Origin: Myxococcales bacterium | GTDB taxonomy: Bacteria; Myxococcota_C; UBA6777 | Assembly: GCA_027005175.1 (NCBI GenBank) | Contig: JALTMC010000623.1 | Coordinates: forward strand, 1 to 43,259 | DNA length: 43,259 nt | Direction of reading: 5' to 3' | Part shown: positions 1-43,259 of the stretch, in pieces | Layout: every line of letters begins with the position of its first letter | How positions within the stretch are numbered: the first letter of the stretch is position 1 | Notes under the pieces: generated by a model | Told to the model about the DNA's origin: nothing | Databases searched by the model: none | What the model saw: only the letters and a program-made list of their open reading frames with translations | Translations under genes and position numbers: made by a program

Positions 1-1407
1 CGTTGTGAGCGATGTGGTAACCATCAATTTCGCAAAGAGGAAGATATCGTTGACGTTTGGTTTGACTCCGGCATCTCTGCTTGGGCGATGCTGTTGGAGT
101 CAAAAGCAGACAACCAGACTGCTGATGAGACAAGACAGGGCCAGGTTGGCCGCAGGTTCACTGTGTTGGAGTCAAAAGCAGACAACCAGACTGCTGATGA
201 TGAGCCTTTGGCTGATATGGTCTTTGAAGGCGTGGATCAGTATCAAGGTTGGTTTCAAGGCTCCTTGTTAACATCCCTTCAACTCAGCCAGCGTCTCCCC
301 TTTAAAACCGTTCTGGCGCATGGCCGAATTGCTGGTGAAGTTTCACCCATGACGGCCGAACAAGAGAATGTTCTGGCTGTGGCAGCACAGCGCCAGAAAG
401 AGATACTGGAGAGCGACTCGCTGGAGCTTCCATTGGTGGTTACTGTTGAAGGCTCCCCGCAGCACACTATTGATCGGTGGGGTGCAGAACTACTACGCTT
501 GTGGGTGGCTGTTGAAGACTTCCAAAAGCACAGGGTGATAGGTCCCCAAGATTTTGAACGGTTGTCACACAAGTACCGGAAAGTTCGAAATACGTTTCGT
601 TTTATGTTGGCCAATCTGTACGACTTTGACGAGGAGAAAGACCTGATCGAGTGGGAACTTATGGAGGATGTGGATCTTTATATGCTCCATCTCCTCCACA
701 AGCGGATTAAGGCCATTCGAAGCCATTACACAGCGTATCAATTTCACGGTGTCTGGCACAATGTATATGAGTTTTGTGTGGATGACTTGAGTGGATTTTA
801 TTTTGAAGTGCTCAAGGACCGTTTGTATGCTTCTGCTCCTGATTGGTATGTGCGACGTAGCGCGCAAAGTGCGCTGTCTCGCATCGCTCAAACGCTGTGT
901 CGATGTGTGGCACCACTTCTTTGTTTTACCGCCGAAGATGTGTGGAAACACCTTCCTGGAGAGCATGCTTCAAGTGTACACCTCACGCTATTGCCGGAGG
1001 CATATGAGATTCCAATGTCGATGGATCAGGTCGCGATCTGGCAGGGCTTGCGGTTGGCACGAAAACAGACCCATCATGCCTTTGCCAGTTTGAAAAAAGA
1101 GCTTCGGCTCAAGAATCTTTGGGAAGCGTCTGTTCGTTTGTATCCCAACACAAGTGAGTTGCGTGAAGCCTTAGAACTTTGTGACGAAAAACAGCTCCCC
1201 ACGATCTTAGGTATCTCTCAAGCTATGGTTGTGGACAAGGATAAGCCAACACCACGTGAAGCTTGGCGCTCTTCTTGGGGGAGTCTCGCGGTCGAGGTGA
1301 GGCGTGCCGAAGGCCGACGTTGTCGGCGCTGTCGGTTCTTGTTCAAAGAGCTTCAAAATGCAGGCTCACATGCGATCTGTTCGCGGTGCAAACGTGCGAT
1401 GGAATAG
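1..1407 (+). CDS. ileS: Isoleucyl-tRNA synthetase, C-terminal ~468 aa (5' end outside the window)
   Basis: Frame 1 is open from nt 1 (RCERCGNHQFRKEEDIVDVWFDSG...), so the listed ORF 88..1407 is only the part after the first Met. Class Ia landmarks are present: DVWFDSG, EG.DQ..GWF, WGAELLRLW, YRKVRNTFRFMLANL, and a C-terminal CxxC...CxxC zinc knuckle (CRRCRF...CSRCKR). Classic ileS-lspA synteny. The KMSKS loop is not recognisable (see findings). Confidence 0.85.
   Translation, partial: RCERCGNHQFRKEEDIVDVWFDSGISAWAMLLESKADNQTADETRQGQVGRRFTVLESKADNQTADDEPLADMVFEGVDQYQGWFQGSLLTSLQLSQRLPFKTVLAHGRIAGEVSPMTAEQENVLAVAAQRQKEILESDSLELPLVVTVEGSPQHTIDRWGAELLRLWVAVEDFQKHRVIGPQDFERLSHKYRKVRNTFRFMLANLYDFDEEKDLIEWELMEDVDLYMLHLLHKRIKAIRSHYTAYQFHGVWHNVYEFCVDDLSGFYFEVLKDRLYASAPDWYVRRSAQSALSRIAQTLCRCVAPLLCFTAEDVWKHLPGEHASSVHLTLLPEAYEIPMSMDQVAIWQGLRLARKQTHHAFASLKKELRLKNLWEASVRLYPNTSELREALELCDEKQLPTILGISQAMVVDKDKPTPREAWRSSWGSLAVEVRRAEGRRCRRCRFLFKELQNAGSHAICSRCKRAME
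92..200 (+). repeat. Perfect 37-bp direct repeat (92-128 and 164-200) with a 35-bp spacer, inside the ileS reading frame
   Basis: tgttggagtcaaaagcagacaaccagactgctgatga occurs twice, 72 bp apart and in frame, encoding LLESKADNQTAD(E/D) twice. Confidence 0.95.
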
Positions 1408-1574
1408 TCGTGAGAGATGCTTGGTCTTGTCGTGAATCTTCTCCCTTCTACCCTTCCAGTGGTTGATTGTTTTCCGAATTTCTGTATGGTCTGGTTCGTA
1501 TTCGATGAGCCAGAGTTGATGGCTTTCCTTTGAATCCCCCTGTTTAACAGCAGTTTCAATAAGACTCATTTGGA

Positions 1575-2816
1575 ATGAAAAATAAATACACCCTTCTTTT
1601 AGGCATTGTTCTTGTTGTCATCTTGGTCGATCAGTGGACCAAGTCGATGGCAGTTGATTACCTTCGCCGCCCTGAACGATCCGATTTTTACACGTCGTGT
1701 TCGAAGCAGGCTCAACGTTGCAAAAAACGTTGCGTTCATCGGGCCTCAACACACGGCAATCTCTCTCTGGTGGCCTGCAAGAAACGCTGTTCCTTGGCTG
1801 AGCAGATGTGTCAAAGTAAGCACAATCGTCATTATGACAGGTCTCTTGTGGAGTGGAAAGCTCGCCAGAAAGAGATGAGGCAGTCATTGTTGTGCAGACG
1901 CGTTGAATACATCGGAAGCTCACGGCCAGAGTGTGTGGTTGTGGCGAAGTACTTTCACTTCACCTATCGAATCAACCGTGGTGCAGCTTGGGGTATCTTT
2001 AGCAACTTACCTTCTCATGTTCGACGTCCATTCTTTATCAGTATTACTCTTATCGCCATCTTGTTCATTATGTTTTTGTTTGTATTTCGGTTGGAGACAG
2101 AGCACCGATTCATGGTGATCGCGCTGTCGCTGATCTTGGGCGGGGCACTGGGGAACTTCCTCGACCGGGTACGGCTGGATTATGTGATCGACTTCATCGA
2201 ATGGTTCTGGCAAAGCCGACGTTATACATGGCCTACATTCAATATCGCCGATACTGCCATCTCTATCGGTGTCGTGCTCATTGCCATTGAATTATTTTTC
2301 TTCGCACCATCTGATGAAGACGAATCTCGTGAGAGTACACCTTCTGCAAAGGAAGAGCCTTCTCAAGGTGGAGCCTCAACACCAGCCAAAGACAGGCCTT
2401 TTGAGAGTGCCCCTTCGAATAAGGAAGCTCCTTCTCAAGGTGGAGCCTCAACACCAGCCGAAGGCAGCACAAAGTCACCACACCCCTCCATATCTGGGGC
2501 GACTCTGCCATCAGAAACACCGTCGCCAGAGTCGTCACCGCGTTCGGAGCCAGCATCTGATTCGGGAGTCGTCTCTTCTGTGAATTTGTCTCGGCCATGG
2601 AGGCCATCTCAGAAGCGACTGGCAGCAGTGCCGGGAACAGCGTCACCCAAGGAGCCTGTCTCGGAGAAGGCAGCTTCACCTCGTCGAAGCTCTTGGAAGC
2701 GACTTCAAGTGGGTAGCTCTTCTTCTGTGTCTTGGGGGGCACAAGGACTGCCAGCATCCGATGAAACAGAGGATGCTGATGACGAAAAGGGTGATTCTTC
2801 AGAGAAGGACACTTGA
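1575..2816 (+). CDS. lspA: Lipoprotein signal peptidase (signal peptidase II) with a ~90-aa Cys-rich insertion and a ~170-aa Ser/Pro/Glu-rich C-terminal tail
   Basis: N-terminal TM segment (LLLGIVLVVILVDQWTK), NRGAAWG, GGALGNFLDR and FNIADTAISIG (the two catalytic Asp motifs). Sits immediately downstream of ileS. Confidence 0.85.
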   Translation: MKNKYTLLLGIVLVVILVDQWTKSMAVDYLRRPERSDFYTSCSKQAQRCKKRCVHRASTHGNLSLVACKKRCSLAEQMCQSKHNRHYDRSLVEWKARQKEMRQSLLCRRVEYIGSSRPECVVVAKYFHFTYRINRGAAWGIFSNLPSHVRRPFFISITLIAILFIMFLFVFRLETEHRFMVIALSLILGGALGNFLDRVRLDYVIDFIEWFWQSRRYTWPTFNIADTAISIGVVLIAIELFFFAPSDEDESRESTPSAKEEPSQGGASTPAKDRPFESAPSNKEAPSQGGASTPAEGSTKSPHPSISGATLPSETPSPESSPRSEPASDSGVVSSVNLSRPWRPSQKRLAAVPGTASPKEPVSEKAASPRRSSWKRLQVGSSSSVSWGAQGLPASDETEDADDEKGDSSEKDT

Positions 2817-2929
2817 TTTTCCGTGTGAATTTACTATACCTCTTACGGCTTCTTTTACTGGTGAGAACGAAATCACTTTTCAAGTGAGTTGTTATAAATT
2901 CCTCTGCACACTATGGGAGAAAAGGTAGT

Positions 2930-3991
2930 ATGCATCCAATTTTACTCAAGTATCAATTGCCACAAGATTTTGTCGGTTTCTGGAGCTTTGCAGAGCCCGC
3001 ACGCCCTTACCTCGTGTTTCTCATCGCAGGAGCGGTGTTTTTGGCATTTTTTGCCTGGTGGGCACTCTCTGACGACTCCCCCTCTTCACTCAATCCTGTG
3101 GGTTGGGTTGGAACGCTCGCAGCTGCTGGAGCTGGCTTGACGGCGGGCTTTGTTGGTTTGCACCAGCTTCGGTTTGTCCAGCTTCATACCTACGGTGTGT
3201 TGGTGGCCATCGGATTCCTGGTAGGGATTGTACTTGCTGTACGAGAGGCACAGCGAACAGGGGAAGAGAGTGAGCGCATCCTCGACCTTGCGTTCTGGCT
3301 GTTGATCGCAGCGATGGTTGGAGCCCGCGCAGGCTATATTTTTACCCACTGGGCTGACTATGTTATCGATTTTTCCAAGAAAGTTCCCTGGTACCAGTGG
3401 CGTATCTTTCGTTTGTGGGAAGGTGGCTTGTTGTTCTTTGGTGGGTTCATCCTGGCAGGGCTTGTTTGCTTGGTCTTTGTTCGGGTCTATAAGATTGACT
3501 TTTGGAAGTTGGCTGACCTTTTGATTCCCTCTGTTGCGATCGGTCAGTTTTTTGGACTCATCGGTAGTCTTGCCGCTGGCTTTGGATATGGAAAACTTTC
3601 AGGTGCACCCTGGCGTGTGTTTATGCGTGGTGCTGAACGTCATCCCACACAGATGTATGAAGCCTTGGGCGTTTTGGCCATCTTCTTGTTGTTGCTCTGG
3701 ATTCGGAGCGTGAAGAAATACCACGGGCAAGCTTTTGTTTGGTATCTCATCCTCTATCCCATCCTCTCCTTTGGTGTTGAGATCTTTCAGAGTGACGCAT
3801 GTCTTCAAGGTATTACTCGTTATGTTGATGTATGTCGTGCGATGGTCTTTCACCGTGATGTCTTCCAGACCGTCGGAGACTTTGATATCCTTTCCTGGAG
3901 TCAGCTCTTCTCTGCTGTGGCAGTGCTCGCCGGTGTTGTTCTTCTTGTTGTACGAAGACAAAGCAGTCAACTTGCGGAAAAGAAAGCATAA
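2930..3991 (+). CDS. lgt: Prolipoprotein diacylglyceryl transferase paralogue 1 (divergent GR.GC motif)
   Basis: HTYGVLVAIGFLVGI, WEGGLLFFGGF and ERHPTQMYEA motifs, polytopic membrane profile. The region equivalent to GR.GCF..GCC.G reads GLIGSLAAGFGYG. Confidence 0.75.
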   Translation: MHPILLKYQLPQDFVGFWSFAEPARPYLVFLIAGAVFLAFFAWWALSDDSPSSLNPVGWVGTLAAAGAGLTAGFVGLHQLRFVQLHTYGVLVAIGFLVGIVLAVREAQRTGEESERILDLAFWLLIAAMVGARAGYIFTHWADYVIDFSKKVPWYQWRIFRLWEGGLLFFGGFILAGLVCLVFVRVYKIDFWKLADLLIPSVAIGQFFGLIGSLAAGFGYGKLSGAPWRVFMRGAERHPTQMYEALGVLAIFLLLLWIRSVKKYHGQAFVWYLILYPILSFGVEIFQSDACLQGITRYVDVCRAMVFHRDVFQTVGDFDILSWSQLFSAVAVLAGVVLLVVRRQSSQLAEKKA

Positions 3992-3997
3992 TTTGTC

Positions 3998-5014
3998 ATG
4001 CATCCCGTTTTGTTTTATTGGAAAGTTCCTGCAACTTGGCTACCATACTTTGGGCCTCAATCTCAGGTCTACAGCTTTTGGAAGATTCTGGCAGGTGCTT
4101 TTGTTGTCGCCTTCTTGGCATGGATGTGGGCAACCAATCCCGAACGAAAAACGCCACGTACCCTTTGGGTCTGGCTGTCCGGCCTGGCTGTTCTGGTCTT
4201 GGGCCTGCCGCTCTCAGGTCTTGGGTTGGTTCGAATTGGAGAGATTAAGCTTCACACTTATGGTGTGATGCTCTCTACTGCCTTTATTGTTGGGATTCTT
4301 CTCGCTGTACGAGAAGCACAACGTGTGGGGGAAAGTCCTGAGAAGATCCTCGATCTGACCTTCTGGATTTTGGTCTCTTCCATCATTGGTGCACGAGTTC
4401 TCTATATTCTCACCACTTGGCATGAATACTCTGGCAACTTGATCAAACTCACGCGAGTTTGGGAGGGGGGGCTGGTTTATTATGGCGGTCTGATCGGCGC
4501 AACCCTCTTCAGTTGGTGGTTTATGAGACGCAACAAGATGGATTTCTTGAAGGTGTCAGATATCCTCATCCCCTCCGTTGTTTTGGGACAGGCCTTTGGT
4601 CGCCTGGGCTGCTTCTCGGCTGGTTGTTGTTACGGCAAAGTTGCTCATGCTGGTATGAGCTGGGCCGTGAAATTTCCCTCTCCGCCCGCATCTTTGGGAG
4701 GCTGGATTCACCCCACACAGTTGTATGAAGCAAGTGCCAACTTGATGGTCTTTTTCATCCTGTTGCTGATCCGCTCTCGCAAACGATTTCATGGTGCTGT
4801 CCTTGTTGGATATCTCGTATGTTACTCCATTTTGCGATTTTTTATTGAAATTGTTCGCGGTGACAAAGGTCGTGGTTATCTGTTCCGATGGGATGTCTTC
4901 CCAAGTCTTGCGGGTCCAGAGTTCCTCTCTACCTCTCAAGTTGTCTCCATCTGCCTTATCTTCCTCGCTGTCGGCATTGTCTTCTGGCAACGCAAAAAAA
5001 ATGCTGTGGCTTAA
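3998..5014 (+). CDS. lgt: Prolipoprotein diacylglyceryl transferase paralogue 2
   Basis: HTYGVMLSTAFIVGI, WEGGLVYYGGLIGA, GRLGCFSAGCCYGK and HPTQLYEA. Begins 7 nt after the stop of paralogue 1, and both paralogues start MHP(I/V)L. Confidence 0.85.
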   Translation: MHPVLFYWKVPATWLPYFGPQSQVYSFWKILAGAFVVAFLAWMWATNPERKTPRTLWVWLSGLAVLVLGLPLSGLGLVRIGEIKLHTYGVMLSTAFIVGILLAVREAQRVGESPEKILDLTFWILVSSIIGARVLYILTTWHEYSGNLIKLTRVWEGGLVYYGGLIGATLFSWWFMRRNKMDFLKVSDILIPSVVLGQAFGRLGCFSAGCCYGKVAHAGMSWAVKFPSPPASLGGWIHPTQLYEASANLMVFFILLLIRSRKRFHGAVLVGYLVCYSILRFFIEIVRGDKGRGYLFRWDVFPSLAGPEFLSTSQVVSICLIFLAVGIVFWQRKKNAVA

Positions 5015-5057
5015 TACAAAAACAGCACCTTTCTTTCCTTGCCTCATCCGGAGAATT

Positions 5058-5457
5058 CGTCAACGACCCCCACCCTATCCGGCCTTTGTCCTGTAGATTC
5101 TACCGGGTTCGCGATCGGGAAGGAACTTGAAAAAGCCCGAAGTTGGTTAGCCTTATCCTGTAGATTCTGCCAAGTCCACGATCGGGAAGGGACAAAGCTT
5201 GAACAGGAATCATCCCTTTTGAGGTTTCTCCTGTAGATTCTGCCAAGTCCGCGATCGGGAAGGAACTTGAAAAGGCCCGAAGTTGACCAGCCTTAGCTCC
5301 TTCGCGGGAGCTACGTTACGTGCGAAAGTAGGTAGCCTGGCATGCTTCTCCAGTTCCAGGCTCTACGGACAACGATTCGTTTCGCTGTAGATTCTGCCGG
5401 GGCCGCCGTCGGAAGGGTGGTTTCCACACTCACAACATAAGAGGTTTTTTTCTGATG
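5058..5457 (+). repeat. Expanded copy of a dispersed repeat cassette (TGTAGAYTC core): three 35-bp units at 5089-5123, 5156-5190 and 5229-5263, a fourth degenerate core at 5383-5420, ending in SD+ATG of the next gene
   Basis: The unit tcctgtagattctRcc...cgatcgggaagg occurs 3 times with 32- and 38-bp gaps. The 32-bp segment after unit 1 recurs after unit 3 (aacttgaaaaRgcccgaagttgRNNagcctta). The 5' module cgtcaacgacccccacc..atccgg and the 3' module tttccac.c.cacaacataaRag.tttttttctgat also occur at 32959-33060, and the 3' module with the core occurs at 30992-31050 (minus strand). Confidence 0.9.
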
Positions 5458-6813
5458 AACAGAAGAAGCAAAGTGATAGCTCTGGCTTATGGTTTTGGGA
5501 TAGGATTGTTGGTGTGGTGTTGGATGGGGAGTGCCGATGCTCATATGACTTCGATGGGTACATTGCTGGCAAAAATTGTCCCAGAGAAACGACAGATCCG
5601 TGTGGTTGTTTCGGTGAGTCGTGACGATATCGGAACCTTTCTGAAGCTGGATAAAAATGCTGACAAGCGGATCAACGAAAGTGAGTTGTCGGGACATCGA
5701 CCGGCCATAGCTCGCTATATCAATGAACGGGTTGTCGTTAGCAACAACAGTCGTTTTTGTTCCGTAACACACCAGAAATACCTGCGTCGTCGAGAGGTTA
5801 TGAGCAAGCGACGCCTCTTCTTGCGACTGGTCTTTCATTGCGGGCAGCCTCTGAAAAAGATCGTCTTTGAAAACAAGATCTTGTTTGAAGACGTGGGGGG
5901 CTACAAGCATATGGGACGAATCCAATCAGGTCGCCAGGTCTTCACCACCATCTTTAATCGGATCTTTCCATCCTACTCCTTGGAGATTCGGGTGTTGCCC
6001 TCCTCGCCTGCGAAAGCGGGCTCCAAGGTTGCTCCTGTCAAACTAAAAACAGTCGTTGTCGGACGGGGGCTGTGGCAGGTGTTTGTGCGTTATATGTACC
6101 AGGGCGTTCTTCATATCCTGATCGGTATCGATCACATCCTCTTTGTCATCTGTTTGCTGGTGGCTGCCCAAAATGTCAGGCAACTGTTACTGGTGATTTC
6201 GGCCTTCACTGTGGGACACTCTCTCACTCTTATCTTGTGTGTCTTGGGTTGGGTGTCTGTTCCACAAGCCATGACAGAGGTCCTCATCGCTGTGACAATC
6301 GCCTATGTCGCAAGCGAAAATCTAGCAGAAGGCAAGTCGATTAAGTTGTTTCGTGGATTGATGTGGGGGCTGGCTGGGCTTTCTGCTATGGCGTTGATCT
6401 GGCTACTGGCAGTCCCTCTGCTGAAGAACAACCCTCTATGGCGCCCCATCGCTGTGGGAGCTAGCATGTTGCTGGCTATGGGCTTCTTTATCTATTACAC
6501 CCTGGATATCGACAAAATCGAACCGGCAAGCCATCGATTTTGGCTTACAGGTTTGTTTGGTTTAATCCATGGTGTGGGCTTCTCGTTTGTTCTTCAAGAA
6601 CTTCAGCTCCCCAAACAGGCGATGGTTCCAGCACTACTTTCCTTTAATCTCGGTGTAGAACTGGGGCAAATTGGTATCGTTCTCCTGATCTATCCCATGT
6701 TAAGGCGAGCCAACAATCACGAAAAGTATCCAAAGTTCCTAACAACAGTGAACACCTTGATCCTGTTGGCTGCTCTATATTGGGTGATTGTACGGACGTT
6801 TGGGCTGGAGTAA
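5455..6813 (+). CDS. HupE/UreJ-family membrane protein with an N-terminal periplasmic domain carrying an EF-hand-like loop
   Basis: Signal peptide (...WMGSADA/H), DKNADKRINESE (D.N.D..I...E loop), GVLHILIGIDHILFV (HupE/UreJ H...G.DH motif), C-terminal FNLGVELGQIG, 6-7 predicted TM helices. Confidence 0.6.
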   Translation: MNRRSKVIALAYGFGIGLLVWCWMGSADAHMTSMGTLLAKIVPEKRQIRVVVSVSRDDIGTFLKLDKNADKRINESELSGHRPAIARYINERVVVSNNSRFCSVTHQKYLRRREVMSKRRLFLRLVFHCGQPLKKIVFENKILFEDVGGYKHMGRIQSGRQVFTTIFNRIFPSYSLEIRVLPSSPAKAGSKVAPVKLKTVVVGRGLWQVFVRYMYQGVLHILIGIDHILFVICLLVAAQNVRQLLLVISAFTVGHSLTLILCVLGWVSVPQAMTEVLIAVTIAYVASENLAEGKSIKLFRGLMWGLAGLSAMALIWLLAVPLLKNNPLWRPIAVGASMLLAMGFFIYYTLDIDKIEPASHRFWLTGLFGLIHGVGFSFVLQELQLPKQAMVPALLSFNLGVELGQIGIVLLIYPMLRRANNHEKYPKFLTTVNTLILLAALYWVIVRTFGLE

Positions 6814-6922
6814 GGCATATCAAAACTTGGAGCACACTCCTTCTTTAGCAACAGTGACCTGCGCGACTTCACTCCCACAAGTGTAAACAAGTCAGAGCAT
6901 CCTACATTTGGGGCGTGCTGCT

Positions 6923-6990
6923 GAGACGGAAGGCTCTCACTATTGAGAATATCGCAATGCGGATTCTCAATAGTGAGAGCCTTCCGTCTC
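6923..6990. terminator. Perfect 28-bp-stem hairpin (12-nt loop) between convergent genes; probable bidirectional terminator or palindromic element
   Basis: gagacggaaggctctcactattgagaat / atcgcaatgcgg / attctcaatagtgagagccttccgtctc. No flanking T-tract. Confidence 0.5.
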
Positions 6991-7013
6991 ATTGTGTTGT
7001 AATGGAGTTGATT

Positions 7014-7358
7014 TTATTTTCTTTTTCTCTTTTTGGTCTTTTCTTTTTTTGCGAGCTTGATATTCTTTTTGGGCTCGCGACAGACGGGACCATCGGGAAA
7101 TGGGGAGCGGAGTTGACGGCGTCTTGCAAGGGCAAGGGCTCGACGTCTCGCACGGCGAACCTGTTGGCGGGTAGGTCTTCTTTTTGAGCAACCACAAGAT
7201 CCCATTTTGCAACCCATTTTGGGATTGCATCCCACTACAACCTTATTTCCTACACGTCTCGCTTTTCGACACCCACAAGCGACAGCATTGGTTGTTGGGA
7301 GTAGCCAAATACCAGCAACCATGATGGTTAGGAATGCTGCGAATCCAATCTTATTCAT
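7014..7358 (-). CDS. Small secreted/membrane-anchored Cys-rich, extremely basic protein (114 aa)
   Basis: Start chosen at ATG 7358 because a GGAGG lies 5 nt upstream; the 160-aa ORF extension has no support. Sequence: MNKIGFAAFLTIMVAGIWLLPTTNAVAC-GCRK...GCNPKMGCKMGSCGCSKRR... with a Lys/Arg tail KKEKTKKRKRK. Confidence 0.5.
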   Translation of the reverse strand: MNKIGFAAFLTIMVAGIWLLPTTNAVACGCRKARRVGNKVVVGCNPKMGCKMGSCGCSKRRPTRQQVRRARRRALALARRRQLRSPFPDGPVCREPKKNIKLAKKEKTKKRKRK

Positions 7359-7603
7359 GAGAACCTCCTGCGTTTCATTCAACATAAGAAAAAGTGCTTC
7401 GTGAGATGAGAGAGCCATAAGTTCTTTGCAACAAAGTCCCTCTATGCTCTCCCTTTCTTTAGCTTGCCCTTGCATCTTAAGCAAGGAGCGAGCCAACTTT
7501 TTTTTGCTTCATTTTTGAGGCAGCACGTTTTTAGGAAGTCCGTAACTAGGGTTTCTGTTTTCCTATGGAAACCTCCATCATCGACGCTTGTAGCTATGGT
7601 AGG

Positions 7604-10120
7604 CTAGCGACGATTGCGGTGAGCTTCGTCATGCCCACCTGTGTAGGGCTTCGGTCCAAACTTAAATAGGACAACACCAGCTATGCTTCGGACCTTTGGA
7701 TCGGGGTGTTGGGTGAAGACCTTTTTAAGTATGGGCGCAGCAGCCTTGGCCCAAGGACCCAAGTAATAGAGTAGCCAGAGAGCATTTTTCTGAACCCAGC
7801 TTCTCTTACTTTTGGTGTATTGAACAATGAGCTTGACAGCGTTCTGAATTTGTTGTGGGGTCATGGCTTGAAACTTGTGTTGGTGGAGTGCATGCAAGAT
7901 GTAGATCTTCAGGTCTGTCTTGGCTTTGGAGAGATGGGCGTATAGACCTGGAGTGACCATTTTTGGCTTCCAATGGTTATGTCCCAACATGTCAGTCGCC
8001 ATCGATTGCATGGGGGGGCTACCTTTTTCTAGGAGCTGAAACAGAGCCTTTCGTGCAGTGGAACCCATTTGATGAATCTGTTTGTCAATGAACGGTGCCT
8101 TGCTCTTGGATGACTCACGAAAACTGAGTAACATAGGGATGCTTCGGGCTCCAAGAGGTTGGAGTCTGTTGAGTCGAGTGGTGAGGGACTGTTGTGATGT
8201 TGTGTAGACTCGCTCACCTGTCCAGAGCGCGAGTGGAAGCCAGAGAAGGAGGGTGGCAAGAACACCCATACGTCGAAAGGGTGGGGGGGTTGTCTGATGA
8301 AGCCAGAGTAGGGCGGCTGCGATCAGGCCCCCTGTGACAAAGCCACCCATATGTGCAGAGAAGCTGATCGCCTTAATGGCGATGCCCAGATAGCTGTTGA
8401 GAATAAATAAGATCACGCAAATTAACATTTTGCGTCGGTACCAACTTTGTGGAAGCTGGCTTTTCATCCAAAGTAACACGACAAAGGTGGCACCAAAGAC
8501 ACCGAAAATACTGGCGGACGCACCTACAAGGACAAGGTTTGTTCCACTCCAGAGGGCGGTGAGAAACCCTGCCAGTCCTGAAAGCAGGTAGATATTGGTG
8601 AAGCGCCAAGGACCGACAAAACGCTCGACCAGGGGGCCAAATAGCAAGAGAAAGTAGCTGTTGAAGGTGATATGGAGAATGCCTGCATGGAGGAAGTTAC
8701 CCGAGAAGAGGCGCCAACCCTCCCCGATCTGAAAGATGCCAGGATGACATCCACCGAAACGCATCAGGTGAATGGCGTCGAGGTTTTTCCAGGCCAAAGA
8801 GCTGATCACCTGTGAGATGCTGTTGTACGTATCCGGGAGTGACATCACAACATAAATGAGAATGTTGAGCATCAGCATCAACATCGTGGCCTGGGTCGCT
8901 GTACCCCACAGCACAAAGTCATGCGAGAGATACGTCTCACCCTGAAGCTCCTTGTAATACTGCTGTGCCTGGACTGGGATGTCCTTTACAGAGACAAGAG
9001 TAACCCAGGGCTCTCCTCCTTGCGACTCCACTTCTTTCTCTTCTTCTGTCTCCTCAGCCTTTGCGATCTGCTTTTTATCGACACTTGGATGACCGTTTTC
9101 GACTTCCTTCTCATCAAAACGGCTGTCGCTCTTTTCGCTCTGCTTTGTATCGAAATCTTCATCGCTGTCTTGGTTCTGCTGTGTCTTTCGGTCTTCCCCC
9201 TCTGTTTTTGAGGAAGAGGGGGAGTCCATCTCTCGTTGGTCTTCTTCTCGTTCAAGCTGGCGGAGCTTGGCAGACTTATCTGTGGATTCCGCTTTGTGTA
9301 GGAGGGAGTTTCGCTGTGCGGCTGGAAACAGAAGGTATAGGGCAGAGTCTTTGCGAAATAGTTTCTGTAATTCTCGATGGTAGCCCATATGGGCCAGCCA
9401 CAACAGCCGGGCTTTGTTGTGGAAGATCTCACTCTCTTCTGGAATCATTTTGCTGTCTTGAACATACTCCTTCATGCCTTGGAGAATGGCACTCGCCTCG
9501 GCATATCTTTCTTCTTCACACAGAGCTTGCACCATGTAATAGCCAGCTCCAGAAGGAGGCTCACAATAGATGGGATACAACTCCTCGTTATAGTTGCGGG
9601 TGAGCTTGGGCCAGTCTTCTTGGGTGGCAGCAAAAGCATACAGAGATTCCCATAAGGCTGTGTGGATCGAAACGTTGGGGATCTGTTCGACGACGCTCTG
9701 GAGCTTTTGAAGCTTTTCTTGTGCGCTCTTGTAGGACATGGAGCGGTGCTTCACCTGCACTACCAACTTCATCATTTGTACAAGAACCCGGTTGTAAGCC
9801 GTGGGTTGGAGTAAGAAGCAATACAAGCTGTTGCGATGGGCCTTGCGATAGTTGCCTTGAATCCGAGCCCACTGTGAGCGTTTGCTGAACCTACCAGGGA
9901 CCTCCGCAATGACAAAGCCAACCAATAAGGTCCCCAAGGCCAGATAGATGCCTGCGTCTCCCTGGCTAATGCTGTAGATCGCACTCCCTGTGAGAGCGGC
10001 AAGTATCAGGACCATGGGCCAGTCCCAGGGCAGTCGGCGACGGAGTAAAAACAACATCGCATTCAGAGAAAAGGCTATCACCAAATACATTAAGGGTTCA
10101 ATCAGGTCCATTCGTCTCAC
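7604..10120 (-). CDS. Rhomboid-family intramembrane serine protease, 838 aa, with N-terminal TM/helical-repeat region, acidic linker and C-terminal HEAT-like repeats
   Basis: Rhomboid core motifs: FLHAGILHITFN, GASASIFGVFGA (GxSxG catalytic Ser), AHMGGFVTGG (catalytic His). C-terminus has HPDPKVRSIAGVVLFKFG (HEAT-like). Middle region is Glu/Asp/Ser/Lys low complexity. Confidence 0.85.
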   Translation of the reverse strand: MRRMDLIEPLMYLVIAFSLNAMLFLLRRRLPWDWPMVLILAALTGSAIYSISQGDAGIYLALGTLLVGFVIAEVPGRFSKRSQWARIQGNYRKAHRNSLYCFLLQPTAYNRVLVQMMKLVVQVKHRSMSYKSAQEKLQKLQSVVEQIPNVSIHTALWESLYAFAATQEDWPKLTRNYNEELYPIYCEPPSGAGYYMVQALCEEERYAEASAILQGMKEYVQDSKMIPEESEIFHNKARLLWLAHMGYHRELQKLFRKDSALYLLFPAAQRNSLLHKAESTDKSAKLRQLEREEDQREMDSPSSSKTEGEDRKTQQNQDSDEDFDTKQSEKSDSRFDEKEVENGHPSVDKKQIAKAEETEEEKEVESQGGEPWVTLVSVKDIPVQAQQYYKELQGETYLSHDFVLWGTATQATMLMLMLNILIYVVMSLPDTYNSISQVISSLAWKNLDAIHLMRFGGCHPGIFQIGEGWRLFSGNFLHAGILHITFNSYFLLLFGPLVERFVGPWRFTNIYLLSGLAGFLTALWSGTNLVLVGASASIFGVFGATFVVLLWMKSQLPQSWYRRKMLICVILFILNSYLGIAIKAISFSAHMGGFVTGGLIAAALLWLHQTTPPPFRRMGVLATLLLWLPLALWTGERVYTTSQQSLTTRLNRLQPLGARSIPMLLSFRESSKSKAPFIDKQIHQMGSTARKALFQLLEKGSPPMQSMATDMLGHNHWKPKMVTPGLYAHLSKAKTDLKIYILHALHQHKFQAMTPQQIQNAVKLIVQYTKSKRSWVQKNALWLLYYLGPWAKAAAPILKKVFTQHPDPKVRSIAGVVLFKFGPKPYTGGHDEAHRNRR

Positions 10121-10346
10121 TCAGCGATTTGATTCTGTTACAGAGGATGGGCTCTCTCACTTTATTCCAATTTGAGAGACTTTGTTGTCAGGTAGAGAAA
10201 ACCATCTCAGTTTGTTTCAACTGATCCTCTATAACACGAATCCCTGGCCTTATAATTTTACAAGCATGAATGGTCAAAAGGATGTATGATAGGATCTCTT
10301 GTCATAGTACGATGGTTACAAAAACAAAAGCTGGAGAATCTGTGGA

Positions 10347-10997
10347 ATGAAGATAGCCATTCTGATTGGGCTTGTGATTGCAATTATTGCTGTTGTTGTC
10401 TTGTTGTTGCGCAACAACTCATCCTTAGAGAGTGACGAGGGCAACTCTTCACCACCTCCTTCCAACGATCCAAAGCCAAGCTCGATGAAAAAGCTTAACT
10501 GGATTCAAGGAGCAGGGGGAGAGGTGGGGGGGAAGACATACCATATTGGACAACGATCTGTGACGATCGGTCGCGCTCCCACCAACTTTATCCAAATTAT
10601 GGACCCGAATGTCTCACGTTTTCATGTTCGCTTAACCCCCGTCGACGATGGACTTGAGCTTCAGGATATGAACAGCTCAACAGGAACAAAAGTTAACGAT
10701 GAATTTGTGACAAAAGCTCGTCTGCACACTGGTGATACTTTTACCATTGGCGATGCTTTCTTCATCTTTCATAGGGAAGCCAACTATACCGTAAATGAGG
10801 GTCTTGTTGGTCGTAAAGATATTGGTGGGGACGCGATCAAACCCACACTGATAGAAGACGATGGTGAACTCATCAACAGTCTCGTGATGAAAGCACTTGG
10901 CGAGCACGGTGGTGATGTGATCAAAGTCGCACAGCTCACAAACCTCAGCGTTGATGTTGTCGAAAATATTCGCAACAAATACAAAGCTCGCTCCTAA
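10347..10997 (+). CDS. FHA-domain protein with N-terminal TM anchor
   Basis: VTIGRAPTNFIQIMDPNVSRFHVRL...LQDMNSSTGTKVNDEFV...LHTGDTFTIGDAFFIF matches the FHA consensus (GR...D..VSR.H...D..S.NGT.VN...GD...IG). Confidence 0.85.
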   Translation: MKIAILIGLVIAIIAVVVLLLRNNSSLESDEGNSSPPPSNDPKPSSMKKLNWIQGAGGEVGGKTYHIGQRSVTIGRAPTNFIQIMDPNVSRFHVRLTPVDDGLELQDMNSSTGTKVNDEFVTKARLHTGDTFTIGDAFFIFHREANYTVNEGLVGRKDIGGDAIKPTLIEDDGELINSLVMKALGEHGGDVIKVAQLTNLSVDVVENIRNKYKARS

Positions 10998-11065
10998 ACA
11001 AAGCTCGCTCCTAAACAAAGTTCGCTCCTAAACAAAGCTCGCAACAAAACAAAGCTCGCTCTTGA
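10981..11065. repeat. 17-bp tandem repeat x5 (acaaagctcgctcctaa) starting with the last codons and stop of the FHA gene
   Basis: Units at 10981, 10998, 11015, 11032 and 11049. Unit 1 encodes ...KARS-stop. Lies between convergent genes. Confidence 0.95.
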
Positions 11066-11176
11066 GCGAAGTTTGATTCTTCTTGTGTTGTGGAGTGGGG
11101 GTACTGCACTTCGGCTGTGATGTCGAGCCCTTAGACCTCGCAAAATCGAAAGGTTCTTCTGGGCGAGTGCTTGGTT

Positions 11177-12055
11177 CTACTTGCGTCGTGGGGTGGGTTT
11201 CTTGCGTTGCGGCTGTGATGTTGGTGGTTGGATCTTACGAAATCGGAAGGGGGATTTGGGCAAGTTCAAATGGTTGTGTTTTGGTGTGTTGCGAAGTTTG
11301 GTCGGTACAGGGGCTCGCACAGGAACAGCTAGAGGGATATGGATTTGGGGGGCTCGCACAGGTTTGGGAACTGCGAGTAGTTTCACGGGGGTCGGATATC
11401 TTTTTTTCAGTTGGAAGCCTCGAAGCTGGTTGTCGCGTAGTCGGATCACTGGGAATCTGGGAGAGGGCATACTTTTACCCGGTGCTATCGCCTTTACCAG
11501 AGCTTTGTAAGGCTTGATCTCAACGAGCTTGCAACTGTATTTTTGGGCTTTTGCTTTCATTTGTTTGTTGAGCTGTTTGACCGCCTTGGCGTTGCAGAGC
11601 GGTGCAGCTGCGAGTACAAAAGCAGCTTTTTTGCGATAGGATACTTTGGCTCTAGCGATACCTTCGAAGGAGAGGAGCAGTCGCGACACGCGCGACGGAC
11701 AACTGCCACTTCACGTCATCCCTGAAATCAAAAGGATCATTCGACAAGCGACTTGGATCATTTTGACGTTTTTGCCCTTTTTGCGAATCTTCTTGATTCG
11801 TCCTATTCGAGCATTGGCATGCACTGTGATGGGGGTGATGGGGCGGGCGACCTTTGGAGTGCGAACATGTTTTGGTTTCTGTTCTTTGGTTCTCGCTTGA
11901 GGTTTCAAGCGAGGTCTTTGTCGTGTGGCTTGTGCGGAGGGTTTTGTCTGTGACCGCACCTGTGGGGCCTTTTGTGAGTGAGCTTTTAAGTCGGGTAACA
12001 ACCCAACCACAAGTCCTCCTACTCCTACAATACCCAAACATTTTATCCATCTCAT
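11177..12055 (-). CDS. Secreted HMA-like (heavy-metal-associated fold) protein interrupted by one in-frame TGA at the metal-binding Cys position; candidate selenoprotein or pseudogene
   Basis: ORFs 11711..12058 and 11177..11689 are in the same frame, separated only by TGA (11711-11713). The joined sequence is signal/TM (MRWIKCLGIVGVGGLVVGLL) - basic linker - MILLISGMT[TGA]SGSCPSRVSRLLLSFEGIARAKVSYRKKAAFVLA... - Pro/Lys/Arg tail, which fits the HMA pattern h.h.V.GMTC..C...I...L....GV...V.....A.V. Confidence 0.45.
11676..11707 (-). promoter_or_regulatory. SECIS-like hairpin 4-35 nt downstream of the in-frame UGA
   Basis: RNA: UGA-AGU-GGCA-GUUGUCC-GUCGCG-CGUGU-CGCGAC-UGCU. A 6-bp GC-rich upper stem, a 5-nt apical loop starting 21 nt after UGA with G at loop position 2, and a 4-bp lower stem. 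Confidence 0.35.
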
Positions 12056-12267
12056 CAAAGTCGATCCTTTCCGGTTGAAGTTCTCAAACTCGAAGTATGA
12101 GATACTTGTTTTCTCTTGGCTTTGTCAATGGGTTGGGGGGGGGTTGTACATCACAACCAAATATACATTTTCCCCAAGAAACACGATGGGTACAGTGGTG
12201 GAAGGAACTGCATTTTTTACATCACAACCAAACCAGAACTTTGGACTTTGGAGAAACAGGGCAAGGT

Positions 12268-13380
12268 TCAAAGTGTGGGTGGTTGATAGGCTTTGACGAG
12301 TTCATAAATCGTTCGAATCTCTTCAGGGTAGAAGTATTTCCACAGATCAAATCGGATCTGTTCCTCTCCGTAGCGGTTGTGTTGGTGTGCGATGATGAAG
12401 AAACCAAAGGGCAGGTAGAAGCCAGCTTGTTCGGGAGAGGTCTCCAGACCTATACCAAGCACCTGCTCGTGTGTACACTCTCGCAGCATAGCAAGTCGAT
12501 ACATCAAGAGAAGTCCTCCAAGCCCTTTTCTTTGCCAATCGTGGTGAATGAATCCGCAAATCAGTTGCATTGTGCCTGACTGTTGATTCCAGAGCAAGCC
12601 ACCACAGCCAATGACTTCACCATCCAACTCCATCACCACATAAGATTCCCAGGGGGATTCATGCAAGAACTGCTCGTAGTAGGTGAGCTGACTTTGTGGA
12701 AGGCTGTTTTTATTTGACTTGTAAATCGCAAGGCAAGACTCTAAGTCCTTGTGTTTGTTATAGGGGCGGAATGTGACTTGCTGTGTGAGCTTTGCAGGGT
12801 TTGGTAAAAATGTGGATTGCTCCAGCATGCTGCGGAAGGACGTCACCCAGTCTCTTTGTTCGATACGCTCTTGTAAGGCTGTCGTAAATCTCTCGAAGTC
12901 TCCTTCAAATACAGTGTGTTTGGGAATGCATATCACCACATCATCAAGCAGCCAGAGATAAGCAAATCCCTCGTTTTGTCGATCACAGATTCGAAGCTGG
13001 GTGTTGTGAAAGAACCGACTCCCAAATGGCATAATGAGAGACAACCCTTCTGGTTGAAGGTCGAGAGTTCGGGTGGTGATGTATTCGAAAGGGTCTTCTT
13101 TGAATTGGTGAAGAGCGTTGCGTTTGATCTTGCTCATCGACTTTCTGGTTAAGAGGGGAACAGCAGACCACCACATCAAGAGCTGGCTGAGAATCATACT
13201 TTTTACCAGGAAATCAGGGAGGAGAAGCCCTACGATGAGGATCAATAGACCCGAAATAAAAAGAAAAATATTGAGGATATACTTTTCATTGCTCAAAGCA
13301 TTTTGTTGAGCAGCTTGATATTCTGCGAGGTGCAATCTGGCATCATAAGTCAGCGCATAACGGAGCAACATTCCAATCAC
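12268..13380 (-). CDS. GNAT-family N-acetyltransferase with an N-terminal two-TM (YcxB-like) domain
   Basis: C-terminal VVMELDGEVIGCGGLLW...IHHDWQRKGLGGLLL (GNAT motif A Q/R..G.G). N-terminal hydrophobic pair ILNIFLFISGLLILIVGLLL / ILSQLLMWWSAVPLL. ATG at 13371 (AAGGTGA 5 nt upstream) is an equally likely start. Confidence 0.75.
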   Translation of the reverse strand: MIGMLLRYALTYDARLHLAEYQAAQQNALSNEKYILNIFLFISGLLILIVGLLLPDFLVKSMILSQLLMWWSAVPLLTRKSMSKIKRNALHQFKEDPFEYITTRTLDLQPEGLSLIMPFGSRFFHNTQLRICDRQNEGFAYLWLLDDVVICIPKHTVFEGDFERFTTALQERIEQRDWVTSFRSMLEQSTFLPNPAKLTQQVTFRPYNKHKDLESCLAIYKSNKNSLPQSQLTYYEQFLHESPWESYVVMELDGEVIGCGGLLWNQQSGTMQLICGFIHHDWQRKGLGGLLLMYRLAMLRECTHEQVLGIGLETSPEQAGFYLPFGFFIIAHQHNRYGEEQIRFDLWKYFYPEEIRTIYELVKAYQPPTL

Positions 13381-13422
13381 CTTTCGCTCTCAACCTTCCA
13401 AACAAGTACAGAGCAGACTCCC

Positions 13423-13533
13423 GTCCTATCCGTGCTTGCCAACTCTACCACCAACAGGTTTTTCTCCCATGGAAAGGACTTGGGACTCTCTCCCTGTGCA
13501 GTCCTATCTGTGCTTGCCAACTCTACCATCAAC
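13423..13533. repeat. 33-bp direct repeat x2 (gtcctatcYgtgcttgccaactctaccaYcaac), 78-bp period, in a divergent intergenic region
   Basis: Copies at 13423-13455 and 13501-13533, with 2 mismatches. Confidence 0.9.
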
Positions 13534-13828
13534 CTCGTTTGAGTTGAAGGCTCTTTTGGCCCGTTCCTATCAAAAATGGAGTCTACAAACACTGTCTCCG
13601 AATGTGGCTTGTGTGTTACGTGACCATCCACCATTTTTATCGATTCACAAAGAAAGACTTGCGATCCGCTCGTAAAATGATCACAATATGTTGTGTGGCG
13701 AATTATTTTGTGCGCTACATCGTGGATAGTTGATCATTTACTCCAACGTAATGTCTTGCAACGCTTCGAATCACGGGGGTAACGAGAAAAGGCCGAGTTG
13801 TAAGGCAGCGGTAGGGAGGAGATATTCA

Positions 13829-14605
13829 ATGCCTCAAAGAAAACGAAAACAAGTTTGGAAGAGCGCTGCTGCGAGACGGTTTTTTGCGTTGGCAGGCAAC
13901 CCGGCGACCATAGAAGAGGCTGTGCGTATTGTTGCAGAGCGTCTTTTGGGTGGTGCGGTAGAGGCCCCAACCCCTCTTGATACAGTGGCAGAAGCGGTGG
14001 GTCTGACAGTGACCTCCACAGAAGAAGATACATCAGTGGATGACACCATTCACGATGATGGTCTGCGTTTCTATGAGACAACCACCTCCTCTCCGATTGA
14101 GCAGCGTATGGAGCTGGCTCGTCAGATCGCGAGAGCCTTTTTTGCTTCTCTCAAGCCGAGAGGTTTTACACGAGGTGTGGAACTGGATAAGATTTGTGAA
14201 CTCTTGGCGACAGAGCTTGTCTTGCCCACAGCAGCTTTCCACTCCGCTCGGAGAGGAAAGCTCTCCGTCGAGCAGATCGTTGCGATCGCGGAACAGTTTG
14301 AGGTCAGCTTACGGACCGCAGCTCGGCGATTTATCGATCTGCCATTTGTGGCGATCTTGGAGGTCTCTCCTGATTCTGTGAATTGGGCGTATGGTGGTGT
14401 TCGTACAGGGTATATCGACCAGCAGGAACCCGATTTTCGAGCGATTCTTGAATATCTTGTACAATCAGATTATGAGAAACCCATTCTCTTCTTCTCACCC
14501 AAATGGCCCTGGTTTGGTAGTCGATGTGTGGAATGGAAACGACTTAACTTCAACAAAACCCTTGTCTTAATCCGACTCCCTCGCCAGACAGAACGCTCCT
14601 CCTAA
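13829..14605 (+). CDS. ImmA/IrrE-like (DUF955-type) protein with degenerate metalloprotease motif
   Basis: Start at ATG 13829 (GGGAGGAG upstream). ICELLATELVLPTAAFHSA...LSVEQIVAIAEQFEVSLRTAARRFIDL resembles the ImmA/IrrE C-terminal helices (E..AN.FA.ELLMP....L..LA..F.VS..A...RL). The position of HEXXH reads RMELARQIARAFF. Confidence 0.45.
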   Translation: MPQRKRKQVWKSAAARRFFALAGNPATIEEAVRIVAERLLGGAVEAPTPLDTVAEAVGLTVTSTEEDTSVDDTIHDDGLRFYETTTSSPIEQRMELARQIARAFFASLKPRGFTRGVELDKICELLATELVLPTAAFHSARRGKLSVEQIVAIAEQFEVSLRTAARRFIDLPFVAILEVSPDSVNWAYGGVRTGYIDQQEPDFRAILEYLVQSDYEKPILFFSPKWPWFGSRCVEWKRLNFNKTLVLIRLPRQTERSS

Positions 14606-14862
14606 CTCAAATCCACTTGGTTCAACCCTTTGGTTTCCCCTTTGCTTGCTTCAGCTCTTTGTTTTGCTCTTAAGGGCAGTTCGAAACCCTCAGAGTGGGG
14701 AGCAGCCCCATGGATATACAGGAAATTTCGCTATGTCCACTTGCCTTGGAGGCTGTCAGGTTCTTGTTTAAGCAACTTTTGGTAACTTTCGCTGTAGTCA
14801 AAGATATTGTAGACTGTGGGAGGTTGAGAGAGTCAGAAATCCTTCTCTTTGTTGGAGTCGTT

Positions 14863-16440
14863 ATGAATACCAGTAAGCCCTCGGCGTGGCGTTATCCTCA
14901 TCCAGATCTTTCTCTTCCCCATTTTCCGGAGCCGGGGTCGGTAGAGGAGGTGGCTGCTTTTCACCAACTGCAATCGTTATTGCCAGGTATCTTTCGGGAT
15001 GTTTTTCCCGACCCTTTGGTTCCTCGGACAGTTGTTGTGATTCCCAGTCTTTCTCTCGATCCTCGGGAGCTTTCGAAGATCTCAGGAGTTCATCACTACG
15101 AAGAGCGCATGCTGTGTATGCTGATGCTGCTTCGCCTTCCATGTACTCGTGTGGTCTTTGTGACAAGCCAGCCGATTGCACCCACCATCATTGATTACTT
15201 TTTGGGCTTGCTTCACGGTATTCCTGGAAGTCATGCTCGCAAACGCTTAAAGCTGTTGAGTTGTCACGACGCCTCTGCCATCCCTTTAAGCCAGAAGATC
15301 CTTCTGCGTCCTCGTTTGTTGCAACGTCTGCGCGAGCTGGTTCCCACAGGAACAACCAATCACATGACATGCTTTAATGCGACAGCGTTGGAGCGCACAC
15401 TTACTGTACGTTTGGGGCTTCCTTTGTATGCATGCGATCCTGACTTGGCGTATCTGGGCTCCAAGTCAGGTGGACGAGGTATCTTTCGTGAGGCTGGTAT
15501 AGCCTTGCCTGATGGCTTTGAAAACCTTCGCGATGCGAAAGATATCGCTGCATCGTTGGCAGCATTGAAGCGGCGCAATCCTACGTTGCGAAAATCGGTT
15601 GTGAAGCTCAATGAAGGCTTCTCGGGGGAAGGGAATGCGATCTTTCACATGACGGAGGACGCGGAGGAAGCGAACCTGGAGGCGAAGATCCTGAACCGTT
15701 TACCTCGGGAACTCAAGTATGAAGCCGCTGGAGAGAGTTGGGCTTCTTTCGAACAAAAATTTGAACAAATGCAAGGTATCGTCGAGTGTTTCGTGGAAGG
15801 AGAAGACAAACGCTCTCCGTCGGTTCAGTGTCGAATTGAGCCGACCCACGAGGTGAGTGTCTTGTCCACTCATGACCAGGTGCTGGGTGGACCTTCGGGT
15901 CAGGTCTTTCTTGGCTGTACCTTCCCTGCGGTGTCGGAGTACCGACTGGATATTCAAGATGCTGGTGAGAAGGTTGCAAAGGCACTTCTCAAACACGGAG
16001 CCCTCGGGCGTTTTGGTGTGGACTTTATCTCTGTCAAAGAACAAGGTGTCTGGAAGCATTACGCCATCGAAATCAACTTGCGCAAAGGTGGAACCACACA
16101 TCCCTTTATGACTCTTCAGTTTCTTGCCGATGGCTCGTATGACATGGACTCCGGGCTGTATCGTACTCCTGCTGGACAGTCCCGATACTACTATGCTTCC
16201 GATAACTTGGAGAGTGAAAACTACAAAGGTCTATCGCCTGAAGACCTCATCGATATCGCTGTGTTTCACAACCTACACTTTCACGGTGCCACCCAACAGG
16301 GTGTTGCTTTTCATCTCATTGGGGCTCTCTCCGAGTTTGGAAAACTGGGTGTCCTTTGTATTGGTGATAGTCCGGACAATGCCTACAAACTCTATCAAAC
16401 AACGGTTGATGTTCTCGACAAAGCAACGGACCGTCTTTAA
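14863..16440 (+). CDS. ATP-grasp enzyme of the PGM1-like / pre-ATP-grasp peptide-ligase type
   Basis: RTVVVIPSLSLDPRELSKISGVHHYEERMLCMLMLLRLPCTRVVFVTSQP (pre-ATP-grasp-like), then ...KSGGRGIFREAGIALPDG...VVKLNEGFSGEGN...FGVDFI...YAIEINLRKGGTTHP (ATP-grasp core). Start at 14863 has GGAG 5 nt upstream. In-frame alternatives are ATG 14710 and GTG 14695. Confidence 0.6.
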   Translation: MNTSKPSAWRYPHPDLSLPHFPEPGSVEEVAAFHQLQSLLPGIFRDVFPDPLVPRTVVVIPSLSLDPRELSKISGVHHYEERMLCMLMLLRLPCTRVVFVTSQPIAPTIIDYFLGLLHGIPGSHARKRLKLLSCHDASAIPLSQKILLRPRLLQRLRELVPTGTTNHMTCFNATALERTLTVRLGLPLYACDPDLAYLGSKSGGRGIFREAGIALPDGFENLRDAKDIAASLAALKRRNPTLRKSVVKLNEGFSGEGNAIFHMTEDAEEANLEAKILNRLPRELKYEAAGESWASFEQKFEQMQGIVECFVEGEDKRSPSVQCRIEPTHEVSVLSTHDQVLGGPSGQVFLGCTFPAVSEYRLDIQDAGEKVAKALLKHGALGRFGVDFISVKEQGVWKHYAIEINLRKGGTTHPFMTLQFLADGSYDMDSGLYRTPAGQSRYYYASDNLESENYKGLSPEDLIDIAVFHNLHFHGATQQGVAFHLIGALSEFGKLGVLCIGDSPDNAYKLYQTTVDVLDKATDRL

Positions 16441-16757
16441 CCTTTAGGAGCCGTGAGTGAAGATCTGGGTTAATCTTCAATAAGAATCATTAAATGCAAC
16501 AGAGTGCTGCCATTTTTTTGGTGGAATGCGCTCTCATCCTTTATGCTGAAATTCAGTTGTATAGGATGGATGGTGTCTGTCGTACCAAAAGTCGCTTAAA
16601 GCCACTTCCTGGTTGCGGGTTTGGAAGGAACGATGGGCGGCCACGAAGCGAGACTGCGGAAGCCGTCCCACAGGGGTAGAGCCGTGGGCTGAGTCGAGTG
16701 GATTTCGTGGGGGAGGAGGTCAACTTTAAGGTGAAGGGTATAGGTTTGTGAGTCACT

Positions 16758-18341
16758 ATGGTTGAAAAGGACAAAGAGCTGCTGGGAGCGCGAATTCAGG
16801 ATCTCATACACGATTATCAGGTCGATCCGCAAAAGCTACTTAAGTTGGCTCAGGAACGAGCGATTCGGGCTGCTGCACAGAATTTAACACCTTCCCAAGA
16901 CAGCCTTCCTGCGGTTCCCCATGAACTACAGACGTTGGGTTCTTATGAGCTTATGACCTTGCTTGGCCGAGGCGGGACAGGGAAGGTTTACAAAGCCCGA
17001 CACAGGGAGAGTGATGATATTGTTGCTCTCAAGATCCTCTCTCCTCACTACCTCTCTGATGAACATCGGTTGTTGCGCTTCTATATGGAAGCAGAGGCTG
17101 CTTCCTGTCTGAAGCATCCGAGCATCGTACACATTCACAAGGTGGATGATGAGCGTGGCTATCACTACATGGTGATGGATTATGTGGATGGCATTGAACT
17201 CTCTGAGTTGGTGGAAGACGAGCCCTTGTCGGCTGATACTGCTGCACGTATCGTCATGGTGATCGCTGAAGTGATGGACTATGTCCATCGTCAAGGTATT
17301 TTGCACCGCGATCTCAAGCCTTCGAATGTTATGATTGATACCAAAGGAAAGCTGTGGGTGACGGATTTTGGTATCGCAAAATTACAGTCTGGCTCAAGCA
17401 CTGTCACCACCACGGGTATGTTATTGGGGACACCAAGTTATATGCCTCCCGAACAGGTTGGTGGTAAGAGTGACTCTCTCGGTCCAACCTGTGATATCTA
17501 TTCTCTCGGCGCGATGCTCTACGAGATGCTCACGATGGAGCCTCCTTTTCAAGGAGATTCACCCTACGAAACTCTGCAGATGGTGCTACACAACACACCC
17601 AAGTTGCCGCGAGAAATCAATCAAAACATTCCCAAGGTTTTGGAGTCCATTTGTCTCAAATGTTTGGAGAAAGATCCAAAGAATCGGTACGCTTCTTCGG
17701 CTGACCTCGCGGCTGATCTCAAGTCATTTCTTTCTGGAAACGCAGTGCAAGCCTCTGGTGGTGGTCTTTTGCGACAAGCCTTAGGACCTGCCACAGCATC
17801 TCCAGCATCTCTCTGTGAGCCAGATGTCATGGAGCGCTGGGGGCGAATCCTGCGTTGGTATGCGCTTCTATGGCTCTCCTTGTGTCTGGCATCTCAACTG
17901 CTTCTTTGGGGAAGCGTAAACAGCAAGACTTCATTGACCCTTCTCTGGAGCTGTGGCGGTGTGGCCCTTCTCTCTGTCTTTCTAAGTTATCGCTTTTATA
18001 GGCTCAAGGCTCTGACTTCGGTGGAACGTCAAGCACTCGGGATCTTGTGTGTCTTCTTGCTTGGATTTGGTGCATTTGTGATGATGCAAATATCTCTTCC
18101 AGGGATGCATGGTTCGATCCATTCACGTATGCAGTTCATCTCTTTTGGACTCTTTCTCTCTGCCATCGCCTTTGGTTGTTTGTGTGTTGTCGTGGATGGC
18201 TCTTTTCTTTTTCTTGCCCTCGCTCTCCTCGGTATGCCCTTGGTTCACCTCTATTGGCCCCATCTCTTCTTTCTGATTCTTGGCCTGCTCCTCGCTGTCG
18301 GCTTCTATCTCCCCGGGCAACGATTCGCACGAGCGGGGTGA
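16758..18341 (+). CDS. Hanks-type Ser/Thr protein kinase with C-terminal polytopic membrane domain
   Basis: LGRGGTGKVYKA, VALKIL, HRDLKPSNVMID, DFGIAK, GTPSYMPPEQ, then ~5 hydrophobic helices. Confidence 0.9.
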   Translation: MVEKDKELLGARIQDLIHDYQVDPQKLLKLAQERAIRAAAQNLTPSQDSLPAVPHELQTLGSYELMTLLGRGGTGKVYKARHRESDDIVALKILSPHYLSDEHRLLRFYMEAEAASCLKHPSIVHIHKVDDERGYHYMVMDYVDGIELSELVEDEPLSADTAARIVMVIAEVMDYVHRQGILHRDLKPSNVMIDTKGKLWVTDFGIAKLQSGSSTVTTTGMLLGTPSYMPPEQVGGKSDSLGPTCDIYSLGAMLYEMLTMEPPFQGDSPYETLQMVLHNTPKLPREINQNIPKVLESICLKCLEKDPKNRYASSADLAADLKSFLSGNAVQASGGGLLRQALGPATASPASLCEPDVMERWGRILRWYALLWLSLCLASQLLLWGSVNSKTSLTLLWSCGGVALLSVFLSYRFYRLKALTSVERQALGILCVFLLGFGAFVMMQISLPGMHGSIHSRMQFISFGLFLSAIAFGCLCVVVDGSFLFLALALLGMPLVHLYWPHLFFLILGLLLAVGFYLPGQRFARAG

Positions 18342-18356
18342 AACGCGATCCACAGG

Positions 18357-18662
18357 TCATTCTGTTAAAGGCTTGCACACAGGTAGGGAGATAAGGGAAA
18401 CATAGAGACTCTGGCACGAAGGTGCTGTGCCATTCATAAACTGCTTGCACTCTGTGGTTTGTGTTTTTTCTTCCTCTGTCTTTTTCTCTTCCAGTTTATT
18501 TATGAACTGATTACAACAGTGTTTGAGTGCCTCACAACATCGAGTTGTGTCTATTGTTTTGTTGGGGGCGGGGCCAGGGCAAACATCAACAGGTCCATTG
18601 CAGGCCAGGGCAAGTAACAAACAAGAGGCGAGAGATACGATTCCAGTGACAAAACGTTTCAT
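18357..18662 (-). CDS. Small Cys-rich secreted protein / putative lipoprotein (101 aa)
   Basis: AAGGGA 4 nt upstream of the ATG. Signal peptide MKRFVTGIVSLASCLLLALA-C, then 9 more Cys (CPGP..., RCCEALKHCCNQF). Confidence 0.45.
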   Translation of the reverse strand: MKRFVTGIVSLASCLLLALACNGPVDVCPGPAPNKTIDTTRCCEALKHCCNQFINKLEEKKTEEEKTQTTECKQFMNGTAPSCQSLYVSLISLPVCKPLTE

Positions 18663-18868
18663 AATATCCCTTTTTTATGTGTAGCTTATGTGTACCAGGA
18701 ACACAGAAACAAAGAGCTTCCATGCTTCTTTCCGTTGCAAAAGTATCACAGTTCGCGAAGGCGATTCAATGAGGTTGCGTTCGGACTGAACTTTGACTTG
18801 AATGGATTGGACTCGCTATAGTGTTTGTGAGTCGGTGGTTGTGACGTGGTATGTAGACTCAAGATCAT

Positions 18869-19420
18869 ATGAATGACAAGGAGAGGTCATTGTACTTCAA
18901 CAAAAATAGACAAAGCTTCTTATGCTTGGGCTTACTTGGATTTCTGCTTTTGGGGTGTCATACCGTGAAAGACAAAGAGTCCCCTGCTGCACCCAAAAGC
19001 CAACTGGCCTATCGAGCCAAAGTTTTCAATCAGTTTTTGCGGTGGCGTTCCTACAAGCGTGCAAAGGAGTTAGTGGCACCGGGGTTGCGCTCCAAGTATA
19101 TGATGAAGTGGGAGAAAGAGCGTGGTCGTGTGAATATCACAGGGACGGATGTCCGTGATATTACAGTGCAGAAAAATGGCAAAGAGGCACACGTTTTGGT
19201 GGTGCATCAGCGTTATACATCACGTCGGCCCGCCTTAAAACGCATTGTGTTTCGGCAAAAATGGGTCGCACACGAAGGAGTTTGGTTTTATGTGGGAAAG
19301 CCTGTTGAGCGTGCTGCTTCAAAGCTCCGTGTACCCAAAACACCTGTGAAGCCGCCTGTAAAACCACGCCCACGTCGAACTGTGACACCTGGACCTAAGA
19401 GATCTTCGAACTCCTCGTAG
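18869..19420 (+). CDS. Lipoprotein of unknown function with Pro/Lys/Arg-rich C-terminal tail
   Basis: Lipobox LLLG-C after a hydrophobic core (FLCLGLLGFLLLGC). In-frame TTG at 18890 preceded by AAGGAG is an alternative start. Tail: VPKTPVKPPVKPRPRRTVTPGPKR. Confidence 0.55.
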   Translation: MNDKERSLYFNKNRQSFLCLGLLGFLLLGCHTVKDKESPAAPKSQLAYRAKVFNQFLRWRSYKRAKELVAPGLRSKYMMKWEKERGRVNITGTDVRDITVQKNGKEAHVLVVHQRYTSRRPALKRIVFRQKWVAHEGVWFYVGKPVERAASKLRVPKTPVKPPVKPRPRRTVTPGPKRSSNSS

Positions 19421-19433
19421 CGTGGGACACTCC

Positions 19434-19618
19434 TGCCATGACAAAAGTCTGGGGTATGGTGGGTCGGTTGAGGTATGCAAGGTTCAGAGGGCACAGTCTC
19501 TGTGTTCGAATGACAAAGGTTTGGGATGTGATGGGTCGGAGAGCCTGTTGGAAGACTGCGTTGAAAGTATGGAAAGCGGATTGCCATGACAAAAGTGTGG
19601 AGTGACATTGACTGGTCG
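19434..19618 (+). repeat. Three copies (72- and 76-bp period) of the 5' end of the M20 peptidase gene, two of them upstream of the real start
   Basis: gccATGACAAAAGTCTGGGGT..GGGTCGG (ATG 19438), gaATGACAAAGGTTTGGGAT..GGGTCGG (ATG 19510), gccATGACAAAAGTGTGGAGT...GGTCGC (ATG 19586, the CDS start). Confidence 0.85.
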
Positions 19619-20938
19619 CAGGTCGGGCAAGAGGCGGTTCGAGATCTGCAACAATTATTGCAAATCGATACGACCAATCCACCCGGTCGAGAACTCGCAG
19701 CTGCCGAGTTTTTGGCCGATCGTTTGCGTGAAGACGAGCTGGAGCCCGAGATCCTTCTTGTGGAAAAGGAGCGAGCCAATCTTGTGGTGCGCTTGGAGGG
19801 GTCAGAGAATTTAGCTCCCTTACTGATCAGTGGACATACCGACGTTGTTCCAGCAATGGGAGACTGGACGTACCCTCCTTTTGGTGGTGTGATCTCGGAT
19901 GGCTTTCTTTGGGGTCGTGGTGCCATCGATATGAAGAATATGGTCATCATGTGTTTGTGGGCGATGAAGCTCCTCTCGCGAGTTAAGAAGTCTCTCCGCC
20001 GAACCGTGATCTTTGCCGCTGTTGCTGATGAAGAAGCGGGCAGCCGGAAGGGCTCTCACTGGTTGGTCGACAATCATCCTGACAAAATTCGTGCGGGCTC
20101 TATGCTCACGGAAGTGGGGGGGTTTTCTTTGCATATGATGGGGCGTCGGTTTTACCCCATTCAGGTTGCTGAAAAAGGGCAAGCTACCGTGGAAATGAAG
20201 GCTACAGGAGATGCTGGTCATGGCTCTATGCCCATGACGGACAATGCTATCGGAAGGCTGGCCCATGCTGTGTCCAAACTAGTACGCCATAACTTACCTC
20301 GTCATATGACATCCACGCAGGAAGCGTTCTTGCGGCAGCTCGCAGAGAATATGCCTCTTGGTGTAAAACAAGTCTTCTCTTTGTTACGCACACCATTGGC
20401 TGACCAATTCCTACGGTTGTTGCCGGAGTCACAGGCCAGGCCTCTGCGTGCTTGTTTGCACAACACCGCTTCTCCTACGATCCTCAAGGCTGGAGTCAAA
20501 GACAATAGCATCCCTTCCGAAGCAACCGCTACGCTCGACTGTCGAACCTTGCCAGGCCAAACCATTCAAGACCTACTGCGTGAGCTTCACGATCTTGTGG
20601 GTCGCGATGTTACCTTCCATGTCCTTCATGAACAGCCTCCCATCTCCATGGAAAATCATCACACTGATCTGTATCAGCTGATGTGTGATACCCTTCTTCG
20701 TTATGACCCAGAAGGTGTCCCTCTTCCACAAATGCTTCCCGGCTTCACCGACGCCAAGGCATACAGCCGTCTCGGGATGAAATGCTATGGGTTTGCTCCA
20801 CTCAAGCTGCCCAAAGATGTCGCCTTTACCTCCCTCTTTCACGGCGTTGATGAACGTATCCCTGTTGATGGATTTCAATGGGGACTGCGTGTCTTCGCTG
20901 ATGTGGTTGCATCCTATGCCGGAATTCACACCAAATAG
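19586..20938 (+). CDS. M20-family metallopeptidase (ArgE/DapE/CPG2-like)
   Basis: LLISGHTDVVPA...W.YPPFGG...GFLWGRGAIDMK, ADEEAGS, AGHGSMP. Confidence 0.85.
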   Translation: MTKVWSDIDWSQVGQEAVRDLQQLLQIDTTNPPGRELAAAEFLADRLREDELEPEILLVEKERANLVVRLEGSENLAPLLISGHTDVVPAMGDWTYPPFGGVISDGFLWGRGAIDMKNMVIMCLWAMKLLSRVKKSLRRTVIFAAVADEEAGSRKGSHWLVDNHPDKIRAGSMLTEVGGFSLHMMGRRFYPIQVAEKGQATVEMKATGDAGHGSMPMTDNAIGRLAHAVSKLVRHNLPRHMTSTQEAFLRQLAENMPLGVKQVFSLLRTPLADQFLRLLPESQARPLRACLHNTASPTILKAGVKDNSIPSEATATLDCRTLPGQTIQDLLRELHDLVGRDVTFHVLHEQPPISMENHHTDLYQLMCDTLLRYDPEGVPLPQMLPGFTDAKAYSRLGMKCYGFAPLKLPKDVAFTSLFHGVDERIPVDGFQWGLRVFADVVASYAGIHTK

Positions 20939-20964
20939 ATGACTGTCGTCTTGGGTGAGGACAT

Positions 20965-23763
20965 ATGAAGAAGAGAAATCTATTTTTCATCAATCTGATC
21001 ACTATGATTGTCTACTATGGAGGAGGAAAGCTTGGTGTTTGGCTATCCTTTGATACTGGGTATGTCAACGCGATCTGGCCTCCAGCAGGACTCTCTCTCT
21101 CGTGCGTGTTGCTCTTGGGGTATCAGTCGATTCCAGGTGTTCTCGTTGGTGCGTTTGCTTTCAATGTAGAGAGACTTCTCACCGCGAGTGGAAGTCCTTA
21201 CTTGTGGTCCAGCGCTGCTATGATTGCATTGGGCTCCACACTGCAGGTCTGCTTTGGTGTGGTCCTTGTTCGCAGATATCTTAACTTCCCCAACGCATTA
21301 GAGCTTGCGCGAGATGTTCTTCTGTTTGTTGCTCTTGCTGGCCTTTCCTGTGTTCTCGCTCCTACTGTTGGAGTCTCAACGCTTGCATACCAAGGGGTCC
21401 TTGCATGGTCGCAGTTCTTTGAAAACTGGTGGCTCTGGTGGCTTGGTGATGCCTTTGGTGCCATTGTTTTTGGACCCCTTACCCTGTTGCTTTTTTGCCC
21501 AGTTTCGGCTGTTACTCGACGTCGCAAAATGCTGGTTTTGATCCCAACTATGCTTGTCTTTGCATTCACTCTTTATTTGTTCTTTATGGCACATCGCTGG
21601 GGAGAGGGGCAAAGTCAGGCTCAACTCCATGCTGTGATTGAGAGATCTTCTGCTCAAGTCCTTGAAAAATACGGAAAATATCGACAAGTGTTGTCTTCGA
21701 TTCGTCGTTTTTTTAATGCCTCAAAGACTGTAGAGCGAGGAGAGTTTCGGTCTTTTGTTACAGAGGTACTGGCACATACAAAGGGAATTCAGGCACTCGA
21801 ATGGATCCCCAAAGTTCGAAAGAAGGACACCTCAACACTGATCGCAAAAGCAAGAAAAGCTGGGCTTTCCGAGTTTTTATTAACGGAGGTCAACAAACAG
21901 GGGGTCTTGGTCCGGGTCAAACCTCGCCATGAATACTATCCCGTTTTTTTTGTGGAGCCTTTTCAAAACAATCGCTCTGCTTTGGGTTTTGACCTAGCCT
22001 CCGAGAGAAAACGTCGAAAAGCCCTTGAACAAGCTAGAGATCTAGGGCTTGATGTGGCAACTCCGCCGCTTTCTTTGGTTCAGAGTAAGGACCAGAGGCA
22101 ACGTTTTTTGGTCTTTGTTCCAATCTATCGCTCTCCGGAAGTACCTAAGGAGCTTTCTCGTCGACGAAGGCTGCTGCGTGGCTTTGCATTGGGTGTCTTT
22201 CAAGTGAAGGATATGTTGGATTCGATAACACAGGATCTGCGAGCGAAGAAAATAGAATTTTCCATTCATGATGTGACAGACTCCAACCATCCACAGATTC
22301 TCAAAGCGTGCTTGCACAACAAGCCAACAACCCTCTCTCAAACTGTGCGTCTTCCGGTTGGGCAACGATTATGGGAACTGCGATTTGTTCCAGATTCTAT
22401 TTTTTACTCTGCCATACGACAGTGGCATATCTGGTACGTTCTGGTGGGAGGGGTTTTTATTACTTCGGTGTTTTCCATTCTTCTGTTGCTGATTACAGGA
22501 CACACCAGTCTCGTGGAGCGGCTTGTCCATGAGAAAACACAAGACCTGGCAGCAGCCAAGGAAGAAGCGGAGTCATCGAACTTGATGAAGTCTGAGTTTC
22601 TGGCAAGCATGAGTCATGAACTTCGAACGCCGATGAATGGTGTGATTGGATTGACAGAGTTGTTGTTGGATACTGAGCTGACAGAGAAACAACGGCTACA
22701 TTTGCGTCATGTCTTGCGCTCCGCAGAAAGCTTATTGGAGATCTTAAATGATATCCTGGACTTCTCAAAAATTGAAGCGGGCAAGTTGGAGATCCATAGG
22801 GAGCCATTCCATCTGAGCAGCACCGTCAGAGATGTGATTGATATGCTTTCGCTCAGCGCGGTGGAGAAGGGGTTGGCCTTCCATTATGAGGAGGAAGAGG
22901 GGCTTCCCCAGTATCTTTTGGGGGATGCGTTGCGTATTCGACAGGTACTCTACAATCTTGTTGGGAATGCAATCAAGTTCACGGAGGAAGGCTACATTCG
23001 AGTTCGTATTGAAAGTCTTAAGGACGAACCAGTCTCTGGCAAAGTTATCCTCAAATTTATGGTTGAGGATTCAGGAATCGGGATTGAAGAGGAGCAGAAA
23101 AAATACATTTTTGAGAAGTTTACACAGGCCGACGCATCCACAACACGCAAAGCGGGTGGGACAGGGTTAGGTCTGGCCATTAGCCGTCAGATTGTTGAAC
23201 TCCTTGGTGGTGAGATAAACTTGGAGAGCACACCGGGTTACGGTTCGACTTTTTGCTTTTCGTTGCCCCTTGAGCGGGATAGACAGAGAGAACAACGCTC
23301 GGAAGATGTTGCCGCGAAAGAGTCTGTTCTCGGAAAAAAACTTTATACAGGGACACGTATTTTGGTTGTGGAGGATAATCTCTTGAATGCCAGAATTACC
23401 TCTGAAATGTTGAAACGATTGGGTTGTGAGGTTGAGGTCGCGAAGGATGGTGTCGAAGCTCTTCAGAAATACGCAAATGATGAGACATTCTCCTTGATTC
23501 TCATGGACTGTCATATGCCGACAATGGATGGATTTGAGGCATCGCGTCAAATCATAACCCTAAGGTCAGAGAGGTCTCTTCCCTTTGTGCCTATTGTTGC
23601 ACTGACAGCCGATGCGATGGTGGGAGATCGAGAGCGGTGTTTGACGGCAGGTATGGATGATTATCTAAGCAAGCCTCTGCGTTCAAAAGATCTCACTGTG
23701 ATTCTGGAGAAGTGGATACGAAGAGACGGTCACTTCGGGCCATCCAACCCGGAGCATTCGTGA
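20965..23763 (+). CDS. Hybrid sensor histidine kinase: MASE1 membrane domain - CHASE-like periplasmic domain - HisKA - HATPase - receiver
   Basis: N-terminal polytopic region ([13 protein letters not shown]...[10 protein letters not shown]), [10 protein letters not shown] (CHASE-like), [18 protein letters not shown] (H-box), [18 protein letters not shown] (G2), [10 protein letters not shown]...[13 protein letters not shown]...LSKPL (REC). Confidence 0.9.
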
Positions 23764-23771
23764 ATATTCGG

Positions 23772-23945
23772 GATCGTTTCCATACGATCGTTCCCATACT
23801 CTTTGAACATTCGAGATCGTTCCCATGCTCTTTGAACACTCAAGATCGTTCCCATGCTCTTTGAACATTCGAGATCGTTCCCATGCGATCGTTCCGATGC
23901 TCTTTGAACACTCGGGATTGTTTCCATGCGATCGTTTCTATGTTT
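23772..23945. repeat. Mosaic tandem array: 14-bp core GATCGTTYCCATRC x9, four of them extended to 29-bp units (core + tctttgaacaYtcRR)
   Basis: 29-bp units at 23786, 23815, 23844 and 23887. 14-bp-only units at 23772, 23873 and 23916. The array begins 9 nt after the kinase stop and lies between convergent genes. Confidence 0.9.
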
Positions 23946-24019
23946 TTGGCATCCGAGAATCGATTTTGATGCTTATGAACTTGATCTCGCAAGGAACAAC
24001 ATGAGTCGAGTCGTTCGGG

Positions 24020-25711
24020 TTAAGGGAGTTTTTTTATCTTAAGGTGGAAGCGTCCAAGCCAATGCAAGTAGCGACTACCGATGGCAAGTCGGACACTGCC
24101 GTTTTTGTTGGGTAGGTAGGTGACTTTCTTTTCTTGCATCGTGGCTGCCAAGATCCCATTCACTTTGCTGGCCTTGCATTGGGTGTTGATCTCCGTGACA
24201 TCACAAGTATCACCAAACAGATAATACCGGGCGGGAAAGTTTGCTTTCAGAGAGATCTCATACTTCGTGCCAGCTTGTACCTTAAATCGATAATACAACT
24301 GAGGACCGTTGAGTTTTACAGTTGTTCCACAATGAAGTTTTCCCACAAACTCAGCAAGTGCACCCCAAGTTGAGTCCTTTACATCGATCAGGTTCTGTTG
24401 AAATGCGAGGGCCTTGGCATAGACACAACGGCTATGTTTTGGAATGGAGGTCGGCTTGCGAAGCTTAAAACCATAGTTTTTCTCTACAAAGGTGAGTATC
24501 GATTCTGCGAGAGCACGCGCATAATTGTAGCGTTTGCTGTCCTTTAGAAAGGAAAAGTGTGACTCGATTTGTGTTCCATCGATGGTTCCACCGTTGCGGG
24601 AACCATAGCTCGCTGTGTTATAGCCCCCATTAAAGAAACCACCGCCATTGGGGCTGGGATATTTGGAGCTGGGGACGGTTTTGTATCCTCTGGCTTGTAA
24701 CATCGAACCCAGGCTTTGAGGACCGCGAATAAGCTGGGAGAAGATCTTTCCTGGCATGGCCGCTAAAGCCTTCCAGGACGACTTTGTTTGGTAGACTACG
24801 TTGTTGTCTAGCACGGTATTGCTGAGGCCCAAGTCCTTGGAAGACAGAAGTATCCCCAGCTCAACCCAGGTCTCGCTGTGGGCATTGGTGTGCATGTCAA
24901 AGTAGTGTCCACGCTTGCAACGATGAGTGACCGTCTGGCGTGCAGCCAGGATGAAATCACGAAACTCAGTCCAGGCCTTCTCACTGTTTGCGTCACCTTG
25001 TGACGCCTCTTTGATCGCGCGGTTCGCATCCAGCTTGCTGCGATGCAAGCGGTTGATGATGATATGAGGTAAGCGTCCAGTGAGTTGATACAGGCGACGT
25101 GCAACGTCGAGGGTATACTCACGGCTGTTGGTGTCTCCACCCAACACACCTGTGGTGCGGCTTTTTATCTCTGATGGCCTTAAACTCCCACCATGAGGGG
25201 AACTTAAGATGATAGGGAGGGTCCCCACAACATATTTTATATACAAATTTCGACCGAAGTACGTTGAACCTGCTCGGTACTTGTCCTGTTGGGGATTGCT
25301 TAAGTCACACTGCGGTGCTTGGGGGATTTGCTCCGGTTGTGCGGTGTCCTGTGGGCGCTCTGGTATTGTCTCTTGTGAATGCTTTTCCGAACTCGAAGAG
25401 TCGGGTTCTCGATCAGAGTCCGAAGCATCTCGCTTTGTTCTAGGCTCCGAAGGCTGCTCTTGTGTCGGTTCCACAGCGATCTCTGCTGGCGACTCGGAGG
25501 AGAACTCCAGAGCAACATCTCTGATAGACTCGTGTGACGATTCTTGAGGAGGCAGAGGTTCTTTTTGATCCCCCTGCGCTTGTTGCTCTTTGCCTCTCTC
25601 GACCACATTCTCGCCCGTTATTACGGGTCCACAGCTTAAGTATCCTATCCCACTCCAAGAGAAAACGATAACAAAAATGATACGGTAACGTAATAATTGT
25701 GCTCTGAACAT
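24020..25711 (-). CDS. Secreted protein with N-formylglutamate-amidohydrolase-like hydrolase fold and a C-terminal beta-rich domain (function uncertain)
   Basis: Start at ATG 25711 gives MFRAQLLRYRIIFVIVFSWSGIGYLSC (signal/anchor). An acidic low-complexity linker follows, then ILSSPHGGSL...GGDTNS...INRLHRSKLDANR, reminiscent of the FGase family (HGG / SR..D.NR). Confidence 0.4.
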   Translation of the reverse strand: MFRAQLLRYRIIFVIVFSWSGIGYLSCGPVITGENVVERGKEQQAQGDQKEPLPPQESSHESIRDVALEFSSESPAEIAVEPTQEQPSEPRTKRDASDSDREPDSSSSEKHSQETIPERPQDTAQPEQIPQAPQCDLSNPQQDKYRAGSTYFGRNLYIKYVVGTLPIILSSPHGGSLRPSEIKSRTTGVLGGDTNSREYTLDVARRLYQLTGRLPHIIINRLHRSKLDANRAIKEASQGDANSEKAWTEFRDFILAARQTVTHRCKRGHYFDMHTNAHSETWVELGILLSSKDLGLSNTVLDNNVVYQTKSSWKALAAMPGKIFSQLIRGPQSLGSMLQARGYKTVPSSKYPSPNGGGFFNGGYNTASYGSRNGGTIDGTQIESHFSFLKDSKRYNYARALAESILTFVEKNYGFKLRKPTSIPKHSRCVYAKALAFQQNLIDVKDSTWGALAEFVGKLHCGTTVKLNGPQLYYRFKVQAGTKYEISLKANFPARYYLFGDTCDVTEINTQCKASKVNGILAATMQEKKVTYLPNKNGSVRLAIGSRYLHWLGRFHLKIKKLP

Positions 25712-25888
25712 GATGGTAACCTTTATGATACTTGGCCTACATTTGTGATGACTGTCGTTGACCGTAGAAGCTTGATTCATCGTGGCATCCTATCACAAGA
25801 AAGCTGATGAGGTGCTTTTTCCAAAGAGAGTCCTCTTTTTTCGATATGGGGCTTTCGTTCTGTTGATCTGAGCCATTCGACAAGTTGA

Positions 25889-25904
25889 CCTATATCAATA
25901 GGTA
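25889..25904. promoter_or_regulatory. Palindrome ACCTATatcaATAGGT overlapping a TTGACC box, 185 bp upstream of the SQR-like gene
   Basis: 6-bp perfect arms with a 4-bp spacer. The operator function is only an inference. Confidence 0.25.
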
Positions 25905-25971
25905 CGGTTAAGTGCTTGCCTGAAAAGGGTTATATGTTTTTGTATACGATTGCAACCCCTTGCTCTTTCGT

Positions 25972-26039
25972 GTCTCTTTCGAAGTGTAAAGGAAGTGAGG
26001 CTTTCGTCTCTTTCGAAGTGTAAAGGAAGTGAGGCTTTC
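25972..26039. repeat. Perfect 34-bp tandem duplication (gtctctttcgaagtgtaaaggaagtgaggctttc x2) in the leader of the SQR-like gene
   Basis: 25972-26005 is identical to 26006-26039. Confidence 0.95.
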
Positions 26040-26088
26040 CAAAGGTTGATTCTATTCCAGTAACCATAAACAGAGAGTAGAGGATATT

Positions 26089-27318
26089 ATGAAAAATATC
26101 GTAATATTGGGAGCGGGAACAGCTGGAACAATGATGGCGAACAAGCTCGTTCGTGAGCTCCCCAAGTCGGAATGGGATGTGACAGTCGTGGATCGCGACA
26201 ATGTTCACATTTATCAACCGGGTCTCTTATTTCTTCCTTTTGGAGGTTACAGTCGAAAAGAGATTGAAAAGCCGCGCAATCGACTTCTCGACTCGGATAT
26301 CAATCTGATTCTGAGTCCGATTCAGCGAATTGAGCCCGATTCACAACAGGTCTTCTTGGAAGATGAGATTGTGCTTCCTTATGATGTCTTGATCGTAGCA
26401 ACAGGAACACGCGTTGCTCCGGAAGAGACGGAGGGAATGACAGGGGTCGGTTGGCAAGATTCGATCTTTGATTTCTATACTCTGGCAGGTGCGAGTAAGT
26501 TGGAAGAGTTTCTCGCACGCTGGGAAGGCGGTAAGCTCGTTCTGAATATCGCTGAGATGCCGATCAAGTGCCCCGTGGCCCCCCTTGAGTTCCTGTTTCT
26601 TGCGGACGACTTTTTCACCAAAAAAGGCATCCGTGACAAGGTTGAACTCGTGATGGCTACACCGCTGGACGGTGCCTTTACCAAACCTGTTGCTGCGGGC
26701 ATCTTGGGCAATATGTTGGAACAGCGAAACATCAAAGTTGAGAGTGACTTTGTGATCGCCAAGGTTGATGGAGAGAAGAAGAATATCGAGGGCTACGATG
26801 GCAAGCAGATCGACTATGACTTGCTTGTCACCATTCCCCTACACTTTGGTACAGAGGCCATTGGGACTTCAAAGATGGGAGATGCTTCGGACTTCTTCCC
26901 AACAGACAAACACACACTGCGGGCCAAGAACTTCGAAAATATCTTTGCTCTCGGTGATGCGACAGATCTTCCCACTTCAAAGGCGGGCTCCGTTGCTCAC
27001 TTTCAGGCTGATGTCTTGATTCACAATGTACTCAGACACATCAACGGGCAAGAGCTGCAACCCGACTTTGACGGCCATGCCAACTGCTTCATCGAGACTG
27101 GGTTTGGGAAAGCTCTCTTGATCGATTTTAATTACGATACAGAGCCTCTTCCAGGTCGTTTTCCTTTACCTGGTGTCGGACCGTTCAAGCTGTTAGAAGA
27201 GAGTTATATCAATCACTGGGGTAAGCTTGGGTTTAAGTGGGTGTATTGGAACTTGTTAGTCAAAGGTGAAGAACTACCACTCGACCATCGTATGCTTATG
27301 GCAGGAAAATGGAGCTGA
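26089..27318 (+). CDS. Sulfide:quinone-oxidoreductase-like FAD-dependent pyridine-nucleotide-disulfide oxidoreductase
   Basis: MKNIVILGAGTAGTMMA (Rossmann GxGxxG), MPIKCPVAPLEF and HANCFIETGFGKA (the two redox Cys contexts typical of SQR-type enzymes), FALGDATDLPTSKAGSVAHFQA. Confidence 0.75.
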   Translation: MKNIVILGAGTAGTMMANKLVRELPKSEWDVTVVDRDNVHIYQPGLLFLPFGGYSRKEIEKPRNRLLDSDINLILSPIQRIEPDSQQVFLEDEIVLPYDVLIVATGTRVAPEETEGMTGVGWQDSIFDFYTLAGASKLEEFLARWEGGKLVLNIAEMPIKCPVAPLEFLFLADDFFTKKGIRDKVELVMATPLDGAFTKPVAAGILGNMLEQRNIKVESDFVIAKVDGEKKNIEGYDGKQIDYDLLVTIPLHFGTEAIGTSKMGDASDFFPTDKHTLRAKNFENIFALGDATDLPTSKAGSVAHFQADVLIHNVLRHINGQELQPDFDGHANCFIETGFGKALLIDFNYDTEPLPGRFPLPGVGPFKLLEESYINHWGKLGFKWVYWNLLVKGEELPLDHRMLMAGKWS

Positions 27319-27320
27319 AA

Positions 27321-28277
27321 ATGCAAAATCAAGAATGGCAAACTGCAGTGACTGAACTCTCGCAACGTATGGACCAAATGAATCAACAGTTGGCCGCGTT
27401 GGTACAGAGTCAGCAATATGTGTCGGAGTTTGTGGTAGAGATGAACCCGATCCTCAAAGAGGTCATGTCTGCTGGTACAACAGAGCTTCAGAAATTGGAA
27501 GATAAAGGATACTTCTCCTTTGGGCGTGAACTCATAGGTGTCCTCGATCAGATCGTGACAGGATTCACTCCTGAAGATGTGAATCTTTTAGGGCAGAATA
27601 TTGTTGGAATTTTGAATACTGTCAAAGGACTCACACAACCTGAAATGCTGAATCTTGTGAACAGTGCGACAGATCCTATTCGTTATGCGGACAAAGTCAA
27701 ATCTGTCGGTATGCTCGGGATGTTGAGGGCAACACGCGATGACGATGCTCGACGAGGATTTGGCGTTCTTATGGAAGTCTTTCGTCAGATCGGGCGTGGA
27801 GTGGAAGGTCTCAATGGCAATGGTGTCTCAAGAGGTCGGGCAACACTGAGCAAAAAAGAGGCCGTTCGGGCTCGCCTGGCTCCCAAGCGCAGAGTAAAAG
27901 CTCCCGCAGCTTCTGCTCCTGCCGCTTCTGCTCCTGTGGCAACACGGCCAAAAGCAAAACCTCGGATTGTTGCATCTGCAACTCCAGTGATCGAAGGCTT
28001 CTCGGCAGATGGTTATCTGCTCGACCCAGAAACCTGGAATCGTGACCTTGGTGTGCGCGTTGCCCAAGCCAATGGTATCGAATTAACGGACGCTCACTGG
28101 AAGATCATTGAGTTTGTAAGGGCTGACTTCAAGGAAGTTGGAAAGGCTCCAAACATCCGACGAATTACGCAGGGCATGGATGTCTCAACTAAGGAGATCT
28201 ACTCTCTGTTTCCCAAAGCTCCCGGTCGAACGATCGCCAAAGTTGCTGGAGTTCCAAAGCCTGGTGGCTGTCTGTAA
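27321..28277 (+). CDS. Fusion protein: N-terminal DUF1641-like domain - Ala/Pro linker - C-terminal TusE/DsrC-family sulfur-carrier domain
   Basis: C-terminus DGYLLDPETWN...TDAHWKIIEFVRADFKEVGKAPNIRRI...LFPKAPGRTIAKVAGVPKPGGCL (DsrC/TusE signature with the penultimate-arm Cys). N-terminus ends with MLGMLRATRDDDARRGFGVLMEVFRQIG (DUF1641-like). ATG 27321 has GGAG 6 nt upstream; ATG 27309 is an alternative that overlaps the SQR stop. Confidence 0.7.
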   Translation: MQNQEWQTAVTELSQRMDQMNQQLAALVQSQQYVSEFVVEMNPILKEVMSAGTTELQKLEDKGYFSFGRELIGVLDQIVTGFTPEDVNLLGQNIVGILNTVKGLTQPEMLNLVNSATDPIRYADKVKSVGMLGMLRATRDDDARRGFGVLMEVFRQIGRGVEGLNGNGVSRGRATLSKKEAVRARLAPKRRVKAPAASAPAASAPVATRPKAKPRIVASATPVIEGFSADGYLLDPETWNRDLGVRVAQANGIELTDAHWKIIEFVRADFKEVGKAPNIRRITQGMDVSTKEIYSLFPKAPGRTIAKVAGVPKPGGCL

Positions 28278-28299
28278 CGTTGATGACAAAGGCTCGGCT

Positions 28300-28364
28300 T
28301 TACCTGTTGACTTTCATGGAAGCCGTTGGCTTTCATGAAAGTCAACAGGTAAGGTTGTTTTTTG
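28300..28364 (+). terminator. Rho-independent terminator after the DUF1641-TusE gene
   Basis: 19-bp perfect stem (ttacctgttgactttcatg / catgaaagtcaacaggtaa), 15-nt loop, followed by ggttgttttttg. Confidence 0.7.
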
Positions 28365-28426
28365 TCGTCACTTTCATGACAACAAACCACCGAAGATCTA
28401 GATAACTTGAGACAGGAGAAATATCG

Positions 28427-28933
28427 ATGAACGTACAATCCAATACAGAAAATGCACAAGACACTGCAAAGTCTGATGCACGCAAGGTCGCTCTTATTTG
28501 CTCCAAAGGTGGCTTGGATGAAGTTTACCCGGCTCTTATCCTGGCCAATGCGGCACGTATGGCAGGGATTGAAGCCATGATCTTTTTCACTTTTTATGGT
28601 TTAGATGCGATCACAGAGAGCAAAGTCGATCACCTGCATGTGAACGTGGTCGGTAATCCAACAAGCCCCATGCCCACGATGATTGCAGGTCTTCCTGGGA
28701 TGGAAACACTCGCTGCTAAGATGATGAAATCCCGTATGGAAGAGATGGATATGCCCACCGCCAGAGAGATGTTGGAGATCCTTGCTGATGCCGGGACTGA
28801 ACTCTATGCTTGTGAACTGGCTATGGATATGATGAAACGAACCAAAGAGGAGCTGCTGCCACAAGTCATCGATGTGATCACGGCAGGCGACTTCTACGAT
28901 CTGTCGGAAGGTGCTCAGATCATCTTTACCTGA
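28427..28933 (+). CDS. DsrE/DsrF-like (DsrE2-type) sulfur-relay family protein
   Basis: AGGAG upstream. KVALICSKGGLDEVYPALILANAARMAGIEAMIFFTFYGLDAI... and C-terminal ...ELYACELAMDMM...VITAGDFYDL, typical of the DsrE2-like family. Confidence 0.65.
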   Translation: MNVQSNTENAQDTAKSDARKVALICSKGGLDEVYPALILANAARMAGIEAMIFFTFYGLDAITESKVDHLHVNVVGNPTSPMPTMIAGLPGMETLAAKMMKSRMEEMDMPTAREMLEILADAGTELYACELAMDMMKRTKEELLPQVIDVITAGDFYDLSEGAQIIFT

Positions 28934-28991
28934 TTGCCCTCACTCTCACGAGATTTTCCTTTTTCCCACATTGCTAAGCAAGGAGCAAGTT

Positions 28992-29816
28992 GTGTGTGAG
29001 TTATTTGCTCTTTCAAGTTCTCTTCCTACACGACTTACGATCTCTCTGGATGAGTTTGCCCGACATGCAGGAGGTGTCGCACCACACCAAGATGGCTGGG
29101 GCATCGCATTCTACGAAGGATACGATATCCAACGGATGCGAGAATCTCTTGCGATGAGTCGCAGTGCTCACCTCTCTTTTCTTAAACAACACCAGATGGA
29201 CAGCTCTATGATCCTGGCACATATTCGCTGGGCATCACAGGGGGAGAAGCGGCTGTTTAATACACAGCCCTTTACCCGAGAGCTGGGTGGGCGTATGCAC
29301 TCCTTTGTTCACAACGGAGACATCAAAAATATTCGAGAGATCTGTCCGACACTTTCCGGTTGCTACAGGCCCATCGGAGATACGGACTCCGAGATCTTGT
29401 TCTGTTATTTGTTAGAGTTCTTGCAAGACTCTTGGAGGAACACAAAACCCCCCTCTGTGGAAGAGAGATTTCAAGCCGTGTGGAAGTTTGCCCAAGAGAC
29501 TAAAGCATGGGGCAGTAATAACTTTCTTTATAGCGATGGTGAGTTTCTTTTTGCTCATGGTCATCGCCGGATTCATGAACGAGGGGAGAAGGTCTCTACC
29601 CCTCCCGGCCTGCATTTCTTGTGTCGAACCTGTGTTGAATCTCCTCTCCCCTCGATCGAAGGCTTGTCTATCCAGGCAGAAGGCCAACAACAGCGCATCG
29701 CGTTGGTCGCAAGCGTCCCCCTCTCCCAAGAGTCCTGGCGACCACTGGAAGAGGGCGAACTGCTGATGATCTCACAAGGGGTCATCGTTAAAAGTCAAAC
29801 CCCCGACATGCTGTAA
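28992..29816 (+). CDS. Class II (Ntn) glutamine amidotransferase, YafJ-type
   Basis: GTG start at 28992 (AAGGAG 6 nt upstream) places Cys at position 2: (M)CELFALSSSLPTRLTISLDEFARHAGGVAPHQDGWGIAFYEG, as in YafJ-like Ntn amidotransferases. The listed ORF start 28911 overlaps the previous gene and is rejected. Confidence 0.8.
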   Translation: MCELFALSSSLPTRLTISLDEFARHAGGVAPHQDGWGIAFYEGYDIQRMRESLAMSRSAHLSFLKQHQMDSSMILAHIRWASQGEKRLFNTQPFTRELGGRMHSFVHNGDIKNIREICPTLSGCYRPIGDTDSEILFCYLLEFLQDSWRNTKPPSVEERFQAVWKFAQETKAWGSNNFLYSDGEFLFAHGHRRIHERGEKVSTPPGLHFLCRTCVESPLPSIEGLSIQAEGQQQRIALVASVPLSQESWRPLEEGELLMISQGVIVKSQTPDML

Positions 29817-29973
29817 ACTGAGCCCCACCCACTCCTTTCGCAAGCATTAAAAGCCAACAAAATCAACGCCCCCGATTTCCCCTTTTTACTCCTTTTCATC
29901 GTCTGTCAACGAGAGTTCAAGCACTGACAGGGTGAGAGTTGTGCACTCTGCAAGGAGTGGACCCCGAGCCCAC

Positions 29974-30083
29974 GCTTGCGAGAAGGGGATAGCTAGGTTT
30001 CAGCGATATATTCTTTACATTGCTCTGCCATCATGAACCTCCTGTCATGCTTACGAGAAGGGGATAGCTAGGTTTCAGCAATA
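29974..30083. repeat. 35-bp direct repeat (75-bp period); the second copy contains the last codons and stop of the desaturase-family gene
   Basis: gcttRcgagaaggggatagctaggtttcagcRata at 29974-30008 and 30049-30083, with 2 mismatches. Confidence 0.9.
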
Positions 30084-30994
30084 CCTTTCTCTAAGGTCGA
30101 TTTTTCTTTTGTATGTTGTAGGTTCTGTTGAAATAGAGGGTAGAGCACTTGGTGCGTGAAGTCTTCCGGAAAGGTTTCGATACCGGGGAAGCCCAAGGGG
30201 ATGTCTCGTCCGTTGCTGGGGATATATGCGGTGCCAAAGAGATAATCCCAGAGACTTAAAGTCAGCCCATAGTTCATTCCGTAGGGGCGATCTTCGGGAA
30301 GGTCGCGGGCATGGTGCCAGATATGCATCTGGGGATTGTTGAAGATATACTTGAAGGGTCCTAGTGGAAGCTTGACATTGGAGTGATTAAAGTGACCCAT
30401 GGTGATCGCAAACATATGCACCACGAAGAAGTCCTGGACACCAAATCCAATCATCGCCAATGGGATATATTCAATGGTTCGGTATACCAGGGTCTCCATC
30501 CAGTGGTATCGAAACTGAGCCGCAAATCCCATCTCTCTTACAGAGTGATGTACCTTGTGAAAGTTCCAAAGGGTGGGGACACGGTGCAATAAGCGATGCA
30601 CGTTAAATTGAATAAAGTCACGCACCACAAACATTGTGAGTAACTTGGCCCAGACCGGCCAGGACTGGATATGAATCATGACTAGGTTTTTGATTCCAAA
30701 CCATCCCAAAAACTGGTTAAATCCGTGGACCAAAACATTCGTTAATGCAGCGTAACCAATGAGTGAAAAGAGAAATACGTTGAAAAACATATAGAAGCCA
30801 TCAAGCCAAAAACCCCGACGTATGACGGCTTGCTCTTTGCGCCAGGGAAGCATGATCTCCCACAGCCAAAACAACAAAGAGACTGTCACCAGACCATAGA
30901 AAAAACTGTGCCAGGACGGCTGGGTAATGTCTGTCCACAGGTAATGTCCATATCCTGTAAATGAGTCGATTATGATATTCAGATATTCTCTCAT
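30068..30994 (-). CDS. Fatty-acid hydroxylase / sterol-desaturase superfamily membrane di-iron enzyme
   Basis: Three His boxes: HRLLH, HKVHH, HIWHH. 4-5 TM helices. Start at ATG 30994, preceded by the cassette SD (aagaggtttttttctgATG). Confidence 0.8.
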   Translation of the reverse strand: MREYLNIIIDSFTGYGHYLWTDITQPSWHSFFYGLVTVSLLFWLWEIMLPWRKEQAVIRRGFWLDGFYMFFNVFLFSLIGYAALTNVLVHGFNQFLGWFGIKNLVMIHIQSWPVWAKLLTMFVVRDFIQFNVHRLLHRVPTLWNFHKVHHSVREMGFAAQFRYHWMETLVYRTIEYIPLAMIGFGVQDFFVVHMFAITMGHFNHSNVKLPLGPFKYIFNNPQMHIWHHARDLPEDRPYGMNYGLTLSLWDYLFGTAYIPSNGRDIPLGFPGIETFPEDFTHQVLYPLFQQNLQHTKEKSTLEKGIAET

Positions 30995-31050
30995 CAGAAA
31001 AAAACCTCTTATGTTGTGGGCGTTGAAAATCCCTGCAGAATCTATAGGCC
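30992..31050 (-). repeat. Truncated copy of the TGTAGAYTC cassette, supplying SD+ATG of the desaturase-family gene
   Basis: Minus strand: cctatagattctgcagggattttcaacgcccacaacataagaggtttttttctgATG. The last ~30 nt are near-identical to 5428-5457. Confidence 0.85.
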
Positions 31051-31334
31051 GACATTCCGCACTGAACATATGACTTTTGGGATTATTGACGAAATCATTG
31101 AACTTTTGCTCTCCTAGAAAAAAAATACGCGACTTAATCTGATAGACAAATCAGAGTAAGTCTCAGGTGATTGCTTATTCAGATGAGTGTGTTTTATCGA
31201 ATTACAACCATGATATTGAACGCATTTTCACTCTATATTCCAGTTTTTCAAAAACGATGTGCGGAATGTCGGTATAGGAGTTACCTTATATCTTCTTTCC
31301 CAAAGAGACAATACCACCCGGTTCGGTTTTATTG

Positions 31335-31404
31335 TGAGGTGATTGCTAAGGAACATCGAGGGTATTATGGGGTGATATTATGAGGTGATTGCTAAGGAAC
31401 ATCG
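31335..31404. repeat. 24-bp perfect direct repeat x2 (tgaggtgattgctaaggaacatcg), 46-bp period
   Basis: 31335-31358 and 31381-31404, just 3' of the cytochrome gene stop. Confidence 0.9.
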
Positions 31405-31412
31405 GGGAGGGA

Positions 31413-31925
31413 TTATTTTTGTTTTGCCTTTTTCATTAACTTTTTTGCCAGAGGTGATACGGGTTCCAGTGCGATGCGATAGGTGGCATGGCAAGAGACG
31501 CAAGTCGAAAGTGCAGTGGATAATTCACCCAGCAGTTGTTTCTTATTCATGGTGCCATCCTTGATCTTCGCTGCCAGAACATCCATCTTTCTGTGCAAGC
31601 CCATGCCCATGGTTTTGAGAGCCAATGGAAGTTTTCCCAGCAAAGTTACAGAGTCATCGGCTGCCATCTTGACACCCATATTGGACAGGTGCTTGGCTGT
31701 TCCTTTGAGGTCATCGGCTGCCAAACGAGAAACAACACCTTGCAACTCTTGCAACAAGGTTCTCATCTCTGCAAGGACAAAGTGTCGCTCTGTTGGAGAT
31801 AATCGAACAGTCACTCGACCATCCACATTCGTTTTACTCTGCCCTACCACAAAGTAATATCCAAAAACTCCAATGGTGATGACCCAAAGTAAGATCGCTG
31901 CAATGCTGATATATTTCGCTTTCAT
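31413..31925 (-). CDS. Membrane-anchored class II (cytochrome c'-like, four-helix-bundle) c-type cytochrome
   Basis: Start at ATG 31925 (GGGAGAG upstream). N-terminal anchor ISIAAILLWVITIGVFGYYFVV, helical body, and a single CxxCH (CVSCH) near the C-terminus followed by ..YR. Confidence 0.55.
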   Translation of the reverse strand: MKAKYISIAAILLWVITIGVFGYYFVVGQSKTNVDGRVTVRLSPTERHFVLAEMRTLLQELQGVVSRLAADDLKGTAKHLSNMGVKMAADDSVTLLGKLPLALKTMGMGLHRKMDVLAAKIKDGTMNKKQLLGELSTALSTCVSCHATYRIALEPVSPLAKKLMKKAKQK

Positions 31926-31974
31926 CTGTTCTCTCTCCCGTTGTAATGAGGGGGGGTGGACTTTTTTTCTGTAT

Positions 31975-32153
31975 GCGAGTGTGTACTCGCTTATGGATTG
32001 ATAATGGTTTGAATGTTGTTTGTCAAGAAGTTTTTTGCAAAGTAAGATTTGTTTGTATCTTACTGTAGTATGCTGTGGTTTTGAAATGGAATGCAATACT
32101 GTGGTCGTTCGGTTTTTAAGTTGATACTTGTTAGATGCAAGTGTATACTTGCA
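31975..32153. promoter_or_regulatory. Three inverted repeats in the divergent promoter region between the two heme-protein genes
   Basis: gcgagtGTGTactcgc (31975-31990), agtaagatTTGTTTGTatcttact (32041-32064), tgcaagtGTATacttgca (32136-32153). Confidence 0.3.
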
Positions 32154-32205
32154 TTTTGTTGTCGTGTCGTGATGGACATTGGAATTAAGCAAAGGGAGTT
32201 TTCTG

Positions 32206-32634
32206 ATGAAAAAAATAGTTCTTTATCTTGTATTGCCTTTGGTTGTCTTTTTTGTGGCGATTCAATTTGTCCCTGTTTCACGAACCAATCCTGCGGTGAC
32301 TGCAGATCTTGTTGCTTCACCCGAAGTTAAGAAGATCCTGCGCACCTCTTGTTATGATTGCCATTCGAATGAGACGAAGTGGCCATGGTATAGCCGTGTT
32401 GCTCCCATCTCTTGGCTGGTGGCCCATGATGTGAAGGAAGGTCGAAGTGAGTTAAACTTCTCACTTTGGAATTCCTACAATGCAAGAAAGAAGAAACAAC
32501 TCAAGGCTGATATCTGGGAAGAGGTGGAAGAAGGAAGGATGCCTGTCAAAATGTACCTTTGGACACACTCGAAAGGTACACTGGATAAGAAGAAAATAGC
32601 GATTCTTGAAAAATGGATACGAGCGAAAAAGTAA
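32206..32634 (+). CDS. Haem-binding-domain (Haem_bd family) protein with N-terminal TM anchor
   Basis: CYDCHSNETKWPWYSRVAPISWLVAHDVKEGRSELNFSLW...EEGRMPVKMY matches the family signature (C.DCHSN.T.WPWY..VAP.SW....DV..GR..LNFS.W). Start at ATG 32206 (GGGAG upstream). Confidence 0.75.
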   Translation: MKKIVLYLVLPLVVFFVAIQFVPVSRTNPAVTADLVASPEVKKILRTSCYDCHSNETKWPWYSRVAPISWLVAHDVKEGRSELNFSLWNSYNARKKKQLKADIWEEVEEGRMPVKMYLWTHSKGTLDKKKIAILEKWIRAKK

Positions 32635-32958
32635 TAGACTTTGAGCGCCGTTCTCCAAAACTTAGACAAATCTACCCAGAGGGTAAATTGATGTTTGGTT
32701 GACGCTTCAACGAAAGAGCAGGATCGATTCTTGCTCCTATAGGATCGACAACTCAACAATATTGACTATAGATAATTACTCCCATACAAGTAAGAGCAGT
32801 GTTAAGGACGTTTGAATGATGCCGACAATTTAATATATCGTAGGGTTCGCGGGCCAACAAGAAAGCTGGAAAGGTTGTTGGATCAACGATCCTACAACTC
32901 TCGCAGTATAGCTGTGCTGAGAAAAAATACTATCGTTTTTTATTATAACAATCCATGG

Positions 32959-33060
32959 CGTCAACGACCCCCACCTCATCCGGACTTCGTCCTGTAGACT
33001 CTACCAGGCCCGCGATCGAGAGGGGGTTTCCACGCCCACAACATAAAAGTTTTTTTCTGA
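32959..33060 (+). repeat. Compact (~100 bp) copy of the TGTAGAYTC cassette
   Basis: cgtcaacgacccccacctcatccggacttcgtcctgtagactctaccaggcccgcgatcgagagggggtttccacgcccacaacataaaagtttttttctgat joins the 5' and 3' modules seen at 5058-5123 and 5383-5455. The terminal ATG is ATA here. Confidence 0.9.
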
Positions 33061-33125
33061 TAATTGTGTCACTCCTGCACAAGAAGGAGTGTTTTCACAC
33101 CACACCAAACCAACAGAAGGACCCC

Positions 33126-33971
33126 ATGCAACAAAGTCACGAGCTATTCCATATCCACCTTGTCTCCGATGCTTCAGGAGAGTTAACCGATCTACTGGCA
33201 CGCTCAGCGATCGCCCAACTGGAGGGTGTGATGGTGGAGAGGCATTTATGGAATATGGTTCGAAAGACAAGTGATGTAAAAGAAGTACTGATCGGAGTAG
33301 AGAAAGACCCAGGCATGGTTCTACATACGGTTCTTTCGCGAAAAACCCGACAGTTACTTGAAGAAGGCTGCCGTGCTCTTCATGTGAAATGCATCGCAGC
33401 ACTAGAGCCATTTGTTGAAGCCTTTGCAGAACACTTCGGAGCCCCCATTCATTACCGACCCACACAATACCTCCGCGACAACGATTATTACCGACGTATG
33501 GAAGCCATGCGTTTCAGCCTTCGTCATGACGATGGACAAATCGCCTATGGCCTAGATGAAGCAGATATCATCCTGTTTGGTGTCTCTCGAACATCAAAGA
33601 CCCCTCTATGTGTCTATCTGGCCAACCGTGGCTACAAGGCAGCCAACATCCCTGTAGTACCGGGACTTCCGCTACCAGAATACGCTTTAAAAGTTGACGT
33701 GCCTTTAAAAGTAGGCCTGACCATGGATCCGTCGATACTGGCTGATCTTCGACGCCAACGATTGCGAAAAAGTGGATGGCAAACTCCAGACCCCGAATAC
33801 GCCAACACGTCAGCAGTAGCCCGAGAGGTTGCAGAAGCCCGTCGATTGTACCTACAACAAGGTTGGCCTGTCGTGGATACAACCATGCGATCTGTGGAAG
33901 AGATCGCTGCCAGTATCATAAAGATATTCTTGCGACGAACCTCCCGACGAGCCAGTGCCCTTCATCAGTAA
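33126..33971 (+). CDS. Pyruvate, phosphate dikinase regulatory protein (bifunctional kinase/pyrophosphorylase, DUF299/PpsR family)
   Basis: HLVSDASGELT, ADIILFGVSRTSKTPLCVYLANRGYKAANIPVVPG (P-loop). Adjacent to ppdK. Start at ATG 33126; the upstream ORF extension runs across the repeat cassette. Confidence 0.85.
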   Translation: MQQSHELFHIHLVSDASGELTDLLARSAIAQLEGVMVERHLWNMVRKTSDVKEVLIGVEKDPGMVLHTVLSRKTRQLLEEGCRALHVKCIAALEPFVEAFAEHFGAPIHYRPTQYLRDNDYYRRMEAMRFSLRHDDGQIAYGLDEADIILFGVSRTSKTPLCVYLANRGYKAANIPVVPGLPLPEYALKVDVPLKVGLTMDPSILADLRRQRLRKSGWQTPDPEYANTSAVAREVAEARRLYLQQGWPVVDTTMRSVEEIAASIIKIFLRRTSRRASALHQ

Positions 33972-34045
33972 GAACACCATGACTTGCCATGGTTTCTGCA
34001 AAAGGCAAGTTCCACCGGAAGCTCTCTGTTTTGAGTGTCAACGAA

Positions 34046-34301
34046 GAATCACATCAACGAAAAGTCTCATCAACGAAGAGTCTCATCAATGAAGAGTCAC
34101 ATCAATGAAGAGTCACATCAATGAAGAGTCACATCAATGAAGAGTCACATCAATAAAGAGTCTCATCAATGAAGAGTCACATCAATAAAGAGTCTCATCA
34201 ACAAAGAGTCACATCAATGAAGAGTCACATCAATGAAGAGTCTCATCAATGAAGAGTCTCATCAATGAAGAGTCTCATCAGTGAAGAGTCACATCCGTGA
34301 G
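34046..34301. repeat. 16-bp tandem repeat x16 (GAGTCWCATCAATGAA) between the convergent PDRP and ppdK genes
   Basis: Units in register from 34046 to 34301. There are two unit variants (GAGTCACATC / GAGTCTCATC). 15 of 16 units contain GANTC. Confidence 0.95.
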
Positions 34302-34315
34302 GGATCGAAAGAGGG

Positions 34316-36961
34316 TCAACGAGTGAGGATGCCATACTCATTCTTGATGGCAGCTTGTGCGGCGGCAAGGCGAGCAATGGGAACGCGGTAGGGGCTACAA
34401 GACACATAGTCGAGTCCCACTCTATGGCAGAACTCTATGCTGGAAGGCTCTCCACCGTGCTCCCCACAGATTCCCAACTTGATACCGGGTCGAGTCTGAC
34501 GTCCTTTGACAACAGAGAGCTTGATGAGTTCCCCAACACCTGCGCGATCGAGGACCTGGAACGGATCGTATTCGTAGATGCCAAGCTCCACATACCGCTG
34601 CAGAAACTTTCCAGAGTCATCACGGCTGAAACCACAACCCATCTGCGTCAGGTCATTGGTGCCAAAGCTGAAAAACTCAGCTTCTGTTGCAACTTCATCA
34701 GCGGTGAGAGCCGCACGAGGGACTTCAATCATCGTTCCAATTTTGAAGTGGTCAAGCTCTTTGCCATGCTCCTGTTTGAGTTGTTCATACACGTCCAGAA
34801 CAACCTTCTTTTGGTGCGCCAACTCTTTCACATTACCAACGAGCGGGATCATAATCTCAGGTTTGGAGCCAGGGACAGCATACGCTGCCTCGATCACAGC
34901 GCGAGCTTGCATCGCCGTGATCTCAGGATAGAAGATACCGAGGCGACAACCACGATGACCCAACATGGGGTTAAATTCATGAAGTGCTGCCACAGTGTCT
35001 TGAATGTGTTGAAGACTGGTCCCTGTCGCCTCTGCCATCTCCTCTTGGCCTTCCTTGTCGTGAGGCAAGAACTCATGTAGGGGTGGGTCAAGAAAGCGGA
35101 TTGTGGCCGGTTTACCATCCAAAGCCTTGAAGATTCCGATAAAATCCTCACGTTGGTAGGGCAACAACTCATCGAGACTCGCTTTGCGTTCGTCTTCATT
35201 GTCAGCCAGGATCATCTTACGCATGGAGACAATCCGCTCTCCTTCAAAGAACATATGTTCGGTTCGGCACAAACCGACTCCTTCCGCACCAAACTTAATC
35301 GCCACAGCGGTATCCTGAGGAGAGTCTGCGTTTGTGCGGATACCGAGCTTTCGGTATTGATCAGCCAACGTCATGATCGTTCTAAAGGGACCTGTCAGTT
35401 GTGGGTCAACAGTATCGATTTCCCCCTGATACACCGTACCCCGAGAGCCATTAAGGCTGAGCCAATCTCCTTCCGAGAGAGTGGTGGAACCAAAGGTTAC
35501 GGTCTTTGCATCATGGTTGATCACAGCCTCTGGACAACCCGCGACACAACACTTGCCCATCCCACGAGCAACAACGGCGGCATGGCTCGTCATACCACCT
35601 CGGCTCGTAAGAATCCCGCTCGCAACATTCATCCCACCAATATCTTCGGGGCTGGTTTCAACCCGAACCAGTATCACTGTTTTTCCCTGGTCACTCCAAG
35701 TTTCCGCATCATGAGCTGAAAAAACGATCTGGCCTGTGGCTGCTCCAGGGCTTGCAGGTAGCCCCTTCGCCAGAATCACTGCACGATCCTCTGCGCCGGG
35801 ATCAAAGGCTGGATGCAGTAATTGATCAAGCTGATTCGGATTGACCCGCAACACCGCTTCTTCTTCGGAGATCAAGCCCTCGTTCATCATATCAACCGCG
35901 ATTCGAACAGCGGCGGCTGCGGTTCGTTTGCCATTCCGTGTTTGCAGAATATACAGCTTGCCCTGCTCTATCGTAAACTCTAGATCTTGCATCTCAAGAT
36001 AGTGTTTCTCTAGCTTGGAGCGAACCTCAACCAGCTCGTCAAAGCAGGATTTATCCACACTTTCCAGGTGACTGATCGGTTGGGGTGTACGAATCCCAGC
36101 CACCACATCCTCACCCTGGGCGTTCATTAGGTATTCACCATAAAACTCATTGGTTCCATCGGAGGGATTGCGTGTAAACGCCACTCCAGTACCGCTGTCT
36201 TCCCCCATGTTCCCAAAGACCATGGCCTGAACATTGATCGCTGTTCCAATCAATCCACGGATGTCATTGATCTCACGATACTTCTTTGCGCGGGGATTGT
36301 TCCAGCTACCAAAAACGGCATTGATGGAAGCCTCCAACTGCGCTCGCGCATCTTGTGGAAACGATGTGTTGTTTTGGTCATAAACATCTTTGTATTCTAC
36401 GATCACTTCCTTCAAAGCTTCAACACTAAGCTCTGTATCACTCTTAACCTTGTATCGTTCTTTCACCTGTTGTAAGGCATCTTCAAACTCATGATGCTCA
36501 ATCCCCAACACCACATCCCCAAACATCTGAAGAAACCGTCGGTAGGCATCCAGAGCAAAGCGCTCATTCTGGGTGAGTTCGATTAAAGCGGGCAAGGTCT
36601 CATCGTTTAAGCCCAAGTTGAGGACTGTATCCATCATCCCTGGCATCGAAATCGCAGCTCCCGAACGCACCGAGAGTAGAAGAGGGATAGGGCCACGACC
36701 AAAGGTCTTGCCTGTCAGTTCTTCGAGCTTCTCAATGTTCGTGGTAATTTGTTGTTCAAGCCCTTCAGGGTAGGAGTGATTGAGCTTATAATACAGATCA
36801 CAAACCTCCGTTGAGATGGTAAAGCCCGGTGGAACAGGAAGACCGATACTCGACATCTCCGCAAGATTGGCTCCCTTCCCGCCAAGCAACTGCTTCATCT
36901 TTGCGTTGCCTTCCGAAGCATTTCCCCCAAAGAGATAGACATACTTTGTACTCTCGCTCAT
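34316..36961 (-). CDS. ppdK: Pyruvate, phosphate dikinase
   Basis: 881 aa. KYVYLFGG...LLGGKGANLAEM..GLPVPPGFTISTEVC, GGMTSHAAVVARGMGKCCV (phospho-His loop), FFSFGTNDLTQM, ICGEHGGEPSSI. Confidence 0.95.
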   Translation of the reverse strand: MSESTKYVYLFGGNASEGNAKMKQLLGGKGANLAEMSSIGLPVPPGFTISTEVCDLYYKLNHSYPEGLEQQITTNIEKLEELTGKTFGRGPIPLLLSVRSGAAISMPGMMDTVLNLGLNDETLPALIELTQNERFALDAYRRFLQMFGDVVLGIEHHEFEDALQQVKERYKVKSDTELSVEALKEVIVEYKDVYDQNNTSFPQDARAQLEASINAVFGSWNNPRAKKYREINDIRGLIGTAINVQAMVFGNMGEDSGTGVAFTRNPSDGTNEFYGEYLMNAQGEDVVAGIRTPQPISHLESVDKSCFDELVEVRSKLEKHYLEMQDLEFTIEQGKLYILQTRNGKRTAAAAVRIAVDMMNEGLISEEEAVLRVNPNQLDQLLHPAFDPGAEDRAVILAKGLPASPGAATGQIVFSAHDAETWSDQGKTVILVRVETSPEDIGGMNVASGILTSRGGMTSHAAVVARGMGKCCVAGCPEAVINHDAKTVTFGSTTLSEGDWLSLNGSRGTVYQGEIDTVDPQLTGPFRTIMTLADQYRKLGIRTNADSPQDTAVAIKFGAEGVGLCRTEHMFFEGERIVSMRKMILADNEDERKASLDELLPYQREDFIGIFKALDGKPATIRFLDPPLHEFLPHDKEGQEEMAEATGTSLQHIQDTVAALHEFNPMLGHRGCRLGIFYPEITAMQARAVIEAAYAVPGSKPEIMIPLVGNVKELAHQKKVVLDVYEQLKQEHGKELDHFKIGTMIEVPRAALTADEVATEAEFFSFGTNDLTQMGCGFSRDDSGKFLQRYVELGIYEYDPFQVLDRAGVGELIKLSVVKGRQTRPGIKLGICGEHGGEPSSIEFCHRVGLDYVSCSPYRVPIARLAAAQAAIKNEYGILTR

Positions 36962-37501
36962 CTTTCAAACTCCTCTCTCATTTTTTGCCCTCCAGTCTCA
37001 AAGCATTCCCTCTATAATGGAAAAGTGTCAGCAAAGCGATGATCCATGTCAATCCATCACCTGAGTTTCGGCGACGGATGGGTCCAAGAATCACAAAGTC
37101 CTATTTTTCCTTCAAAATACGCCATGAAGAATCTTGTTTGCAACGTCATTGGAAATAAATCCCGTTTGCATTTGTTATGATTAAACCTCGTGGGTGTTGT
37201 TTTCGTTGCAGTGCAACAAAAACCCACTCTCCAAGAAGGAAAGCGTGAAAGAAAGTAGATTCAAGCTGGAGAAAAGTGTTCCAAAGCCCCTACAAAACTT
37301 AAGTTCAGATTGATTGAGATGGATATCATCCGAACTCAAGTTTTTGACAAGGAAAGCAAGATATGGTAGAGGTGCTCTTCAGATGTTCAACATTTGCAAA
37401 GTGTTGTCACACAATTGTCACGCAAGTCAGGGATTTCATACCTATAGAGTTCTGCTCAAGGATTCCATGCCCCATGCCTGTAGAGTTCAGATAAAGATTC
37501 T

Positions 37502-37828
37502 ATGTTTATAAAGACTATTAACATTTTGATGATTGTGCTAGCCTTCCATAGTGTGGGGCTTTGGTGTGATGATTGCTCTATATCCATCACAGGTATCGCC
37601 TGTCAGCACAATACAACAAAGCAACATGAAGAGCATGAAGAGCATGAGGAAGGCTCAGAGTCTTCCAGTGAGCCATGTATGAATAGTCTTTGTAGCCTAT
37701 GTGGCCACGCCCTCTTCCATCAGACATTTCCAATATTTGCTTTACCCAAAGCTCCCTTCCAACTCGTACAACCACTGTTTTACCAATACAACCCCACAAG
37801 AGACTTCTTTCGTCCCCCCCAAGGATAA
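37502..37828 (+). CDS. Hypothetical small exported His/Cys-containing protein upstream of the efflux operon (weak call)
   Basis: N-terminal hydrophobic segment (INILMIVLAFHSVGLW), HEEHEEHEEG tract, CMNSLCSLCGH. No clear SD and no recognisable family. Its position is analogous to small periplasmic proteins found upstream of czcC-type genes. Confidence 0.3.
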   Translation: MFIKTINILMIVLAFHSVGLWCDDCSISITGIACQHNTTKQHEEHEEHEEGSESSSEPCMNSLCSLCGHALFHQTFPIFALPKAPFQLVQPLFYQYNPTRDFFRPPQG

Positions 37829-38250
37829 AGAGGCTTCACTTCCATACGTCTCTATTTCACGCACAATTGGTGGCTTTGGCTTTGTGACTCATTGTCCATG
37901 CAGTGGTATTTCTTGTTACACATTGCACAGAGAAACACTCACATTGCCCCCCCAGTGTTCAAAGTAGCAGACGATAACTCTTGGCAGTGGGCTATACTCT
38001 AGGAACGGGGCCAAACAACTTGAGCATTTCAATCTACAGCCTATGAGCTACCAGGTGTGTTTTTGAAACATCTGTTCGGTTGAGAAAGTCGCCATTCCTA
38101 TCATCACAGATTTGGTTGTCCATCAAAGACTCTGTTCAAAAAAACCGCAAGCGGTTCGCTGCAGTCTCGGCTTGAAATATTCTCACATTTTCGACAGCTT
38201 TCCTCTGCATGTGGACAAACAACCTATACATATAAGGAGTTTCTTGTACT

Positions 38251-39561
38251 ATGTGGAATAGCATGATACGGGCAAGTTTCGTATTTTTGTGGCTAGCCAT
38301 ACCTTTGTCAGGCATGGCAAACACACCCAAAGAGACGCTCAACGCACCTTCACCGACAATCACCCGGACAGGCGGATTAACACGTTCACAAGCCATTGAC
38401 TACGCCTACAAACACAATCCAACTCTGCTCGTCTTTCGAGCCAAAATCCGCCGGGCTTTGGCTCGCTTTAAAGGGAGCAAGATCTTTCCCAACAACCCAA
38501 GATTAACGGCTTTGGGTGGTGCTCAGTTACCGAGTGCCAGTCCCTCAGCTTCTCCTCTTTTGCCCCGCGTCGCTACTCGCCTTTTTCTGCCCTTGCCCGT
38601 CGGAGGTCGTTGGGGAAAAAAACAGCGCTGGGCCAAAGCTCAGCTACAACGGGTGAGAGCCGAGATGAAGCTGAGAAAGTACCATTTGTCCATACAGATT
38701 CATCGAGCCTGGAATAAAGCAGCAGTAGCTCGAAAACGCTATCTGCTTCAGCGGAATATCGCTGCATTTTTAAAGCGCCTGGCCAATCTGTCACGCAAGC
38801 GTTTAAAGCAAGGAGTGGGCAACCAGCTTGAATACCAACTTGCTATCACCTCAGAGCTTCGTGCAACACAAGCAGAGTACAACGCGAGCGCAAACTATCG
38901 ACAACAACGCCAACAACTCAGTGCTCTCTTGGGTTGGCCCACACCTGCAACCCTACAGATTCAGAATGACACAATTCCAGAACCTCCAGCCGCCCCGTCA
39001 CTCTCGGCACTCCTCCGTCGAAATTTGCCGAATCACCCGATATTGTTACTTGCCAGAGCCGCTCTAGAACAAAGCAAGACAGGATTGCTATGGGCGCAGG
39101 CCAAAGGGATTCCAGATTTAACGGTAGTCATGGGCTACTCCTTGGAAGATGGAGCACACATTGTCACAGGCGGTATCTCCATTCCACTGCCCTTGTTTTG
39201 GCGCAACCAAGGAGGCATAGGACAACAGCGTGCAAAGATATTACAATCCAAAAGGATGATCGTGTCTCAACGTTTTATCTTACGCCAAAAGGCCCTTCGA
39301 GCACTCAGCCATTATCGAAATGATCTAAAAGTCATTGGCATCTTCAGGCAGCGGCTTCAATCGGCACAGAAGCAATTTAGTTTAATTGAAAAAGGTCTCA
39401 AACTTGGGGTATTTACTCCCCTTCAGACACTAACAGCGCAACGCAGCATCGTAGGCAGTCAGTTGCAGCAATTACAGCTTATATCACATGCCCTCTCACA
39501 CTATGTTGATGTGTGTGAGGCTGTAGGCTTGTCCCCTCAGTGGACAGGGAGGAAACCATGA
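38251..39561 (+). CDS. czcC: TolC-family outer-membrane efflux protein (CzcC-like OMF)
   Basis: Signal peptide (FVFLWLAIPLSGMA), LTRSQAIDYAYKHNPTLL opening typical of OMFs, two-repeat coiled-coil-rich composition. Its stop overlaps the next start (ATGA). Confidence 0.8.
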   Translation: MWNSMIRASFVFLWLAIPLSGMANTPKETLNAPSPTITRTGGLTRSQAIDYAYKHNPTLLVFRAKIRRALARFKGSKIFPNNPRLTALGGAQLPSASPSASPLLPRVATRLFLPLPVGGRWGKKQRWAKAQLQRVRAEMKLRKYHLSIQIHRAWNKAAVARKRYLLQRNIAAFLKRLANLSRKRLKQGVGNQLEYQLAITSELRATQAEYNASANYRQQRQQLSALLGWPTPATLQIQNDTIPEPPAAPSLSALLRRNLPNHPILLLARAALEQSKTGLLWAQAKGIPDLTVVMGYSLEDGAHIVTGGISIPLPLFWRNQGGIGQQRAKILQSKRMIVSQRFILRQKALRALSHYRNDLKVIGIFRQRLQSAQKQFSLIEKGLKLGVFTPLQTLTAQRSIVGSQLQQLQLISHALSHYVDVCEAVGLSPQWTGRKP

Positions 39562-40895
39562 ATAACAAATCAATGTTACTTGGCTGGCTATTATCCGGAG
39601 CCCTCTTTTTTGGAGGCAGTGTTGTCTTGTATTTCACATGGAATAACGTAGACAGCGGAAGCTCTGCCAAAGCAGCAAAGCACGATGAGCACAAAGGTCA
39701 TGACCACGGTGATTCTGGGAAAAAGCATGCAGACCATGATGAGCACAAAGGTCACGACCACGGTGGCTCTGGGAAGAAACATGGTGGGCACGACGATCAT
39801 GGCAATGGACAGGAAGTCAAACTTAGCAGTGGAGCCTTAAAGCGAGTCACGATCAAATCTGTACGAGTGATAGAGACAAAGGCAGCGGCTCATCAGATCT
39901 CTGCCGTCGGTCGTGTTGCACTTCCTCCCAAAGCGGTCAGTCGGGTAGGTTCGCGTGTAGAAGGCCGTATTGTTCGATGGTTTGTGAAACTAGGGCAGCG
40001 TATCAAACGAGGGCATCGCCTGGCTTTGCTTGATAGTCCTGCTGTAGGACGCGCCAGAGCCGCCTTTTTAAAAGCTCACGCACTAGAGAGGTTGGTCCAC
40101 ATCGAACACAAACGGACAAAACGCCTCAAGCGCTCAGGTCTTGCGTCCTCCAAACAATTGTTGGCAGCAAGGGTGGCCCACCAAAAAGCAAAGATCAATC
40201 TTCGCATGGCACGGGCTCAGTTGCGAATACTGGGTGTCTCTGAACCTTCCAAAAACCAACTGAAGCGGCTCTCTGGTCTGTTTGTACTACGAGCCCCCAG
40301 TTCGGGAGAGATCACAGAGATGCCCACCACTCTGGGTGCATGGGTCAACCCCCAGACAACGATCTTGCGTATCGAAGATCGATCCAAGATCTGGGTATTG
40401 CTGGAGATCTACAGTCGTGATTTTCCATACATTCGAGTGGGTCAAAAGGCTCATCTCTACGGACCTGGCGTACACAAACATCTGGAAGGAACAATCCAGT
40501 ATTTGTCCAGTCGCTTTGAGCGCGGCGCTCAAACAATCGAAGCTCGCGTAGTACTCCCCAACCCAGGTGGCAGAATTCGACCCAACCAATTTTTGTATGC
40601 AAAGATCCAGTCGAATCTCCAAACCAAAACAAGCAAGAGCAACGCCAAGTCACTGTTGATTCCAGAAAGTGCGATCCAGCGTATTGGTCAAAGACAGATC
40701 GTGTTTGTGATGGGCAAAAAACCAGGACATTACAAAGTGAGAACCGTAGTGACCATCGAAGCTCCAGGAGGTTATGCCAAAGTACTCTATGGACTCAAAC
40801 ACGGTGAGCGGATCGTGTCAAAGGGCACCTTTGTTCTCAAGTCGGAGCTTCAACGCAAAGCATTGGAAGAGGCCGGACACGGCCATTCCCATTAA
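39558..40895 (+). CDS. czcB: RND efflux periplasmic adaptor (CzcB/CusB-like MFP) with His-rich N-terminal repeats and a C-terminal HGHSH
   Basis: GGGAGGA 4 nt upstream, ATGA overlap with czcC. The barrel-sandwich/lipoyl-like core reads VGRVALPP...VGSRVEGRIVRWFVKLGQRIKRGHRLALLDSP. 54-bp tandem repeat at 39681-39788 encodes HDEHKGHDHG.SGKKH x2. Confidence 0.85.
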   Translation: MNNKSMLLGWLLSGALFFGGSVVLYFTWNNVDSGSSAKAAKHDEHKGHDHGDSGKKHADHDEHKGHDHGGSGKKHGGHDDHGNGQEVKLSSGALKRVTIKSVRVIETKAAAHQISAVGRVALPPKAVSRVGSRVEGRIVRWFVKLGQRIKRGHRLALLDSPAVGRARAAFLKAHALERLVHIEHKRTKRLKRSGLASSKQLLAARVAHQKAKINLRMARAQLRILGVSEPSKNQLKRLSGLFVLRAPSSGEITEMPTTLGAWVNPQTTILRIEDRSKIWVLLEIYSRDFPYIRVGQKAHLYGPGVHKHLEGTIQYLSSRFERGAQTIEARVVLPNPGGRIRPNQFLYAKIQSNLQTKTSKSNAKSLLIPESAIQRIGQRQIVFVMGKKPGHYKVRTVVTIEAPGGYAKVLYGLKHGERIVSKGTFVLKSELQRKALEEAGHGHSH

Positions 40896-40906
40896 AGGAG
40901 GTTTCT

Positions 40907-43259
40907 ATGATTAAAGCGATCATTAATGCCTCTTTAAATAACCGGCTTATCGTCTTGATGATGACAGGACTGCTCATCGCTGGTGGACTGAGAGCAATGT
41001 ATACGCTTCCTGTAGACGTTGTTCCCGATCTCACCAATACCCAGGTGCAGATTCTCACCAAGTTGCCCGGTTTAGCTCCTGTAGAGGTTGAAAAGTTTGT
41101 CACATTTCCCATCGAGCAATCGATGGCAGGGATTCCAAGGCTCAAGAATATTCGGTCCTTGAGCCAGTTTGGACTCTCCTCAATTACTGTTGTTTTTGAA
41201 GAAGGCACGGATATCCACTGGGCCCGTCGCCGGATCTCACAACGGCTTGCGGGAGCACGTGAGGAGATCCCCAAAGGATTCAATAAACCTTTGATGGGTC
41301 CATTGAGTACAGGCTTGGGTGAGATCTATCAGTTCGAACTTAAGAGTTCACGCCACACTCCCATGCAACTTCGCACGATGCTCGACTGGTACATCGCTCC
41401 CCCACTTCGACTCGTCAAAGGTGTTATCGAGATCAACAGCTTCGGTGGAAAACTCAAAACCTATGAAGTCCAGCTTGATGCAACAAAGCTTCGAAAGTAT
41501 GGCGTCACACCCGGTGAAGTGTATAAGGCTTTGGAAGAAGGTCATCTCAACGTGGGAGGAGGCTATATTCTCCGCTCGGGAGAACAGTATATTGTACGGG
41601 GAGAAGGACTCCTTCGGACACTCGACGATGTAGCGAGAATACCGGTAAAAACGGCAAAGCACGGAACACCTATTTACATCCGAAACGTTGCGAAGGTTCG
41701 CTATGCTCCAATGATTCGGCAAGGGGCAGTTACTCGCGATGGAAAGGAAGTCGTCACAGCGACGGTGATGATGCTCTTGGGAGCCAACCCTGCGTTTGTC
41801 ATTGAACGTGTCCAAAAGAAACTCAAAGAACTCAAAGCAGCCCTACCCAAAGGGGTCACGGTCAATGTCTTTTACAATCGCTCTGATCTTGTAAAACGCA
41901 CAGTACAAACTGTCAGAACGAACCTGCTGGAAGGTGGGCTTCTGGTCATCGTGATCCTCTTTCTCTTGCTTGGAAATCTCAGAGGAGGACTACTGGTAGC
42001 GGCCACCATCCCTCTCTCCATGCTGTTTGCATTTATTTGTATGAGATGGGCTGGGATCAGTGGAAACTTAATGAGTCTGGGAGCCATTGACTTTGGTATC
42101 ATTGTTGATGGCTCTGTGGTGATGGTCGAACATATGGTGCTCGCCTTTACCATCAATAAGATATCAGCCTCACCGATAGAACAGGCCCGAAGTGCAGCAC
42201 AAGAAGTGGGTCGACCGATCCTCTTTTCTGTCATCATTATTATGGTGGTATACCTTCCCATACTTACACTGCAAGGCACGGAAGGTAAGCTATTTCGCCC
42301 CATGGCCTGGACACTGTTGTTTGCCTTGGGTGGTGCTCTCTTGGTCAGCTTGACGCTGATGCCTGTACTCGCAACGTTTGTCTATAGCCGTCAGTTGGAA
42401 GAAAAAGAGACATGGTTGTTGCGTCTGTTTCGAACACTCTACAGACCTATCCTTGTACTCTCTCTCCGGTTTCGCCTTACGATTATTGGTAGTTCGCTTG
42501 CCATTTTCCTGGTAAGTGTGTGGATCTTGTTTGGTATGGGTGCCAACTTTATCCCTCGTTTGGATGAAGGGATGCTTGCCATGCAAGCCAGCCGACTGCC
42601 TTCTGTGTCGCTGGAAGAATCCATTCGACATACAACCCGAATTGAGAAGATCCTCAAGGAGTTTCCAGAGATTCAGTCTGTCATCTCAAAGACAGGTCGA
42701 GCGGAAGTAGCCACTGACCCAATGGGTGTCTTCTTTTCGGATATCTTTGTTGTGTTGTCTCCGGCCAAAAAATGGCGTCCAGGTATGACAACACTTCGCC
42801 TAGTCAAAGAGATGGAAAAGAAGCTCAAAGCAGTTAGCCCAGCTAACCGCTACTCGTTTAGCCAACCCATCCAACTGCGAACAGCTGAATTACTATCTGG
42901 CGTTAAATCCGATGTGGCTCTCAAACTCTTTGGTGATGATCTGCAAAAACTCCAAAAAAGTGCACAAAGCATCGTCAATGTTCTGCGCAAAGTGCGAGGA
43001 GCTGCTGATGTCCTGGTCGAACCCACAGTTGGACTACCTTATTTGCGAATCAAACTGAATCGCCGGGAGATCAGCCGACATGGAGTCTCTGACAATGAGG
43101 TTCTACAGGTGATCCAAAGCATCGGAGGAAAAACAGTAGGGGTGATCTTTGACGGACAAAAACGATTTGATCTACGCGTTCGTTTTCAAAAGAAAGATCG
43201 CAGTCGCCTCTCTGCCATTCGCCAGCTACCTGTTCGTACAAGTCGCGGAACAACGCTAC
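40907..43259 (+). CDS. czcA: Heavy-metal-efflux RND transporter, CzcA family (N-terminal ~784 aa; continues past the window)
   Basis: AAAGGAGG upstream. MIKAIINASLNNRLIVLMMTGLLIAGG..., PDLTNTQVQILT, and the TM4 signature AIDFGIIVDGSVVMVEH (DFG..DG..VE type, typical of divalent-cation HME-RND pumps). The frame is open to nt 43259, which is why the ORF track lacks it. Confidence 0.9.
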   Translation, partial: MIKAIINASLNNRLIVLMMTGLLIAGGLRAMYTLPVDVVPDLTNTQVQILTKLPGLAPVEVEKFVTFPIEQSMAGIPRLKNIRSLSQFGLSSITVVFEEGTDIHWARRRISQRLAGAREEIPKGFNKPLMGPLSTGLGEIYQFELKSSRHTPMQLRTMLDWYIAPPLRLVKGVIEINSFGGKLKTYEVQLDATKLRKYGVTPGEVYKALEEGHLNVGGGYILRSGEQYIVRGEGLLRTLDDVARIPVKTAKHGTPIYIRNVAKVRYAPMIRQGAVTRDGKEVVTATVMMLLGANPAFVIERVQKKLKELKAALPKGVTVNVFYNRSDLVKRTVQTVRTNLLEGGLLVIVILFLLLGNLRGGLLVAATIPLSMLFAFICMRWAGISGNLMSLGAIDFGIIVDGSVVMVEHMVLAFTINKISASPIEQARSAAQEVGRPILFSVIIIMVVYLPILTLQGTEGKLFRPMAWTLLFALGGALLVSLTLMPVLATFVYSRQLEEKETWLLRLFRTLYRPILVLSLRFRLTIIGSSLAIFLVSVWILFGMGANFIPRLDEGMLAMQASRLPSVSLEESIRHTTRIEKILKEFPEIQSVISKTGRAEVATDPMGVFFSDIFVVLSPAKKWRPGMTTLRLVKEMEKKLKAVSPANRYSFSQPIQLRTAELLSGVKSDVALKLFGDDLQKLQKSAQSIVNVLRKVRGAADVLVEPTVGLPYLRIKLNRREISRHGVSDNEVLQVIQSIGGKTVGVIFDGQKRFDLRVRFQKKDRSRLSAIRQLPVRTSRGTTL

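Follow-up and report, generated by a model that had tools for sequence, protein, structure and literature searches.

The spacer between lgt and the hupE-like gene in this 43,259-nt stretch of DNA (hereafter the window) is filled by a repeat-rich cassette that ends exactly at a start codon, which raises the question of what the cassette is and whether it serves the gene that it precedes. The original prediction described repeat units with CRISPR-like spacing, terminating in the Shine-Dalgarno (SD) sequence and ATG of the hupE-like gene, and proposed an amplifiable, possibly mobile promoter or leader cassette, or a structured leader RNA. The repeats proved real. A repeat search placed units of about 33-35 nt at 5091-5123, 5158-5190 and 5231-5263 and a fourth at 5385-5417 (79% identity), with start-to-start distances of 67, 73 and 154 nt and mutual identities of 79-97%. 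The 14-mer CTGTAGAYTCTRCC occurs five times exactly and eight times with up to two mismatches, compared with 0.71 expected by chance. A 71-nt block (5085-5155) is repeated at 5225-5295 with 87% identity, so that the segment after unit 1 (L, 5124-5155) recurs after unit 3 (L', 5264-5295), as had been noted; the arrangement is modular and not one of repeats and unique spacers, although the middle gap (S, 5191-5228) has no alignable likeness to L.

The whole cassette, termed copy A, is 396 nt long, its boundaries being set where about 20-90 other copies cease to match. Folding of 400 nt gave a minimum free energy of -135 kcal/mol. The long-range pairing of CCCCACC with GGGTGG that had been suggested is present in this fold in silico; its duplex reaches -24 kcal/mol with unit 4 vs about -14 to -16 kcal/mol with units 1-3, and it is this pairing that makes up the single long hairpin of the compact copies. 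The hairpin at 5067-5123 is also the body of compact copy B. The 5' strand of stem P1 (5059-5066) can pair at six of eight positions with either 5280-5287 or 5140-5147. Copy A is asymmetric, with a 5' tail that differs from its 3' tail; no inverted repeats were found at the locus, and the element ends are mutually non-complementary. The long hairpin adjoins the 5' end, no separate hairpin was found in the 35-nt 3' module, and unit 4 pairs with the distant 5' module only. A reading of unit 4 and the 3' module as a second transposon end of the classical kind, hairpin included, was rejected, since no strand complementary to unit 4 lies close by.

Table 1. Positions of the element copies, the modules of copy A and the adjoining gene signals in the window.
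Feature	Positions	Strand	Evidence or context
GGAG, the Shine-Dalgarno sequence native to the hupE-like gene	5050-5053	+	Now ~400 nt from the start codon
Long copy A, protein-less ISC (IscB-type) derivative	5059-5454	+	Ends GTCAAC (5') and CTG (3'); HEARO match; omega-RNA alignment
Transposon 5' terminus, 5' strand of omega-RNA stem P1/S1, GTCAACGA	5059-5066	+	Fits HEARO consensus GUCAacua
Long hairpin (SL1/P2 position), 5' strand CCCCCACCCTATCCGG and unit 1 (core 5091-5123)	5067-5123	+	Folding
Module L, SL2-like CTTGAAAAAG and G.U-containing P1 3' strand copy GTTGGT	5124-5155	+	Repeat identity; P1 pairing 6/8
Second tandem period, unit 2 (core 5158-5190) and unrelated or diverged filler S (5191-5228)	5156-5228	+	Repeat search
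Third period, unit 3 (core 5231-5263) and L'	5229-5295	+	HEARO alignment, high posterior probability from 5229 on
Contents of L': SL2 CTTGAAAAGG; P1 3' strand GTTGAC (5282-5287); pseudoknot 5' strand CCTTA (5291-5295)		+
Omega-RNA core: hairpin GCTCC..GGAGC (5296-5311), CTACGTT block (5311-5317), conserved hairpin GCCTGGCATGCTTCTCCAGTTCCAGGC (5335-5361)	5296-5375	+
Unit 4 (diverged)	5385-5417	+	79% identical to unit 3; its 3' half is the best partner of the 5' module
3' module: TTTCCACACTCACAACATAAGAGG, T7, CTG	5418-5454	+	Alignment with genuine omega RNAs
SD-like AAGAGG	5439-5444	+	10 nt upstream of the hupE ATG
ATGA, motif targeted by the insertion; its ATG natively starts the HupE-like gene	5455-5458	+
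HupE/UreJ-family membrane protein gene, 452 aa	5455-6813	+	PF13795, 3e-42; orthologues found
Copy C, decayed compact, starts GTCAATAATCCC	30995-31090	-	Next to ATGA 30994-30991, where the fatty-acid hydroxylase gene natively starts
Compact copy B: 5' module, one unit, 3' module	32960-33059	+	Target ATAA 33060-33063; next gene start 66 nt further

The anatomy of the cassette is explained by homology to HEARO, the omega RNA of IscB transposons, which the first reading of the locus had missed. The HEARO model (Rfam RF02033) matched 5233-5467 over its full length (1-211) with 30.8 bits (E = 1.5e-4 for 601 nt locally, 0.011 window-wide), the sole omega-like match; this score is sub-threshold, the curated gathering threshold being 83 bits. 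At that threshold Rfam returned no match at the locus, and the compact copy alone had no Rfam match. HEARO is not mentioned in Weinberg 2010. When the core-hairpin pattern (5336-5364) served as a probe, it retrieved 17 loci, one viral and 16 metagenomic, and an IscB open reading frame (..VFVLD..KPLMPC..) lies 82-228 nt downstream in 12 of them; in one (L115) the frame contains RRXRR (1e-70) and HNH domains. Copy A was aligned with ten of the retrieved loci, seven of which pass the HEARO threshold with 93-156 bits. Its blocks follow the order of genuine IscB omega RNAs, namely GTCAAC-NA-CCC, the long hairpin, CTTGAAAAGG, GTTGACCAGCC, a hairpin, CTACGTT, the CCUGG..CCAGGCUCU hairpin and AACAU..AGG. 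The core (5296-5375) is the best-aligned part of the match, and CACAACATAAGAGG in the 3' module matches the conserved omega-RNA motif AAUAACAUUGGCGAGGAG. The 5' stem region of omega RNA is itself a transposon end (PMC9581776).

Copy A belongs to a large dispersed family, bearing out the earlier suggestion of an amplifiable, possibly mobile cassette. The predicted compact copy was confirmed, and a third copy was found on the minus strand, from which the unit's 3' half and the hairpin's 3' strand are missing (about 17 nt, ...CGCGATCGGGAGGG-GG), the 3' module being intact. All three copies in the window are co-oriented with the downstream gene, in support of the original prediction. Beyond the window, the compact form of about 100 nt is a dispersed repeat with approximately 100-300 copies in the source metagenome of this hydrothermal-vent bacterium. 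Between 91 and 148 Logan contigs of that metagenome carry it within heterogeneous, unrelated flanks; contig depth is about 1100-2500x on the modules vs about 5-13x in the flanks, and no part of the family reaches a higher copy number than the 3' module (summed depth up to about 2500x vs 5-8x in the flanks). The specific pattern of 5' module plus unit had no match in JGI metagenomes or IMG/VR, indicating that the organism is absent from those collections. A scan of 596 Gb of genome contigs for the 16-mer GTCAACGACCCCCACC gave 112 loci, all by chance and none with the rest of the element, and none of the element's four open frames found a match in a protein collection.

Both ends of the compact copies are sharp, at GTCAAC on the 5' side (5059 and 32960) and at CTG beside ATGA on the 3' side. 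In copies A and C the letters directly after CTG are ATGA, in copy B they are ATAA, and at least 24 junction contigs retain ATGA and then diverge (14:5:3:2). Flank comparison revealed no target-site duplication at copy A. Insertion at N|ATGA, and also at ATCA or ATAA, without duplication is documented for ISC families that begin 5'-GTCA (PMC4810608); the TAM of IsrB is NTGA, and IsrB shows activity on ATGA (PMC9581776).

The start codon beside copy A is native, being the target site of the element. The HupE-like protein and the fatty-acid hydroxylase share their N-terminal starts with their orthologues, and removal of copy A from the sequence restores ccGGAGaattc^ATGAAC, that is, GGAG and ATG separated by 5 nt; the ATG is therefore not part of the element. 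The proposal that the cassette supplies both ribosome-binding site and start codon holds only for the first, in the form of the SD-like AAGAGG located 10 nt before the ATG; the ATG coincides with the usual family target ATGA (PMC4810608). Under the insertion model an empty allele in the same species would read GGAGAATTC-ATGAAC. The alternative in which the ATG belongs to the element as a former iscB start codon was rejected, given that orthologues of both host genes start there and the reconstructed hupE site is canonical. Separately, ORF finders run the hydroxylase and PPDK-regulator frames through the element.

We therefore regard 5059-5454 as, very probably, a non-autonomous, protein-less ISC derivative of the IscB/IsrB branch of the IS200/IS605 superfamily, originating from the omega-RNA (HEARO) end. 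Sitting on ATGA, the usual target of its family and here the start codon of hupE, the cassette is a selfish element of known type (a PATE/MITE-like ISC derivative) and not a new regulatory device. Copies would be inserted by a Y1 (HUH) TnpA acting in trans, through a single-strand "peel-and-paste" mechanism, immediately 5' of the 4-nt ATGA and without duplication, as documented for 5'-GTCA ISC families. Such insertions would often fall exactly before gene starts because ATGA is also a start codon followed by A; two of the three copies in the window do so, a start-codon association with P of about 0.05 (n = 3 readable copies). The miniature form has one obvious hairpin, vs one per end in canonical IS200/IS605 elements, and its TnpA-mediated mobility is putative. 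It could have arisen by deletion between similar direct repeats, the 5'-hairpin unit and unit 4, with loss of the omega-RNA core. The U-L-U-S-U-L' arrangement of copy A may reflect local tandem triplication, with periods of 67 and 73 nt, of a segment comprising the hairpin 3' half, SL2 and the P1 3' strand, through slippage or unequal recombination between units. Copy A is presumably transcribed by read-through from lgt, and judging from sequence the conserved AAGAGG, 10 nt 5' of the ATG, probably takes over from the displaced SD. This model predicts a parent ISC element with an omega RNA that starts GTCAACGACCCCC, an end of the form ...CTG|ATGA, and TnpA; the 43-kb contig contains no full-length parent with an IscB/IsrB gene and no TnpA gene.

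A bolder version of the ISC reading, which we think unlikely, is a "start-codon-docking" family, in which insertion or survival would be favoured exactly before start codons, each copy would bring along its own ribosome-binding site (AAGAGG-N10, the omega-RNA GAGG motif), and more than 100 genes would be translated from a transposon-supplied 5' UTR with a stable hairpin; in a weaker variant the long copy would still be usable as a guide RNA for IscB in trans. About 13% of the intergenic ATGA sites in the window are gene starts. If this reading were true, translation initiation would have been rewired genome-wide by a relic of a Cas9-ancestor transposon.

It is decidedly improbable that copy A functions on its own as an omega RNA, expressed by read-through from lgt, with the 16 nt upstream of GTCAAC as the guide, so that an IscB acting in trans cuts element-free alleles and promotes homing or retention. 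The preserved block order argues for it, as do the helices P1 (6/8), the hairpin (5/5), the core hairpin (7/8) and the pseudoknot (4/5), the co-orientation with the upstream gene that is seen in genuine IscB omega RNAs, and an ATGA compatible with an NTGA-type TAM. ORF-less HEAROs above the Rfam threshold also exist (L122, L124 and L127, the first and last on loci of 12.8-13.9 kb). Against this, copy A scores far below the 93-156 bits of genuine omega RNAs. With the 5' domain triplicated, P1 must bridge a 140-nt internal duplication and thus span 220 nt; a repeat unit replaces the third hairpin, which fits poorly, and the long-range HEARO stem pairs at only about 6 of 11 positions. The 40-150 nt of 3' scaffold in real loci are missing. 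IscB domains were absent from all window ORFs (the gene 3' of copy A is HupE_UreJ_2), and tblastn with seven IscB proteins against the window gave a best E of 0.15. Copy A is most likely dead as a guide RNA because its scaffold is degenerate and no IscB gene lies nearby.

Very unlikely, too, is a REP/REPIN-type family mobilised by RAYT, a domesticated TnpA, with the omega-RNA likeness of copy A being secondary, for instance through recombination of a REPIN with a single HEARO remnant. Such a family would account for an intergenic hairpin of about 100 nt in over 100 copies and for the GTAG/CTAC motif within the unit, and REPs, like PATEs, are protein-less relatives of IS200/IS605 (PMC4810608). 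The 5' terminus GTCAACGACCCC, however, is identical to the consensus 5' end of HEARO, the omega-RNA AACAU..GAGGAG motif aligns with the 3' module, the element is asymmetric and contains no inverted REP doublet, and its N|ATGA junction is that of ISC elements.

The triplicated long form could in principle be an assembly chimera caused by the high-copy repeat, since it is unique in the sample and the NCBI MAG contig breaks within the element (L114 begins at window position 5429). A search of Logan contigs for a second long copy or a parent recovered only the 44-nt conserved hairpin, in other flanks, and the core hairpin is near single-copy in the metagenome. An artefact is nonetheless extremely unlikely: an independent ENA assembly (L113) is identical across 4901-5600, run X1 has one Logan contig that covers 4735-5458 with zero mismatches, and contigs of a second sample (X2) cover internal junctions, matching 5083-5238 and 5374-5612, again with zero mismatches.

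The chance is equally slim that the cassette is a dedicated cis-regulatory leader, such as a riboswitch-like or attenuator RNA, for the HupE-like metal transporter gene. It does fill the whole 5' UTR, folds strongly and ends at a ribosome-binding site and start codon. The dispersed copies largely refute this reading, with the element also preceding the unrelated fatty-acid hydroxylase and PPDK-regulator genes and lying at about 100 other loci. In syntenic relatives (ileS-lspA-lgt-lgt-hupE; L116-L121), which are of family level at 50-56% protein identity and not same-species alleles, spacers of 34, 113 and 119 nt lack the element, vs 440 nt here. Rfam gave no riboswitch match, and neither a sigma-70-like promoter nor a terminator pattern was found in 4900-5600, so that the promoter-cassette idea was abandoned as well. 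What survives of the structured-leader proposal is the derivation from a structured RNA gene, HEARO; a hupE leader or riboswitch does not. A degenerate CRISPR-like array, suggested by regular repeats of about 33 nt and gaps of 32-38 nt, has practically no chance of being correct, as L and L', two of the supposed "spacers", share 87% identity, the repeats are just 79-97% identical and correspond to hairpin halves, no cas genes occur in the 43 kb and the flanks are homologous to omega RNA.

The exotic look of the locus, with its CRISPR-like spacing and terminal SD and ATG, is thus accounted for by known transposon biology, which avoids misannotation as a riboswitch, CRISPR remnant or promoter cassette. 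The family is an unusually small (about 100 nt) and unusually prolific (about 100-300 copies) protein-less IscB-type descendant in an uncultured vent bacterium, and copy A preserves an intermediate state in which the omega-RNA core coexists with tandemly amplified transposon-end modules. Two of the insertions each cut a gene off from its native ribosome-binding site and put in its place the omega-RNA-derived AAGAGG, a putative SD; the expression of many genes may be affected by such insertions. Where an ISC family prefers ATGA as its target, as some do, its elements can land precisely on start codons, which matters for gene-start annotation.

The family can be likened to Correia-type bacterial MITEs, which are miniature and high-copy, lie just upstream of genes, are co-transcribed with them and can alter expression signals. 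In Neisseria, Correia elements are bounded by terminal inverted repeats, are flanked by TA duplications and contain promoter elements, whereas the family described here has none of these and no promoter-like motif. REP/REPIN sequences with RAYT are likewise intergenic hairpin repeats of about 100 nt, present in hundreds of copies and tied to IS200/IS605 Y1 transposases, but REPINs are symmetric inverted doublets without omega-RNA homology or an ATGA junction. HEARO or IscB omega RNA shares with copy A the order of blocks and helices (P1, SL1, SL2, pseudoknot strand, hairpin, CUACGUU, CCUGG..CCAGGCUCU hairpin, AACAU..AGG), the strand, the place relative to the transposon end and the co-orientation with the upstream gene. 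Copy A differs in its triplicated 5' domain, its third hairpin replaced by a repeat unit and its truncated 3' scaffold, and in preceding a host gene instead of iscB; the miniature copies lack the core entirely.

PATEs (palindrome-associated transposable elements) and the PATE-like mini-elements of IS200/IS605 that bear omega RNA (Meers et al. 2023) are short and protein-less, keep transposon-end sequences, are presumed to be mobilised by TnpA in trans and sometimes retain guide-RNA sequence. PATE-like elements have been documented together with an orientation bias and a guide located outside the transposon end (bioRxiv 10.1101/2023.03.14.532601). Described PATEs retain both end hairpins, whereas one hairpin and a 35-nt tail are found here, and the present family derives from an IscB-type and not a TnpB-type end. 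The ISC transposons that insert at N|ATGA (ISC1-1_MA of Microcystis, ISC2-1_MS and ISC2-2_MS of Marinobacter; Kapitonov, Makarova & Koonin 2016, PMC4810608) share the 5'-GTCA terminus, insertion just 5' of ATGA, absence of target duplication and terminal inverted repeats, a subterminal 5' hairpin and multi-copy, non-autonomous members. The element described here differs from them in having no IscB/IsrB ORF, in its length of about 100 nt (400 nt expanded) vs about 1.3-1.8 kb, in a 3' terminus of ...CTG vs ...CG with no recognisable separate 3' hairpin, and in its approximately 100-300 copies, far above the 4-46 reported for those families (PMC4810608).

Judged from its sequence, the element preceding the HupE-like gene is a PATE/MITE-like, protein-less derivative of an ISC (IscB-type) transposon, inserted at its family's ATGA target. 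A repeat search recovered the units and gaps of the long copy (copy A) and the recurrence of gap L as L' much as the original prediction had described them. The 71-nt block 5085-5155 is found again at 5225-5295 with 87% identity, so that L and L' are copies of each other; the middle gap S could not be aligned with either. The 14-mer core of the unit has five exact occurrences in the window and eight at up to two mismatches (0.71 expected by chance). The compact copy noted near 32959 was also recovered (copy B), and a third, decayed copy was identified (copy C). An assembly artefact in copy A was ruled out: the 4901-5600 region is identical in an independent ENA assembly, a single Logan contig covers 4735-5458, and contigs from a second sample cross the internal junctions with zero mismatches. 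Inspection of flanks and ends revealed neither terminal inverted repeats nor a target duplication.

Features of the element, its predicted omega-RNA helices and other repeats in the window
Feature	Coordinates	Strand	Details
Copy A	5059-5454	+	long copy
Units 1-3	5091-5123, 5158-5190, 5231-5263	+	33-35 nt, TCCTGTAGATTCTRCC...CGATCGGGAAGG; repeat search
Unit 4	5385-5417	+	79% identity to repeat unit; repeat search
Gaps L, S, L'	5124-5155, 5191-5228, 5264-5295
Copy B	32960-33059	+	5' module, one unit and 3' module as in copy A
Copy C	31090-30995	-	decayed; BLAST of consensus against window
P1 with L' (GTCAAC/GTTGAC)	copy A		6/8 pairs
P1 with L	copy A		6/8 pairs, two G.U
Next hairpin	copy A		5/5 pairs
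Core hairpin	copy A		7/8 pairs
Pseudoknot	copy A		4/5 pairs
Long-range stem (HEARO model)	copy A		about 6/11 pairs
Tandem array	33990-34357		16-nt period, ~23 units; convergent intergenic region of PPDK-regulator and pyruvate phosphate dikinase genes
Tandem array	10964-11080		short, intergenic; 17-nt period (ACAAAGCTCGCTCCTAA)
Tandem array	23786-23929		short, intergenic; 29-nt period (GATCGTTCCCATGCTCTTTGAACAYTCRA)
Duplicate	25972-26039		perfect, 34 nt, intergenic
Inverted repeat	6922-6991		perfect, 29 nt, just 3' of HupE-like gene
Inverted repeat	28300-28352		25 nt, after DsrC-like gene
Direct repeat	92-128, 164-200		perfect, 37 nt, 72 nt apart; contig start, inside first ORF (IleRS C-terminal region)

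Rfam at curated thresholds returned zero matches; in a sensitive Rfam scan HEARO (RF02033), the omega RNA of IscB, matched over its full length at 5233-5467 (30.8 bits; E = 1.5e-4 at the level of the locus and 0.011 across the entire window), which is the sole omega-like hit in the window. The best-aligning part, 5280-5370, comprises GUUGACCAGCC, a 5-bp hairpin, CUACGUU and the core hairpin CCUGGCAUGCUUCUCCAGUUCCAGGCUCU. Used as an exact-match probe with three positions free, the core hairpin retrieved 17 loci, 16 on metagenome contigs and one on an IMG/VR contig. Twelve of them have, 82-228 nt downstream, the start of an ORF with the IscB N-terminus (..VFVLD..KPLMPC..), that of locus L115 containing RRXRR (1e-70) and HNH domains, and 7 of the 10 loci tested passed the curated HEARO threshold (93-156 bits). 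When one 140-nt duplication period was taken out of copy A before alignment, the entire canonical block order was found in common with the retrieved omega RNAs: 5' end GTCAAC-NA-CCC, GTTGACCAGCC, CTACGTT and the 3' motif, in which CACAACATAAGAGG of the element is the counterpart of the conserved omega-RNA AAUAACAUUGGCGAGGAG. Unit 4 stands in place of the third omega-RNA hairpin. Judging by this block order, the HEARO match, the helix counts and the replaced hairpin, copy A clearly derives from an IscB-type omega RNA and is degenerate as such. This homology, together with first and third gaps that are copies of one another, refutes the CRISPR-like character first proposed. Among the retrieved loci, HEARO RNAs that exceed the Rfam threshold but lack an IscB ORF in the next 330 nt downstream lie at L122 6780-6976 and L127 3344-3584, on 12.8-13.9-kb loci, and at L124 389-622, on a 1.3-kb contig where the absence is weaker; other environmental genomes thus do contain stand-alone omega RNAs.

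The HupE-like orthologues (50-56% identity) reside in a conserved ileS-lspA-lgt-lgt-hupE synteny, and their lgt-hupE spacers measure 34, 113 and 119 nt compared with 440 nt here; no related element was found in those three spacers. The distance from the start to the conserved AHMTSMGT, 26-33 residues in orthologues (by signal peptides) and 29 here, identifies the ATG at 5455 as the gene's own, and in silico removal of 5059-5454 re-creates ccGGAGaattc^ATGAAC, in which a canonical SD lies five nt before the start. By these comparisons copy A was inserted at the gene's native start codon; it forms the leader of the HupE-like gene, as predicted, but does not provide the start codon. Copy C likewise adjoins ATGAGA, the start of a fatty-acid hydroxylase gene whose orthologues start at the same position (MKEYIDIIIASY, MEKYLNIFFGSF versus MREYLNIIIDSF here). 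Copy B is flanked by ATAA, with the next gene 66 nt further. Exact start-codon placement in two of three readable copies, against about 13% expected from an even choice among intergenic ATGA sites (P about 0.05), is no more than suggestive. Mechanical ORF calls run through the element's open frame, extending the fatty-acid hydroxylase from its true 308 to 333 aa (30068-31069, -) and the PPDK-regulator from 281 to 338 aa (32955-33971, +); the family will produce such N-terminal over-extension in annotations. The closest homologues of the hydroxylase/sterol desaturase (30068-30994, -; 61-69% identity) have named sources almost all in Bacteroidota (Pontibacter, Saprospiraceae, Cyclobacteriaceae), a possible hint of gene transfer or of where the organism's affinity lies. 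Within the synteny block, the tandem lgt duplication (2930-5014) is kept in relatives at ~55% protein identity (loci L116 and L120), and LspA in the window has a long extension with a 72-nt coding repeat (2317-2460).

The window is an entire contig of a hydrothermal-vent metagenome-assembled genome. In its source run, 91-148 Logan contigs match the 5' module, unit and 3' module, with a summed depth of about 1100-2500x on the modules versus 5-13x in the flanks, bearing out the predicted mobile, modular cassette. These contigs jump about 295-325 nt, from about 5100-5123 to 5419, and therefore represent the compact form. The omega-RNA core (5274-5355) occurs essentially once; the one part of it found again, with other flanks, is the 44-nt hairpin. 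Both family ends are sharp, the common sequence starting at GTCAAC (5059; 32960) and continuing through ...TTTTTTTCTG-ATGA. ATGA is retained in at least 24 junction contigs, which beyond it diverge 14:5:3:2, as random flanks would. Differences among copies cluster towards the apex of the hairpin.

These features suggest an origin for the anatomy of copy A. The repeat unit would be the 3' half of a long hairpin at the SL1 position, and L and L' would be SL2 plus the P1 3' strand, so that U-L-U-S-U-L' may represent a local tandem triplication of transposon-end modules with periods of 67 and 73 nt, for which slippage between units, or their unequal recombination, is the simplest origin. Unit 4, near the 3' end, is a direct repeat of the SL1 unit; as compact consensus 1-65 and 33-105 overlap in copy A, deletion between the two would yield exactly the compact form, the version that proliferated. 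Copy A looks like an intermediate that was rearranged and survived. The long-range stem originally suspected corresponds to pairing of the 5' module with unit 4, computed at -24 kcal/mol versus -14 to -16 with units 1-3.

Neither a sigma-70-like promoter nor an intrinsic terminator pattern was found in 4900-5600; the cassette is therefore no evident promoter, contrary to prediction, and read-through from lgt is the most likely source of its transcription. As the locus stands, 400 nt separate the native GGAG from the hupE ATG, and the element's AAGAGG, 10 nt upstream, is the sole SD-like sequence in range and the predicted SD. Genuine omega RNAs carry this motif within their conserved 3' region, where it is no dedicated RBS.

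An unrelated second dispersed repeat (32775-32896) lies directly 5' of copy B; its summed contig depth in the source run, about 174x versus 12.6x in flanks, suggests roughly 10-15 copies. The genome also seems rich in short intergenic tandem arrays. Weak Rfam 'microRNA' matches (MIR8562, mir-3119) at the two inverted repeats were dismissed as hairpin artefacts.

ISC transposons, the IscB/IsrB elements of the IS200/IS605 superfamily, were defined by Kapitonov, Makarova and Koonin. Comparing occupied with empty sites, they established for several families a 5'-GTCA terminus and duplication-free insertion at N|ATGA, related elements targeting ATCA or ATAA; PATEs and REPs are protein-less relatives, and mobilisation was ascribed to Y1 TnpA acting in trans (PMC4810608). 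No IscB/IsrB, TnpB or TnpA gene was found within the 43-kb window, and the compact form, with one clear hairpin only, is no more than putatively competent for TnpA-mediated transposition. According to Hirano et al. (PMC9581776), the transposon end is formed by the omega-RNA 5' stem region (S1, SL1, SL2), and IsrB, with an NTGA TAM, is active on ATGA. Meers et al. (bioRxiv 10.1101/2023.03.14.532601) reported that the scaffold reaches up to the transposon boundary, beyond which the guide lies, that IscB elements and the upstream gene are co-oriented, and that PATE-like mini-elements exist. The element described here stands out mainly by its small size, high copy number, preserved intermediate copy and start-codon placement; its GTCAAC start, N|ATGA or ATAA target, lack of duplication and co-orientation all agree with published ISC/IscB elements.
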